The position numbers were made by a program, and so were the translations under genes. Positions 1-64,000 of a DNA stretch of 64,000 bases are shown piece by piece. The notes beneath the pieces were generated by a model. It made no database searches, was not told the origin of the DNA, and saw only the letters and a program-made list of their open reading frames with translations. Source of the DNA: an uncultured Oleispira sp. (lineage in GTDB: Bacteria > Pseudomonadota > Gammaproteobacteria > Pseudomonadales > Oceanobacteraceae); the NCBI GenBank assembly GCA_913019965.1, contig CAJVZR010000011.1:5847-69846 (forward strand), given 5' to 3'. Positions within the stretch are counted from its first letter, which is position 1. Every line of letters begins with the position of its first letter.

Positions 1-2102
1 ACACGCTGGCCTAGTTTAAACGGCACACCCTCTGGCGCATCTTCGGCAAAACTTAAATTGGATGAGCTTGAGGCTGTCACGGGGCGAGTTACCGTATTCT
101 TCAAGCGGACTTCTTGTACTAGTTCCGTTGGAATTTCACGAATAAAGCGCGATGGCGTACTGAAATTCTCTTGCCCATGCAAACGACGATTTTCGGCATA
201 GGTGATGACCAGTCGCTCCATCGCACGAGTAATACCGACATACGCTAAGCGACGCTCTTCTTCCAAACCATCAGCACTGTCCATCGACATTTTATGCGGG
301 AATAAGCCTTCTTCTAGTCCTGCCAAAAAGACCAGTGGGAACTCTAAACCTTTTGCCGAGTGCAACGTCATTAATTGCACGGCATCATCATGCTCACTGG
401 CCTGAGTATCGCCGGCATCCAATGCAGCAGTATCTAAGAAAACCGCGAGATCGTATAAGCTATCACCCAAACTTTCTGGATCAACTCCCGATTCTTCTGC
501 AGCCTCTTCGGCCATCATCGCCATATCAACCCCATCTTGGGTAATAAACTGGCGCGCAGCGTTGATCAATTCATCCAGGTTATCTAAGCGCGCTTGCGCC
601 TTTTCACCTTTTTCTTTTTTATGGTGTTCAATCAAACCGGATTGAGCAATCACATGATCAATAACTTCATGCAGTTCTAATTCGCCAGCACCTGATGACA
701 TTGTCTCTATTAGATCAACAAAACCTTGGGCTGCTGTACTCGCTCTTTTAGGCAAAATACCTAAGGAAGCCGATTCACAAACCGCCTGCCACATAGAGCA
801 ACCTTGCTCACGAGCATGGGCACGAATCGTCGCCACGGTTTTATCGCCTAACGCACGTGCAGGCACGTTAATCACGCGCTCTACAGCGGCATCATCATGG
901 CGATTTAAGATTAAACGCAAATAAGCTAAGGCATTTTTAATTTCTAGGCGATCGTAGAAACGCTGGCCACCATAGATACGGTAAGGGATACCTTGGCGAA
1001 TTAAAGATTCTTCTAAAGTGCGCGATTGTGCATTCGAGCGATATAGAATGGCGATGTCTTTGCGGGCACGACCCGTGCCGGAAAACGTCTCAATCTGATC
1101 CGCGATATAGCGTGCTTCATCCTGCTCATTAAATGCCGAATAGACGGCAATTTTTTCGCCTAAATCACCATCCGTTTTTAACTCTTTACCCATACGGCCT
1201 TGGTTATTCTCGATGACCGAGTTGGCGGCATCTAGAATGGTCGCGGTTGAGCGATAATTATGCTCCAGCTTAATCAGCTCAGCACCAGGGTAATCATTCT
1301 GGAAGTTGCGAATATTGGCAATTTTAGCCCCACGCCAGCCATAAATAGACTGATCATCATCCCCCACCGCCATTACAGACACTTGGTCTCCCGCTAACAT
1401 GCGAATCCAAGCGTATTGAATGTCGTTGGTATCCTGAAACTCGTCGACAAGAATATTACGGAAACGACCTTGGTAATGAGCTAATAAATCAGGGTGATGT
1501 AACCATAGCTCGTGAGCGCGTAATAAGATCTCACCAAAATCAACCATGCCGCCTTGCTGGCAAGCTTGCTCGTAGGCTTGATAAACGGCAAGTTGTGTTC
1601 GGCTAAAAGGATCAGCAGAAGGTACTACGTGGGCAGCACGGCGACCTTCATCTTTCTGACCGTTGATATACCACTGCAACTGCTTGGGCGGATATTTAGT
1701 TTCGTCTACACCAGTCGCTTTCAAAATTCGCTTAACCAGTCTTAATTGGTCATCACTATCGAGAATCTGAAAATTTTGCGGTAAGCCCGCTTCACGCCAA
1801 TGCTGCTTTAATAATCGGTGCGCAAGGCCATGGAAAGTCCCAACCCAAAGTCCGTTCACCGGCACTTGGATCAGGTTTTCCAAACGCGCACGCATTTCTT
1901 TAGCGGCTTTATTAGTAAAGGTCACCGCCATAATGGAGAAAGGCGAGACATTCTCGACCTGCAATAACCAGGCGATGCGGTGCACAAGCACTCGAGTCTT
2001 ACCTGTTCCAGCTCCGGCGAGAACCATTTGATGCTTGCTATTAGCGGCAACGGCATTGCGCTGCGGATCATTTAAATGATCTAAAATACTTGATACGTCC
2101 AT
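1..2102 (-). CDS. uvrD: DNA helicase II (UvrD), 3' end runs off the left edge of the window
   Basis: Read by hand on the minus strand from ATG at 2102 (MDVSSILDHLNDPQR). Contains Walker A AGAGTGKTR and LVDEFQDTN. The same frame reads EGVPFKLGQR at the window edge, about 700 codons. Not in the ORF track because its stop is outside the window. Confidence 0.95.
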   Translation of the reverse strand, partial: MDVSSILDHLNDPQRNAVAANSKHQMVLAGAGTGKTRVLVHRIAWLLQVENVSPFSIMAVTFTNKAAKEMRARLENLIQVPVNGLWVGTFHGLAHRLLKQHWREAGLPQNFQILDSDDQLRLVKRILKATGVDETKYPPKQLQWYINGQKDEGRRAAHVVPSADPFSRTQLAVYQAYEQACQQGGMVDFGEILLRAHELWLHHPDLLAHYQGRFRNILVDEFQDTNDIQYAWIRMLAGDQVSVMAVGDDDQSIYGWRGAKIANIRNFQNDYPGAELIKLEHNYRSTATILDAANSVIENNQGRMGKELKTDGDLGEKIAVYSAFNEQDEARYIADQIETFSGTGRARKDIAILYRSNAQSRTLEESLIRQGIPYRIYGGQRFYDRLEIKNALAYLRLILNRHDDAAVERVINVPARALGDKTVATIRAHAREQGCSMWQAVCESASLGILPKRASTAAQGFVDLIETMSSGAGELELHEVIDHVIAQSGLIEHHKKEKGEKAQARLDNLDELINAARQFITQDGVDMAMMAEEAAEESGVDPESLGDSLYDLAVFLDTAALDAGDTQASEHDDAVQLMTLHSAKGLEFPLVFLAGLEEGLFPHKMSMDSADGLEEERRLAYVGITRAMERLVITYAENRRLHGQENFSTPSRFIREIPTELVQEVRLKNTVTRPVTASSSSNLSFAEDAPEGVPFKLGQR

Positions 2103-2217
2103 AACTCAGCAGTGTACCAGAATGCTCGCTTAGCTCCATAGTTGGCTATAAAAAGAACTGGTTATTTATACAGACCCGAATTTAGCAGACCCCTGTTATA
2201 CTGACTCTATCTCTAAA

Positions 2218-3096
2218 TTGGATAGCGCAGTGTCAAAATCAGCCAGTAGCAGTCACGGAATTATTGCCACCATTGAGCAATATCGTAGCAGCATGCGTAA
2301 ATCAGAAGTTAAAGTGGCCGATTATGTCATTCAACATTCTGCTCATGTCATCCACATGCGAATTGTCGATTTAGCACAAGAGGCCCTTGTGAGTGAGCCG
2401 ACGATTGTGCGTTTCTGTCGTGCTATTCAATGTAATGGTTTTCAAGAATTTAAAGTAAAGCTGGCGCAAGACTTAGCAGTAGCGAATAACATCGGCCAGT
2501 TTGCCATTGCGGAAGACGACTCCATTGAAGTCATCTGTGAAAAAGTCGCCGATACCACCATACAAAGATTGCATGAAGTTAAAGAGCAATTATTGCCGAA
2601 CCAAATCGCAAAAGCTTCCTCTGTGATCAGTCGCGCTCGACGATTAGAGTTTTACGGCTTTGGTGCATCCGCTGCCGTTGCAACCGATGCTTTGCACAAA
2701 TTCTTTCGCCTGCAGATTGCTACTGCGACGTATAGCGACCCCCACATGCAATCAATGTCCGCTGTTACTCTAAATGAACAAGATGTCATTGTTGCTATCT
2801 CGCAAAGTGGTCGCACCAAAGATCTATTACATTCGATTAAATTGGCTCAGACCTATAACGCCAGCGTAATCACTTTGGCACCCGAGGGAACACCCATTAG
2901 CTTGGCTGCGGATATACCAATTCACATCAATATTGATGAAGATACTGACCAATTCACCCCAATGACTTCCCGCATTGCCCATCTGATGGTGATCGATATG
3001 CTTGCTATTGCTGTCACACAGCGTCGTGGACCAGATTTTGTCGAACATTTGAACGCAATTAAAGAAAGTATTAAATCACTAAGATTAGAAAATTAA
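2218..3096 (+). CDS. RpiR/HexR-family transcriptional regulator (HTH + SIS domain), resembling Pseudomonas RccR/PA5438
   Basis: N-terminal HTH with VSEPTIVRFCR. SIS domain with EFYGFGAS, HKFFRL, YSDPHMQSMSA, ISQSGRTKDL and TSRIAHL. Start may be TTG 2218 or GTG 2230. Confidence 0.88.
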   Translation: MDSAVSKSASSSHGIIATIEQYRSSMRKSEVKVADYVIQHSAHVIHMRIVDLAQEALVSEPTIVRFCRAIQCNGFQEFKVKLAQDLAVANNIGQFAIAEDDSIEVICEKVADTTIQRLHEVKEQLLPNQIAKASSVISRARRLEFYGFGASAAVATDALHKFFRLQIATATYSDPHMQSMSAVTLNEQDVIVAISQSGRTKDLLHSIKLAQTYNASVITLAPEGTPISLAADIPIHINIDEDTDQFTPMTSRIAHLMVIDMLAIAVTQRRGPDFVEHLNAIKESIKSLRLEN

Positions 3097-3206
3097 CCTA
3101 TTGCAATTAATACAAATACTGTCATGATTTTGTAAACAATAAAAATAACAATCGTAGCTTGAATTTTATTTAAGACTGCGAATTTGCAAGACCCAAGGAG
3201 ATGGAC

Positions 3207-3410
3207 ATGGCTAAGGTAGCTAAAAGCGCATTAAGTGCACATGAAAAATCAATTGAACAAGTTGTTTCTTTCGATAAAGAAGGCAATGTTGTAGTCAACA
3301 AAGAATCCTCTGCATCCAACAAGCTTATGGCACGACGTGCTATTGAAGCTCACCTTGAACGTAAAACACTAGAGAAAGATTTAGACGAATATTATTTCGA
3401 AGGGGTTTAA
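3207..3410 (+). CDS. Small charged hypothetical protein (PA3496/DUF3545-like C-terminal motif)
   Basis: AAGGAG sits 6 nt before ATG 3207 (ORF track starts at 3201). C-terminal ARRAIEAHLERKTLEKDLDEYYF motif. Followed by a terminator. Confidence 0.7.
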   Translation: MAKVAKSALSAHEKSIEQVVSFDKEGNVVVNKESSASNKLMARRAIEAHLERKTLEKDLDEYYFEGV

Positions 3411-3436
3411 TCCCAGTAGTTACTCTTCGCGTCTAG

Positions 3437-3475
3437 AAAAAAGCCCAGTCATTGAACTGGGCTTTTACGTTTTTG
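3437..3475. terminator. Bidirectional intrinsic terminator between the small ORF and glmS
   Basis: AAAAGCCCAGT-cattga-ACTGGGCTTTT hairpin with A/T tracts on both sides, between convergent genes. Confidence 0.85.
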
Positions 3476-3523
3476 GTCTACAGAAAATTGAATAACCATT
3501 CAATGAGTTATTCAATTTTTTAC

Positions 3524-5365
3524 TTACTCAACCGTAACCGATTTTGCTAGGTTACGCGGCTGGTCTACATCTGTGCCTTTTAAAACCGCAACGTGGTATG
3601 ACAATAACTGCAACGGAACACAATATACTATTGGCTCTATGCAGCTAGGCACAGTAGGCAAAGGCAATAGGTGCTGATCATCAAGATCATGCAGATTCAC
3701 GGACTCATCCGCAAAAACAAACAACTCACCACCACGAGCCTTCACTTCTTCTAAGTTAGAAATGAGTTTTTCTAGCAAGTCATTTTTCGGAGCCACGGTA
3801 ACGATGGGCATATTCTCATCAACCAAGGCTAAAGGTCCGTGTTTCAACTCACCCGCAGGATAAGCTTCTGCATGAATATAAGAAATCTCTTTCAGCTTCA
3901 AAGCGCCTTCTTGAGCAATCGGGTACATAGGACCACGACCTAAGAATAAACTGTGCTGCTTATCGGCAAATAACTGACTGATTTTCTTAATGGCAGGATC
4001 AAGAACCAAGGCCTGATCAACGAAGCTAGGCAATTGATGCAAAGCCGTGACAATTTCAGTTTCCGTCTCTTCACTCATACCATTGCGCTTGGCAAGCGCA
4101 ACTGTCAGCAGCAACAAGGCCGTTAGTTGCGTTGTAAAAGCTTTCGTTGATGCAACGCCAATCTCAGGACCAGCATTGGTCATTAAACATAGATCAGATT
4201 CACGTACCAAAGAAGACCCAGGTACGTTACAAACTGTCATGCTCGCCAGCAGACCTTTTTCTTTCGCTTTTCTTAAAGCGGCTAATGTATCGGCGGTTTC
4301 CCCAGACTGGGAAATGGTAATCAGCAAGGTGTTTTTCGCTAATACCGTATGACGATAGCGATACTCACTGGCCACTTCAACCTGACAAGGTATACCCGCA
4401 TATTTCTCAATCCAGTATTTAGTCACCATACCGGAATGATAACTGGTGCCGCAGGCAATGATCTGCACAGCTTCAACTTTATCGAGTAATTCACCGGCAT
4501 TAACACCAAAAGCCTGATCCAAAACTTTAGTTTCAGAAATACGGCCTTCTAAGCATTGCTTGATCACAGTTGGCTGCTCAAAGGTTTCTTTCAGCATATA
4601 ATGCTTATATTCACCTTTGTCTGCGGTACCGATTTTATAATCGAAGACGCTGATTTCACGCTCAACTATCTGCTGTGTTTTATCAAAAATTGTTAGCGCA
4701 TCGCGACGAACGTGAGCCAAATCGCCTTCTTCTAAATAGATAAAACGATCAGTCACTTGCAATAACGCCAGCGGATCAGAACCCACATAATGCTCATGCA
4801 TACCTACACCAATAACCAAGGGAGATCCTTGGCGAGCAACCCACAACTCGTCTTGATTGCCCTTTTGCATAATCGCGAGAGCATAAGCCCCCTCAAGATG
4901 AGCGATTGCATTTTTAACCGATTGAGCAAAATCGTGCTGCTGTAACTCACGATGAATCAAATGCACAACCACTTCTGAATCCGTTTCAGAGTTGAAAACA
5001 TAACCCTGAGCTTTTAACTCAGTTTTCAATTCTTGGTAGTTTTCAATGATGCCGTTATGCACTAATACCACATCATCCGACGACATATGTGGATGCGCAT
5101 TCGCTTCGCTTGGCACACCGTGAGTTGCCCAGCGAGTATGAGCAATACCAATATTGCCCTGTAAACCCTGCTCGCCTTTTTCCGCTTGTATCGCTTTTTC
5201 TAATTCAATGACCTTACCCAGAGCACGAGTACGCTGAATATCGCCTTCATTATTTAATACCGCTAATCCCGCTGAATCATAACCACGGTATTCAAGGCGA
5301 CGCAGGCCTTCTAATAAAATCTCACTAACATTACGCTGAGCAATAGCACCAACAATTCCGCACAT
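3524..5365 (-). CDS. glmS: Glutamine--fructose-6-phosphate aminotransferase (isomerizing)
   Basis: N-terminal MCGIVG nucleophile Cys, GIAHTRWATHG, SQSGETADT, C-terminal DVDQPRNLAKSVTVE. Confidence 0.99.
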   Translation of the reverse strand: MCGIVGAIAQRNVSEILLEGLRRLEYRGYDSAGLAVLNNEGDIQRTRALGKVIELEKAIQAEKGEQGLQGNIGIAHTRWATHGVPSEANAHPHMSSDDVVLVHNGIIENYQELKTELKAQGYVFNSETDSEVVVHLIHRELQQHDFAQSVKNAIAHLEGAYALAIMQKGNQDELWVARQGSPLVIGVGMHEHYVGSDPLALLQVTDRFIYLEEGDLAHVRRDALTIFDKTQQIVEREISVFDYKIGTADKGEYKHYMLKETFEQPTVIKQCLEGRISETKVLDQAFGVNAGELLDKVEAVQIIACGTSYHSGMVTKYWIEKYAGIPCQVEVASEYRYRHTVLAKNTLLITISQSGETADTLAALRKAKEKGLLASMTVCNVPGSSLVRESDLCLMTNAGPEIGVASTKAFTTQLTALLLLTVALAKRNGMSEETETEIVTALHQLPSFVDQALVLDPAIKKISQLFADKQHSLFLGRGPMYPIAQEGALKLKEISYIHAEAYPAGELKHGPLALVDENMPIVTVAPKNDLLEKLISNLEEVKARGGELFVFADESVNLHDLDDQHLLPLPTVPSCIEPIVYCVPLQLLSYHVAVLKGTDVDQPRNLAKSVTVE

Positions 5366-5386
5366 ATTCTTATTATTCCGCTTAAA

Positions 5387-6775
5387 TTATTTTTCAGTTT
5401 TCACTGGACGCTGCCAGCCACTGATATTTCTTTGCTTGCTGCGGGCGACGGCCAACTCTTCCGCCGCGACGTCTTTTGTTATCGTAGAGCCTGCAGCGAC
5501 GGTGGCGTTTGCACCGACGTTAATAGGTGCAACTAATGACGTATTAGAACCAATAAAGGCATTTTCACCAATTTCAGTTTTAAACTTGTTCACACCGTCG
5601 TAATTGCAAGTGATCGTACCAGCACCGATATTAGATCCGGCACCAATGCTCGCATCACCTATATAGGTTAGATGATTTACCTTAGCCCCGGCGCCTATTT
5701 GAGATTTTTTCACTTCACAGAAATTACCGACTTTAGCGCCATCGGCTAGCTCAGCCCCCGGGCGTAAACGTGCATAAGGTCCAATCACGCAAGATTCCGC
5801 GACTTGAGCATCTTCTATATGCGAGAAGGCTTCTACTTTCGTACCCGCCGCTAAGGTTGAATTTTTAATAATACAATTCGGACCGACTTCAACACCGTCA
5901 CCTAATATCACTTGGCCTTCGATGATCACATTCACATCAATTACGACGTCATTACCTACGGTTAACCCTGTATTCTTATTGTCACCTAGACGAATATCCA
6001 GACGAGCAGGGTCCAAAATCGTCACCCCATTAGCCATCAAGTTATTCACCTGCTGAGCTTGATACCAACGCTCAAGCTCAGCTTGTTGCTGACGGTTGTT
6101 TACGCCGTAGGTTTCTTGTTCATTGGCAGGCTGTAATGTTTCTACTGTTAAACCATTGGCAACTGCCATGGCAATGATATCGGTTAAATAATATTCGCCT
6201 TGAGCATTATCATTACTCAAGGTTGGTAACCATTGATGAAGTTTTGCGGTGGGTACCGCCAAAATGCCGGTATTCACTTCTTTAATTTCGAGCTGCGCTT
6301 CATTGGCATCTTTATGCTCAACAATCGCGGTCACTTTATGCTCGGCATCGCGAACGATACGACCATAGCCCGTACTATCGGCCATATTAACGGTTAATAA
6401 ACCCAACTGTTGGTCATTCGCCAGCGCGATTAATTCTTTTAACGTAGATGGCTGAGTCAAAGGGACATCACCATAAAGAATTAGCGTTGTGCCTTCTGCC
6501 GCTAGGCTATCCAAAGCCATCATTACCGCATGACCTGTACCTTTTTGCTCAGCCTGCAACGCCCAAGTCAGGTTTTCTTCATCTGCAAATGCTGTTTTAA
6601 CTTTTTCAGCACCATGACCAATGACCACATGCATCGCATCCGCTTGAACGGCTTTAGCGCTGTCTAATACGTGAGCAAGCATTGGCTTACCCGCGATAGG
6701 GTGTAGAACTTTAGGGAGTTGTGATTTCATGCGCGAGCCTTGGCCGGCTGCGAGTACTACGACATCGATAGTCAT
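5387..6775 (-). CDS. glmU: Bifunctional UDP-GlcNAc pyrophosphorylase / glucosamine-1-phosphate N-acetyltransferase
   Basis: LAAGQGSRMKS motif, NAQGEYYLTD, hexapeptide repeats, CNYDGVNK. Likely start is ATG 6775 (MTIDVVVLAAG), not the extended ORF-track start at 6847. Confidence 0.98.
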   Translation of the reverse strand: MTIDVVVLAAGQGSRMKSQLPKVLHPIAGKPMLAHVLDSAKAVQADAMHVVIGHGAEKVKTAFADEENLTWALQAEQKGTGHAVMMALDSLAAEGTTLILYGDVPLTQPSTLKELIALANDQQLGLLTVNMADSTGYGRIVRDAEHKVTAIVEHKDANEAQLEIKEVNTGILAVPTAKLHQWLPTLSNDNAQGEYYLTDIIAMAVANGLTVETLQPANEQETYGVNNRQQQAELERWYQAQQVNNLMANGVTILDPARLDIRLGDNKNTGLTVGNDVVIDVNVIIEGQVILGDGVEVGPNCIIKNSTLAAGTKVEAFSHIEDAQVAESCVIGPYARLRPGAELADGAKVGNFCEVKKSQIGAGAKVNHLTYIGDASIGAGSNIGAGTITCNYDGVNKFKTEIGENAFIGSNTSLVAPINVGANATVAAGSTITKDVAAEELAVARSKQRNISGWQRPVKTEK

Positions 6776-6959
6776 TATTATTCTTTGCTTCCATGTATTG
6801 GACAACGTGTTGCCTATAAAAGATATAAATATAGCTAAGCAACACAATTTTGTAATAATCGGTCAGTCTAGGGGTTTTGAAAACATTTACAATTGATTTT
6901 GTCACAAATAAAATGACAATGAATTATCATCTCGTTATATACATAATGAATACGAAACC

Positions 6960-7691
6960 ATGAACCTAACCTCTCTTAAATCTTTGGATTTAACTGATCG
7001 AGAGATTGCCGTCTACCTTGCATTACTAGAACTCGGCCCTGCCTCTATTCGCGACCTCGCAGCTAAAGCAGATATTAACCGTGGCAGCACTTACGAAACC
7101 TTAAAAGTATTGGTCAAAAAAGGCATCGTCAATTATCTCCCCAAGGGCAAACGCCGAATCTTTCAGGCCGAAGACCCTTCAAGATTATTAGATCTTGCTG
7201 AAGAAAAGCAGCAAGAACTGGAATCGACGCTAGCCAGTTTAAAGACCGATATCATTCCTGCCTTACGTCATTTAAAGCCAGAATTTGCGACCAGTAATGT
7301 TCGTTTCTACGAAGGAGATGAGGGAGTCGAGTATGTTTTAAAAGACATCCTTAGCTCAACCGATAAGGCGGACAAATCTTACTCGGTCATCTCTACCCAA
7401 GCCTTACGTGAACACCTGTACCGCCCTTTCCCAACATTTACTAAGCAGCGCATTGCTAAAGGTATTTTTGTAAGGGTACTCGCAATTGGTGAAGGTGGCG
7501 ACGAAGCTGAATTAGCAGAGCGAAAATGGATGAAAGGCGAAGGGGATGCCTCATACATTGCCATTTATCCACCTAAAGTCGCCATGATCAGCTTAACCAA
7601 AAATGACTTTCCAGTTGCCGTAGTGATTGATAGTGATGCCATATCTGGTACGCACCAGATGATGTTCGATACTTTGTGGAAGGCTCTTTAG
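6960..7691 (+). CDS. TrmB-like winged-helix transcriptional regulator
   Basis: N-terminal LTDREIAVYLALLELGPASIRDLAAKADINRGSTYETLKVLVKKGIV (TrmB HTH), then a coiled coil, FYEGDEGV and a short C-terminal effector-binding domain. Confidence 0.8.
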   Translation: MNLTSLKSLDLTDREIAVYLALLELGPASIRDLAAKADINRGSTYETLKVLVKKGIVNYLPKGKRRIFQAEDPSRLLDLAEEKQQELESTLASLKTDIIPALRHLKPEFATSNVRFYEGDEGVEYVLKDILSSTDKADKSYSVISTQALREHLYRPFPTFTKQRIAKGIFVRVLAIGEGGDEAELAERKWMKGEGDASYIAIYPPKVAMISLTKNDFPVAVVIDSDAISGTHQMMFDTLWKAL

Positions 7692-7703
7692 AAAAATTAG
7701 ACT

Positions 7704-8678
7704 ATGCTCAATCCAAAGGATATTGTTTTTCTGGAGAACATAGTGGCAGAGCAAAAGTTTCGTTTAGTAACCCGCAGTGATTTTGATGGCCTAGTATGTG
7801 CCGTACTATTCAAAGATTTAGGGATGATCGATGACATCCTTTTTGTTCACCCGAAAGACATGCAAGACGGCATAATTGATATTGGTCCCAACGATATCAC
7901 CACTAATTTGCCCTATGTTGCAGGTTGCCACTTGAGCTTTGATCACCACGCCTCTGAAGTAAAGCGTCGAGGCGATAACGATCCTGAAAATCACATTATT
8001 GATACTGAGGCCCCTTCTGCTGCTCGAGTTGTGTATGACTACTATGGTGGCCGTACTCGCTTTCCAGAAATATCTCTAGAAATGATGGATGCCGTTGATA
8101 AATCGGATTCTGCTCAATTCAGCAAAGATGAAATCCTGAACCCCACAGGTTGGGTATTGCTGAATTTCCTTATGGACTCTCGTACAGGCTTAGGCCGTTT
8201 CCGCGAATTCCGTGTTAGTAATTACCAGTTAATGATGGAGCTGATTGATTATTGTCGCGACCATAATATCGATCAGATCCTACAACTCGATGACGTTAAA
8301 GAACGCGTAGAACTTTATAATGATCATCGCCAGCAATTTGAAGATCAATTAAGACGCTGCACCTCAGTGCATAACAACTTAGTTGTATTAGATTTACGTG
8401 ACGAAGAAATCATCTACGCGGGCAATCGCTTTATGATTTATGCCCTTTTCCCTGAGCAAAACATTTCTATCCATGTGCTTTGGGGTTTGAAAAAGCAAAA
8501 TACCGTATTCGCCATAGGCGGCTCTATCATCAACCGCAGTCATAAAACCCATATTGGTGAACTTTGCTTAGAGCATGCAGGCGGAGGCCATCGTAATGCA
8601 GGGACTTGTCAGGTTGATAATGACAAATATTCAGATGTCTTAGCCGAGTTAATAAAGCGAATTAACCAAGACGGTTAA
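7704..8678 (+). CDS. DHH/DHHA1-family phosphoesterase (nanoRNase / pGpG phosphodiesterase-like; often annotated exopolyphosphatase-related)
   Basis: RLVTRSDFDG (DxD motif), FDHH (DHH motif) and C-terminal GGGHRNAGT (DHHA1 motif). True start may be GTG 7743. Confidence 0.82.
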   Translation: MLNPKDIVFLENIVAEQKFRLVTRSDFDGLVCAVLFKDLGMIDDILFVHPKDMQDGIIDIGPNDITTNLPYVAGCHLSFDHHASEVKRRGDNDPENHIIDTEAPSAARVVYDYYGGRTRFPEISLEMMDAVDKSDSAQFSKDEILNPTGWVLLNFLMDSRTGLGRFREFRVSNYQLMMELIDYCRDHNIDQILQLDDVKERVELYNDHRQQFEDQLRRCTSVHNNLVVLDLRDEEIIYAGNRFMIYALFPEQNISIHVLWGLKKQNTVFAIGGSIINRSHKTHIGELCLEHAGGGHRNAGTCQVDNDKYSDVLAELIKRINQDG

Positions 8679-8714
8679 TGCGCTTTATTAACTCTATCGA
8701 TTTCAGAAGACCGA

Positions 8715-9584
8715 TTATACGGTCTTCATTCCTTCAATTTTATGCCAATAACCATTACAAAAACCCTCTAGCGATATACGACTATGGTTTACCAAAGCGC
8801 TCTGAAATTTATCCAGCCAATCAAATACTTCTAATGAATGCGGGCTCATTCGTACAATATCCACCAACCCCGTCATCGAAGGCAAATCATTGATCAAATT
8901 TTGAATCGTTCCCGACATGGTTTGGATACCATTCATACGGAATAACTCCGCCCCTTCTTGGCTATCGACCTTGCGACCTTCGGGATATTTAATACAGCAC
9001 AAACCACATTGATCCTTCGGTCGATTTTCTGACCGTGCAGTAAAGCAGCGCGCTGAATACGCTAACGGCAAATAGCCATAGCCGTATACTTCCGTTTCAA
9101 ATTTATCTTTAATTCCTAACTCTTCGCAGCCATTTGAGACGTTTAATAACCAGTCTCTCGATAGTTCAACCGGCGCGACCCAGCGTTGCATCCCTCGGTC
9201 TAATAAGATTTTCAAGTCATACTGGTTATAAATATTCAACGCAGCACCGGCAACAAAAGGGATTTTCGCTTGCGATAATATTTCCACAGCACCAAAGTCA
9301 TTCGCTTCAACGCTCAACTCACCATTGAGACAAACCTTCTTCAAGGTAGCTAACTCACTCTTGGCTTCCAATAAGGCAAGACTCGATAACACAACAGATT
9401 TATCTTTCTTTGACAGTTCACTGCCTATTTCAATCCAGTCACCTAGTCTTAATTCTCGGCGCTTTGAACAAACCGACTCGCCTAAGTAAACATGCTCTAC
9501 ATTAGAATCGGCGAGCTTTTGATAAAAATCGTTGGTGCTTTCTTTATCCCAATAAAATTGGATATTCCCCATCGAAAATTCCAT
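8715..9584 (-). CDS. ubiV: O2-independent ubiquinone biosynthesis protein UbiV (U32 family, Fe-S)
   Basis: MEFSMGNIQFYW start (ATG 9584), YLGESVCSKRR, LPLAYSARCFTAR, CGLCC and NGIQT. Lies directly downstream of ubiU. Confidence 0.9.
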   Translation of the reverse strand: MEFSMGNIQFYWDKESTNDFYQKLADSNVEHVYLGESVCSKRRELRLGDWIEIGSELSKKDKSVVLSSLALLEAKSELATLKKVCLNGELSVEANDFGAVEILSQAKIPFVAGAALNIYNQYDLKILLDRGMQRWVAPVELSRDWLLNVSNGCEELGIKDKFETEVYGYGYLPLAYSARCFTARSENRPKDQCGLCCIKYPEGRKVDSQEGAELFRMNGIQTMSGTIQNLINDLPSMTGLVDIVRMSPHSLEVFDWLDKFQSALVNHSRISLEGFCNGYWHKIEGMKTV

Positions 9585-9603
9585 AGCGTCTTCCCTCTTA
9601 ATC

Positions 9604-10596
9604 TTATTGCCAGGTGCGTTCGTAAGCACCTAAAGTCGTTTGCGAACCTTCGGAAAGGTTACTCAAACACCTATCCCATTCTTGCTGTACTTGGAACTCA
9701 GCGGGATTCTTCTTCATGGCATCAATCGCCCTACGCCAAGTTTGGGTGACTTGCCTTGTATAAGCAGGGCTACGCTGTCGACCTTCAATTTTCAGGGCAC
9801 TGATGCCAATATTATTTAATTGGGGTAAAAGGCTTAAGGTATTTAGGCTGGTTGGCTCTTCTAATACGTGGCTGATCTTCCCTTCGACGTTAAAGCGCCC
9901 TTTGCATAAGGTGGGATAACCCGCGTTTTCCCCTTCACCGAAGCGATCAATCAATACATCGTTCAGTCGACTTTCTAAGCCTTGATCCGTTTCTTGCCAG
10001 CGAACGAACTTCGCGGGAGAGCAAGCCCCGACAGTATTGGGGGATTCACCGGTCATATAAGACGATAAATAACAGCGTCCTTCCGCCATAATACACAAGC
10101 TGCCAAAGGCGAATACTTCAAGTTCGATATCAGTATCTTGAGCAAGGTTAGCCACCTGTTGATAGGAAAGTACACGTGGTAATACCACACGCTGTACACC
10201 AAATTGATTAAAAAAATTAATCGCCGCCACATTGGTGGCCGCTGCTTGTACCGAAAGGTGCAGCTCTAGTTCAGGATAATGTGTGGCAGCGTATTCTAAG
10301 ACGGCGATATTAGAAGCAATCAAAACATCCGCCCCTATATCATGGGTCTTCTTCACCGCATCGAACCAGGCCTGGCTACGATCTGGGTGAGCAAAGGTAT
10401 TGACCGCGACATGAACTCGACGATTTTTATCATGGGCGTAGTTAACCCCCTGAGTCATGGTTTTATCGGTGAAATTTAGGCCCGCAAAATGACGCGCATT
10501 AGTATCATTTTTCAAGCCGAGATAAATAGCATCTGCACCTTCATCCACCGCCGCTTTAAGCGCCGGTAAACTGCCTGCAGGACTTAGCAATTCCAT
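9604..10596 (-). CDS. ubiU: O2-independent ubiquinone biosynthesis protein UbiU (U32 family, Fe-S)
   Basis: MELLSPAGSLPALKAAV start (ATG 10596, GGGAG upstream), FGSLCIMAEGRCYLSSY, GACSP, YPTLCKGRF and KIEGRQRSPAY, giving the four-Cys cluster pattern. Confidence 0.92.
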   Translation of the reverse strand: MELLSPAGSLPALKAAVDEGADAIYLGLKNDTNARHFAGLNFTDKTMTQGVNYAHDKNRRVHVAVNTFAHPDRSQAWFDAVKKTHDIGADVLIASNIAVLEYAATHYPELELHLSVQAAATNVAAINFFNQFGVQRVVLPRVLSYQQVANLAQDTDIELEVFAFGSLCIMAEGRCYLSSYMTGESPNTVGACSPAKFVRWQETDQGLESRLNDVLIDRFGEGENAGYPTLCKGRFNVEGKISHVLEEPTSLNTLSLLPQLNNIGISALKIEGRQRSPAYTRQVTQTWRRAIDAMKKNPAEFQVQQEWDRCLSNLSEGSQTTLGAYERTWQ

Positions 10597-10646
10597 ATTA
10601 ACTCCCAATTAGCTCTGAACTCTGTTTAAAAGACACAAACAGTTTC

Positions 10647-10660
10647 TTGATCTTGATTAA
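10647..10660. promoter_or_regulatory. FNR/Anr-like binding site in the divergent ubiU/ubiT promoter region
   Basis: TTGAT-CTTG-ATTAA is a 9/10 match to TTGAT-N4-ATCAA, placed between ubiU and ubiT. Confidence 0.75.
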
Positions 10661-10740
10661 GGCATCGTAAACAAGGTCCAGTAGACTTAATCCGCAAGTC
10701 CTAGCTCAAATACCAACTCATTAAGCGTTATGGATCTACT

Positions 10741-11307
10741 ATGCTATTACAAAAATTGATGCCGCAAAGAATATTGCTGAGTGATGGGCTACCTGCTCGC
10801 CTATTACAACAGGCCAAACAAAAACTGGTCGAGAACTCTTCCTCTCTATTATCACTAGCGCATCGAATTATGCCGACTAAGGTCGAGAGCTACTTTGTCT
10901 TACATCAAGTTAAACGTTTAAGTCAGCCATTTATGGATGATGGTGAAATAGACTTCCTAGATGATAAGGTTGTTGAAGTTGAAATTAGAGATTTATCAGC
11001 GAAATGGTATTTCAGTAAAATTGGCCAGCAGCTAATCATGATGGGTCTATCCGAATCTCGCTCCATCAGCCCACAACCCGATGTCGTCTTCAGCGCCTCT
11101 GTAGATGCTTTAGTATTAATGGCTTCACAAAAGGTCGACCCTGATACGTTGTTTTTTAATCGAAAATTAAAAATTACAGGGGATACCGAATTGGGTTTAG
11201 AAATTAAAAATTTGTTTGATCAGTTTGATCTTGAGCTTTTAGAGAAGCCCTTTAGAAAGCTTCTAGATACCTGGTCAGATCAGTTAATCGCTACCCAAAT
11301 CAGTTGA
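10741..11307 (+). CDS. ubiT: SCP2 lipid-carrier protein UbiT
   Basis: FLDDKVVEVEIRDL and DPDTLFFNRKLKITGDTELGLEIKNLFD (UbiT/YhbT signature). Divergent from ubiU. Confidence 0.9.
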   Translation: MLLQKLMPQRILLSDGLPARLLQQAKQKLVENSSSLLSLAHRIMPTKVESYFVLHQVKRLSQPFMDDGEIDFLDDKVVEVEIRDLSAKWYFSKIGQQLIMMGLSESRSISPQPDVVFSASVDALVLMASQKVDPDTLFFNRKLKITGDTELGLEIKNLFDQFDLELLEKPFRKLLDTWSDQLIATQIS

Positions 11308-11358
11308 TCAACAACCCCCTCCAGCCTAAAGAAAAATACTCATCTATATTTCAGACAT

Positions 11359-11395
11359 AAAAAAACCGAACCCCATTACTGGGATTCGGTTTTTT
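11359..11395. terminator. Bidirectional terminator ending the atp operon and ubiT
   Basis: AAAAAAACCGAACCCC-attact-GGGATTCGGTTTTTT hairpin. Confidence 0.85.
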
Positions 11396-11423
11396 ATGAA
11401 GCAAGAACTCTAGTTAAACTAGA

Positions 11424-11852
11424 TTACTTACCCAACTTACTACGAAGCTGTTGGATCGTACGCAACTGAGCTGCGGCCTCTGCCAACTGAGTCATAGCGC
11501 GTGAGTAATCAAAGTCTGCACTCTGATTCTCTAACGCTTGCTGAGCATGTTTCTGTGCTTCTAATGCTGCGGCCTCATCGAGGTCTGCAGCACGCAAGGC
11601 GGTATCAGCCAAAACAGAAATATTGTTTGGCTGAACTTCTAAATAACCGCCTGAAACATAGATCACTTCTTCCTCACCACCTTGTTTGATGATGCGGATT
11701 GGACCTGGCTTCAATGCAGTAAGCAAAGGAGCGTGACCACGGGAAATACCCAGGTCACCCAACTCACCGGCTGCTACTACCATTTCTACTAGTCCAGAGA
11801 AAAGATTTTCCTCTGCACTAACGATGTCACAATGGACAGCTATCATGGTCAT
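11424..11852 (-). CDS. atpC: F1F0 ATP synthase epsilon subunit
   Basis: [35 protein letters not shown]; last gene of the atp operon. Confidence 0.97.
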
Positions 11853-11869
11853 AGTATTCGCCTCTTTGA

Positions 11870-13282
<1,413 letters not shown>

Positions 13283-13305
13283 TTAAAAGCCTGAGTAACC
13301 CAGCG

Positions 13306-14166
13306 TTAAACCGCTGCGGCACCGGAGACGATTTCTGAAATTTCTTGGGTAATTGCTGCTTGACGTGCTTTGTTATAAAGCATGTTCAAATCATCAATGA
13401 TGTCACCAGCATTGTCGGTCGCGTTTTTCATCGCCAACATACGAGCTGCTTGTTCACATGCATTGTTTTCAACTACACCCTGATAAACCTGAGATTCTAC
13501 GTAACGCAATAACAGACCTTCTAGGATCTCTTTTGCATCAGGTTCGTAGATATAATCCCAATGGCCTTTCAGCTCTTCGTCTTGTTCTGCCTTCAGTGGT
13601 AATAACTGCGCCACTTCAGGCTCTTGTGTCATGGTGTTCACGAAACGGTTGCGCACTATGTATAAACGATCGATATCACCTGCATCGAAAGCGTCTAACA
13701 TGGCCTTAACCGAACCGATAAGGCTAGCCAGTTCTGGTGCATCGCCTAAATGGCTGGCGGATGCTAGAACGTTGCCACCAAAGCTATTGAAGAAAGTAAC
13801 GGCTTTAGAGCCGATAGCGCAGAAGTCAGCTTCTACACCTTTTTCTTTCCAAGCTTTAACATCTTTTACGAGGTGTTTGAACGCATTGTTGTTCAAACCA
13901 CCACAAAGGCCTCGGTCGGAAGACACCACGATATAGCCAACACGCTTAACTTCGCGGTCTTGCAGATAACGATGACGGTATTCAGAAGTCGCATTAGCTA
14001 GGTGACCAATCACAACACGGATACGATCCGCGTAAGGACGGCTTGCTGCCATACGAGTCTGAGCACGACGCATCTTACTTACAGCAACTTTTTCCATTGC
14101 TGAAGTAATCTTCTGAGTGCTTTGTACACTCGTTATCTGCTCTTTAATCTCTTTGCCGACTGCCAT
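13306..14166 (-). CDS. atpG: F1F0 ATP synthase gamma subunit
   Basis: [39 protein letters not shown]. Confidence 0.99.
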
Positions 14167-14242
14167 AAAAGCTGCCTCATTAACGTTAAATTTAAAGCCG
14201 AGTCGAAACCCGGCTTCAGCTCACAAAATCGCTAAGATCGAT

Positions 14243-15787
14243 TTACCAGGCTTGAGTAGATTTGAATTTCTCAACCAACTCTTTAAGACTTGCAGCAATA
14301 TCTTTGCTGTAGTCGCCTTTAACATTGATCTGAGCCATTAAGTCAGCGAATTCGCTGTTAGCATAAGAGATCAATGCGGCTTCGAAATCGCCAACCTTGT
14401 TCACATCTACGTCGTCTAGGAAGCCTTCAGTAGCAGCAAAAATCGACAGACCCATCTCACCAGTAGACATAGGTGCATATTGCTTCTGCTTCATTAACTC
14501 TGTAACGCGCTGACCGAACTCAAGTTGAGCACGAGTAGCATCGTCAAGGTCAGAAGCAAACTGAGCAAATGCTGCTAGTTCACGGTACTGAGCCAAAGCA
14601 AGACGAATACCACCGCCCAACTTCTTGATAATCTTTGTTTGCGCCGCACCACCAACACGAGAAACCGAAATACCTGCGTTCATTGCTGGACGTACGCCGG
14701 CATTGAATAGGCTAGTTTCAAGGAAGATCTGACCATCGGTAATCGAAATTACGTTAGTCGGTACGAATGCAGAAACGTCTCCGCCCTGAGTTTCGATGAT
14801 AGGAAGAGCGGTTAAAGAACCAGTCTGACCTTCAACGCCACTTACGTTTTTCACGTAATCAGGGTTAACGCGACAAGCACGTTCTAGTAGACGAGAGTGA
14901 AGATAGAAAACATCACCAGGGTATGCTTCACGACCCGGAGGACGCTTCAACAATAGTGAGATCTGACGATAAGCCCAAGCTTGCTTGGTTAAATCATCAT
15001 ATACGATCAAGGCGTCTTCGCCTTTGTCTAGGAAGTATTCACCCATCGCACAACCAGCATATGGAGCAAGATACAGCATAGATGCTGGATCAGACGCGCC
15101 TGCGGCTACGATAATAGTGTGGTCCATCGCGCCGTGCTCTTCTAACTTACGAACAACGTTCGCGATAGAAGATTGCTTCTGGCCGATAGCAACATATACA
15201 CATTTAACACCGGTGCCTTTCTGGTTGATAATGGCGTCGATAGCCATTGCAGATTTACCAGTCTGACGGTCACCAATGATCAGCTCACGCTGACCACGAC
15301 CAACAGGTACCATGGAATCTACAGATTTATAACCAGTCTCTAACGGCTGATCTACGCCTTGACGTGAAATTACACCAGGTGCAACACGTTCTACAGGAGC
15401 AGTAGTAGCTGTTTCGATAGGACCTTTACCGTCGATTGGGTTACCTAGTGCGTCTACAACGCGGCCAAGCAATGCTTCGCCAGTAGGTACTTCCAAGATA
15501 CGGCCGGTACATTTAGCGGTTTGGCCTTCAGCGATTGATTTATAATCGCCAAGAACTACTGCACCTACAGAGTCACGCTCTAGGTTAAGTGCAAGACCGT
15601 ATTTACCGCCTTCAAATTCAATCATCTCACCGTACATTACGTCGGCAAGACCATGGATACGAACGATACCGTCGAATACTGAAACAACGGTGCCCTCATT
15701 CTGGGCTTGAGAAGTAACATCAAGGTTATCGATGCGCTTCTTAATGATTTCGCTGATCTCAGATGGATTCAGTTGCTGCATGCTCAT
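14243..15787 (-). CDS. atpA: F1F0 ATP synthase alpha subunit
   Basis: [17 protein letters not shown]-like [36 protein letters not shown]. Confidence 0.99.
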
Positions 15788-15794
15788 CCCTCAA

Positions 15795-16331
15795 CTAGGT
15801 GTCCATCGCTTCGGCTAGCTTAGCTAGCTTACCGCGAACAGAACCATCGATGACTAAGTCTCCAGCACGAATAATAACGCCGCCAACCAATTCTTGGTCA
15901 ACTTCGCCCGTTAAACGTACGTCGCACTGTAATTTGTTTTTCAGTGCTTGAGACAATGTTTCTTGTTGTGCGTCTGTTAGTGCAAAAGCAGAAGTTACAG
16001 TCACGTCAACTGCGTGTTCCTGTGCTGCTTTTAACTCTTCAAAGGCTTCAACAATTTCTGGTAACAAAGTTAGGCGTTTATTTTCGCCTAGAATCATCAG
16101 GAAATTTTTTCCTGCCTGATTTAACTTGTCACCGCACAAGTCGGTTAATGCCGTAGCTTGTTGCTCAGCGGTAAGAGACGGATGTACTAGCACTTGGGCT
16201 AACTCATCATCGGCGGCGAACTGAGTCGCTACCGATAACATGTCAGACCACTGTGCTAGAGCATTCTGCTCTACTGCTTCAGCAAAAGCCGCTTTGGCAT
16301 AAGGCCGCGCAAGAGTGGTTAATTCAGCCAT
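15795..16331 (-). CDS. atpH: F1F0 ATP synthase delta subunit
   Basis: TTLARPYAKAAF, GGVIIRAGDLVIDGSVRGKL. Confidence 0.98.
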   Translation of the reverse strand: MAELTTLARPYAKAAFAEAVEQNALAQWSDMLSVATQFAADDELAQVLVHPSLTAEQQATALTDLCGDKLNQAGKNFLMILGENKRLTLLPEIVEAFEELKAAQEHAVDVTVTSAFALTDAQQETLSQALKNKLQCDVRLTGEVDQELVGGVIIRAGDLVIDGSVRGKLAKLAEAMDT

Positions 16332-16342
16332 GGCTTCCTCGC

Positions 16343-16813
16343 TTAAAGCTCGTTAGCCAACTGATCAAGTAACTCGCCGTGAGTTGCTTCATCAACTGAT
16401 TTTGCCAAGATTTTGGATGCACCAGCCACTGCAAGAGCAGAAACCTGTTGACGCAATCCTTCTTTAGCACGATTCACATCTTGCTCAATTTCAGCTTGAG
16501 CCGCAGCTGCCAAACGAGAACCTTCTTCACGAGCAGCTTCTTTAGCTTCATCGATGATTTGGTTAGCGCGCTTGTTAGCCTGCTCAATGATTTCTGCTGC
16601 TTTTTCTTTGCTTTCACGTAACTGTTCGCCTGCTTTTTGTTGAGCAAGTTCAAGGTCACGAGTAGCGCGATTAGCTGCATCTAGGCCATCAGCAATTTTC
16701 TTTTCGCGTTCAGCCATTGCACCTAAAAGGTGAGGCCAAACATACTTCATGCAAAAAGCCACGAAGATTGCGAAAGTAATGATCTGGCCGATCAAAGTTG
16801 CATTAATGTTCAT
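16343..16813 (-). CDS. atpF: F1F0 ATP synthase subunit b
   Basis: [27 protein letters not shown] membrane anchor followed by a coiled coil. Confidence 0.98.
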
Positions 16814-16840
16814 GCCAGAGCCCTCTTAAATAAAATGAAA

Positions 16841-17095
<255 letters not shown>

Positions 17096-17123
17096 TTAGT
17101 GAGTTAAAACGTTTTTGAAAAAA

Positions 17124-18026
<903 letters not shown>

Positions 18027-18094
18027 TCACTCTCAATCTTAAGTTTAAAAAAGTGTTAAAAAGCTCTGATGAATTCATTCTCAGAATGAACTCA

Positions 18095-18463
18095 TCAGAG
18101 CTTCGCAATTCTTGCTGCCATCACGTGACTAAACTGCACGATGATGAACGCCCCAAACAATGCCCAGGGATTCAAAGGATCTACTCGGGAAAAGATCACT
18201 GCAAAACTAACTGCGGTGAGAACAAATTTCCACGACTCCCCTTGATAAAACGATCGCACGACCTGATCTACTGAACGTGCTCCGCTGTATTTAAACGCTC
18301 GCCAAATGAAATACCCGTTAGGTATCGCACAGGTTAAACCACCTAAAAGGGCTGAATAACCGGCTTCAAAGCTATATATCAAGGCGAATAACGCGATGAT
18401 AAAACTTAAAGCAAACTGCATCATGGCGATGCGATAAACCGGAGGCCTAGCTATCGATGTCAC
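18095..18463 (-). CDS. atpI: ATP synthase accessory protein I
   Basis: Four-TM protein with FYQGESWKFVLT; first gene of the atp operon; GTG start. Confidence 0.9.
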   Translation of the reverse strand: MTSIARPPVYRIAMMQFALSFIIALFALIYSFEAGYSALLGGLTCAIPNGYFIWRAFKYSGARSVDQVVRSFYQGESWKFVLTAVSFAVIFSRVDPLNPWALFGAFIIVQFSHVMAARIAKL

Positions 18464-18737
18464 GGAAGACCTCTCTTTTCGCCCATAATTTTAGGCGCAT
18501 GGATTATATTGATTTGCGTCACAATCTTCAACCAAAAGCTGGTTTTTAGGCCGATTTAATTGTTTAGAAGTGTCTCTTAAAGCATATATTCAAAAATATA
18601 TGTGACGATTCTGCGTTCTCCACTCTTCCGCTTGTAAAGAAAACTCAGACTATTTCTATGGTATATTCTTGTTTTTAAAATTCTATGTAAATCAAACTAC
18701 GTCTGCTTACCTAATGAGGTTAGCCTAGGTCATAACA

Positions 18738-19406
18738 ATTAAAATTAAACAGACCCGCTCCCTAAGCACTAAAGATAAAGAGCAGCGCCGCGAAGATATC
18801 ATAGACGCAGCTGAGAATGCTTTTTTTACCAGTCATTTTGACAAGGTCTCTATGGCCAGTATTGCTTCTCGAGCAAACTTAAGCCGTCCTTTGGTCTATG
18901 TCTATTTTGAAGATAAGGCTGATCTTTATTTGGCCATCATGGCTCGTGCAAGCCACGAGTTAAAAACAAGATTTACCAACGCTTACTGTGAAGGTGATAG
19001 TGGGCTTTCACAAATTAAAGCGCTAGGGTACGCCTACTACGGTTTTTACCGGGATAAACCTGAATACTTCCATATGTTTTCAGACGCTAGAGCCTTATTA
19101 AATAATTTTTCCGGAGAGCCCTCCGATAAAGAGCAACAAACCATGAAATTGTTAATCACAACAGCCAAAGACTGCATGGCGATTATGATTAAAGCTCTGA
19201 GTAATGGCACGAAAGATGGGAGCCTCTGTGAAGAACGCACGGGCGACCCCGTAAAAGCGGCTTATTTTCTTAGAGGTATGCTTCATGGCGTGATCTTAGG
19301 CGCGACCACTGATCCTACCTTCTCTGAAAATCAATCCAATTTTAATCTTGAAGAGTTAATTAGCTACAGCATAGGGAATGCTAGTTACGCACTAGCATCC
19401 GATTAG
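18738..19406 (+). CDS. TetR/AcrR-family transcriptional regulator; start codon uncertain (non-canonical start or damaged 5' end)
   Basis: The frame of ATG 18852 stays open upstream and encodes helix 1 of the TetR HTH (KEQRREDIIDAAENAFFTSHFDKVS, then MASIASRANLSRPLVYVYFEDKADL). No ATG/GTG/TTG occurs between TAG 18726 and 18852. Confidence 0.75.
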   Translation: MKIKQTRSLSTKDKEQRREDIIDAAENAFFTSHFDKVSMASIASRANLSRPLVYVYFEDKADLYLAIMARASHELKTRFTNAYCEGDSGLSQIKALGYAYYGFYRDKPEYFHMFSDARALLNNFSGEPSDKEQQTMKLLITTAKDCMAIMIKALSNGTKDGSLCEERTGDPVKAAYFLRGMLHGVILGATTDPTFSENQSNFNLEELISYSIGNASYALASD

Positions 19407-19415
19407 AACACACAT

Positions 19416-19443
19416 AAAAAAGGCAGACCTAAGCCTGCCTTTA
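19416..19443. terminator. Bidirectional terminator between the TetR gene and the secreted-protein gene
   Basis: AAAAAAGGCAG-acctaagc-CTGCCTTT hairpin between convergent genes. Confidence 0.75.
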
Positions 19444-19464
19444 ATTGCGCAATCCTATTTCTAC

Positions 19465-21327
19465 TTAGCGGCGTGCTCTTAGTAGCCCTGCCATAGCAAA
19501 CATAAGGGCAAATGCATAAAAAGACCAAGCTCCAGCTACGGTCACTCGGTATACATCATATTCAGTCCCATCAATGGTCTGCTGTTCAATTGAGGTAGTT
19601 GCTTTTGCTTTCTTTGGTAAGCCATTAAAAATGACTTGGTCAAAGTCACCTTGAATACCGTTAAAAGCGCCATCCGCTAGTTCGATACCCGTTTTCTTTT
19701 CAACACGAATCAAATCAATGACTGCATCTTTTTTGCCTAAGCCTTCGGCAAAATTTACTTCCAAAGTACCGTCTAGTGTTACTTGCAAGGCATCGATGGC
19801 AGCATATAACTGCGAACTGCCACGAGCATTGCTCGCAGACGCACGATCACGACCTTCAGCAGACATCACTAACTTATTACCAGGTAATAATTTCAAAGCC
19901 CCTTCATTGGCTTCCAGAAGATTAAAATCTCCCGAGTTATCAGCATCTTGGGTATCGGTTAAAGATAAGAAACTGTTTTTCAACGACAGTAGACCCTGAG
20001 TTCCCGCAGAACCCGCAACCACTTGCTGCGCTGTGATCAAGGAAGACTCAGCGTTTAGTTCCCCAGATACCTTATCATCAACTCCCAAAACAAGACTGTC
20101 GTGAGACAGCTCACTGTCTACATCAGCAATCTGAATGTCTTCATTCACCGCTAGCAAAGAGTTTTTCAAGCTCACACCCGCTTCCAGTATTCCGGTTGAA
20201 TCAGCTTCGATTGAACCGTAGGAAGCAATCTCAACCAAATCACCGACTCTGATTTCAGAATTTTCTGCGGTAAAGAAAGCTCGATCTTCACCCCGTGATC
20301 CTTTATCCACATTAATATCCGTAAGCTGAATATCAAAACGTACATCCAGAGTCGAGTTAATAAAAGTCACGTCAGCTAGACCTTTTACCACACTATTTTC
20401 AGCGTAAGCACCAACATCTCCCATAATCAAACGGAAATTAAGATCGACATCAGAATCGCGAAAAACGGCTTTAACCTGATTGTCCACATTATTATTGCTC
20501 GACATATCATCCGAGTAGCTACGGGCTGAGGTGTATTCCGCAAACTCCAGCCAATCAGCCAAAATGGTTGAGCGCTCAACGATCATATCCACTTTGGAAT
20601 TCAGGGTAGAACTTTCCACCCCCGGAGCGATATGAATATCACTGCCAATTTCCAAATCAAGCTTAGGCTGACTGGTCCAGGTCACATCGTATAAGCCAAT
20701 GTTCGCCTCAGCGTTAACAACCGTGCCATTTGAACCACGCTCAATATCAATGTCGCCAGCAAGAATGTTTTCACGATCCGTGGTATTCACCACCACATTA
20801 CTTAGTACCAATTCGCTGCTCAGGTTAGCCTGTGCAACGTTTACAAAATCGGCTTGATGATCAAACTCTTCAATATTCAGCGACCCGTTACTGTGCTTAA
20901 AGCTGATGGTTTTAGCCCCTGCCATCTTCGCTTTCATCAAGTTAATTCCCAAGGGCGCATTGATGTCGGCGTTCTGAACATTAACAGACGCCTTGGCGTC
21001 CGTTGCTTGGCTCTCGATATGAGCCAATGTGATTTCAGTGGTATTCAAATCCGTACCATCACTGACCAAATGACCTTCACCTTCCAAACCGATATAGAGG
21101 TGCTGAGTATTGGCCGCAATTGGACCATTAACAATTACCGTATCACCATTACTAATTTGCACAGAATAATCAGCACTAGGTACTAATAAATCATCCCAGT
21201 TTTTGGCGACAAACCAATCATTTGACACAGATCCATTCCAAGCTGTTGGAGCAGATAAAGCGGTAGCCGAACCAAGCGCTAAAATAGCGGCAATTAATGG
21301 ATTAGGTGAAATTTTTGGTTTTTTCAT
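19465..21327 (-). CDS. Secreted beta-rich surface protein with GlyGly-CTERM-like C-terminal anchor
   Basis: Signal peptide MKKPKISPNPLIAAILALGSATALSA from ATG 21327 (ORF track starts at 21411). Degenerate x-N-S-x-(I/L)-x-V repeats. C-terminus AGAWSFYAFALMFAMAGLL-RARR (TM helix plus basic tail). Confidence 0.7.
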   Translation of the reverse strand: MKKPKISPNPLIAAILALGSATALSAPTAWNGSVSNDWFVAKNWDDLLVPSADYSVQISNGDTVIVNGPIAANTQHLYIGLEGEGHLVSDGTDLNTTEITLAHIESQATDAKASVNVQNADINAPLGINLMKAKMAGAKTISFKHSNGSLNIEEFDHQADFVNVAQANLSSELVLSNVVVNTTDRENILAGDIDIERGSNGTVVNAEANIGLYDVTWTSQPKLDLEIGSDIHIAPGVESSTLNSKVDMIVERSTILADWLEFAEYTSARSYSDDMSSNNNVDNQVKAVFRDSDVDLNFRLIMGDVGAYAENSVVKGLADVTFINSTLDVRFDIQLTDINVDKGSRGEDRAFFTAENSEIRVGDLVEIASYGSIEADSTGILEAGVSLKNSLLAVNEDIQIADVDSELSHDSLVLGVDDKVSGELNAESSLITAQQVVAGSAGTQGLLSLKNSFLSLTDTQDADNSGDFNLLEANEGALKLLPGNKLVMSAEGRDRASASNARGSSQLYAAIDALQVTLDGTLEVNFAEGLGKKDAVIDLIRVEKKTGIELADGAFNGIQGDFDQVIFNGLPKKAKATTSIEQQTIDGTEYDVYRVTVAGAWSFYAFALMFAMAGLLRARR

Positions 21328-21588
21328 AGCGAAAAACTCCGTTATTAAAATAGTTGTAACCTTATGTAAGCGGAATTTTAACCAACTTATGGCTAATTGA
21401 CAATATGTCAATACAGTTATGTTTAGAGTTTAGCGAACCATGCTCCACAACTAATCAGGGATAACTAGTTGATAATTTATAATAAAAGGTGCATCAGGGA
21501 TTCAGATTTTGAGCTAAATGAGAAGGGCTAAATCCGTTTAACATTCTTAATAAGTGTTAAATGGGTTTAGCCGTTTTTGCATAATTTT

Positions 21589-22551
21589 TTATTGGATATG
21601 AGCGAGAATGCCATCCAATTCATCGAGATTACTGTAGTTAATGACCAACTTACCTTTGCCTTTGGCGGAATGCTGAATCGCCACATTAGCGCCTAAGCGT
21701 TCACCTAATGTACGTTCTAATCGTTGAATATCTGGATTCGGGCGGGCTTTTTCTTTTGTCTGTGAAACCTGCTTGGCTTCGTCTTGTAAATTACGGACAT
21801 ACGCTTCGGTTTGACGCACGGTCATTTCTTTTGCAACCACGTGACGCGCGGCTTCACTTTGCTGCTGATCATGCAAACCTAGCAAGGCTTTAGCATGACC
21901 CATTTCAATATCACCACGCTCAAGCATGATCTTTACATCATCATTAAGCTGCATCAGACGCAATAGGTTAGCGACGGTAGCGCGTGATTTACCCACCGCA
22001 TCACCGACTTCTTGCTGCGTCAGTTCAAATTCATGCTGCAAGCGATGAAGCGCTTGCGCTTCTTCCATCGCATTTAGATTTTCACGCTGAATATTTTCAA
22101 TCAAAGCCATAGCGATCGCGGCATCGTCTGGCACATCTTTGATGATGACAGGAACCGTATCTAGACCCGCTAACTGAGTTGCACGCCAACGACGTTCACC
22201 GGCAATGATTTCATAACGATCGTCTTGACCTTCTACATCACTAGAAAGTGGACGAATGACGATGGGCTGCATTAGACCTTGAGCTTTAATAGAAGCTGCA
22301 AGCTCTTCTAATGCTTCTTGGTGCATGTCTTTACGTGGCTGATACTGCCCTGGCTGAATAAATTCAACGGGCAGATGCTTTATACCTTGGACGGAATTAT
22401 TCGATTTAACTTCCGAAGGCTGAATACTAACTTCTTGAACGTCGTTAGTATTCGCTGCATCCGTTGCAGGCTTGTTCTGTGCTAATGCATCACCTAATAA
22501 TGCATCGAGGCCACGACCTAGGCCACGTTTCTTTGACATGCTGTTTTCCAA
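21589..22551 (-). CDS. parB: Chromosome partitioning protein ParB
   Basis: KKRGLGRGLDALL, QPRK, GLMQPIVIR, IIAGERRWRA, ALIENIQRENLN, HTH GKSRATVANLLRL. Confidence 0.98.
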   Translation of the reverse strand: MENSMSKKRGLGRGLDALLGDALAQNKPATDAANTNDVQEVSIQPSEVKSNNSVQGIKHLPVEFIQPGQYQPRKDMHQEALEELAASIKAQGLMQPIVIRPLSSDVEGQDDRYEIIAGERRWRATQLAGLDTVPVIIKDVPDDAAIAMALIENIQRENLNAMEEAQALHRLQHEFELTQQEVGDAVGKSRATVANLLRLMQLNDDVKIMLERGDIEMGHAKALLGLHDQQQSEAARHVVAKEMTVRQTEAYVRNLQDEAKQVSQTKEKARPNPDIQRLERTLGERLGANVAIQHSAKGKGKLVINYSNLDELDGILAHIQ

Positions 22552-22567
22552 TTAGTCAGGAGCTAAA

Positions 22568-23395
22568 TTAGCTCGCTACTTTCTTTGTAGTTTTCTTTGC
22601 TGAACTGGCTTTTTTGGCCACTGGTTTTTTGCTTTTAGTACGACGATTCATCTCACCGGCTAATGCCAAATAAGCAATGGCACCGCGAGAGCTTTTATCA
22701 TAAGCCAATGCTGGTAAACCATAGCTAGGGGCTTCGGCTAAACGCACGTTACGCGGAATCACCGTGCTATATACCTTGTCACCAAAGTGAGTAATCAACT
22801 GAGTTGAAACGTCTACCGTTAAGCTATTACGCGGATCGTACATAGTGCGTAATATGCCTTCGATCGCCAGCTCAGGATTTAAATTTGATTTGATTTTTTC
22901 AATGGTTTGCATCAATGCAGACAACCCTTCCAAGGCATAATATTCACACTGCATCGGAATTAATACGCCGTGAGCGGCAACCATAGCATTGATCGTCAGC
23001 ATGCTTAATGACGGTGGGCAATCAATAATAATGTAATCGTAGTTAGCACTTACTTCTGCTAGAGCGCTACGTAGACGAGTCTCACGCTGTGGCATATCCA
23101 TCAGCTCAACTTCTGCCGCGGTTAAGTTGGCATTCGTTGGAAGCACATCATAACCCGCTTCTTCAGTGCCAACGATCGCTTCGCTGATTGCACACTTACC
23201 GGTTAATACTTCATACAGGGACTGTTCTAGTTCGTGTTTATCAACACCGCTGCCCATGGTCGCATTCCCTTGTGGATCAAGGTCAACCATAAGAACTTTG
23301 CGCTTGGTGGCTGCAAGGGAAGCAGATAAGTTAACCGCCGTGGTGGTTTTACCCACACCGCCTTTTTGGTTAGCTACGACTAATATTTTGCTCAT
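22568..23395 (-). CDS. parA: Chromosome partitioning ATPase ParA/Soj
   Basis: NQKGGVGKTTT, DLDPQGNAT, DCPPSL, IPRNVRLAEAPS. Confidence 0.98.
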   Translation of the reverse strand: MSKILVVANQKGGVGKTTTAVNLSASLAATKRKVLMVDLDPQGNATMGSGVDKHELEQSLYEVLTGKCAISEAIVGTEEAGYDVLPTNANLTAAEVELMDMPQRETRLRSALAEVSANYDYIIIDCPPSLSMLTINAMVAAHGVLIPMQCEYYALEGLSALMQTIEKIKSNLNPELAIEGILRTMYDPRNSLTVDVSTQLITHFGDKVYSTVIPRNVRLAEAPSYGLPALAYDKSSRGAIAYLALAGEMNRRTKSKKPVAKKASSAKKTTKKVAS

Positions 23396-23432
23396 TTCGC
23401 TATCCTGCAGCCCTGAGAATAAGGGTTTAAAA

Positions 23433-24062
23433 TTATTTTGGTTTAAAGGCTAATAAATGACGTTCAGCGTCAACACCCGGAACATTCAATTCGTGGCTTT
23501 CGATTAACTCATACTTATCGGCCACAGCCGCAAATTCTTCCGTTGGGTATTGACCCTTCATTGCTAAGAATATGCCTTTCTCCGCCAGCAAGTGCGTACA
23601 CCAATACGTCATATCGGTAATAGAGGCAAAAGCACGGGATACGATCATATCGAAACCTTGCTCAGGTTGATAGGCTTCAACGCGCTCATTAATAATGGTG
23701 ACATTATCCAGCTTTAACGCCAACTTGGCTTGGAACAAAAAGCGTGTCTTCTTACCATTACTATCGAGTAGAGTGAATGTCTTTTCTGGGTTCATAATCG
23801 CTAATACGATTCCTGGCAATCCAGGGCCAGTACCGACATCAATAATATTATCAACGCCTTGAATGTACGAGTGTACGATCAGACTATCTAATAGATGCAG
23901 AGGGATCATTTGCTCAGGGTCACGAATCGCCGACAAGTTATACGCTTTATTCCACTTGATGAACAATTCTAGATATTGAACTAGAAGATCAAGTTGCTGA
24001 TCGTTTAGAGCCACACCCATTTGGGTCGCGCCAGTAGAAATTGCTGAAGAAAAATTAGCCAT
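23433..24062 (-). CDS. rsmG: 16S rRNA m7G527 methyltransferase
   Basis: KWNKAYNLSAIRD, HLLDSL, DVGTGPGLPG, SRAFAS. Confidence 0.97.
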   Translation of the reverse strand: MANFSSAISTGATQMGVALNDQQLDLLVQYLELFIKWNKAYNLSAIRDPEQMIPLHLLDSLIVHSYIQGVDNIIDVGTGPGLPGIVLAIMNPEKTFTLLDSNGKKTRFLFQAKLALKLDNVTIINERVEAYQPEQGFDMIVSRAFASITDMTYWCTHLLAEKGIFLAMKGQYPTEEFAAVADKYELIESHELNVPGVDAERHLLAFKPK

Positions 24063-24130
24063 AGTTTGCCGAGTTTGGATCTGTGATTTTTAAGATGTGA
24101 GGATTCTAACATAAAAGATGAAAAGCGCTT

Positions 24131-24286
24131 ACCACGGAGCACACGGAGGCGCTGCGCTACACGGAGGGAAAGATTAAAAAAGGAGAAAAGATAAGAAGCA
24201 GAAACTAGCTTAACGATGGTGGATTCTCTATCCCTTTTTCTCTTGCCCTTCTCCGTGTAGCGCAGCGCCTCCGTGATCTCCGTGGT
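24131..24286. repeat. 156-bp palindromic (MITE/REP-like) element with 36-bp terminal inverted repeats
   Basis: Left arm 24131-24166 (ACCACGGAGCACACGGAGGCGCTGCGCTACACGGAG) and right arm 24251-24286 are reverse complements at 34/36 positions. Each arm has three CACGGAG units. Confidence 0.85.
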
Positions 24287-24303
24287 GAATTGCTTTTAAA
24301 ACA

Positions 24304-24855
24304 TCAACCCAGAAACCTAGTCCCAGCCGAAACATCCCTAGTAACAACAACATTGGCGCCGATAATGGCATTTTCACCAATCGTTACTCCTGGCAAAATT
24401 TTAGCGCCTCCACCAATCCAGACCCCAACGCCAATAACAACCGGTTTAGCGATACAGCCACCCGCTCTGCGCTCTCGGGCATCACGAGGATGATCAACGG
24501 TATAGATATGCACACCAGGACCGAGCATGACATCAGCACCAATAGTAATTGCAGCGCTATCGAGCATCACACAATTAAAGTTGGCGTAGAAGTTATCCCC
24601 AAGAGAGATTTGGCCGCCATAATCACACTGAAAACCCGGCTCAATGACCGCGCTAGAGAAGGTATCGAATAAACGACTGATATGTTTGAAATTACCTTTG
24701 CTTGGGTGGGCATTGTATTTACCACAAGCTAAGCGCGCTTTTTCTCGTAGCAATCTTAATTCAATATCAAGACTATTGAAGGCCAGGCCCGAGCGCATTT
24801 TCATACGCTCAGTTAGCTCATTTGATGAGAGCTCTGATACCTTCTCATTGACCAT
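24304..24855 (-). CDS. Sugar O-acetyltransferase (maltose/galactoside acetyltransferase family, LbH hexapeptide)
   Basis: Mac-like N-terminus, IEPGFQCDYGGQISLGDNFYANFNCVMLD, VHIYTVDHP, GVWIGGGAKILPGVTIG. Confidence 0.88.
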   Translation of the reverse strand: MVNEKVSELSSNELTERMKMRSGLAFNSLDIELRLLREKARLACGKYNAHPSKGNFKHISRLFDTFSSAVIEPGFQCDYGGQISLGDNFYANFNCVMLDSAAITIGADVMLGPGVHIYTVDHPRDARERRAGGCIAKPVVIGVGVWIGGGAKILPGVTIGENAIIGANVVVTRDVSAGTRFLG

Positions 24856-24860
24856 TAAGG

Positions 24861-26744
24861 CTAAGCGCTCTTACGAGCAAGTTTTAGCTTTTTCATATGC
24901 ACCAGAATCTGACTAATCGCCGCAGGGGTAACACCCTGAATACGCGATGCCGAACCCAAGGTTTCAGGCTTCATAGTATCCAATTTCTGGATAACTTCAT
25001 TCGACAAACCACCAATCACAGAGTAATCAAAATTTTCTGGTAATGGCGTTGCCTCATAGCGACGCATTTGCTCAATTTCATCTTTCTGGCGCGAGATGTA
25101 ACCATCGTATTTGGCTTGGATTTCAACTTGCTCAGCCACTTGAGAGTTTTCAACCGGCTCACCTTTGATGCCAGCAATATCGGCATACGTTAGACCCGGA
25201 CGTTTTAGCAAATCCTTCAAACTGTATTCACGGCTTAATGGACTTTCGATCATGGCATTTACCGCATCCCCTTCCGGAGTTTTTGGTTGTACCCAGGTGG
25301 TCGCTAAACGCTGGTTTTCTTTTTCAATGCCTTCTTTCTTTTCACAGAAAGCCGCCCAACGTTCATCACCGACCAGGCCAATCTCTCGGCCTATTTCAGT
25401 AAGACGTAAATCGGCATTATCTTCACGCAGAATCAAACGGTATTCCGCACGACTAGTGAACATACGGTACGGTTCTTTAGTTCCCATGGTGATCAAGTCA
25501 TCGACCAAAACGCCGATATAAGCTTCATCACGACGAGGGCTCCATGCTTCTTTCTCAAACGCACGTAATGCGGCATTGGCACCGGCTAATAAACCTTGAG
25601 CACCCGCTTCTTCGTAACCGGTAGTACCGTTGATCTGGCCAGCGAAGAACAAGTTAGCCACAAACTTGGTCTCTAAGCTGTGCTTCAAATCTTGCGGGTT
25701 AAAATAATCGTATTCAATGGCATAACCCGGGCGGGTAATGTGCGCTTTTTCAAAACCAACCATGCTGTGGATAAGGTCTAACTGCACATCAAACGGCAAG
25801 CTGGTTGAGATGCCATTGGGATATAGCTCGTGAGTACGTAAACCTTCTGGCTCTACAAAAATCTGATGGCTATTTTTATCCGCAAAACGCATCACCTTAT
25901 CTTCAATTGAAGGGCAATAACGTGGGCCAATCCCTTCGATCACACCGGCGTACATAGGTGAGCGATCGAGGTTCGCGCGAATAATGTCGTGAGTACGCTC
26001 ATTGGTATGAGTGATATAGCAGTTCACCTGCTCTGGGTGCTCATTTACGTTACCCATGAAGGACATCACAGGTAACGGTAGATCCCCTGGCTGCACCTGC
26101 ATCACTGAAAAATCAACCGATCGCGCATCGATACGTGCTGGAGTACCGGTTTTTAAACGACCAATATTGAATGGCATTTCACGTAGACGATGAGCCAAGG
26201 CGATAGACGCAGGGTCGCCTGCACGGCCACCTTTGTGGTTTTCCATACCAATGTGGATCGTACCGCCAAGGAAAGTCCCCGCGGTTAATACAACCGTCGT
26301 CGAGTGAATGCGCATATTGGTATTGGTAATCACACCGGCGGCTTTTTCACCCTGCATGATGAGGTCATCACAGGACGCTTGGAAAATATCGAGGTTATCT
26401 TGGTTTTCTACGATGTCGCGAATAGCACCACGGTATAACTGACGATCGGCTTGAGCACGAGTTGCTCGCACGGCCGGGCCTTTACGGGCATTAAGAGTTC
26501 GGAACTGAATGCCGCCTTTATCGGTAGCACGGGCCATAGCGCCGTCTAGGGCATCAATCTCTTTTACCAAGTGGCTTTTACCTATGCCACCAATAGCAGG
26601 ATTACAGGACATGACGCCAATGGTATCGGTATTGTGGGTAAGTAATAGGGTTTTTGCCCCCATACGAGCAGACGCAAGCGCAGCCTCTGTTCCTGCATGG
26701 CCACCACCAACAACAATTACATCATAACGAACCGGATAATCCAC
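24861..26744 (-). CDS. mnmG: tRNA uridine-5-carboxymethylaminomethyl(34) synthesis enzyme MnmG (GidA)
   Basis: [54 protein letters not shown] 26744 has GAGGT 7 nt upstream; the ORF track starts at 26750. Confidence 0.99.
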
Positions 26745-26914
26745 AAGCACAACCTCAATACTGGCTCATAAGCGATTAGCGCCTGAGCTATAACATTCAA
26801 TACTTTAAAAATAGTGTTGAATCATAAAATGGCGCGCATTATACCTGAATTAGGGGGTAAAGGCAGTGGATAGAATTGCGATATGGTTAAATATTGTTCA
26901 ATTATTGTTTTTGC

Positions 26915-27154
26915 TTATTCACATTACTTTTTCTGACTGTGAGCTAAGTTATCATCGATTTGTTATAACTTAGCTAAGACCTTATAAAATAAGGATTTTT
27001 CATTGTGATAAAGCTGTGCATAAATGTGGATAAAAAAATAAAGGTCGCTTTATATTAAAGCTTATTCAGAGCTAATACTGGATATTAACCAGACTTACTA
27101 CAACTAACTCACAGACTTATACACATAGTTAACACATTATAGCGGTTATCAACA
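26915..27154. promoter_or_regulatory. DnaA-box cluster upstream of mnmG (oriC2-like)
   Basis: TTATNCACA matches at 26915 (TTATTCACA), 27015 (TGTGCATAA), 27025 (TGTGGATAA) and 27117 (TTATACACA). One-mismatch box at 27146 (TTATCAACA). AT-rich flank around 26890-26935. Confidence 0.8.
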
Positions 27155-27157
27155 AGT

Positions 27158-27970
27158 TTATGGTGTCGTTTCTACTTCAGGAGTTTCTGTATCCGGTGTC
27201 GTTGTTCCTACTGATGAGGTCGGAGCCGTAAACGTCATAAACAATAATGAACTGCCCATCTTGCTATAAATTTCTAACTCACCATCGGCATTAATCGCCG
27301 CAAAGCCAGTAGCATCGCCGTTAAAGTCATCGCAATTACGGCGATTAATGGTTAGAGCCATCAAGGCATCACCGACTGTTAATAATGAAAACTGACCTTC
27401 AAAGGAGCAGTCTTTAGTAGCGCCGTTATTAACCCCATGAAAACGACCGCGACTGGTAATATTTAATTCTAGGTCCGTCGTCGTCCACTTACCTGCTAAG
27501 CTGGTTAACGACGAATTATTAGAGAATGTTCCGTCATTAGTGATAGTTAACGCACCAAATACCCCACCATCGGTTGCAAAATCCCCTACGACGGTTGTAT
27601 TTGTCGCTAATAATCCGTTAATGGTATAGCTCGTCGTATTACCATCAGCGACGAATTCATTATTCGGACTATCTTCGTAAGCGAATGGAAAAGCGGTAAG
27701 AGCAAAATCGACTTCTTCTATTGTGGGGGAGTCTAAGGTGCCAAAAAAGGCTTTGTCCGCATCAAGACCATAGACATTGCCGTTATAAATTAGCATTCGA
27801 AGGGTTTCTGTTTGATCAAAACCCCCATTCCAAAAACCATTCAGCGCTAAAGACGTATCATCAACTTCCACACCTTCACTATTGGTCGGATTAGTATCTT
27901 CCTTTTCTTCAGGCAGGCAGGCAGCCAATAGCAGCAAACTACTGAATAAGAAAAAACGTTGGATATTCAT
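27158..27970 (-). CDS. Hypothetical lipoprotein
   Basis: MNIQRFFLFSSLLLLAA-C lipobox from ATG 27970; beta-rich body; Thr/Pro/Glu-rich C-terminal tail. Confidence 0.75.
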   Translation of the reverse strand: MNIQRFFLFSSLLLLAACLPEEKEDTNPTNSEGVEVDDTSLALNGFWNGGFDQTETLRMLIYNGNVYGLDADKAFFGTLDSPTIEEVDFALTAFPFAYEDSPNNEFVADGNTTSYTINGLLATNTTVVGDFATDGGVFGALTITNDGTFSNNSSLTSLAGKWTTTDLELNITSRGRFHGVNNGATKDCSFEGQFSLLTVGDALMALTINRRNCDDFNGDATGFAAINADGELEIYSKMGSSLLFMTFTAPTSSVGTTTPDTETPEVETTP

Positions 27971-28199
27971 TAGAACATTGGATAAAGCAGCCGACACAGG
28001 AACCTCACAATTACATCTCAGTGATATAACTATAGATGTCGGCTGATGTTTTGCAGGCTTTAGCAATGAGTTATCTGCTAAGCCCGCTGAATGACTAGTA
28101 ATTAAGTCGCAATAAATTGCCTAATGATTGAATGTCTATATTCCTACAATTATTATCCGTTCTTATACATGGAGAGTATCTACATAAAAAGGAATTCTA

Positions 28200-29177
28200 A
28201 TGAGAAATCTATTACTTTGTAATCAGTCATTATCACCAGCCAACCTTGAAAGCCAGTGTGGTATTAATATTGACCAATTATCAGATTTCATGTGTGCAAA
28301 GCCTGCAAGAGTTGCTGCACATACTCCTTATTTTTTAAATAGTGAAATGAACGCAACGGAAAAGAATATTTTAAGCACGCTCTCCCCGCAAACCATATCT
28401 AAAGAATTGACGAGTTTATCGCTTTCTTACGGTGGTGATAATGTTATGGCTCTTTCAGAAATAACTGAAAAGCTTAACGGCTTTGATGTTGATTTAATAG
28501 GCGCCTCAACCAGTGCCTATACCAACCGCATGGGAGGCTTTGTTGGCGCTGTTAAGGATTACCAATCTGCGTTGATGCAGTATAGAGAAGCTATAGCCTC
28601 AAAATCCCCGATGAAAAATATTTTCAAAGAAAAGGTTCATACTGCATTCAATAAAATGCAGATCAAATTTGGTAATGAATTAAAGGTTATTACCAATAAA
28701 AATAAGGCTCGCCGTGGTACACCTCTGACGAATGTAAAAAGAGCTACGAATATTGCTGAAAGTAGTCGTAATACAGTAAAACTGAATGTTACCTCACAGG
28801 TTCAAGCAAATAATCTAGTGAAATTTACTAACCACGCTAAATTTTTGGGAAACGGGCTCGCAGTCATCAATTTTGCTGGTAAAACAGGTAATGTTCATAA
28901 CAGCTATCAGGTTGGCGGACATTGGGAAAAAGAGCTATTTATTGAATCGAGCAGCTTTGCTGCTAGTGCGCTTACTGGGACTGCTGTTGTTAATGCAGGT
29001 GGAGCCGCCTTAATGTTTTTAATGGTAGCTACACCAATTGGATGGGTTGGTTTAATTATCGGAGGTATTGCCGTTGCAGGAACAGCTGCAGTAGCATCAA
29101 TAGGAATGAATAATGCCGTGAAAAATAATAGCGGCGAGTGGTACGACCTTATAATGAAGGGAATAAGTGATTTATGA
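28200..29177 (+). CDS. Hypothetical protein with C-terminal Gly/Ala-rich hydrophobic hairpin; candidate pore-forming toxin
   Basis: 325 aa, basic helical middle region, C-terminal GTAVVNAGGAALMFLMVATPIGWVGLIIGGIAVAGTAAVASIG. No signal peptide seen. The ORF is solid; the function is inference. Confidence 0.55.
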   Translation: MRNLLLCNQSLSPANLESQCGINIDQLSDFMCAKPARVAAHTPYFLNSEMNATEKNILSTLSPQTISKELTSLSLSYGGDNVMALSEITEKLNGFDVDLIGASTSAYTNRMGGFVGAVKDYQSALMQYREAIASKSPMKNIFKEKVHTAFNKMQIKFGNELKVITNKNKARRGTPLTNVKRATNIAESSRNTVKLNVTSQVQANNLVKFTNHAKFLGNGLAVINFAGKTGNVHNSYQVGGHWEKELFIESSSFAASALTGTAVVNAGGAALMFLMVATPIGWVGLIIGGIAVAGTAAVASIGMNNAVKNNSGEWYDLIMKGISDL

Positions 29178-29551
29178 GTTTATTTTCACAATTGCTAGGA
29201 TTTATAGCTATTTTTATGTTCCTTGCGTGCATCTTATATGTTCTTTTTGGCCAAATAACTGTGCGCAAGTTAAGAAAAAATCCAAACACAAAAGATGCGC
29301 TTGGCCTTGAACTCGCTAGCGGTTGGGACATTATAAATGTCGCTCAAGTATTTTCTCTCCCTAGGTCATGGACAAAAAAAATCGAAGATAGTAGGTTTTC
29401 GTTTATGTACGCCAACGCATCTATTTTATATGAAAATACTAATAAATTTGATCATGCTTTAGGATGTATATTCTACTGGCTATTAACGCTTTCAGGGCTA
29501 TCAGGCGCTTTTCTAGTGCTGCTTAATTACCTTGGTATTTTCTCTGAATAA
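29174..29551 (+). CDS. Small two-TM membrane protein; candidate immunity protein
   Basis: Starts within the upstream stop (ATGA overlap, 29174-29177). N- and C-terminal hydrophobic helices flank a soluble loop. AT-rich codons. Confidence 0.55.
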   Translation: MSLFSQLLGFIAIFMFLACILYVLFGQITVRKLRKNPNTKDALGLELASGWDIINVAQVFSLPRSWTKKIEDSRFSFMYANASILYENTNKFDHALGCIFYWLLTLSGLSGAFLVLLNYLGIFSE

Positions 29552-29604
29552 AATTGAATAGACCTCGCCATATTTGTTAGAAATTTACGGCCAAGGTCTA
29601 TTAA

Positions 29605-31032
29605 CTACTTACCAATGCAGAAGCTACCAAAGATATTGCCCAGTAAATCATCGGCAGTAAATTCACCGGTAATTTCACCTAATGCTTGCTGAGCCATACG
29701 TAGATCTTCCGCCAGCAATTCACCCGCCATGGCACCTAATAGCTGATCTTCACCCGCTTGAACCGCCTCTTGGGCTTTTTCTAGAGCTTCGATATGACGA
29801 CGACGAGCTAAGAAACCACCTTCACTGGCAGCATTGAATCCCATCACATCTTTTAAATGTTCACGTAATTCTTCGATACCGAGATTTTGTTTGGCAGAAA
29901 TCGCTAGAGTTGGGAAATCTGCTTCGTCATGTAAGCCTAATTTTGCTGAAACATGATCTTCGGCTAACAAATCCGCTTTATTACGAATAACCGTAATATG
30001 CCCGCTAGCTATCAGCTTTTCAGTTTCTTCTTGCAGACCTTGTTCATCATAAAGGGCGTGTAACAAAGCTCGAGGGTCAGTCTTTTCTCCATCCGTTTCT
30101 AACGAGCTATCAATCATTAATAAGATTCGATCAGCTTGTTCGATTTCAGTCCATGCCCGTTGGATTCCAATGCGTTCAACTTCATCAGGTGCATCACGTA
30201 AACCGGCAGTATCAATGATGTGCAACGGCATACCATCAATATGAATATGTTCTTTTAAAACATCTCGGGTCGTACCGGCGATATCGGTAACAATCGCTCT
30301 ATCTTGCCCCGCTAAGGCGTTTAATAGTGATGACTTACCTGCGTTCGGACGCCCAGCAATCACTACGTTCATACCTTCGCGTAAAATAGCCCCTTGATTC
30401 GCTTCTTGTAGCACACCAGCAACTGAAGCTTTAACTTCTTGTAGCAATGCTGCGACCTTACCATCACCTAAAAAATCTATTTCTTCTTCAGGAAAATCAA
30501 TCGAGGCTTCGACGAACGTTCGCAGATGGATCAGCTGATCCACCAAGCCATGTACTTTATCAGAGAAAACCCCCTGCAGAGATCGCAGTGCACAACGCGC
30601 AGCTTGTGCGGAAGCAGAATCAATTAAGTCAGCTATCGCTTCAGCTTGAGCCAGGTCGAGTTTATCATTTAGAAAGGCACGTTCAGAGAATTCACCAGGT
30701 CGAGCAATGCGAGCACCGAGTTCGACACAGCGCTGTAGAATAAAATCCAGAACCACAGGTCCACCATGGCCTTGCAGTTCTAAAACATCTTCTCCGGTAA
30801 ATGAATGAGGATTAGGAAAATATAGCCCAAGTCCTTCATCCAATACCGTGCCATCAGCATCTTTAAATGGTCCATAGTGGGCGTAGCGTGGCTTTGGTAA
30901 TAAACCTAGCACCGCATGAGCAATATCTTGTGCTTTATCGCCAGAGACCCGCACAATACCGACTCCCCCCCTACCTGGAGCCGTGGCTATCGCCGCAATA
31001 GTATCCTGATGAATAGCTTCTGATGATGTCAT
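29605..31032 (-). CDS. mnmE: tRNA modification GTPase MnmE (TrmE)
   Basis: [50 protein letters not shown]-terminal FGSFCIGK. Confidence 0.99.
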
Positions 31033-31079
31033 GGGGAACTCAATAAATATTTACTAAAAACAAGACGTTATTATATTCG

Positions 31080-31880
31080 CTATTGTGAATAATAGCTTTG
31101 GACAATTTTTTGATACCTTTCACTTTGACGTATTCTTGGAATAACTTCCGCAAAGCGTTTGGCTAATGCTTCATGGCCTCTTTTCTTAGAGAAGGCGAGA
31201 AATATATCGTAACTGTCGCTAGCGACATCCATCGAAGTCACTTCTGAAAACTCAGGTAAATGTGCATATTTGTATTTTAAGTGGTCAATATTCACTAAGA
31301 TTAAATCCACTCTTTTATCCAGCAACATCATCAAAAGCTGTTCTTCGGTATTTACATTTATCAAGTTATTCAACTTACTACGATCAAACTTTTTACCGTA
31401 GGAATAGCCACGAATCACACCTATTTTACGATCTTCAACAGACTCTAAACTGCCGTCATAATTAAAATTACGACCTTTTAAATAGGCAAAGCGTGTACTG
31501 CCAATACTAATGGCATTATCCGCTTCATAAATAAGATACTGAGTTCTTTCAGGGGCAAATATCGTATAGCTTATCGCATCAACTTCGCCATTTTCTATGG
31601 TTTTCAGTGCTCGCTTCCAAGGCATGGAAACATACTGAACCCTAATCCCAAGTTCAGCAGCGGCTAACTCAATCAAATCAATATGAAAACCCGTTGGCTT
31701 ACCATCTTTTCCGATAAACTCATTAGGCCCCCAATCATCAATACTACGCACAATCGTAATTGCTTCTGTCACTGCGATATCTTCAGCAAAGCTCAGTTCT
31801 ATCATCAACACTATTGAGGTAATAATAAGAGCCGGAAATAAATACAACAGTGATTGCTTACCCAATACCATGCCTTTCAC
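31080..31880 (-). CDS. Periplasmic substrate-binding protein, family 3 (polar amino-acid type), orphan
   Basis: N-terminal hydrophobic leader, WGPNEF...GFHIDLI, MPWKRAL, KIGVIRGYSYG, LLDKRVDLIL. No permease or ATPase gene adjacent. Confidence 0.8.
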   Translation of the reverse strand: MKGMVLGKQSLLYLFPALIITSIVLMIELSFAEDIAVTEAITIVRSIDDWGPNEFIGKDGKPTGFHIDLIELAAAELGIRVQYVSMPWKRALKTIENGEVDAISYTIFAPERTQYLIYEADNAISIGSTRFAYLKGRNFNYDGSLESVEDRKIGVIRGYSYGKKFDRSKLNNLINVNTEEQLLMMLLDKRVDLILVNIDHLKYKYAHLPEFSEVTSMDVASDSYDIFLAFSKKRGHEALAKRFAEVIPRIRQSERYQKIVQSYYSQ

Positions 31881-31888
31881 TCGAATAT

Positions 31889-31923
31889 AAAAAAAGGCCT
31901 CTATCCTTGAATAGAAGCCTTTT
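31889..31923 (-). terminator. Intrinsic terminator downstream of yidC
   Basis: AAAAGGCCTCTAT-ccttga-ATAGAAGCCTTTT imperfect hairpin with a U-tract on the minus strand. Confidence 0.65.
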
Positions 31924-31970
31924 AATATTAGCTGATAATTAATTAACTAGAATCAGTTAACTATAATCGA

Positions 31971-33701
31971 TTAGCTATCCGCATTCTCAATCTGCTTAGT
32001 GATTACATACTGCTGTGTAATCGATAGCAGGTTGTTCACTACCCAATAAAGTACAAGACCCGATGGGAAGAACAAGAAGAATACCGTAAAGATCACAGGC
32101 ATCAGCTTCATAACACGTGCTTGAACTGGATCTGGAGGTGTTGGGTTCAACTGCATCTGCACGAACATACTTGCACCCATTAATAGCGGTAATACAAAGT
32201 ATGGGTCGATTGCTGATAAATCATCAATCCATAAGAAAAACGGTGCTTGGCGAAGCTCTACACTTTCGGCCAATACCCAATACAAGGCGATAAATACCGG
32301 CATTTGCACCAGAATCGGTAAACAACCGCCAAGAGGATTAATCTTCTCTTTCTTATACAAGGCCATCATTTCTTGACCTAGCTTTTCTTTATTATCACCG
32401 TGCTGTTCACGAATAGCCGCTAGTTTTGGCGCCACTTTACGCATGTTCGCCATTGAACGATAACTGGTTGCAGACAGTTTGAAGAAGGCTAGCTTGATCA
32501 ATACGGTCAGTAAGATAATCGCAACACCCCAGTTACCCACACCACCACCGAGATCGATTTCAACCAATCCTAGGAAGTTAATGTAACCAGATTCAATGAA
32601 GTTCATTACCGCGAATAATGGCTGTGCAATCCACCATAACCAACCATAATCGATGGTTAGGTCTAAGCTTTCTGCCACATCGGCTAGAACATATTGAGAT
32701 TTAGGACCGACATACAGCTGCGCTCCGACGGTACCGGTTTCGCCCGCGGCTACTTGAAGCGGTGTTTTGCCATCATGGAAACCCACAATGTACTCACCTT
32801 GCTTATTTGGCTTAGCATAAACTGAATGCGTCATGTCTGGGTTAGCAACCCAAGCCGATACGAAGTAGTGCTGCAACATAGCAACCCAACCACCATCAAC
32901 GGTTTCGGCTAACTTCTTATCATCGATATCGTCAAAGCTAACTTTTTCATATTTAGATAAGTTAGTGGTGATTGCAGGGCCTAAATAAGCCTGCATCCCC
33001 ATTGAGCTACCTTGATGAGGGTCGTCACTGCGATCACGTTTTAGTTGAGCGAAGAAGACACCACGCCATTGGCTATCAGAACCGTTAGCCACCTGGTATT
33101 TAACATCAATAAGGTAGTTGTTACGCTGGAAAGTGAAAACCTTTTTCACTTCTACGTTATCAAGTTGAGTACTTAGCTCAACGATTAACGTATCAGCGTC
33201 TTCATCTAGCTGGTAGTTAACCTGAGAAGCTGAATAACCTTGAGTCTTTTCCCACTGTTTGCCTTTGCCGTCTAACAAGCCACTTTGTGCAACATAAACA
33301 CGACGAGCATTGTTTTCCATCAAAACAAAAGGAATATCTTTATTTTCAATGTCAGCAGGGTAAGCAGGTAATGAAACCTCAACAATCTCTCCGCCTAGTG
33401 GATTAATCGTAACGTTTAATACGTCGGTCTTAACCTGAATAAGTTGTGTACTTGCTTGAGCTTTAATAACAGGCTCTTCTGCAGCAGGAACAACATTAGG
33501 AATGTCGCTATCATTGGTTGACGTTTCGCCAGCCGCAATGATTTCGCCCGCAGCTGGTGAATCACCAACTTCAATTGCAGAGTTCTGTGCAATAGGAGCA
33601 TTAGCAACCGTGTCTTGACCGTAATCGTCATTCCACGCAAGAATTAAAAAATAAGTTGAAATAGCCAGGCCAAATATTATGGCAAAACGGCGGATATCCA
33701 T
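31971..33701 (-). CDS. yidC: Membrane protein insertase YidC
   Basis: LYVGPK, TIDYGWLWWIAQPLF, GNWG, YKKEKINPLGGCLPILVQMPVFIALYW, PSGLVLYWVVNN. Confidence 0.98.
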   Translation of the reverse strand: MDIRRFAIIFGLAISTYFLILAWNDDYGQDTVANAPIAQNSAIEVGDSPAAGEIIAAGETSTNDSDIPNVVPAAEEPVIKAQASTQLIQVKTDVLNVTINPLGGEIVEVSLPAYPADIENKDIPFVLMENNARRVYVAQSGLLDGKGKQWEKTQGYSASQVNYQLDEDADTLIVELSTQLDNVEVKKVFTFQRNNYLIDVKYQVANGSDSQWRGVFFAQLKRDRSDDPHQGSSMGMQAYLGPAITTNLSKYEKVSFDDIDDKKLAETVDGGWVAMLQHYFVSAWVANPDMTHSVYAKPNKQGEYIVGFHDGKTPLQVAAGETGTVGAQLYVGPKSQYVLADVAESLDLTIDYGWLWWIAQPLFAVMNFIESGYINFLGLVEIDLGGGVGNWGVAIILLTVLIKLAFFKLSATSYRSMANMRKVAPKLAAIREQHGDNKEKLGQEMMALYKKEKINPLGGCLPILVQMPVFIALYWVLAESVELRQAPFFLWIDDLSAIDPYFVLPLLMGASMFVQMQLNPTPPDPVQARVMKLMPVIFTVFFLFFPSGLVLYWVVNNLLSITQQYVITKQIENADS

Positions 33702-33703
33702 GA

Positions 33704-34006
33704 TTAGGGGTTCCGTCTACAGCATGAGTGGGAAGGGTTAAGTTCTGGTACAGGGTCGACACCATGACTTGCCCAAGGATGGCAACGCAAAATGCGTTTC
33801 ATGGCCAGTTTTCCACCGGTCCAAGCACCATATCTAACAATGGCTTCGTGCGCATACGCAGAGCATGTAGGATAATAACGGCATCGGCTGGGAAATAAAG
33901 GACTGATTGCGTAACGGTAGAGATTAACTAGCAATAAAAATGACTTAGCAACAAAAGACTGGGCTTTCGGGCTAGCGTTTTTTGTTTCTATTGGGTCGTT
34001 TACCAT
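33704..34006 (-). CDS. yidD: Membrane protein insertion efficiency factor YidD
   Basis: YRYAISP, CRYYPTCSAYA, RILRCHPW; position between rnpA and yidC. Exact start uncertain. Confidence 0.93.
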   Translation of the reverse strand: MVNDPIETKNASPKAQSFVAKSFLLLVNLYRYAISPLFPSRCRYYPTCSAYAHEAIVRYGAWTGGKLAMKRILRCHPWASHGVDPVPELNPSHSCCRRNP

Positions 34007-34355
34007 TAGATTGCCTCAGCTTGAACCAGAGACCATCAATCATTTCACGTATTTCTGCGTTTTCGAGATCAGAGATCCCAGGGCGCGCTAAAATAACAAA
34101 ATCATTGTTAGCCATCTGATGCTGATTCAGGCGGAAAGACTCACGAATAATACGTTTTACACGATTTCTTTGAACAGCATGTTTAACATGCTTCTTAGCT
34201 ATGACAAAGCCTAAGCGAGAAACGCCGTTTTTATTCGGAGTAGCCAGAACCAACAAATATCGATTACTGGCCTTAAACTCAGTGTTATTAAATACTTGGG
34301 AGAAGTCCCCAGGGCTCAATAAGCGAACGGATCTAGGGAATTCAAAAGTATTCAT
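33972..34355 (-). CDS. rnpA: Ribonuclease P protein component
   Basis: FPRSVRLL, RLGFVIAKKHVKHAVQRNRVKRIIRESFR. Confidence 0.97.
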   Translation of the reverse strand: MNTFEFPRSVRLLSPGDFSQVFNNTEFKASNRYLLVLATPNKNGVSRLGFVIAKKHVKHAVQRNRVKRIIRESFRLNQHQMANNDFVILARPGISDLENAEIREMIDGLWFKLRQSNGKRPNRNKKR

Positions 34356-34373
34356 ACACTGACTAAAGCGATA

Positions 34374-34508
34374 TTAAGCTGATAAGCTTGCGCGGCCTTT
34401 AGCACGACGTGCAGATAAAATCTGACGACCGCTTTTAGTAGCCATACGAGCACGGAAACCGTGGTTACGCTTACGCTTTAATACGCTTGGTTGAAAAGTA
34501 CGTTTCAT
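34374..34508 (-). CDS. rpmH: 50S ribosomal protein L34
   Basis: Read by hand: [44 protein letters not shown], 44 aa. Below the ORF-track length cutoff. Confidence 0.98.
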
Positions 34509-35053
34509 AGCAATTACTCATCTAATTCACACAAAGTGTAAATTTAGGTTTAAAAATTTAGGGGCGAGATTGTATTGAAATTATGATCATGACGCAATGG
34601 TAAATCTGTATTTATTTTAATCATCTTTTTCAAATTAACTTTTTCTTAACTAACTTCTTTTAAAGATTTATTAATTAAAGTTTATGTTTTTATGTATGTA
34701 AGTAATGTTTTATTTATTCTTACTACTAATATTACGCAAGCCATTTTCTGTTGATAACCATAAAAAAACCAATTAAAACAAAGGGTTACAAGATATATAA
34801 GTCATGTTTAATATGCGTTTAACCTGAGTATTAGCCTAGGGACAATCGGTGTATAAGTCGCGAGTTTTACACAGCCCTGTTTTAGCGTTGTTGTTTATAC
34901 ACAATCCATTTTCACCTTTAACTCGGTTATCCACATATCTATTGAACCTTTTTATGGGCGCTAGAGTAGTTATTTGTGGATAACTTTGCTGTTTTTGAGG
35001 TAGAATGGCCCCCTATTTACATCGATTTATCTTTATTAAAGGAATGCTGTTAG
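34509..35053. other. Chromosomal replication origin oriC (rpmH-dnaA intergenic)
   Basis: DnaA boxes at 34865 (TTTTACACA), 34895 (TTATACACA), 34927 (TTATCCACA) and 34975 (TGTGGATAA). One-mismatch boxes at 34749 and 34848. Very AT-rich tract at about 34590-34740 (candidate DUE). Confidence 0.88.
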
Positions 35054-36592
35054 GTGGCTGAGGCGCTCTGGAACCGCTGTTTGGATTATTTGCAGGATGA
35101 ACTGCCTTCACAGCAATATAATACTTGGATTCGTCCACTGCAGGTTGAAGCAGAGGGTGATGGCATTTTGCTGCGCGCTCCAAATCGATTTGTAAAGGAT
35201 TGGGTTAAAGATAAGTATTTACATCGGATTCATGAAATTCTTTGTGAGATAAATGATGGTCGTCTGCTTGAAGTAGAGATCACTATTGGTGGTGCAAAGG
35301 TAAAACCTGCTCCAGCACCTTTACCTAGAGTTCCTGTTAATAAGCCTGCTCCGCCAGTGCTACCTTCTTCTATTAATAGAAGGCCTTCGTTCGCGATCGA
35401 TGATTCAAATGAAACTGCCGAAGCACCGATGCAGGGATCATTGGATATTGAACAAGCAACGTTACCGGTTAATACCCCTAATTTTTCCAGAGTAAGCCGT
35501 GATAGTGTGCAACCTAGCTCAGCTAAGCCTATGGGAAAGCGAGAAGTTCAGGTTGAAGGTGGGATTCAGCATCAAAGTTTTCTAAACAAAGGATTCACTT
35601 TTGATACCTTTGTTGAAGGTAAATCAAACCAACTAGCACATGCCGCGGCACGTCAAGTCGCTGAAAATGCCGGTGGATCTTACAATCCACTGTTTATTTA
35701 TGGTGGTGTGGGTCTGGGTAAAACGCACTTAATGCATGCGGTAGGTAATCATCTACAGCAAAAAGACAGTAATGCTCAAGTCCTCTACGTTCACTCAGAG
35801 CGTTTTGTGCAAGACATGGTGAAAGCGCTACAATTGAATGCTATTAATGAATTTAAGCGTTTCTATCGTAGTCTTGATGCCTTATTAATTGACGATATCC
35901 AGTTTTTTGCTGGCAAAGAGCGCTCTCAAGAAGAATTCTTTCATACCTTTAATGCTTTATTAGAGGGTGGCCAACAAATGATTCTTACGTGCGATCGTTA
36001 TCCGCGTGAGATTAATGGTTTAGAAGAACGACTAAAGAGCCGATTTGGTTGGGGCCTAACGGTTGCGGTTGAGCCGCCTGAGTTAGAAACTCGCGTTGCG
36101 ATTCTATTAAAGAAAGCCGCTCAGGCAAATGTACACTTACCTGATGACGCCGCATTTTTCATTGCCCAGAAAATTCGTTCTAACGTACGTGAGTTAGAAG
36201 GTGCGTTAAAACGTGTAATCGCAAATTCACATTTTACTGGCAGTGAGATTACTCTTCCTTTTATTAAAGAATCTTTGAAAGATTTGCTGGCCTTGCAAGA
36301 TAGACAGGTTAGTATTGATAATATTCAGAGAACTGTTGCAGAATACTATAAACTTAAGCTTTCAGATCTTTTATCTAAGCGACGTACCCGCTCAATTGCG
36401 CGTCCTCGTCAGATAGCGATGGCTTTAAGTAAAGAATTAACTAACCATAGCTTGCCTGAAATTGGCGAAGCCTTTGGTGGACGAGATCATACGACGGTAT
36501 TACATGGCTGTCGTAAGGTTAAAGAATTACAAGAAACAATGGCGGACATTAGGGAAGATTATAAAAACCTAATGCGCTCACTAACAACCTAG
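35054..36592 (+). CDS. dnaA: Chromosomal replication initiator DnaA
   Basis: LWNRCL...YNTWIRPLQ, Pro-rich linker, [30 protein letters not shown]. Confidence 0.99.
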
Positions 36593-36612
36593 ATGGGTAG
36601 AGTGAAAAAAAC

Positions 36613-37713
36613 ATGAAGTTCGTAATTTCTAGGGAAGCACTACTGCGCCCATTACAGCTTGTTGCTGGTGTTGTTGAAAAACGCCAAACCTTACCAGTGC
36701 TATCTAACGTCTTATTAGATGTTAAAGGTCAGCAATTATCATTAACTGGTACCGATCTTGAGGTCGAACTGGTTGCCCGTGTAACTTTAGAAGAAGTTGC
36801 AATGGAAGGTGAAATTACTGTTCCTGGTAAGAAGTTGATGGACATCGTACGTTCATTACCTGATGGCTCTATGATTGAGTTTGAACAAGACGAACAACGT
36901 ATCAACGTACGTTCTGGTCGTTCTCGTTTCACCCTATCTAGCCTACCAGCGACGGAATTCCCGAATATCGAAGATATTGCCGGTGAACAGCCATTCACGG
37001 TTGAGCAAGCTAAGCTACGTCGTGTTATCGATCGTGTTGCCTTCGCTATGGCTCAACAAGATGTCCGTTACTATCTAAATGGAATGCTGCTAGAAGTTAA
37101 TGCTTCTTCATTACGTTCTGTTGCGACAGATGGACACCGCTTAGCGACGTGTATCGTTGAAGCCAGTGGCCCTGAGACTCAGTTGCAGTTGATCGTACCT
37201 CGCAAAGGTATCTTAGAGCTAAGCAAATTACTAACTGAGCCTGAAGACAGTGTGACGCTATTCTTAAGCCCGAATCATATTCGTGCTGAAACCGGCGACT
37301 TTGTTTTCACCTCTAAGTTAGTTGATGGCAAGTTCCCAGACTATGGACGTGTTATCCCGAAAAACGGTAACAAGGTAATCTTGGCAGATCGTCAAGAATT
37401 ACGCCAGGTCTTCCAGCGTACTGCCATTCTTTCTAACGAAAAATACCGTGGTGTACGAGTTGTTCTTAACTCAGGTAATTTGCAGGTATTCGCTAATAAC
37501 CCTGAGCAGGAAGAAGCTGAAGAGTCGATTGCTGTAGATTATGAAGGTGAAAGCTTAGAAGTTGGCTTTAACGTGAGTTATCTGCAAGACGTGCTAGGTG
37601 TTATCGACAGCGACCAAGCTAAGATCACCCTTTCTGATGCTAATAGCAGTGCGTTATTAGAAGAGCCTGAAAATAGCGATGCGTTATATGTCGTTATGCC
37701 AATGCGTTTGTAA
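36613..37713 (+). CDS. dnaN: DNA polymerase III beta sliding clamp
   Basis: RQTLPVLSNVLL, DVRYYLNG, ATDGHRLA, DGKFPDY, C-terminal VVMPMRL. Confidence 0.99.
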   Translation: MKFVISREALLRPLQLVAGVVEKRQTLPVLSNVLLDVKGQQLSLTGTDLEVELVARVTLEEVAMEGEITVPGKKLMDIVRSLPDGSMIEFEQDEQRINVRSGRSRFTLSSLPATEFPNIEDIAGEQPFTVEQAKLRRVIDRVAFAMAQQDVRYYLNGMLLEVNASSLRSVATDGHRLATCIVEASGPETQLQLIVPRKGILELSKLLTEPEDSVTLFLSPNHIRAETGDFVFTSKLVDGKFPDYGRVIPKNGNKVILADRQELRQVFQRTAILSNEKYRGVRVVLNSGNLQVFANNPEQEEAEESIAVDYEGESLEVGFNVSYLQDVLGVIDSDQAKITLSDANSSALLEEPENSDALYVVMPMRL

Positions 37714-37749
37714 TAACCAGCGCCCTCTTCTTTTTATGGCAAAACCTCG

Positions 37750-38841
37750 ATGCCAATAAAACGCTTCCAAATAAGCGGTGTGCGAAACTTGCAGCCGCTC
37801 TCTTTGACCCCCGCTCTGGGGGTTAATTTTATCTACGGTGAAAATGGCAGTGGTAAAAGCAGTTTGCTTGAAGCCTTGTATATTCTCGCCAGTGGTAAGT
37901 CTTTTCGACATCATCTGTTAAAACCCGTAATCCAGCACGAAATGAGCGAGTGTGTATTATTCGCCGAGATCGAAGATAATCGATTAGGTAATGCACGTTT
38001 AGGTGTTCAGCGCAGTCGCAGTGGTGATAAAGCGTTAAAATTAAATGGTGAAGCACTTCACTCTCAAGCGGAAGCTTCTTCTTGGTTACCTATTCAAATC
38101 ATTGAGCCCAATACTTTTAAGTTGCTCTCCGGCTCCCCTCAAGAGCGTCGCCAATTTATCGATTGGGGAGTGTTCCACGTGGAACACTCTTTCTTGGATC
38201 AGTGGCGAGAATTCAAAAAACTGCTTCAGCAAAGGAATGCCGTTTTAAAGAAAGGTGAAGCTGATTGGCTTGATGTTTGGGATAAAGGATTTGTTAAGGC
38301 AGGTAATGCCGTCAATGAATCAAGAAAGGCCTATATAGAGCGCTTAGTACCCGTATTTCAGCATACTTTAAAGCGATTAGATGCTAATCTAGACGTGCAA
38401 TTATCTTTCTATCCCGGTTGGGAAAGGAATTCAGAGTTGATCGATATCTTGCACAAACAGCGAGAGCGAGATCTGCAGATTGGACATACTCAATCGGGCC
38501 CTCAACGCGCTGAATTACGCATTAAAGTCGATAATATGAATGCCGCTGACATCTTGTCGAGAGGGCAGCAAAAAGCGGTTGTAGCCGCGCTTAAGCTTTC
38601 TCAGGGTGTCCTGTTTCAGCAAGAGACAGAACGCAGTACAATCTATCTAGTCGACGACCTTGCATCGGAGTTAGATGAAAAGCATCGTTTTGCTTTATGT
38701 CAGCTGTTAGAAGATTTAAAATGTCAGGTGTTTATCACCAGCATTGAGCACAATAGCATCAGTGATCAATGGAAACCGGAAGGTTGTAAAATGTTCCACG
38801 TGGAACAAGGGAATGTCAGCGATAAAACGCCACCACCCTAA
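37750..38841 (+). CDS. recF: DNA replication/repair protein RecF
   Basis: GENGSGKSSLLEA, RRQFIDWGVFH, LSRGQQK, LVDDLASELD. Confidence 0.97.
   Translation: MPIKRFQISGVRNLQPLSLTPALGVNFIYGENGSGKSSLLEALYILASGKSFRHHLLKPVIQHEMSECVLFAEIEDNRLGNARLGVQRSRSGDKALKLNGEALHSQAEASSWLPIQIIEPNTFKLLSGSPQERRQFIDWGVFHVEHSFLDQWREFKKLLQQRNAVLKKGEADWLDVWDKGFVKAGNAVNESRKAYIERLVPVFQHTLKRLDANLDVQLSFYPGWERNSELIDILHKQRERDLQIGHTQSGPQRAELRIKVDNMNAADILSRGQQKAVVAALKLSQGVLFQQETERSTIYLVDDLASELDEKHRFALCQLLEDLKCQVFITSIEHNSISDQWKPEGCKMFHVEQGNVSDKTPPP
38171..38186. promoter_or_regulatory. parS centromere-like site inside recF
   Basis: Perfect palindrome TGTTCCACGTGGAACA. Confidence 0.9.
38792..38807. promoter_or_regulatory. Second parS site inside recF
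   Basis: Perfect palindrome TGTTCCACGTGGAACA near the recF 3' end. Confidence 0.9.
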
Positions 38842-38957
38842 ATCAGCTTTTAGAAGATTGAATATTAGATAAAAGAATAATAAATCTTGTTTTCATAACA
38901 ATGAAACAGATTGTAGTAGGCATCCAATAAAACAAATTATTGAATGTTTATTAGTAA

Positions 38958-41472
<2,515 letters not shown>

Positions 41473-41477
41473 ACGCT

Positions 41478-41517
41478 AAAAAAAGAGAAGTTCATCTTAT
41501 GGGCTTCTCTTTTTTTT
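41478..41517 (+). terminator. Intrinsic terminator after gyrB
   Basis: AAAAAAGAGAAGTTCAT-ctt-ATGGGCTTCTCTTTTTTT hairpin with a long U-tract. Confidence 0.85.
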
Positions 41518-41545
41518 ACGAAAAAGTTCAACTTGATAGATATTG

Positions 41546-41559
41546 TGATAACGTTATCA
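41546..41559. promoter_or_regulatory. Candidate operator upstream of the cytochrome c' gene
   Basis: Perfect 14-bp palindrome TGATAACGTTATCA, 24 nt before ATG 41584. Cognate regulator unknown. Confidence 0.45.
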
Positions 41560-41583
41560 TTATAAAATAAGAAAGAGAACAGT

Positions 41584-42015
41584 ATGAAATTTTTAACATT
41601 TTTTTTGTTTTTATTAACATCGACCTTTGCTTATAGCGAAAGTTTTAAAGCTCTGTCATTGGAAAGAAAACAAGCCTTTACCAATATCGAAGATAACCTG
41701 GACTTGATCATCGATAATGCCGAAGTTGATGAACTCGATTGGAGTACCTTGGTATTGATAAGCCAAGATTTGAATGAAGATATTAAATTTTTAAAACAAT
41801 CATTCCCGCATAAAAGTTTTGAAAATACTCGTGCACGAGAACGTATTTGGTCAAACCTAGAAGACTTTGAGCAACGTTTTTCTGAATTAGAAAGTGCAGT
41901 GCATAACATCAGTCATTCGATTGAGAAAAAAGATAAGAGACAAGTTATTGAAAACTGGGATGCTGCTGGAGATACCTGCAACGCCTGTCATCGACGCTAC
42001 CGAACGTTTTGGTAG
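41584..42015 (+). CDS. Class II cytochrome c (cytochrome c'/c556 family)
   Basis: Signal peptide, helical body, ARERIWSNLEDF, and heme motif CNACH near the C-terminus. Confidence 0.85.
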   Translation: MKFLTFFLFLLTSTFAYSESFKALSLERKQAFTNIEDNLDLIIDNAEVDELDWSTLVLISQDLNEDIKFLKQSFPHKSFENTRARERIWSNLEDFEQRFSELESAVHNISHSIEKKDKRQVIENWDAAGDTCNACHRRYRTFW

Positions 42016-42060
42016 CCGAAAAATTTTAAACCACATTATAATTGATCGTAAGGAAATGAA

Positions 42061-42624
42061 ATGTTTAAAAAGTCTTTAGTAATAGCATCAGCATTAACGC
42101 TCGCAGCTTGTGCCAGTGCGCCTAAGTTATTAATTCAAGGAAGTGAAAAATCCTTGATGCAAGTAGATAAAGTTTATACTCAAACCAATTTACACCCCGA
42201 TGAGCAAAGAAAGCGTTTGTATTCAATTAACTACCAGCAGTCGGGCTTCATTCCTCGTTGTACAGAAGTTAATTTATTAGACGTCAGTAAGAAAAAACTA
42301 ATATTCACAGTCGGTGAAACTAAGTACTCCTATTTGTTTCATAAAGCGAGTGGTTCATTTGATGAGAATATTAAAAAGTACTTTGCCCCTTCTTGTAAAA
42401 AATCAGCACTTAGAAAACTAAATGCGATTGATAAAGAAGGTTTAAAAGCCGGTAAAGTATTTAAAGGTATGACACGTGATGGTGTTATCTTAGCGATCGG
42501 TCACCCGCCCGTTCATAAAACACCTTCATTAGACGGAAAGCGTTGGAAGTATTGGTCGAGCCGTTTTAATACGTTCGATGTCATCTTTGATGATACAGGC
42601 AAGGTAAAGTCTATTAAAAATTAA
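42061..42624 (+). CDS. Basic lipoprotein with SmpA/BamE-like C-terminal domain
   Basis: Lipobox MFKKSLVIASALTLAA-C; C-terminal GMTRDGVILAIGHP...WKYW...FDDTGKVKSI. Confidence 0.7.
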   Translation: MFKKSLVIASALTLAACASAPKLLIQGSEKSLMQVDKVYTQTNLHPDEQRKRLYSINYQQSGFIPRCTEVNLLDVSKKKLIFTVGETKYSYLFHKASGSFDENIKKYFAPSCKKSALRKLNAIDKEGLKAGKVFKGMTRDGVILAIGHPPVHKTPSLDGKRWKYWSSRFNTFDVIFDDTGKVKSIKN

Positions 42625-42642
42625 TCATTGATGATTTTTAAT

Positions 42643-42680
42643 AGAGCCCTAATAGTCTTATTGGATTATTAGGGCTTTTT
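42643..42680. terminator. Bidirectional terminator between the lipoprotein and acyltransferase genes
   Basis: AGCCCTAATAGTC-ttattg-GATTATTAGGGCTTTTT hairpin. Confidence 0.75.
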
Positions 42681-43612
42681 TATTTCTTCTGCCAAATATC
42701 AAAAAAGTTAAACCATTGATAAGGCGCTTTCATTGCGAGGTCTGATAGCCAATCAGCATAGTCTTGAACAGCCTCTTTAAGACTCTCTTGGCGTTGATTG
42801 CGTTTAAGTATCAACTTGTCTTTATAAGGGATAAAGTCGACGGAGAAGCCTTTAGACTCACGCACGCAGCTCATGAAATAAACCGGACTCTTTAATATAG
42901 ATGCTAAGATAAAAGGACCTTCAGGGAAGTAAGCTGTTTCACCTAAAAACTCAGCTTCTACAATACGGTTATGCAAAGCAATGGATGTACGATCGCCAAC
43001 GATAGCGATGTACTCTCCTTGTTCAATTTTATCAAATAACTTCATTGCGGTTTCAGGGCCCATATCATTAACCTCAATTAAGTTAATGCCGGATGTCGGT
43101 GATATGGATTGCAATAATTGATTAAATTTTACTGCATTTTGAGTATGTACAAGTGCGTTAACTTTTAGTTGTGGGACTTCTTCGCTTAAAGCTCGACAAA
43201 CTTCCATATTGCCAAGATGAGAAGTCAAAATGACTCCCCCTTTCTGTTCTGCAACTATTTCCAACATCTGAGGCTTATTATTGAAGGTAATATCTTCAAT
43301 ACCAATTTTCCCCATCCATGCGGTAACTTTATCTAAAGCAGAGCGGCCAAATTCAAAGTATTGCATGAAGGGTATGAGTTTGAGTTTATTCCCCGTCCTA
43401 TTTTCAGTTGCCAAGCTAACATTTGCTTGAAACTTACTAACGGCATGACGCTGCTGTTTACCAGTCACATAAAAATATAATAAAACGGGTAATAAAATTA
43501 GATAGAAAAGAGGCTTACCAAAAAGAGTATAAATGAACAGTAAGAGTGACATACCGATAGAGCTACCGCGTTCATTGATCTTAGACCAGTGTAGATTATC
43601 GGGTTTAGTCAT
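42680..43612 (-). CDS. LpxL/LpxP-like acyltransferase of the aryl-polyene cluster (C-terminal half of ApeJ-type protein)
   Basis: HWSKINERGS, SHLGNMEVCRAL (HxxxxE catalytic motif), VGDRT, PYQWFNFFDIW. Confidence 0.82.
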   Translation of the reverse strand: MTKPDNLHWSKINERGSSIGMSLLLFIYTLFGKPLFYLILLPVLLYFYVTGKQQRHAVSKFQANVSLATENRTGNKLKLIPFMQYFEFGRSALDKVTAWMGKIGIEDITFNNKPQMLEIVAEQKGGVILTSHLGNMEVCRALSEEVPQLKVNALVHTQNAVKFNQLLQSISPTSGINLIEVNDMGPETAMKLFDKIEQGEYIAIVGDRTSIALHNRIVEAEFLGETAYFPEGPFILASILKSPVYFMSCVRESKGFSVDFIPYKDKLILKRNQRQESLKEAVQDYADWLSDLAMKAPYQWFNFFDIWQKK

Positions 43613-43614
43613 TA

Positions 43615-44367
43615 TTATTTCTCGTAATGAATATTTGAAAATAGCTGTCGGGCAATAAGTAATGGGCTACGGATTAACATGCCAAAAAACAAACGCGTAT
43701 GCATCCAGCTAATTAGTAGATTATCTTGTAGCGCGCGGAAATTAGATGTTCCATCTTCTGGATAGATAACTTGAGTTTGTTGAAATGACATCGGGACACC
43801 CTGCCAGTATAGGCGGACCAATATTTCAACATCAAAATCCATGTAGCGGCCAAGCTTTACTCGTTTTAGCAATTTCTGACAACTTGCTAATGGGTAAATT
43901 CTAAAACCACACATGGAATCAGGAATGTTTAATGAGAGCGTTTCAATCCATACCCAAACATGAGTCAGGTAACGGCCATATAGCCGAGATTTAGGCACAG
44001 AATCATCATAGATAGGATAACCACTGACAAGAGCTTTGGGTTCTGCCTTAGATTTGGCTAAAAGCTTAGGAACATCATTAATATCATGCTGGCCATCAGC
44101 ATCAACTTGGATGATATGTGAAAAACCTTGCTCAAGCGCTAGCAGCATTCCACTGATAACAGCCCCACCCTTGCCTGAATTTACTTTTTTTACATGTAAC
44201 TGAACATAATCAAATTGATCACAAGCCTGTTGAATCAGAACGGCTTGTTCCGGGCTAGAACCATCGTCAATCACAAGCACCGGTAAATCGAAGTCTTTAA
44301 GGCTAGCTAACGTCGTAGAAAGTGTCGTGCCATGGTTGTAGCAAGGAATTAGAAAGCAGTAAGACAT
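43615..44367 (-). CDS. Family 2 glycosyltransferase of the aryl-polyene cluster (N-terminal half of ApeJ-type protein)
   Basis: LIPCYNHG, IDDGS, NSGKGGAV, QVDADGQHD, DSMCGFRIYPL, MDFDVEILVRLYW. Likely start ATG 44367; ORF track starts at 44436. Confidence 0.88.
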   Translation of the reverse strand: MSYCFLIPCYNHGTTLSTTLASLKDFDLPVLVIDDGSSPEQAVLIQQACDQFDYVQLHVKKVNSGKGGAVISGMLLALEQGFSHIIQVDADGQHDINDVPKLLAKSKAEPKALVSGYPIYDDSVPKSRLYGRYLTHVWVWIETLSLNIPDSMCGFRIYPLASCQKLLKRVKLGRYMDFDVEILVRLYWQGVPMSFQQTQVIYPEDGTSNFRALQDNLLISWMHTRLFFGMLIRSPLLIARQLFSNIHYEK

Positions 44368-44440
44368 GTGGGGGCCGATGATAGAGAAGGGGGTCGCCAA
44401 ATAAATAATTATCTGGCGTATTGCAATTGCAGGCAAAAGC

Positions 44441-44695
44441 TTACTGGTAAGAGCTAACCAATTTGGCTAAAGCCGATACGGACGCAAAGTGAGCACGCGT
44501 TTCTTCAGAATCTGCATCTAGAGTAATGTTATATTGCTTTTTCAGCGCTACACCTAACTCAAGCGCATCAATAGAATCTAGACCTAAACCTTCACCAAAA
44601 AGTGCATCATCGCTAATGATATCGGCAGGAGTTAAATCTTCTAGATTCAACGTTTCAATGATTAATGTTTTAAGCTCAAGTTCCAAATCTTTCAA
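44441..44695 (-). CDS. Acyl carrier protein (aryl-polyene type)
   Basis: LFGEGLGLDSIDALELG with the phosphopantetheine Ser. TTG 44695 has AAGGA upstream; ORF track starts at 44734. Confidence 0.88.
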   Translation of the reverse strand: MKDLELELKTLIIETLNLEDLTPADIISDDALFGEGLGLDSIDALELGVALKKQYNITLDADSEETRAHFASVSALAKLVSSYQ

Positions 44696-44853
44696 AGCAA
44701 TGTCCTTTAATAACGGCAATTTAGATAAATACATCTAAGAAAATCATGAGATGAATTATGCCATATTACTACTAAATTATGGAACATAGTTTTCTATTCG
44801 CTGTTATGGCATTATGCCTGCTTTATCTATAAGACATTTTAAATTAGGTTTCA

Positions 44854-45930
44854 TTGATGACCCTTTATTCAAAGCCGCATTCGATTACTGCACTGGATGC
44901 GAAATTAGAAGCTCAGAAAATTGCATTTGCCCCTTTCGCCTTCCAAACAGGTGTGACATTAATAAGAACGGGTATATTGGAAGCGGTTTCCAATGCTGGT
45001 CAAGACGGTGCAGACGCAGTATTTTTGAGTGAAAAAACAGGGATATCGGAATACGGCGTTAAAGTCTTATTAGATATGGCGTTATCAATGAATGTTGTCT
45101 GGATCAAAGATGATACTCATTATGTGCTGGATAAAGTCGGTTACTTTTTATTAGGTGACCAAATGGCTCGTATCAACTTAGATTTTACTCAGGATGTTTG
45201 TTATCAAGGCCTGTTTGAAATGGAAGCGGCGATTCGTAATGGTAAGCCTGAAGGGCTTAAAGTTTTTGGTGATTGGCCAACAATTTATCCTGCACTCACC
45301 TCTTTACCTGAGCAAGCTCAAGAAAGCTGGTTTAAGTTTGATCATTATTATTCTGACCACTCTTTCCCAGAAGTCCTACCGATTGTATTTAAAGATAAGC
45401 CAAAGCATTTAGTGGATGTCGGTGGCAATACCGGTAAGTGGGCTCTATCGTGCGTACGTTTTGATGAAGATGTAAACATTACAATTATGGATTTGCCTCA
45501 GCAGATTAAAGTAATGAAAGAGAATGCTGAAGAGCAAGGTTTCTCTGATCGCATTAGCGGACATCCAATCAACCTGCTCGATAAAGAAGCGCCTTTTGTT
45601 GAAGGTGCTGATGCTATCTGGATGAGCCAGTTTTTAGATTGCTTCTCAGAAGAACAGATTCTAAGTATTTTACAGCGTGCCGCCGCGGCGATGACTGGTG
45701 ATACATGCTTATACATCATGGACACTTATTGGGATCGTCAGCGCTATGAAGCAGCCGCTTATAGTATTAATGCGACGTCTCTATATTTTACCGCCATGGC
45801 CAATGGTAATAGTCGTATGTATCATTCAAAAGATATGATTAAGCTACTACACCAAGCGGGCTTAATGGTTGAAACGGATATTGATGATATTGGCGCTGGG
45901 CATACTTTATTTAAGTGTGTTAAAAAATAA
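44854..45930 (+). CDS. SAM-dependent O-methyltransferase of the aryl-polyene cluster
   Basis: ALDAKLEAQKIAFAPFAFQ N-terminus, LVDVGGNTGKWA SAM motif, WMSQFLDCFSE, MANGNSRMY. Confidence 0.85.
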   Translation: MMTLYSKPHSITALDAKLEAQKIAFAPFAFQTGVTLIRTGILEAVSNAGQDGADAVFLSEKTGISEYGVKVLLDMALSMNVVWIKDDTHYVLDKVGYFLLGDQMARINLDFTQDVCYQGLFEMEAAIRNGKPEGLKVFGDWPTIYPALTSLPEQAQESWFKFDHYYSDHSFPEVLPIVFKDKPKHLVDVGGNTGKWALSCVRFDEDVNITIMDLPQQIKVMKENAEEQGFSDRISGHPINLLDKEAPFVEGADAIWMSQFLDCFSEEQILSILQRAAAAMTGDTCLYIMDTYWDRQRYEAAAYSINATSLYFTAMANGNSRMYHSKDMIKLLHQAGLMVETDIDDIGAGHTLFKCVKK

Positions 45931-45946
45931 GCCATTAGATAGCCAT

Positions 45947-45988
45947 AAAAAAACCGCGTATTGTGTATTAACAATACGCGGTTTTTTT
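45947..45988. terminator. Bidirectional terminator with an 18-bp perfect stem
   Basis: AAAAAAACCGCGTATTGT-gtatta-ACAATACGCGGTTTTTTT between convergent genes. Confidence 0.9.
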
Positions 45989-46012
45989 ATGCCCTTTGAT
46001 TAACTAAGCCGC

Positions 46013-47242
46013 TTAATCCTGCCAGCGCTTAAAAATCAATGACGTATTGATGCCACCAAAAGCAAAGTTATTACTCATCACATAATTGGTATCAATTTGG
46101 CGTGGCTCATCTTTAATGTAGTTCAAATCACCACATTCAGGGTCGATTTCAGATAAGTTGGCGGTTGCATGAAACCAGCCTTCCTTCATCATATTAATTG
46201 AAGCCCAAGCCTCTAACGCACCACAAGCGCCTAATGTATGGCCGGTAAAACTTTTCATCGAGCTGATAGCGATATCTTTACCAAAGACATTAAAGGTTGC
46301 GGTAGTTTCTGCAACATCACCACGGTCGGTCGAAGTACCGTGAGCACTAACATAGCCAATGCTACTGGCATCTAGATCAGCATCTTTAAGTGCCGACTCC
46401 ATGGCTTTTTGCATCGTCGCTGAGTTAGGTTGGGTCACATGAGTGCCATCTGAGTTACAGCCAAAGCCAACGATTTCTGCCAGGATATTAGCTCCACGAG
46501 CTTGGGCCGATTCTAATGATTCTAGAATCAAAGCCCCTGCCCCTTCACCAATCACCAAACCATCACGATTTTTATCAAACGGTGTCGGTGTTTTATCAGG
46601 GGTATCGTTTTTAGTACTGGTAGCAAATAGCGTATCAAATACGGCCGCTTCAGTAGCGCATAACTCTTCACAACCGCCCGCAACCATCATCTCTTGGCGA
46701 CCGAATTTAATCGCTTCGTAAGCATAACCGATACCTTGGCTACCAGAAGTACAAGCACTGGAAGTCGTAATGACACGGCCTTTTAAACCAAAGAAAACAC
46801 CAATATTAACCGGGGCGGTATGGGCCATCATCTTGATATAAGACGTTGCGTTTAAGCCTCGTGTACTATTGTTTAGCTTCATTTGAGCAAAGTCAGCAAC
46901 CGCATCGGGAGTACCACTTGATGAACCAAAAGAGACGCCCATGCGGCCATCTTTAATGCGTTCGTCGTTTAATAAACCCGCCTGCTCTAGTGCTAGCTCA
47001 GTTGCTCGGGTTGCCATTAAAGCTACGCGGCCCATGCTACGAGTTTGCTTGCGGGTATAATGTTCCGGTTTCTCAAAATCAAAAATCGGCGCGGCAAGAC
47101 GAGTATCTAAACCTTGATACTTATCCCAGTCTTCCATGTAACGAATACCGGTATTCATATTTTTTAAATTATGAGAAACGCTTTCCCAATCTAGACCGAT
47201 AGGCGATAGACCCGCCATACCTGTGATTACAACTCTGTTCAT
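46013..47242 (-). CDS. Beta-ketoacyl-ACP synthase (ApeR-like KS)
   Basis: TTSSACTSGSQ (Cys), YVSAHGTST (His), KSFTGHTLGACG (His), MSNNFAFGG. ATG 47242 overlaps the upstream stop (TAATG). Confidence 0.92.
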   Translation of the reverse strand: MNRVVITGMAGLSPIGLDWESVSHNLKNMNTGIRYMEDWDKYQGLDTRLAAPIFDFEKPEHYTRKQTRSMGRVALMATRATELALEQAGLLNDERIKDGRMGVSFGSSSGTPDAVADFAQMKLNNSTRGLNATSYIKMMAHTAPVNIGVFFGLKGRVITTSSACTSGSQGIGYAYEAIKFGRQEMMVAGGCEELCATEAAVFDTLFATSTKNDTPDKTPTPFDKNRDGLVIGEGAGALILESLESAQARGANILAEIVGFGCNSDGTHVTQPNSATMQKAMESALKDADLDASSIGYVSAHGTSTDRGDVAETTATFNVFGKDIAISSMKSFTGHTLGACGALEAWASINMMKEGWFHATANLSEIDPECGDLNYIKDEPRQIDTNYVMSNNFAFGGINTSLIFKRWQD

Positions 47243-47973
47243 TAACACATTCCACCATTTACGGAAATTACTTGGCGAGTGACATAACCTGCATCTTCAG
47301 CCATTAAGAAGCTAACGGCTGCTGCGACTTCTTCAGGTTGACCCATGCGTTTTGCAGGAATCATTTTTAACGCTTCTTCAACTGGCACATCGTCGATCAT
47401 ATCGGTTTCAATTAAACCCGGTGCAACACAATTCACTGTGATAGAACGTTTGGCCAGTTCAACGGCCAGTGCTTTACAAGCACCGATAAGTCCTGCTTTT
47501 GATGCACTGTAATTGACTTGGCCACGATTACCTATCACACCGGATACAGAAGAGATCGCAACAATGCGCCCTGGTTTACGGCGGCGAACAAGAGGCATGG
47601 TCAAAGGATGAGTCACATTAAAGAAACCATCCAAGTTTGTATGTACCACCAGGTCCCAATCATCAGGGCTCATCGCTGGGTAAGCGTTATCGCGAGTTAA
47701 GCCGGCGTTACAGACGATGCCATAATACATTTCAAAGGCTTCAATATCCGCCATTAAAACATCGTGAGTTTGTTGACGGTTAGCGATATCGAACTGCAAT
47801 ATACGCGCTTGGCGCCCTAACGCTTCGACAGCGCTTTTAGTTTCTTCGGCTTCTTCTAAACCCGAGCGACAATGGATAACGATATTAAAACCATCTTTTG
47901 CAAGTCGTAATGCGATGGCTCGACCAATGCCACGGCTTGAGCCCGTGACTAGAATAGTTTTATCGTTATTCAC
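47242..47973 (-). CDS. 3-oxoacyl-ACP reductase (FabG-like, ApeQ-like KR)
   Basis: TGSSRGIG, CNAG, GQVNYSASKAG (YxxxK), NCVAPGLIETDM. Confidence 0.92.
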   Translation of the reverse strand: MNNDKTILVTGSSRGIGRAIALRLAKDGFNIVIHCRSGLEEAEETKSAVEALGRQARILQFDIANRQQTHDVLMADIEAFEMYYGIVCNAGLTRDNAYPAMSPDDWDLVVHTNLDGFFNVTHPLTMPLVRRRKPGRIVAISSVSGVIGNRGQVNYSASKAGLIGACKALAVELAKRSITVNCVAPGLIETDMIDDVPVEEALKMIPAKRMGQPEEVAAAVSFLMAEDAGYVTRQVISVNGGMC

Positions 47974-48430
47974 TTTTTAATCCTTCGTCTTGAAAAAATT
48001 GTTCAGCGTCTTTTGGCTGAAAAACATTAAGTCGTGCACTTACCAATAAATCATCAGCAGAAGTAATGGTGCAATTAAAAACCCCGAGACCTTCTTCCGA
48101 TTGCATTTCTTTTTCAACACGGATCTGCAAACAAGATCCTAGAGCAAAATGACTATGAGAAGAGGAATATTTTCGGCTGCCTAATAGAAAGCCGAGTTTA
48201 ACATCTTGTTGCTGTGCTTTGGCATGAATCCCTGCAAATGCTGCAATTGCCTGAGCCATATACTCAATACCGACCCAAGCCGGAACAGCCTCGTCAGTTA
48301 AAAACAAAGTATCAGGGCGGATGCCGACTTCAGCAATGAGCCAATCATTATCGTACTCGATGACTTGATCAAGTAGGCTCATAGTCCCTGAGTGAGGAAC
48401 AAGTTCGTCAATGGGGTAGTTCGTTATCAT
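47966..48430 (-). CDS. Hot-dog fold dehydratase (ApeP-like)
   Basis: LVPHSGTMSLLD, PAWVGIEYMAQAIAA, LGFLLGSRKY. Confidence 0.87.
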   Translation of the reverse strand: MITNYPIDELVPHSGTMSLLDQVIEYDNDWLIAEVGIRPDTLFLTDEAVPAWVGIEYMAQAIAAFAGIHAKAQQQDVKLGFLLGSRKYSSSHSHFALGSCLQIRVEKEMQSEEGLGVFNCTITSADDLLVSARLNVFQPKDAEQFFQDEGLKSE

Positions 48431-49611
48431 TTTTGGCGCTCCAAAATTAACGAAATATTATTGCCGCCAAAGGCGAAAGAATTACTCATAGCGTATTGTA
48501 TCGCCTGATCATGTGAGTTTTCAGTGACCAAAGCGATAGGATCTAATTCAGGATCAATAGCGTGGTCGGATAAATGGATCGGCATTTTATTGTTTTCTTC
48601 GTTCGCTAACAATAACCAACAAAAAGCAGCTTCAATCGCGCCCGCAGCACCTAAGGTATGGCCTGTATATGCTTTAGTTGAAGAGCACGGCACCTTGTCG
48701 CTAAACAGCCGATGAATGGCTCGCCCTTCCATACGGTCATTCTGTACCGTAGCCGTGCCATGCATATTGATATAGCCAATAGCGTCAGGATTAATATGGG
48801 CATTCTTCATCGCTAATGACATCGCCTGTTCAGCCCCTTTACCGTCTGGCTCTGGTGCGGAAATATGATGCGCATCGGAGCACTCTCCTATTCCCGCTAA
48901 GCTGACTTTGGACGCTTTATCACTAACGAGAAAAAGTGCCGCACCTTCGCCAATATTAATACCATCGCGGCTAGCGCTATACGGTTTACAGATTCCTTTG
49001 CTGACGGAATCCAGAGCTGAAAAACCGTTAATAGTCAGTTCTGCCAAAGAATCTACACCGCCGGCAATGACGACATCACAGACTCCTGCGCGAATTAATC
49101 GGCGAGCACTGGCAAGGGCTTTTGCACTGGAGGAACAAGCGGTTGAAATAACATAGCAAGGGCCTTTTGCCCCGGCCCAGTTAGCCAAAGCGGTTGCAGG
49201 AGCTGACATTTCTTGCATGCTATAGTCGTAATCGTCTGGCAGAGCGCCGGTTTCAATTTGCTGAGCAAGGGCTTTTTCACCTTCTGCAATACCACTGGTA
49301 CTGGTACCAATAACGATACCGATACGTTGTGCAGGAATATTTTTAGTCGATTGCAAGAAGGCTTGTTGGATCGAATTAAACGCGGCTCTTAATAATTGAT
49401 TATTTCGAGTACGTTCGAGTGCGGGAAAATCTGATAACGCAGGTAAGGGCTCATTGACTCTGCCCACGTAGACAGCTTCTTCACTGTAGTCAGTGGTTTT
49501 TACTAGGCTGTCGGAAAAACCATTAAACAGTTTTTGAGATATATCTTGGTGATCTGATCCTAGTGCACAAATAACACCTAAGTGATTTAAATATACCGCA
49601 GTATTATTCAT
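48427..49611 (-). CDS. Beta-ketoacyl-ACP synthase (ApeO-like KS)
   Basis: ISTACSSSAKA, DAHHISAP, YINMHGTAT, KAYTGHTLGAAG, SNSFAFGGNN. Confidence 0.92.
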   Translation of the reverse strand: MNNTAVYLNHLGVICALGSDHQDISQKLFNGFSDSLVKTTDYSEEAVYVGRVNEPLPALSDFPALERTRNNQLLRAAFNSIQQAFLQSTKNIPAQRIGIVIGTSTSGIAEGEKALAQQIETGALPDDYDYSMQEMSAPATALANWAGAKGPCYVISTACSSSAKALASARRLIRAGVCDVVIAGGVDSLAELTINGFSALDSVSKGICKPYSASRDGINIGEGAALFLVSDKASKVSLAGIGECSDAHHISAPEPDGKGAEQAMSLAMKNAHINPDAIGYINMHGTATVQNDRMEGRAIHRLFSDKVPCSSTKAYTGHTLGAAGAIEAAFCWLLLANEENNKMPIHLSDHAIDPELDPIALVTENSHDQAIQYAMSNSFAFGGNNISLILERQK

Positions 49612-50194
49612 GTAATTTTCCTACGTCTAACGTCTTAATAGTAATTTCTTGCTTAAGAATCGGGTTGCTGATCAATAAGTGTGGCCATGACTGGCTGTAT
49701 TCTTTTGGCTCAACATCATCCTCAAGGGCTTTAATGGATGTAATGAGATGGCCATTAAATGTGATCTGGCGGTGAGATTCTTTTTCAACGACCTGCCAAG
49801 CACTAGTTTCTAATTCAGCTTCAATTTTGTCTAATGGCCAATAAGCTAATTGAATTTGCGAAAGAACAATGCGCCCTTCTATCGGTACGCTCAATAGTGG
49901 GCTGTAGAATTCTTTGAGTTTTTTGCCATCGTATTCTAAGCGCAATAATTCTTGCCCAGTAGCGGTCAGGCCAACAAGCTTCATCTTGCTCTCCTCTATC
50001 GACCAAGACGCAATAAGAACTTGCGGTAAATCATTCACCTGACTGCTAACCAGCTGAGTAACTTGCAGCGCTTGTGGAAAGTCTCGGGGTGAAAATAACG
50101 GAAATTTTGGCAACTCTTGAGGCTGAGAGAATAGACTACAGGCCATTAAATTAATGCATAACGCGATTAAAGCAATGATTCTAATGGGCTTCAT
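49604..50194 (-). CDS. Lipoprotein of the aryl-polyene cluster (DUF3261/ApeN-like)
   Basis: Lipobox LCINLMA-C; VLSQIQLAYWP motif; position between the MMPL and KS genes. Confidence 0.75.
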   Translation of the reverse strand: MKPIRIIALIALCINLMACSLFSQPQELPKFPLFSPRDFPQALQVTQLVSSQVNDLPQVLIASWSIEESKMKLVGLTATGQELLRLEYDGKKLKEFYSPLLSVPIEGRIVLSQIQLAYWPLDKIEAELETSAWQVVEKESHRQITFNGHLITSIKALEDDVEPKEYSQSWPHLLISNPILKQEITIKTLDVGKLHE

Positions 50195-52523
50195 TGGAGT
50201 CTCCTTTCATCGTAAAACTCGGCGCTAATAACCAAATAAGGAAGATACCGATTAAAATGGTAATGCCAAAATAATGTAAGACCGGTGTTTGGCATAAACC
50301 CAATAAACCAAAAGCAAATAAGGTTGTTAGCGTTGAAAGGTTAACGGCGAGCCAGGTATGAGGTTCGCCTTTACTATCGAATAAAAAGATACTGGCATCT
50401 AAACCAATGCCTAATAAGATCAACAAGGCTAAGAGATTAAACAGCGTTATTTGCGCACCTAATGCAGAAAGCAGAGCGATAGTGAAAATACTGGCTAATG
50501 CCGGCGCTGCAATAACTCGCCAAGCCTGTAGTTTGTACTTCATGGTTAATACTAAAAGGATGAAACCATAAGCGGCAATAATCCATAATAAAAGCTGCGA
50601 GCGATATAGGCTTAATATATTGCTAATCGACTGCACCCTATCAATGTAGATGACCTGATCACTCTTTAGTTTAGAAAGTTTTTCAATAGCTTCCGCTGTT
50701 AAACCAGTAAAGGTGATTAAGGAATAAAACGTATTGTCCGTTTGTCCTAGCCATAGATGTCTATAACCTTGGCTCGCAGGTTCTTGCAACCATTGTTCAG
50801 AAGTCATAACGTCATTATTAGAGTTTAAAAATACCTGACGTGCGGAACGCTCAATGCTCTCTGCGCCGAGTGCTTGACTGAAAGCCTGTAGCAGTTGCTG
50901 TTCACCATAGACCTTGTCTGCAATTAACTGGTATTGCTGCTGTTGTTTATTTTGCGAATAAAGTTGTTGGGCCGATGATTGAAAAGCTTGTAAATGGCCA
51001 TCATGGATTATGCTTTCAAGTTGTAATGCGATGGCTTCTTCTAGCTGTAATAGTCTATCCGCGGTTGCTGCATTCAGGACTAGGTATTGGCCAAAAGCGG
51101 GTGCTTCTAATAAATTCAATACTCGAACTTCGTTCGCGATCAACTCATCCGGGGATGTTTGCAGGTTACGAATATCATCATTGACCGTTAATGAGCCCAA
51201 CTGCCAAATGGATAGCATGATAAGAATAAGCAGGGGTATATAAAGTCGAGCTTGTTGAATGCTGGGCCAATAATGTCTGAGCTTACTCAAGATGGGTAGA
51301 ACCCGTGTTTGTGCCCAGGTTGATGTTGGAATGTTAAATAGAGGTAAAAATAACACCACGGTCAGCCACGCCGCTATTAATCCCAATGCGGAAAAACAGG
51401 CCATTTGTCGTAATCCAGGGAATGGCGTCATCGCTTGAGCAGCATAAGCGACGATACTAGACAATAAACCTAAAGCTAAGCTCGGCAGGATACGTCGTAA
51501 TAAGCCTTGCTTAGATTCGGTAGCAATCGAGGCGCAAATAAAATGCAGAGAATAGTCAATTGCCACACCGATGAGTCCGGCGCCAAAAGCCAAGGTGATC
51601 AAGTGAACTTTATCAAAGATTAATAAGGTCAGTGCAAAAGCAACCGTACAGCCCACAATAATGGGTAAAAAGGTTATTAATACCAAAGAGACTTTGCGTA
51701 AGATGAAAAGCAGCAAAAGCATGATGGCCAGTATTGAACCGAGCCCAATGGTGGATATCTCAAACTGAGCTTGTTTCGCCCCATGACTGGCGTGAAAAAT
51801 AATGCCAGAAGTCAGTACTTCGATAGTATCACCGAGGTTATTTCTCAGCTCCGTGATTAAAGTGTCTAATTGAAGCTGAGTCGATATATCAAATGGGCTC
51901 TGGCGTAATTCAGCACTGATTAAATAATAGCGCTGATCATTTACATCGCGAGTAAGCCAATCATCTTGCAGTGAGAATGCCGTTAAGGGTGACATAGCAG
52001 ACTGCCAGTTAAAAAATAACTGCAGAGGATCTGATTGAATATCTTTGCCAACGACAGCACTCATCGGACTGTATAAACGACTAAGTGCTTGCTTAATGAG
52101 AGGGTGTTGGTTCGAGACGGAGTGATTTTCAAGCGACTTTTGATCGTCATTGGTTAAGTGAAAATATTCAAACTGAGCAAGAGACGTTTGCAGTTCGGCT
52201 AATTGCTGAGCATCGATACGACCTTGAACCGTTAGAAAAATCTCACTACTAATCAGTGCCTGTTGAACTTCGAGTGCTGCTGATTGAGTTTGTTGTCTAT
52301 CAATACCTGTGACCAAAAAGATGACACGTTTATTACTCGACTCTGCTAACGCTTGATTAGCGATTCTTTCACTTTGAGAATGAGGTGATTCGGGTAATAA
52401 AGATAAAATATCCGTATCAAACTTGAGGCCAGCATTGAGCGAGTAAAAAATAGCGCCAATACAAAAGATAATGCCGGCTAGCCAGGCACCACGGATAAGA
52501 GTAAGCAAGTTAGGCATGGTCAA
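50181..52523 (-). CDS. MMPL/RND-family exporter (ApeM-like)
   Basis: FDTDILSLLP, two periplasmic loops, GLIGVAIDYSLH, LLGIGLDASIF, multiple TM helices. Confidence 0.88.
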   Translation of the reverse strand: MTMPNLLTLIRGAWLAGIIFCIGAIFYSLNAGLKFDTDILSLLPESPHSQSERIANQALAESSNKRVIFLVTGIDRQQTQSAALEVQQALISSEIFLTVQGRIDAQQLAELQTSLAQFEYFHLTNDDQKSLENHSVSNQHPLIKQALSRLYSPMSAVVGKDIQSDPLQLFFNWQSAMSPLTAFSLQDDWLTRDVNDQRYYLISAELRQSPFDISTQLQLDTLITELRNNLGDTIEVLTSGIIFHASHGAKQAQFEISTIGLGSILAIMLLLLFILRKVSLVLITFLPIIVGCTVAFALTLLIFDKVHLITLAFGAGLIGVAIDYSLHFICASIATESKQGLLRRILPSLALGLLSSIVAYAAQAMTPFPGLRQMACFSALGLIAAWLTVVLFLPLFNIPTSTWAQTRVLPILSKLRHYWPSIQQARLYIPLLILIMLSIWQLGSLTVNDDIRNLQTSPDELIANEVRVLNLLEAPAFGQYLVLNAATADRLLQLEEAIALQLESIIHDGHLQAFQSSAQQLYSQNKQQQQYQLIADKVYGEQQLLQAFSQALGAESIERSARQVFLNSNNDVMTSEQWLQEPASQGYRHLWLGQTDNTFYSLITFTGLTAEAIEKLSKLKSDQVIYIDRVQSISNILSLYRSQLLLWIIAAYGFILLVLTMKYKLQAWRVIAAPALASIFTIALLSALGAQITLFNLLALLILLGIGLDASIFLFDSKGEPHTWLAVNLSTLTTLFAFGLLGLCQTPVLHYFGITILIGIFLIWLLAPSFTMKGDSNEAH

Positions 52524-53104
52524 GGCTGAGAATTACGGATATCAAATTGAATGACCGTGCTATCACCGTTAGCCTCAAATAAAGTCATCTTTTCTAATAC
52601 CTGTTCACCCGTCAAGGTAATACGCTTGACCGCTGTCAGTAAAACCTGGCTAGTCGGTTGTAGGTTAATATCCCAACGTGTACCTGTGAGCGTATGTGAT
52701 AGGTCAAAGTGTTTATTCAGCGTCTGCCAATCTGCTGCGAGAACTGAAGCAATAATGGTAGAGATGTGGCTGGCCGCTGGCTGGCTAGCATCTAATGCCC
52801 AAACAACCTTGCCTTCTTGAATCTGACGAATGCCTTGATCATCCAAAACCATCTGGCTATGAACAGGCTTTAATACTGTCCAGTTAAGACCCGATAGTTC
52901 AGTGAAGGAGAATTCTCCCGATGAACGAATAGGCATTGGCAGTATGGCTAAATGCTTTGCTTGTTCAAAGGTCCCTGCAACCTGAGATTGCTTTGCCAAT
53001 ATTTTATTTAATACCGTTACATCTTGCTCAGCCCGAGGCTGTGCAAAGGAAGATAAGGTCATTAATAACAGGGACAGGGTCAGCAGGTGCAAAGCTCGAA
53101 TCAT
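52520..53104 (-). CDS. LolA-like periplasmic carrier (ApeL-like)
   Basis: Signal peptide, GTFEQAKHL, SSGEFSF, GLNWTVLKP, FEANGDSTVIQF. Confidence 0.8.
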   Translation of the reverse strand: MIRALHLLTLSLLLMTLSSFAQPRAEQDVTVLNKILAKQSQVAGTFEQAKHLAILPMPIRSSGEFSFTELSGLNWTVLKPVHSQMVLDDQGIRQIQEGKVVWALDASQPAASHISTIIASVLAADWQTLNKHFDLSHTLTGTRWDINLQPTSQVLLTAVKRITLTGEQVLEKMTLFEANGDSTVIQFDIRNSQP

Positions 53105-53532
53105 TACGCGCTTTCCTGTTTAGCGGCTTCGTGCTTAGCCATAATATCTAACAGAACCTTTGGTGATTCATAACACATCTGCTGCGTTTCCATATTGACC
53201 GCAACTTGGCTGGTTTCGCCTTTGGTTAGTTTTTTCTGAGTAAGCGCGTCTCTAATTTCATATTGAATGCGCAAACGGTTTTCCCATTCTTTTAATGTTG
53301 CTGTGACGACGATGATTTGGTCAAACGTCGCAGGGCCTGGATAACGAATGTGTAAATCGATCACAGGCCATGCAAAACCAGAGTCGCGCATCTGTTTGTA
53401 GTTATAGCCGAGCTTATTCAGTAGCTCACATCGAGCAATTTCGAAATACTTAACATAGTGGCCATGCCAAGCAATCTCCATGGTATCAACGTCATGAAAG
53501 GGCACTAAAATTTCAACAGATGCTTTCAACAT
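53104..53532 (-). CDS. Acyl-CoA/ACP thioesterase (ApeK-like, 4HBT family)
   Basis: VPFHDVDTMEIAWHGHYVKYFEIARC. Likely start ATG 53532, just after the lyase stop. Confidence 0.87.
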   Translation of the reverse strand: MLKASVEILVPFHDVDTMEIAWHGHYVKYFEIARCELLNKLGYNYKQMRDSGFAWPVIDLHIRYPGPATFDQIIVVTATLKEWENRLRIQYEIRDALTQKKLTKGETSQVAVNMETQQMCYESPKVLLDIMAKHEAAKQESA

Positions 53533-53536
53533 AGTA

Positions 53537-55069
53537 TTAATCCGAATACAGATCCCAAGATTTATTTTGAATGCCATCAATCATAGTGCGCAGCTCACTA
53601 TCAAGGGCACGGTCTTCGGTAACGAATGGACTAATAGTACGAACCTCAGCTAACAGATCGATAATCTTATTAGATACATCATCACTGTGAATTTCGTTAT
53701 TTTTCATTCGTAGCTCTAAGCCTTGGCAAGATGCTAATAGTGCTGCCGCAGCCACTTGCTCAGTCAACTGCAATACACGAATACAATCACGGGCAGCAAT
53801 TGTCCCCATGCTCACCTTGTCTTGGTTATGACATTCAGTTGAACGCGAGAAAACACTCGCGGGCATGGTTAACTTTAACGCTTCTGCAGTCCAAGCCGAG
53901 GTACCAATCTGAACCGCCTTAAAGCCATGGTTAATCGCTTTGCGCTCGCCTTCGGCACCGGATAGATTGGCCGGTAGACCATGGTTGAATTTAGTATCCA
54001 TCATCAAAGCCATTTGACGATCGAGCAAATCAGCAATGTTTGCGACGGTATTTTTAAGGGTATCCATCGCTAGAGCGATATGGCCACCGTAGAAATGACC
54101 GCCGTGTAATACGTGCTCGCCTTCACCATCAATAATCGGGTTATCGTTGGCGCTATTTAATTCGTTCTCGATCAGTTGTCTAACCCAAGGAAGCGCATCT
54201 TGCATAACACCTATAACGTGTGGCGCACAACGCAGAGAGTAGCGATCTTGTAAGCGATCAGAATTACGCGGAGGCGTCCCGACTTCTAAATCATCACGTA
54301 ACCAAGCGGCAATTTTCTGCTGGCCTTGGTGAGGTTTAACTGAAAATAAGGTTTTGTCGAAGTGGTGCGCATTACCTTTCGTCGTCAAGGTCGCTAAGGC
54401 GGTAATACGAGTGGCTAGTTTGGCTAGATACTCTGCACGACTATAAGCCAGAGAAGCAATGGCGGTCATAACGGCAGTACCGTTCATGATGGCTAAACCT
54501 TCTTTAGGGCGTAGTACGATCGGCGTAATATTTAACTCTGCGAAGACATCTTTAGTTTGACGAATTTCATCACGGTAATAAACCTGGCGCTCTCCACAAA
54601 GAACAGCGGCAATGTATGAAAGCGGTGTTAGATCACCACTAGCGCCCACGGAGCCTTCTTCAGGAATAACCGGAACAATATCAAGCTTCAACAAGCGCTC
54701 AAGTTGCTCTAATAAGACTTCGCTAACACCGGAATACCCTTGGCATAAAGAAGCTAAGCGAACCGCTAAAGCGGCACGGCCAGCGGTAGGAGAAAGCATT
54801 GCGCCTAAACCACAACCATGAAAGGTATAAAGGTGCTTAGGTAATTCAGTCACTAGATCTGACGGTATTGATACTGTACAAGAATCGCCATAACCTGTGG
54901 TTACGCCATAGATTTCACCATCTTCTTCCAACAAGGTATCGAGAAAGCTACTGCCTCGACTAATGCGGCTGCGAAATTCACTGTCAGTACTGAGTTCTGC
55001 AGTAGAAGATTGCTGTGCAATATCGACAATATCTTCAATGGTGAGGCGTGATCCGTCAAAGGTAACCAT
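53537..55069 (-). CDS. MIO-dependent aromatic amino-acid ammonia-lyase (HAL/PAL/TAL family)
   Basis: IYGVTTGYG, GSVGASGDL (MIO-forming ASG), QDRYSLRCAPHV, NSANDNP, STECHNQDKVSMG. Confidence 0.92.
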   Translation of the reverse strand: MVTFDGSRLTIEDIVDIAQQSSTAELSTDSEFRSRISRGSSFLDTLLEEDGEIYGVTTGYGDSCTVSIPSDLVTELPKHLYTFHGCGLGAMLSPTAGRAALAVRLASLCQGYSGVSEVLLEQLERLLKLDIVPVIPEEGSVGASGDLTPLSYIAAVLCGERQVYYRDEIRQTKDVFAELNITPIVLRPKEGLAIMNGTAVMTAIASLAYSRAEYLAKLATRITALATLTTKGNAHHFDKTLFSVKPHQGQQKIAAWLRDDLEVGTPPRNSDRLQDRYSLRCAPHVIGVMQDALPWVRQLIENELNSANDNPIIDGEGEHVLHGGHFYGGHIALAMDTLKNTVANIADLLDRQMALMMDTKFNHGLPANLSGAEGERKAINHGFKAVQIGTSAWTAEALKLTMPASVFSRSTECHNQDKVSMGTIAARDCIRVLQLTEQVAAAALLASCQGLELRMKNNEIHSDDVSNKIIDLLAEVRTISPFVTEDRALDSELRTMIDGIQNKSWDLYSD

Positions 55070-55121
55070 AATTTAAAATTCTACTTTCTATATTTGTTAA
55101 AATTTAATTTGAAGTGTCTGC

Positions 55122-56921
55122 CTAAGCGAAGGCAAGTTTTCCACTTGCGTGCTTCCCTGCACTGGATGAGTAAGCAAAGTTAATTGCGAAGCTCTTCCCT
55201 TGGTCTGCAATTTCTTTTTCTATCAAGGACAGCTCTAATGTCACGTCTTGCCCCGGAAGAATAATCTGTTGAAACTTAATGTTTGAAAGGCCGGTAAAGT
55301 TAGTCGGAAATTCAAAGCATTTACGAGCCATATATTCAGCCCAATGAACTTGAACAACTCCAGGTAAAATAGCTTGTTGTTCAAAATGGCCATCGAAGTA
55401 ACTCAACTCTTTAGGTACCACAAGCTCAAATATTACCTTGTTATCATCAGTATTCGTTTGTTGAGTGATAACCGGGTGTATAACGGCGGGAATATCTTGC
55501 ATAAATAAACTGATTAAATCCTGATGTAAGACCTTACTTTGGCTATTGCGTTTGAAACCGCTTACAAAGCGCCATTTACGCGGTAACAAAGGTCGTTCAA
55601 ATTGTTGTAATAATTTTTCTTTTAGCAGCAAGCTAAAAGCTCTACGCCCTATTCGAGCAAGTTGTTGTTCACCTTGTTCGTTTAAAACCAGGGCAGCGCC
55701 AATTTCAAGACGTTTGTATTTATCACTTACCGTATGATCAAGGGTTAAGATACGCGCTTCGCTAATGCCATCTTCTGCTAATAGACGGTTTTCCATTGCT
55801 GTGATGGATAAACGTTTGCCTTCAACCTTTACAATTTTATCATTACGACCCAGTAGCTGAAAGCTCGAAGCATTGATGCTTTTCGCAAGATCAGAGGTTT
55901 CATACCATTGCTCATCATCCAACTGTGAGTCGGCCAAATGGGGAGACTGAATCGTCAGGCAGCCAGAAGTTTGATCAATTCTAAATTGAACATTGGGTAG
56001 TGGCTGCCAATGTTTGTATGCATCGGTATGCTGCTGGCGCCAAGCGATACCCCCAGTTTCAGAGCTACCAAACACTTCGTTGATATTCTGCTGAAAGAAA
56101 TCATGAGCTGTTTGGCTAGCGGTTTCGGGTAACGGTGCTCCAGAGCTAAATATGGCGCTCACTTGCTGTTGAATCTCTTTTCTTTCTAATCCTTCCGGTA
56201 AACGCGACAAGTGGGTAGGACTAGAAATAAGCGCGAAGTTCTGGATGGTATGCAACTGGTTAGCAAGGTCTTCAATAAATTCAAAATTGAAACGGTGGAA
56301 GCGACGTTGAGCACAGATAGGCCATAGCACTCTAAATAATAAGCCATATATATGTTGGTGGCTTACCGTAGCAACAATATTGCTATCTGCTAGCTGCTGT
56401 CCCCATAATTGCTCTAGGCTGCTGAGTTCTTGGCTAAGTTGATTAATACTTTTATGGATAGCAATCGGTTTGCCGGAAGAACCCGAAGTGAATATCTCAA
56501 TTAGTGGTAGTTCGGTATTCAGAATAGGGAATGATTGTTGGTGACTATCTGAACTGATAACATCTTTGGGAGAAATAAGAGGCTGGGTTAATACTCCGTC
56601 AAACTCGCCAATAAAACCGTCTACGTGTTGGTTTAAATCCTCAACGGTTGCAGGATTGTTCGTTCCTATTATGCAGCTTGTTTTGCCTTGCGACCAAAGT
56701 GCAAATAAGATGGCAGAGAACTCAGCACTATCAGAATAAAAAACGGCCCAATTCTGTTTATCAAACTCCAGTAGATGCGCATACCACGCTTCTACCCTAA
56801 GCAACCACTGCGACCAACTCAGACTCGTTTGCTGGCAAAAGGCGAAGTCTTGCTGCGGATCTCTGTCTTGGCTTAGGGTTTCTTCTAAAGGAATGAAGTT
56901 AGGCTTAGCGCTAGGCATCAA
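55122..56921 (-). CDS. Adenylate-forming acyl-ACP synthetase fused to a C-terminal FabA-like dehydratase (ApeH-ApeI-like fusion)
   Basis: FTSGSSGKP, HQHIYGLLFR, FGSSETGGIA, GRNDKIVKVEGKRLS. C-terminal YFDGHFEQQAILPGVVQVHWA hot-dog motif. Confidence 0.85.
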   Translation of the reverse strand: MMPSAKPNFIPLEETLSQDRDPQQDFAFCQQTSLSWSQWLLRVEAWYAHLLEFDKQNWAVFYSDSAEFSAILFALWSQGKTSCIIGTNNPATVEDLNQHVDGFIGEFDGVLTQPLISPKDVISSDSHQQSFPILNTELPLIEIFTSGSSGKPIAIHKSINQLSQELSSLEQLWGQQLADSNIVATVSHQHIYGLLFRVLWPICAQRRFHRFNFEFIEDLANQLHTIQNFALISSPTHLSRLPEGLERKEIQQQVSAIFSSGAPLPETASQTAHDFFQQNINEVFGSSETGGIAWRQQHTDAYKHWQPLPNVQFRIDQTSGCLTIQSPHLADSQLDDEQWYETSDLAKSINASSFQLLGRNDKIVKVEGKRLSITAMENRLLAEDGISEARILTLDHTVSDKYKRLEIGAALVLNEQGEQQLARIGRRAFSLLLKEKLLQQFERPLLPRKWRFVSGFKRNSQSKVLHQDLISLFMQDIPAVIHPVITQQTNTDDNKVIFELVVPKELSYFDGHFEQQAILPGVVQVHWAEYMARKCFEFPTNFTGLSNIKFQQIILPGQDVTLELSLIEKEIADQGKSFAINFAYSSSAGKHASGKLAFA

Positions 56922-57465
56922 TTTGCCTTTTAACTCGAAGGCGCACTAAGTATTCCCCAGCCATTAATAGGCCCATCAAACCGTAAGATATCAGTCCGTT
57001 ATACAGCGCCCAGATCTCAGTATTATCGAGAAATACGGTATAAGCGGCGATAGAACCATTGATAATGAAGAAACCACACCAAACTTTCGTAACGGTACGC
57101 GTATAAATAACCGCTTCGGGTGGTAAGTCGGGTTCTTGCAAGCGGGCTAAGCGCTCAATAATCGGCATCGGTGAGCGTAGACTCAAGGCAAAAAGTACCA
57201 GCAAATTGGCATTAATAATTACCGGGTAGAGTTTTAACCCTAGATCTGAATTATCAATCCAACTCCAACCAATCAATATCAAAAAGATAGGCAGCCATAA
57301 CCAATGATTGGTCACGGACTTATCCGTTGTTAAAGCACGGCTAATAACAACGAAGAAGAGTACCAAAACGAGGTGACGTGGGTCGAAGTGCTGTAAACCA
57401 AAATAAATTGCTAATGGATATAGCAAGGTCAGTACAGTGATCAGAACCTTTAAGAAAATTTGCAT
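56911..57465 (-). CDS. Membrane protein of the aryl-polyene cluster (ApeG/COG4648-like)
   Basis: LYPVIIN, PIIERLARLQEPDLP, YTRTVTKVW, WALYNGLISY, GEYLVR. Confidence 0.82.
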   Translation of the reverse strand: MQIFLKVLITVLTLLYPLAIYFGLQHFDPRHLVLVLFFVVISRALTTDKSVTNHWLWLPIFLILIGWSWIDNSDLGLKLYPVIINANLLVLFALSLRSPMPIIERLARLQEPDLPPEAVIYTRTVTKVWCGFFIINGSIAAYTVFLDNTEIWALYNGLISYGLMGLLMAGEYLVRLRVKRQIDA

Positions 57466-57471
57466 GCTCGA

Positions 57472-57729
57472 TTAGCTATTCATCAGCTTTTCGATTGCGG
57501 TAATAACATCACCGACTGTACGTACGCTCTTAAAATCTTCAGGATCTATTTTCTTGCCGTCGGTCATGGTTTTTAATTCAACGATTAGATCCACAGCATC
57601 AATGCTATCAATATCTAGATCTTCATAAAGTCTGGCTTCTGGAGTAACGTCAGCGCTATCCAATTCAAACAGTTCACATAATACTTCCGAGATGCGAGCT
57701 TGTATTTCTTCGTTTGTCATTGTGACCAT
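57472..57729 (-). CDS. Acyl carrier protein
   Basis: LYEDLDIDSIDAVDLIV with the phosphopantetheine Ser; FKSVRTVGDV. Confidence 0.92.
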   Translation of the reverse strand: MVTMTNEEIQARISEVLCELFELDSADVTPEARLYEDLDIDSIDAVDLIVELKTMTDGKKIDPEDFKSVRTVGDVITAIEKLMNS

Positions 57730-57760
57730 TCCTTATTAATTATAGTGATTTACTTCGGTA

Positions 57761-58522
57761 TTAATGCAGCGCGAGGGCTTCAGAAAAATACCATTCTAGG
57801 TAGCGAGTGAGCTGCCTAGAAGAATGCGATGTCCGTTCAGATTGTGAAAACTGATTGATATTGATGGAATCTCGGATATCGATCGATAAGTTAACTCTCT
57901 CATCTGCCGCTTCGTACCAGCGGTGTTCTTTACTCAGCGCCGGTGGAGAGCAAGTAATAATAACGGGAGTAATGTCTGAGCTTGAGGTTAATGCGATATT
58001 GGCCGCGCCACGCTTTAACTTCAGTGGCTCGTTCAATGTGGTTCGCGTACCTTCGGGAAAGATAATAACATTATTCCCTTGCTGCAATGAGCGAGCAACT
58101 TTATCTAACATTTTCGCAGGGCTGTCATTTGTAATGTATCCCGCCATGGTGATTGCGCCATAGGTCGCAGGATTTTTAAAAAGGCTTTCTTTAACCACAC
58201 AATCGGCGTTTTTAACAAAGGCGATCAATAATACGACGTCGATTAATGTTGGGTGATTAGCCAGAATAAGTTGGCCTGTTTTAGCGAGATTTTCTGTGCC
58301 ACTGACTCGATAGCGGATTACCCCAAGAAACTGCATGATCTCGACAAACGCGCGGAAACTATAATGGACCATTCGCTTTCCCGTACGCTGTCTTTGTAAG
58401 GGATTACGAATGACTACCCATAGCAGTGGACGCACGATTAAAGGCAGAGTCATCCCGCCGATACCAAAGGTCATAAAGCAAAAGAAGGTTGCGCTAAAAC
58501 GCCAGTACTTTCCAAGGCTCAT
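57761..58522 (-). CDS. Lysophospholipid (PlsC-like) acyltransferase (ApeD-like)
   Basis: ANHPTLIDVV (HxxxxD), IFPEGTRT, RGAANIA. Confidence 0.88.
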   Translation of the reverse strand: MSLGKYWRFSATFFCFMTFGIGGMTLPLIVRPLLWVVIRNPLQRQRTGKRMVHYSFRAFVEIMQFLGVIRYRVSGTENLAKTGQLILANHPTLIDVVLLIAFVKNADCVVKESLFKNPATYGAITMAGYITNDSPAKMLDKVARSLQQGNNVIIFPEGTRTTLNEPLKLKRGAANIALTSSSDITPVIITCSPPALSKEHRWYEAADERVNLSIDIRDSININQFSQSERTSHSSRQLTRYLEWYFSEALALH

Positions 58523-58524
58523 CT

Positions 58525-59256
58525 CTAAGGCTCAACTTTCTTTAATTGGTAGCAAGTTTGGAGATTGGAAAGTTGTAAGCAAGCAGAGTCGGATAATAAG
58601 AATCGAATTAATGATAATGCTTGTGGCTCACTAGGGTTTTCATAGCTTGATGCTGCTTCCGATTCAATTGATAGCTCAAGATTAATGCGACTAGGCTCAT
58701 TACTTAATACCAGTGCCAAAGCATAAGGCTGGGCAGGTAAATTAATCTCTGTGGTATAAGGCTCAGGAATCGGGTCGTCATAAATGATGCAAAGTATTTC
58801 TTGGCATCCCTGTTCCTGCAATATCAGCTGGGCTTCAAGTAACGAAGTGCCCACCGTATTTTCTGCGGCAGCGATGGCAGTAATATTACTAGTATCTTTC
58901 TTATTGATCGATAACATGCCGCCGATGGCATTATGTACAGAGAGACTAAAGTGAGTAGGTGATAACAGTTCACCACTGGCAAGGCTCTTCAGAAGTTCTA
59001 GAGATCTAGCCACTTCCCCATGGCGGCTACAAAACAAGCTTGGGCGCTGCTCGATATCTTGCTGGGTATCATTAGCACAAGCAATCGTCATCTTGCCTAG
59101 ACTACTGAGGCGACGACGAAGCATGGCTGGAACATCAGAAATATTAAGCTCATCGCTGAACTCACTATTTGAACCTTCTGCCCATTGACCCCAATTATCT
59201 TTATCTTTGATATTAGGCGTCCATGCTGACCAATCTTTAATATAAATGTTGGTCAT
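58525..59256 (-). CDS. Ketosynthase chain-length factor (ApeC-like)
   Basis: PAMLRRRLSSLGK, LSPTHFSLSVHNAIGG; truncated KS fold with no catalytic Cys motif; first gene of the operon. Confidence 0.85.
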   Translation of the reverse strand: MTNIYIKDWSAWTPNIKDKDNWGQWAEGSNSEFSDELNISDVPAMLRRRLSSLGKMTIACANDTQQDIEQRPSLFCSRHGEVARSLELLKSLASGELLSPTHFSLSVHNAIGGMLSINKKDTSNITAIAAAENTVGTSLLEAQLILQEQGCQEILCIIYDDPIPEPYTTEINLPAQPYALALVLSNEPSRINLELSIESEAASSYENPSEPQALSLIRFLLSDSACLQLSNLQTCYQLKKVEP

Positions 59257-59400
59257 CGACCTAAACTTCCACTGCTTTGAATGACTGCTGTGATAAACAG
59301 CGGTTATTATTATAAAATAAATACTATTAGCAATAATAACATTACCTTAAAGGGAACCACAGTCCTTTTATGTACTGGAACCCTTAGGAAAGATCACTTA

Positions 59401-60138
59401 ATGAGCAGGGTCATTGTTTTCAGTTGTCAGGTAAATCAGCTCGGTGAGGATTTCTTTCATCGTGCAAAGGTATGCTTGAGTGAGTCAGAGAAAGTTCGAT
59501 TCGCTGATTGCCAGAAGCCAGCGCGCCAACAACAGTTTTTAGCCGGCCATTTCTTATTAAGAAAAGCATTAAGCTCTCTTATTCCCCAACCAGAAGCATT
59601 CTGGCTGATACAACAAAAAAGCGATGAACCTCCTCAGCTAGCCAGTCCTGTGACGATTGCAGGAAAGAATAGGCAGGTGTACCTATCACTATCCCATACG
59701 AAAGATTTTGTTGTTTGTGCCATCTCACTGGATATTGAAGTAGGCATTGATATAGAAAACTCGCAAAAAGACCGACCCTTTGTTGAGTTTTCGCAACAAT
59801 ACTTGTCCCAAAAAGAGTGTGACAAATTGGCCGAAAAATCGGGGGATTCACAAAAACAACATTTCTATCGGCTGTGGACGGTGATGGAAAGCATTGGTAA
59901 AGCGATAGGGACTGGCCTAGATAAACCTATTTTTAATGGCGAGTGGCTGCAAGGCTATGGGGCCGACAGTGGTTTCTTTTGTTTTTCTACTAAGCTAGGT
60001 ACAGCTCAATTAAGTCTCGCTCTAAAGGGCAATGCATCATCAGGCATTGAATTTTATGAACTCCAAGCAGATGGCAGACTTATAGCTCAGGCACTCGAGT
60101 TTGAGCAAAGCTCTTTTATAGTGAAAGAAAGACCCTAG
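59401..60138 (+). CDS. Sfp-type 4'-phosphopantetheinyl transferase
   Basis: RQQQFLAGHFLLR, LSLSHT, VGIDIE, FYRLWTVMESIGKAIG. Likely start ATG 59401; ORF track starts at 59281. Confidence 0.87.
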   Translation: MSRVIVFSCQVNQLGEDFFHRAKVCLSESEKVRFADCQKPARQQQFLAGHFLLRKALSSLIPQPEAFWLIQQKSDEPPQLASPVTIAGKNRQVYLSLSHTKDFVVCAISLDIEVGIDIENSQKDRPFVEFSQQYLSQKECDKLAEKSGDSQKQHFYRLWTVMESIGKAIGTGLDKPIFNGEWLQGYGADSGFFCFSTKLGTAQLSLALKGNASSGIEFYELQADGRLIAQALEFEQSSFIVKERP

Positions 60139-60270
60139 TCATCTTGTGTCTTTTTGTCAGATAGAGGCCCCATAAGACAAGAGCTGTGGTATCTTGCACG
60201 CCTTATCCAACCAGTCAGGTTTTAGACCGAGCTCTCTTCTTAACCGAACTCTCCTCTTAATAGGTGTTAT

Positions 60271-61599
60271 ATGAATGCAGTTTTAGTCGCCGTTATTTTG
60301 ATGTTAGTGCTCAGCGTGGCACGACTTCATGTGATGCTATCGATGATCGTCGCCGCTTTTGTGGGTGGTTGGGTTGCGGGCATGGATATCGAAACAACAT
60401 TGAATGCCTTTAACCAAGGAATTGGTGGTGGCGCAGGTATTGCGTTGAGTTATGCCTTATTGGGGGGATTTGCGGTCGCCATTTCGCTCTCTGGCTTACC
60501 TCATTTATTAGCGCAAAAAATTCTCGTACGTATTGGCGGTGAAGATCGTCAGCGCAGCAGCGATACTTTTTGGCTACGTAATGCCCTACTTTTAGGCTTA
60601 ATGATCGTTGCCGTTAGTTCACAGAATATCGTACCGATTCACATCGCTTTTATTCCCATACTCGTGCCTCCACTGCTGTTAGTGATGACTCGCTTACAGT
60701 TAGACCGCCGCTTAGTGGCGTGTGTACTGACCTTTGGCCTAGTAACCCCTTATATGTTCTTACCCATCGGCTTTGGTAATATCTATCTGAATGACATTCT
60801 TTTAGCGAAGGTAGCGAGCGCGGGATTAGAAACAGAAGGCTTATCCGTTGTATCTGCTATGGCCATACCAGCAATGGGAATGCTAATCGGTTTGTTGATT
60901 GCGGCATTATTCAGTTATCGACAGCCAAGAACTTATGATCAATCACTGGTAGAAAAAACGGAGCACATTGAGCAAGAGTTTAATACAAAATCACTCTGGG
61001 TCGCCGGTGCTGCCATCGTCTTAGCATTTGTCGTTCAGCTGTATTTAGGCTCAATGGTATTAGGGGCAATGGCGGGTTTCTTATTATTCTCGGCCACAGG
61101 GGTTATCCGCTGGCACGAGTCGGATGGAGTCTTAGTTGATGGCATGAAGATGATGGCATCGATTGGTTTTATCATGATAGCGGCATCGGGTTTTTCAGAA
61201 GTATTAAAAACCACAGGCCATATCGACAGCTTAGTTAATGGCGCTTCAGGTTGGCTTGGGGATAATAAAGCCTTGGCAGCACTGCTTCTATTGATTGTTG
61301 GATTATTACTAACGATGGGGATTGGTTCTTCTTTCTCGACCATTCCTATTATTGCCGCGATATATGTACCGCTCTGTATTCAGTTAGGGTTCAGTCCGTT
61401 GGCGATAATTGCGTTAGTCGGTACGGCGGGTGCGTTGGGTGACGCAGGTTCTCCGGCATCGGACTCAACCTTAGGGCCCACCGCAGGTTTGAATGCCGAT
61501 GGTCAGCATAGCCATATGCGCGATACGGTAATACCGACTTTTATTCATTTCAATTTACCGTTATTAGCCGCAGGCTGGGTTGCGGCTATGGTGCTTTAA
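60271..61599 (+). CDS. Na+/H+ antiporter-family (YuiF/COG2056-like) membrane transporter
   Basis: MNAVLVAVILMLVLS, ALSYALLGGFA, LITMGIGSSFSTIPI-like segment, GDAGSPASDSTLGPTAGLNADGQH, about 11-12 TM helices. Confidence 0.82.
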   Translation: MNAVLVAVILMLVLSVARLHVMLSMIVAAFVGGWVAGMDIETTLNAFNQGIGGGAGIALSYALLGGFAVAISLSGLPHLLAQKILVRIGGEDRQRSSDTFWLRNALLLGLMIVAVSSQNIVPIHIAFIPILVPPLLLVMTRLQLDRRLVACVLTFGLVTPYMFLPIGFGNIYLNDILLAKVASAGLETEGLSVVSAMAIPAMGMLIGLLIAALFSYRQPRTYDQSLVEKTEHIEQEFNTKSLWVAGAAIVLAFVVQLYLGSMVLGAMAGFLLFSATGVIRWHESDGVLVDGMKMMASIGFIMIAASGFSEVLKTTGHIDSLVNGASGWLGDNKALAALLLLIVGLLLTMGIGSSFSTIPIIAAIYVPLCIQLGFSPLAIIALVGTAGALGDAGSPASDSTLGPTAGLNADGQHSHMRDTVIPTFIHFNLPLLAAGWVAAMVL

Positions 61600-61621
61600 G
61601 TAGCTTTTAAGTTAGTTAAAC

Positions 61622-62179
61622 TTAAGCACTAAGAATCCTTCGGGCAAAATGAGCAAGGTCGGTATAGACCGGCGCTTGCTTAATTTCAGCCTCAACTTCC
61701 GTCGTTAGCATCTTCAAAAGTGTTTTCTCCCCCTTCCCTGTCATCACTAAAGCAGGCTTACAACCTTTTGCTAATCCCGCTTGAAGATCACGCAATGAAT
61801 CACCAATAAACCAAGCGCCATTAGCGCTGATATTGAGTTCGGCTTCTATCTGATCGACTAAGCCAGGTAATGGTTTACGGCAGTCACAGCCATCATCAGG
61901 ACCGTGGGGGCAGTACTTAATAGTTGCTATTGTGCCGCCCGCCTCTTCGACTAAAGCATTCATTCGGCCATGCATGGCTTCAAGGTCATCTAGCGAAAAG
62001 TACCCTCGGGCTAAGCCGCTTTGATTTGTAGCTACCGCGATGGTGTAACCTGCTTTGCAAAGATCAGCAATGGCTTCGCAGCTACCTTCGATGGGAATCC
62101 ATTCTTCGAGACTTTTTACATACTCGTCTGAGTCTTGGTTAATTACGCCGTCACGATCTAAAATAATCAGTTTGTTCAT
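61622..62179 (-). CDS. gmhB: D-glycero-beta-D-manno-heptose 1,7-bisphosphate 7-phosphatase
   Basis: LDRDGVINQDS (HAD motif), ATNQSGLARG, CPHGPDDGCDCRKP (Zn site), IGDSLRD. Confidence 0.93.
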   Translation of the reverse strand: MNKLIILDRDGVINQDSDEYVKSLEEWIPIEGSCEAIADLCKAGYTIAVATNQSGLARGYFSLDDLEAMHGRMNALVEEAGGTIATIKYCPHGPDDGCDCRKPLPGLVDQIEAELNISANGAWFIGDSLRDLQAGLAKGCKPALVMTGKGEKTLLKMLTTEVEAEIKQAPVYTDLAHFARRILSA

Positions 62180-62274
62180 AAAGAGGTCTTATAAATAATT
62201 GATAATAAAAAGCCCCCAACAGATTAACTGGAGGAGGCTTAGGATTCGAAAATTAAGTTATTTTCGAATTAAAA

Positions 62275-64000
62275 TTAACCTTGCTGCAGCAAAGAAATAT
62301 CCGCTATAGCAATAAACAAACCTTGTAGCTGTTTCAATAACGCTAAACGGTTTGTCTTAACGGCTTCATCATCAGCCATTACCATGACGTTATCAAAGAA
62401 GGCATCTACCGCTGCACGCAGGTCTGCAAGAGACGCTAGAGCCTCTTTGTATTGAGCATCAGCAAGTAGTGGCTGAACTTGAGTCTGCTTGCTAGCTAAT
62501 TGCTCGGCCAATATTTTCTCAGCGTCTTCGCTTAGTAGTGATGCATTGATTTCTGCTGATACAGAATCACCACCGTTCTTCGCAAGGATATTAGATACAC
62601 GCTTATTAGCCGCAGCCAAAGCCTGTGCTTCGTCCATGCTAGAGAATGCGTTTACCGCTTGTACACGGTTATTGATATCTAGAGCGTTCGTTACGCCAAG
62701 AGCGCGAACCGCTTGGAAAACTTCAGTAGGAATCTTCTCATCAGAATACCAAGCGCTGAAACGATCTAGCATGTATTCCGTTAGTGTCGCTTTAGTTTCT
62801 GCTTTAGGTTCAGTTTCCCAAGTAGACTCAATGCCCCAGTCGATTAGCTGACCTAGGTCGATATTGATTTCTTTTTCTACCAAGATACGTAATACACCTA
62901 AAGAGGCACGACGTAGAGCAAATGGATCTTTTGAACCGGTAGGGATTTGGCCAAGACCAAATAACCCCACTAGGCTATCAATACGATCGGCTAAAGCTAC
63001 ACAGATACCCGCTTGAGTGGTTGGCAAAGAATCACCCGCAAACGCAGGCATATACTGCTCTTGCATCGCAGCACAAACGTCAGCATGTTCGCCGTCGCCT
63101 TGTGCGTAATACGTTCCTGCAATACCTTGCAAGTCAGTGAATTCATAAACCATATCGGTTAATAAATCCGTCTTACAAAGTTTTGCAGCGCGTTGTGCTA
63201 ATTCTGTATCGGCGTTAATTGCAGTTGCAATTTTAGTTGCCAAAGTAGAAATACGATCAGTCTTGGCTTTCAAAGTGCCAAGCTTATTCACCCATACAAT
63301 GGTATCGAGTTTTTCATAACGGCTTTCTAAGGTATTTTTGCGATCGGTATCCCAGAAGAAAGCAGCATCCGCTAAACGTGGACGAATAACTTTTTCGTTA
63401 CCTTCAATAACTTGTCTTGGATCTTTCGACTCAATGTTGGTTAGGGTAATGAAGATAGGTTTTAGCTGACCATCTTTATCTTCAACGTGGAAATACTTTT
63501 GGTGTTCTTTCATTGAAGAAACTAGCGCTTCACTTGGAACACGCAAGAAGTCTTCGTCGAAGTTGCCGGCAAGCGCCGTTGGCCACTCGTTAAGACCCGT
63601 TACTTCGTCTAAAAGGTCTTCATCGATGATCGCAATGCCACCGACTTCTTCGCCTTTTGCTTTAACCTGATTATTAATCAGTTCTTTACGCTCGTTATAA
63701 TCAACGATCACAAAGGCATCACGCATGGCTTGCTGATAATCAGCTGGAGCAGAGATAGTAATTTCTTTATTAGCGTGGAATCTGTGTCCGCGAGAGGTAT
63801 TGCCCGCCGTTAGACCCAATACTTCACCGTTAACCACTTCGTTGCCGAATAACATGATTAACCACTGCACTGGGCGAACGAATTCGATGCGGCTAGAGCC
63901 CCAACGCATACGCTTAGCGATCGGCAGTTTCTCAACAGAGGCTTGAATAATACCCGCCAACAATTCTGTAGTTGCCTTACCTTCAATGCTGCGAGAGATT
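62275..64000 (-). CDS. glyS: Glycine--tRNA ligase beta subunit, 5' end outside the window
   Basis: KRMRWG...FVRPVQWL, HQKYF, GNEKVIRPRLADAAFF, GSKDPFALRRA, FFDNVMVMADD...NRLALL. Confidence 0.97.
   Translation of the reverse strand, partial: ISRSIEGKATTELLAGIIQASVEKLPIAKRMRWGSSRIEFVRPVQWLIMLFGNEVVNGEVLGLTAGNTSRGHRFHANKEITISAPADYQQAMRDAFVIVDYNERKELINNQVKAKGEEVGGIAIIDEDLLDEVTGLNEWPTALAGNFDEDFLRVPSEALVSSMKEHQKYFHVEDKDGQLKPIFITLTNIESKDPRQVIEGNEKVIRPRLADAAFFWDTDRKNTLESRYEKLDTIVWVNKLGTLKAKTDRISTLATKIATAINADTELAQRAAKLCKTDLLTDMVYEFTDLQGIAGTYYAQGDGEHADVCAAMQEQYMPAFAGDSLPTTQAGICVALADRIDSLVGLFGLGQIPTGSKDPFALRRASLGVLRILVEKEINIDLGQLIDWGIESTWETEPKAETKATLTEYMLDRFSAWYSDEKIPTEVFQAVRALGVTNALDINNRVQAVNAFSSMDEAQALAAANKRVSNILAKNGGDSVSAEINASLLSEDAEKILAEQLASKQTQVQPLLADAQYKEALASLADLRAAVDAFFDNVMVMADDEAVKTNRLALLKQLQGLFIAIADISLLQQG

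Follow-up and report, generated by a model that had tools for sequence, protein, structure and literature searches.

Beside mnmE in the genome of an uncultured Oleispira sp. lie two short genes that run against the strand of their neighbors. What is this pair, how did it come to this site, and what could its products do? An original prediction, made from the letters of the 64,000-nucleotide stretch analyzed here (the window), read the pair as an orphan pore-forming toxin with its immunity gene, seated at an island integration hotspot and possibly carrying a new trafficking domain. Pore-forming effectors of type VI secretion systems (T6SS) are still few and poorly understood.

A bare two-gene cassette beside mnmE

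Gene 1 (28200..29177, plus strand) encodes 325 aa and gene 2 (29174..29551, plus strand) 125 aa, and the sequence read at 29170-29183 (GAT TTA TGA / ATG AGT) shows that the two overlap by an ATGA. The surrounding genes (rsmG, an acetyltransferase gene, mnmG, a 302-aa lipoprotein-like ORF, mnmE, an SBP_bac_3 gene and yidC) are all on the minus strand, with no plus-strand neighbor among them. GC content across the pair is 0.36-0.41, as compared to about 0.42-0.50 in mnmG and mnmE. Open reading frames, strands, GC content and overlap all confirm the predicted AT-rich unit, opposed to its neighbors and coupled by ATGA. An AAGGA ribosome-binding site was read 8 nt ahead of the gene 1 ATG. Upstream of gene 1, a consensus scan gave a promoter-like site (TTGAAT-17-TATTAT; 28128..28156, plus strand), a kind of match no more frequent than chance.

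Comparison with congeners by blastn and tblastn, along with GC content, delimits an insert of ~1.54 kb carrying both genes (28064..29605, no strand assigned). Congener homology ends at 28063 and restarts at 29606, the insertion point lies just past the mnmE stop codon, and in one congener locus (L099) both flanks of the insert abut (2099/2101). The empty site is found in six congeneric genomes: here the lipoprotein-like ORF comes straight after mnmE. A close version of the pair was found in 0 of 14 congeners searched, a distant paralog alone being present in 5 of the 14. Acquisition of the pair is judged recent because it is missing from all 14 congeners and because the site is empty in six.

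According to the ORF list, gene 1 and gene 2 are the sole genes of the insert, which holds no integrase or transposase. No target-site duplication, att site or meaningful flanking direct repeat was found at its ends, and an approximate resemblance between the borders (aggctttag / aggtctattaa) was dismissed as too weak. At the right edge, in the gap that separates the stop codons of gene 2 and mnmE, sequence reading revealed a perfect 9-bp inverted repeat (AATAGACCT / AGGTCTATT; 28-nt spacer; 29557..29602, no strand assigned). The repeat was missed by a terminator scan and may serve as a shared terminator or be a scar left by recombination. Horizontal transfer brought the module, a bare cassette of 1.54 kb, to its place between mnmE and the lipoprotein gene.

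The position at the mnmE 3' end is real, as the homology break and the abutting flanks attest. The suggestion of an SGI1-type hotspot fared less well. The tyrosine integrase and direct att repeats of an SGI1-type island at trmE/mnmE are missing, and the insert amounts to 1.54 kb and two genes. Furthermore, neighborhoods of related loci place family members at many unrelated genomic sites, so mnmE is merely the landing place of this copy.

Gene 1 resembles the C-terminal half of colicin channel domains

The gene 1 protein begins with an acidic domain (aa 1-95; 28200..28484, plus strand), modeled by AF2 as a small alpha/beta plus helical unit (pLDDT 84-95) and marked in the alignment by the conserved pattern MxEILLC...CGI...TPY...LSLSxGxDN. 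A basic amphipathic helical region follows (aa 100-240; 28497..28919, plus strand), defined by composition, by AF2 helices at 106-133, 139-166, 179-187 and 200-212, and by alignment with the Va03175 family described below. Residues 1-100 hold 6 K+R against 11 D+E, and residues 100-240 hold 21 K+R against 5 D+E. The third element is a Gly/Ala-rich hydrophobic helical hairpin (aa 252-308; 28953..29123, plus strand), recognized by hydropathy and by conserved T278, P279, G281 and W282. This 57-residue stretch contains a near-invariant ATPxGW turn, and a short polar helix comes after it. By composition and hydropathy, gene 1 has no N-terminal hydrophobic signal, and the predicted layout of a hairpin preceded by basic helices in a protein lacking a signal peptide was upheld. 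The basic region is presumed to be the membrane-docking half of a channel domain, and the hairpin is presumed to be both the membrane-inserting element and the determinant of immunity specificity.

A first AF2 run with 23 close homologs reached a pLDDT of 50.5 and a second with 91 diverse sequences reached 69.8, with values below 50 from aa 226 (226-308) that make the modeled hairpin unreliable. A Foldseek search of this model, hairpin pLDDT <50, gave no PDB match at E <= 0.001, so structure does not confirm a colicin fold with its hydrophobic hairpin buried in a globular bundle of ten helices.

Single-sequence searches of Pfam, NCBIfam and PDB sequences with gene 1 and gene 2 returned no matches, and a related-locus search with a single sequence recovered no relatives, while a profile search of loci succeeded. 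Profile A2, comprising 91 gene 1 family sequences, matched colicin B (E 0.0014) and colicin A (E 0.027) in an hmmsearch of PDB sequences, with weaker matches to S4 and pyocin S5. Aligned by hhalign with five colicin A/B/N/Y-type pore domains, A2 gave Prob 92.7 % and E 4.3e-7 over 105 columns, a match that spans only helices about 5-9, the C-terminal half of the colicin domain (gene 1 aa 197-305; 28788..29114, plus strand). The family and the colicins have in common a GxW...L/F.E.ES motif followed by the hydrophobic hairpin; in gene 1, GGHWEKELFIESS at aa 239-251 matches colicin TGNWGPLMLEVES. The Pfam colicin model PF01024 gave no match to the window protein at E <= 1 and one sub-threshold match among the 91 family members (E 0.022). 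At the level of sequence profiles, these data identify the gene 1 family as a remote homolog of colicin channels.

The likeness to colicins A, B, N, Y, S4 and pyocin S5 (PF01024) extends to the GxW...E.ES motif, the amphipathic basic helices, the C-terminal hairpin, the last short helix and an inner-membrane immunity partner (Cai/Cbi type). Unlike colicins, gene 1 has no translocation or receptor domains, lysis gene or plasmid, its co-directional partner is unrelated and has 125 aa against about 175 aa, and its delivery would presumably be by T6SS rather than by Ton/Tol import. A classical colicin operon was rejected on the 95-aa folded N-terminal part standing alone, the lack of a conserved third gene, and a gene 2 product unlike Cbi/Cui/Cni/Csi.

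Homology to colicin channel domains could also mean that gene 1 is a miniature colicin, released by lysis or leakage independently of any T6SS and entering target cells via an outer-membrane receptor and Ton/Tol, with gene 2 as its immunity gene. The aligned N-terminus (MxEILLC) is loosely TonB-box-like, and TonB-dependent receptors occur among the neighbors in 8 loci, although such receptors are common in carrier genomes regardless. We set the TonB-box reading aside because these residues form a strand within a folded domain and because the T6SS evidence presented below is stronger. A lysis gene is lacking, and the 95-aa N-terminal domain, folded rather than disordered in the AF2 model, is too small for translocation plus receptor-binding domains. 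Moreover, gene 2 overlaps gene 1 and is read in the same direction, whereas the immunity genes next to colicins B, Y, N, S4 and a Klebsiella relative are convergent. With strong T6SS co-occurrence and two loci within T6SS clusters also against it, a released bacteriocin seems improbable.

A Vibrio T6SS effector is a remote relative

Va03175 is an experimentally validated antibacterial effector secreted by VaT6SS2 of Vibrio alginolyticus 12G01, described as "LysM, pore-forming colicin-like", and is neutralized by two redundant immunity proteins, Va03170 and Va03180 (Salomon et al. 2015; PMC4549250). An hhalign comparison of A2 with the protein of locus L117, which was taken as the Va03175 locus from the description in PMC4549250 and not from an accession, gave Prob 95.3 % and E 2.4e-8 over 206 columns. 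With A10, a shallow, 4-sequence Va03175-family profile, the values were Prob 95.3 % and E 2.1e-8 over 263 columns. The same 4-sequence profile had no match to colicins. Motifs common to gene 1 and Va03175 are IARS.., E(I/L)F(V/I)ES, (T/N)P(I/V)GW and (F/W)Y(D/N), at an overall identity of about 17-19 %. Like gene 1, Va03175 is a stand-alone protein of about 330 aa with no signal peptide, in which a small N-terminal domain precedes a basic helical region and a colicin-like hairpin; it too is encoded away from the T6SS cluster, with the gene of a TM immunity protein (about 125-130 aa) downstream of it.

The family had originally been called undescribed. That label holds in so far as searches found neither a paper nor a Pfam or NCBIfam model for it, but not in the strict sense, as the family is a remote homolog of the Va03175 family over about 260 columns.

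The gene 1 N-terminal domain sits where Va03175 carries LysM but is not recognizable as LysM. Neither the window protein nor any of 48 N-terminal domains matched LysM (PF01476) at E <= 10, one family member gave a weak LysM3_LYK4_5 match (E 0.082), and the N-terminal domain profile scored Prob 0.05 % against A10. The full-length A2/A10 alignment extends collinearly into the second half of LysM, and the AF2 model predicts a beta-alpha-alpha-beta order of elements. Assignment of the domain as LysM was rejected on the negative Pfam results for the 48 domains and the negative hhalign of the domain alone. Across 36 carrier genomes, this domain is confined to 320-400 aa proteins of the gene 1 type and was found on no other toxin. 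A new trafficking domain, as had been suggested, therefore lacks support, and the domain may serve T6SS loading.

Gene 2 and the gene 1 family form a probable toxin-immunity arrangement

The 125-aa product of gene 2 is a putative inner-membrane immunity protein by its open reading frame, its 502 database relatives and its hydropathy. Two strong hydrophobic segments (1-31 and 94-125) bear out the two-TM reading, with a weak third (42-60) in addition. Conserved in the alignment are a basic loop (RKLRKNPKTKD) and the motif SGWDIINVAQ. No Pfam family matched gene 2, which showed no similarity to the colicin immunity proteins Cbi/Cui/Cni/Csi (Prob 0.2 %), and as a profile had no detectable similarity to the L117 immunity protein of the Va03170/Va03180 type (Prob 0.24 %). 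With the latter type it shares a similar size and a two-to-three-TM layout, without detectable sequence similarity.

Relatives of gene 1, of a constant length of about 325 aa, fall into 526 clusters when grouped at 90 % identity and into 423 when grouped at 50 %, and occur in many marine Gammaproteobacteria and some Desulfobacterota. Their database entries are named "hypothetical protein", and a literature search by protein accession found no paper on the family. At 77 of the 80 genome loci, gene 2 comes directly after gene 1, so the small partner is indeed present in homologs. With more than 500 relatives of each gene and adjacency in 77/80 loci, the two-gene unit is beyond chance. Clustering of 969 neighbor ORFs, together with Pfam scans, gave generic families only and no conserved third gene (VgrG, PAAR, Hcp, adaptor, lysis or CdiB), and the envisaged link to PAAR, VgrG or adaptor genes in the neighborhoods did not materialize.

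At least 8 loci contain orphan C-terminal fragments of gene 1, which begin at about aa 149-248, just upstream of the hairpin, and are each followed by another gene 2 copy. Gene 2 arrays run to 2-5 copies (five in L063), and orphan tips or extra immunity genes occur in L007, L020, L029, L040, L045, L060 and L066, as well as in the paralog subfamilies L108-L111. Some genomes have up to 4-7 copies. The window locus consists of one pair alone, with no orphan tips or extra immunity copies.

These features bear on the idea that gene 1 and gene 2 encode a pair of membrane proteins that are not toxic and have a structural or housekeeping role. In its favor, sequences are conserved to a degree unusual among conflict genes, with 55-79 % identity between many genera and a length that stays at 325 aa. 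Such a role is at odds with the patchy distribution of the pair (16 of 301 genomes in the window's order, and a close version in 0 of 14 congeners), with the clean insertion and its empty site, and with the multiple copies, the orphan fragments and the homology to toxins; we consider it the least probable of the explanations weighed here, and very improbable.

Frameshifted or truncated toxin genes lie next to intact immunity genes at L050, L053, L066, L070, L111 and L117. The cassette might then be kept mainly for immunity against toxin-firing neighbors, with the gene 1 of the host left unused or unloadable. Four of 40 carriers have no tssC, and the tssC of the host genome is cut by the end of contig C55, while most carriers have the tandem-tssC type of T6SS. 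On the other hand, the window holds an intact gene 1 of full length that shares 98 % identity with a further copy in the database, and the host genome has T6SS genes. We rate retention for immunity slightly below the released bacteriocin, itself already improbable.

Carriers of the pair usually encode a T6SS

The T6SS sheath gene tssC is present in 36/40 carrier genomes, against a background of 82/297 genomes in the window's order. In one 301-genome sample of this order, 15/16 carriers and 69/285 non-carriers have tssC (Fisher p = 2.3e-8), co-occurrence statistics that ignore phylogeny. Tandem tssC genes were seen in 32/36 T6SS-positive carriers and in 4/4 Vibrionaceae carriers checked. Neptunomonas phycophila, Pseudoalteromonas mariniglutinosa and Litoribacillus peritrichatus are among the carriers that can be cultured.

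In 78 of 80 loci, no T6SS genes lie in the flanking DNA retrieved, which reached up to 8 kb on either side. In L038, the pair lies inside a T6SS cluster (tssA-tssB-tssC-tssC-[g1-g2]-tagJ-tssE-tssF-tssG-clpV). In L065, a fused tssG-tssF ends 100 bp upstream of the pair, and a Tse2-like toxin is encoded close by. L038 and L065 belong to distant genomes. A search of the host genome recovered tssB, tssC, clpV, tssF, hcp and a VgrG-like gene, contig C55 ending inside tssC. The host genome also carries a second, 30 %-identical pair.

The overlapping two-gene layout would equally suit an intracellular toxin-antitoxin or abortive-infection module, in which gene 2 restrains a pore former that depolarizes the producer upon phage attack or stress. 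In several genomes the pair is found in variable regions with NERD, AAA_15, ParE and S24-peptidase genes, and PADLOC weakly matched gene 1 and a paralog to Eleos LeoBC (E 0.005 and 0.0013), although with scores of 14-16 bits over helical and hydrophobic segments. Pore-forming colicins insert from the periplasmic face only and are harmless in the cytosol (PMC11630599), which argues against such a module. Arrays of spare immunity genes, like orphan toxin tips, typify toxins used between bacteria, and a defense module leaves the T6SS co-occurrence and embedding unexplained. We place this possibility level with the released bacteriocin, as a long shot.

Comparison with known membrane-targeting effectors

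Ssp4 of Serratia marcescens, the partner of Sip4, is a 331-aa cation-selective T6SS pore former (Reglinski et al. 2025; PMC12669606). Its size and layout are near-identical to those of gene 1, with an N-terminal domain of about 110 aa and a C-terminal membrane-inserting helical region; its gene likewise forms a small insert within a housekeeping cluster and precedes the gene of a small membrane immunity protein (PMC12669606). As for gene 1, its genes are usually far from T6SS genes and sometimes beside them, and its homologs include a "marine" subgroup, although Sip4 has four TM helices, unlike gene 2 (PMC12669606). The gene 1 superfamily accessions A0A081NHI0, A0A1H4ENT9 and R9PQL2 are absent from the published list of Ssp4 homologs (Dataset EV2, HMMER). 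Five of the 6 carrier genera searched are also absent from that list; the sixth, Thalassomonas, is present, and Alkalimonas amylolytica is listed via a different protein. Membership of gene 1 in the Ssp4 family, as delimited by HMMER, was rejected on this accession list, and the two may still be remote homologs.

The Tme/Tmi pairs of Vibrio parahaemolyticus comprise membrane-disrupting T6SS1 effectors and their immunity proteins (Fridman et al. 2020; PMC7046647). Like gene 1, Tme (about 310 aa) is an orphan T6SS cargo effector with a C-terminal TM toxic domain and a downstream TM immunity gene, and both kinds of pair are enriched in T6SS-positive genomes. The near-invariant columns of A2 lack the invariant DxxK that precedes the TM helix as the hallmark of Tme, and Tmi proteins are DUF1240-like while gene 2 has no Pfam match. 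Tme membership was rejected on the DxxK motif.

VasX of V. cholerae and TpeX of P. aeruginosa (PA5265) are T6SS-delivered proteins with a colicin-like C-terminal module and a downstream membrane immunity protein, as proposed for gene 1 and gene 2. They are roughly 1000 aa and linked to vgrG or an adaptor gene, whereas gene 1 encodes a stand-alone 325-aa protein with no adaptor or vgrG neighbor. Neither TpeX/VasX nor the effectors of a survey of specialized effectors (PMC11148199) belong to the family of gene 1.

Discussion

Taken together, our analyses suggest that the pair is probably an orphan T6SS pore-forming effector-immunity module. The core of the original prediction, a colicin-related pore-forming toxin with a membrane immunity protein, is supported by the A2 profile homology and by the toxin-immunity gene arrangement. 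Its orphan effector-immunity reading, with a T6SS as the likely means of delivery, accords with the tssC co-occurrence, the embedded pairs of L038 and L065, and the host T6SS genes. The gene 1 family is new and unannotated within a known kind of weapon. The insertion, the gene pairing, the arrays of orphan tips and immunity genes, the remote homology to colicins and Va03175, the statistical and physical linkage to T6SS genes and the T6SS genes of the host are all findings of the analysis. We infer the toxicity of gene 1, its side of action, its loading mechanism and the mode of immunity.

Lacking a signal peptide, the gene 1 protein would be synthesized in the cytoplasm, mounted on the spike or tube of the T6SS, possibly via its N-terminal domain, and injected into the periplasm of a neighboring Gram-negative cell. 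There, its basic amphipathic helices would dock on the anionic inner membrane and the hairpin (aa 252-308) would insert. Homology to colicins suggests that a voltage-dependent ion channel would then form, with loss of the membrane potential. Gene 2, translationally coupled to gene 1, would reside in the inner membrane of the producer, where, in the manner of colicin immunity proteins, contacts between its helices and those of the hairpin would neutralize toxin arriving from sister cells.

A broader and considerably more speculative proposal, to which we give roughly one chance in three or a little less, is that the gene 1 family, at least two paralogous subfamilies with their own immunity families, and the Va03175 group belong together in a single large superfamily of stand-alone T6SS cargo effectors that has no name yet. 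Its members would use a LysM-derived head, no longer recognizable as LysM in sequence, as the loading or targeting determinant, would serve the tandem-tssC T6SS lineage, and would switch specificity by "re-tipping". In such re-tipping, recombination just upstream of GxW would join a constant channel domain to stored orphan cassettes of hairpin plus immunity gene.

For the probable effector-immunity module itself, the links to colicin channels and Va03175 give an evidence-based name to hundreds of genes, in a large family wholly missed by current annotation (no Pfam or NCBIfam model). Gene 1 would represent a compact, 325-aa model of a colicin-type channel adapted to contact-dependent injection, and the frequent arrays of orphan tips and immunity genes may make the family well suited to asking how a transmembrane hairpin encodes immunity specificity.

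Gene pair and insertion site

Gene 1 (28200..29177, plus strand) encodes a putative toxin of 325 aa, and gene 2 (29174..29551, plus strand), which shares an ATGA overlap with it, a putative immunity protein of 125 aa. The gene 1 protein lacks a signal peptide. Its first 100 residues are acidic; next come a helical, strongly basic middle region (aa 100-240; 21 K+R versus 5 D+E) and a hydrophobic, Gly/Ala-rich stretch of 57 residues (aa 252-308), and the C-terminal tail is short and polar. In the gene 2 protein, two segments are strongly hydrophobic and a third is weakly so. GC content drops to 0.36-0.41 across the pair, which is flanked by mnmE (29605..31032, minus strand) and by an ORF for a 302-aa lipoprotein-like protein (27158..28066, minus strand); the remaining neighbors (rsmG, an acetyltransferase gene, mnmG, an SBP_bac_3 gene, and yidC) are on the minus strand too. 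On all of these points (ORFs, opposite-strand neighbors, low GC, hydrophobic stretch, gene 2 segments) the original prediction was correct.

A close version of gene 1 was found in none of 14 congeneric genomes, and in six of them the lipoprotein gene comes immediately after mnmE. Homology of congener DNA to the window ends at 28063 and restarts at 29606, and at a locus of one congener (L099) both flanks are contiguous, at 2099/2101. The insert (28064-29605, ~1.54 kb) carries genes 1 and 2 as its only cargo. As it has only two genes, with neither an integrase nor flanking direct repeats, the proposal of an SGI1-type island at mnmE does not hold. Relatives of the pair lie at many unrelated sites, and the mnmE location is therefore incidental.

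Several features of the surrounding DNA were also recorded. The lipoprotein-like ORF, between mnmG and mnmE, is fast-evolving, since it is 50-78% identical among congeners (89% across one 18-residue stretch) as compared to 91-97% for the flanking mnmE and mnmG. Its listed TTG start is probably an artifact; a start at M33, followed by a lipobox (FSSLLLLAAC), is likelier, and its upstream DNA (27970-28063) is conserved. The gene for the SBP_bac_3 solute-binding protein (31080-31880, minus strand; E 1.6e-18; GC 0.34-0.40), between mnmE and yidC, may represent another small insertion into an otherwise conserved origin-proximal gene block. Just past rnpA, GC falls to 0.29 at 34400-35000 and the sign of the GC skew switches nearby; this is probably the rpmH/dnaA-oriC region.

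Family size and distribution

A search of a 90%-clustered database (E <= 1e-3) returned 526 relatives of gene 1, nearly all of 320-335 aa with full-length identities of 55-79%, in Endozoicomonas, Simiduia, Neptunomonas, Colwellia, Marinobacter, Microbulbifer, Thalassomonas, Psychromonas, and Methylobacter, as well as in some Desulfobacterota. For gene 2, 502 relatives were found, almost all of 124-128 aa. In a profile search of the whole library, gene 1 matched 423 clusters at 50% identity; no fusions to PAAR, VgrG, or Rhs were seen among the best 150 of these, because only one of them, at 459 aa, is longer than 375 aa. Neither protein matched Pfam, NCBIfam, or PDB sequences, Pfam scans of 91 gene 1 members gave no common family, and a literature search by protein accession returned no paper citing accessions of the gene 1 family.

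Relationship to colicins and to Va03175

A colicin B match that was marginal with a 23-sequence gene 1 profile reached E 0.0014 against PDB sequences with the 91-sequence profile (A2), followed by colicin A (E 0.027) and, more weakly, colicin S4 and pyocin S5. In hhalign, A2 was compared with an alignment of the last 205 residues of colicins B, Y, and N and two plasmid colicin-like genes, pairing gene 1 residues 197-305 with pore-domain positions 86-198 (Prob 92.7%, E 4.3e-7, 105 columns). The polar motif GxW...(L/F).E.ES is aligned in front of the hydrophobic hairpin in both families, and the match therefore reflects more than hydrophobic composition. We consider it very improbable that the pair is a released bacteriocin with its immunity protein. 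An AF2 model of gene 1 built from 91 sequences has a pLDDT of 69.8 overall (84-95 for residues 1-90); Foldseek of this model, whose hairpin has a pLDDT below 50, found nothing significant in the PDB.

A further relative was found among experimentally tested T6SS effectors. Va03175 of Vibrio alginolyticus, described as "LysM, pore-forming (colicin-like by HHpred)", is a VaT6SS2-secreted protein encoded outside the T6SS cluster; two flanking immunity proteins, 65% identical, neutralize it (PMC4549250). Searching Vibrionaceae genomes with A2 recovered a locus (L117) with a 332-aa ORF, which has a partial LysM match and a frameshift at its start. On either side of this ORF a TM protein is encoded (126 and 128 aa; 62% mutual identity). 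This locus matches the published description of Va03175 (PMC4549250). Because A2 aligns with the L117 protein (Prob 95.3%, E 2.4e-8, 206 columns) and, across gene 1 residues 23-322, with a four-member Va03175-type alignment that takes in three intact relatives (Prob 95.3%, E 2.1e-8, 263 columns), profile comparison identifies gene 1 as a remote homolog of the Va03175 family throughout the toxin region. No relationship was detectable between the immunity proteins of L117 and gene 2. In one MAG (Ca. Polarisedimenticolaceae D96SM.bin.49; loci L126 and L007) a gene 1-type pair is found together with an intact LysM-toxin pair of the Va03175 type; the two branches therefore coexist, and neither simply replaces the other.

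The N-domain (gene 1 aa 1-95) occupies the position held by LysM in Va03175, and AF2 predicts its elements in the order beta-alpha-alpha-beta. The N-domain alone gave no LysM signal in Pfam or hhalign, and the shared position and modeled order amount to a resemblance, not proof. It had been proposed as a new trafficking domain; across 36 carrier genomes its profile matched only ORFs of gene 1's 320-400 aa type or their fragments. It therefore differs from MIX, FIX, and RIX, which are modular markers shared among toxins.

Other known families were compared. The colicin-like T6SS effectors VasX and TpeX, the latter described as similar to VasX in structure, are large proteins of roughly 1000 aa. 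Ssp4 of Serratia marcescens (PMC12669606) resembles gene 1 in layout (331 aa, orphan insertion, small membrane immunity gene), and its family has a marine subgroup. The published list of Ssp4 homologs lacks three gene 1 superfamily accessions, and its entry for Alkalimonas amylolytica is a different protein. Tme/Tmi of Vibrio parahaemolyticus (PMC7046647) differ by a DxxK motif and a DUF1240-like immunity protein, neither of which is present in the gene 1 and gene 2 families. PADLOC matched LeoBC of the Eleos defense system weakly, both with gene 1 (28200-29177; E 0.005) and with a paralog in the host genome (L082:1450-2496; E 0.0013). These matches, of 14-16 bits and to the same part of the LeoBC model, probably reflect a shared helical and membrane-hairpin composition, and we regard an intracellular TA/Abi module as a very unlikely reading of the pair.

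Genetics of the putative toxin-immunity pair

A gene 2 homolog directly follows gene 1 in 77 of 80 genome loci, and two of the three exceptions are contig ends. Orphan C-terminal gene 1 fragments, with an additional gene 2 copy after each, occur in at least eight loci, starting for example at gene 1 aa 208 (L007), 248 (L020), 236 (L029), 230 (L040), 149 (L045), 165 (L060), and both 224 and 241 (L066). Most start a short way upstream of the hairpin and the GGHWEKELFIESS motif, which suggests that the hairpin carries immunity specificity. At other loci gene 2 is present in two to five successive copies (five at L063, three at L061). That the window's own pair is an immunity-only remnant seems highly improbable.

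The host genome carries a second pair (contig C34:18650-20058; L082:1085-2496, minus strand), with a 348-aa toxin 30% identical to gene 1 and a 117-aa, three-TM partner unrelated in sequence to gene 2. This paralog subfamily, and not the window version, is present in 5 of 14 congeners, with orphan tips in some. Further toxin subfamilies with their own immunity-gene arrays were found in other genomes. A third subfamily (L109:1178-3983) comprises a 323-aa toxin followed by four immunity-like genes of 129-162 aa that share the motif LRLTLDRRVRKALP...CPLDWYGGF, the last of which starts with a fused toxin-tip remnant.

Pairs, orphan tips, immunity arrays, and subfamilies are the pattern of a polymorphic interbacterial toxin, and there is very little likelihood that the pair is non-toxic. 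The profile matches to colicins and Va03175, the 77/80 pairing, and the orphan tips support the original prediction of a pore-forming toxin with a membrane immunity protein.

Association with T6SS

Of 40 carrier genomes, 36 have the core gene tssC (PF05943), versus 82 of 297 high-quality genomes of the window's order. In a 301-genome sample, 15 of 16 carriers, spanning 13 genera, have tssC versus 69 of 285 non-carriers (Fisher p = 2.3e-8); all of these counts are uncorrected for phylogeny. T6SS genes are present in the host genome itself: contig C55 has tssB, tssC, and clpV, C75 has tssC, hcp, and tssF, and C102 has a VgrG-like gene.

In two distantly related genomes the family is physically linked to T6SS genes. 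At L038, a Marinobacteraceae isolate, the pair sits within a core operon (tssA-tssB-tssC-tssC-[gene 1-gene 2]-tagJ-tssE-tssF-tssG-clpV), and at L065 (Desulfuromonas) a fused tssG-tssF is found 100 bp upstream of a gene 1 homolog. At the other loci the pair is an orphan: with the L038 T6SS proteins as queries, tblastn detected T6SS genes at these two loci only, and the 25 most common neighbor families (rarest n=2; 142 neighbor proteins, 31 loci) include no T6SS family. L065 also has a Tse2-like ADP-ribosyltransferase toxin (10730-11104; PF18648, E 2e-12) 1.8 kb downstream of the gene 1 homolog.

In the match tables for the carrier genomes (G031-G069, G456, G486, G494, G510), two tandem tssC-like genes ~1.6 kb apart occur in 32 of 36 T6SS-positive carriers and in all four Vibrionaceae carriers checked; they are less frequent in the order's T6SS-positive non-carriers, among the matches listed. 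A link between the effector superfamily and one particular T6SS lineage is possible.

[quoted passage not shown] This kind of effector is already known, with one distant relative tested by experiment; the gene 1 family, its N-domain, and its immunity family have so far been unannotated.
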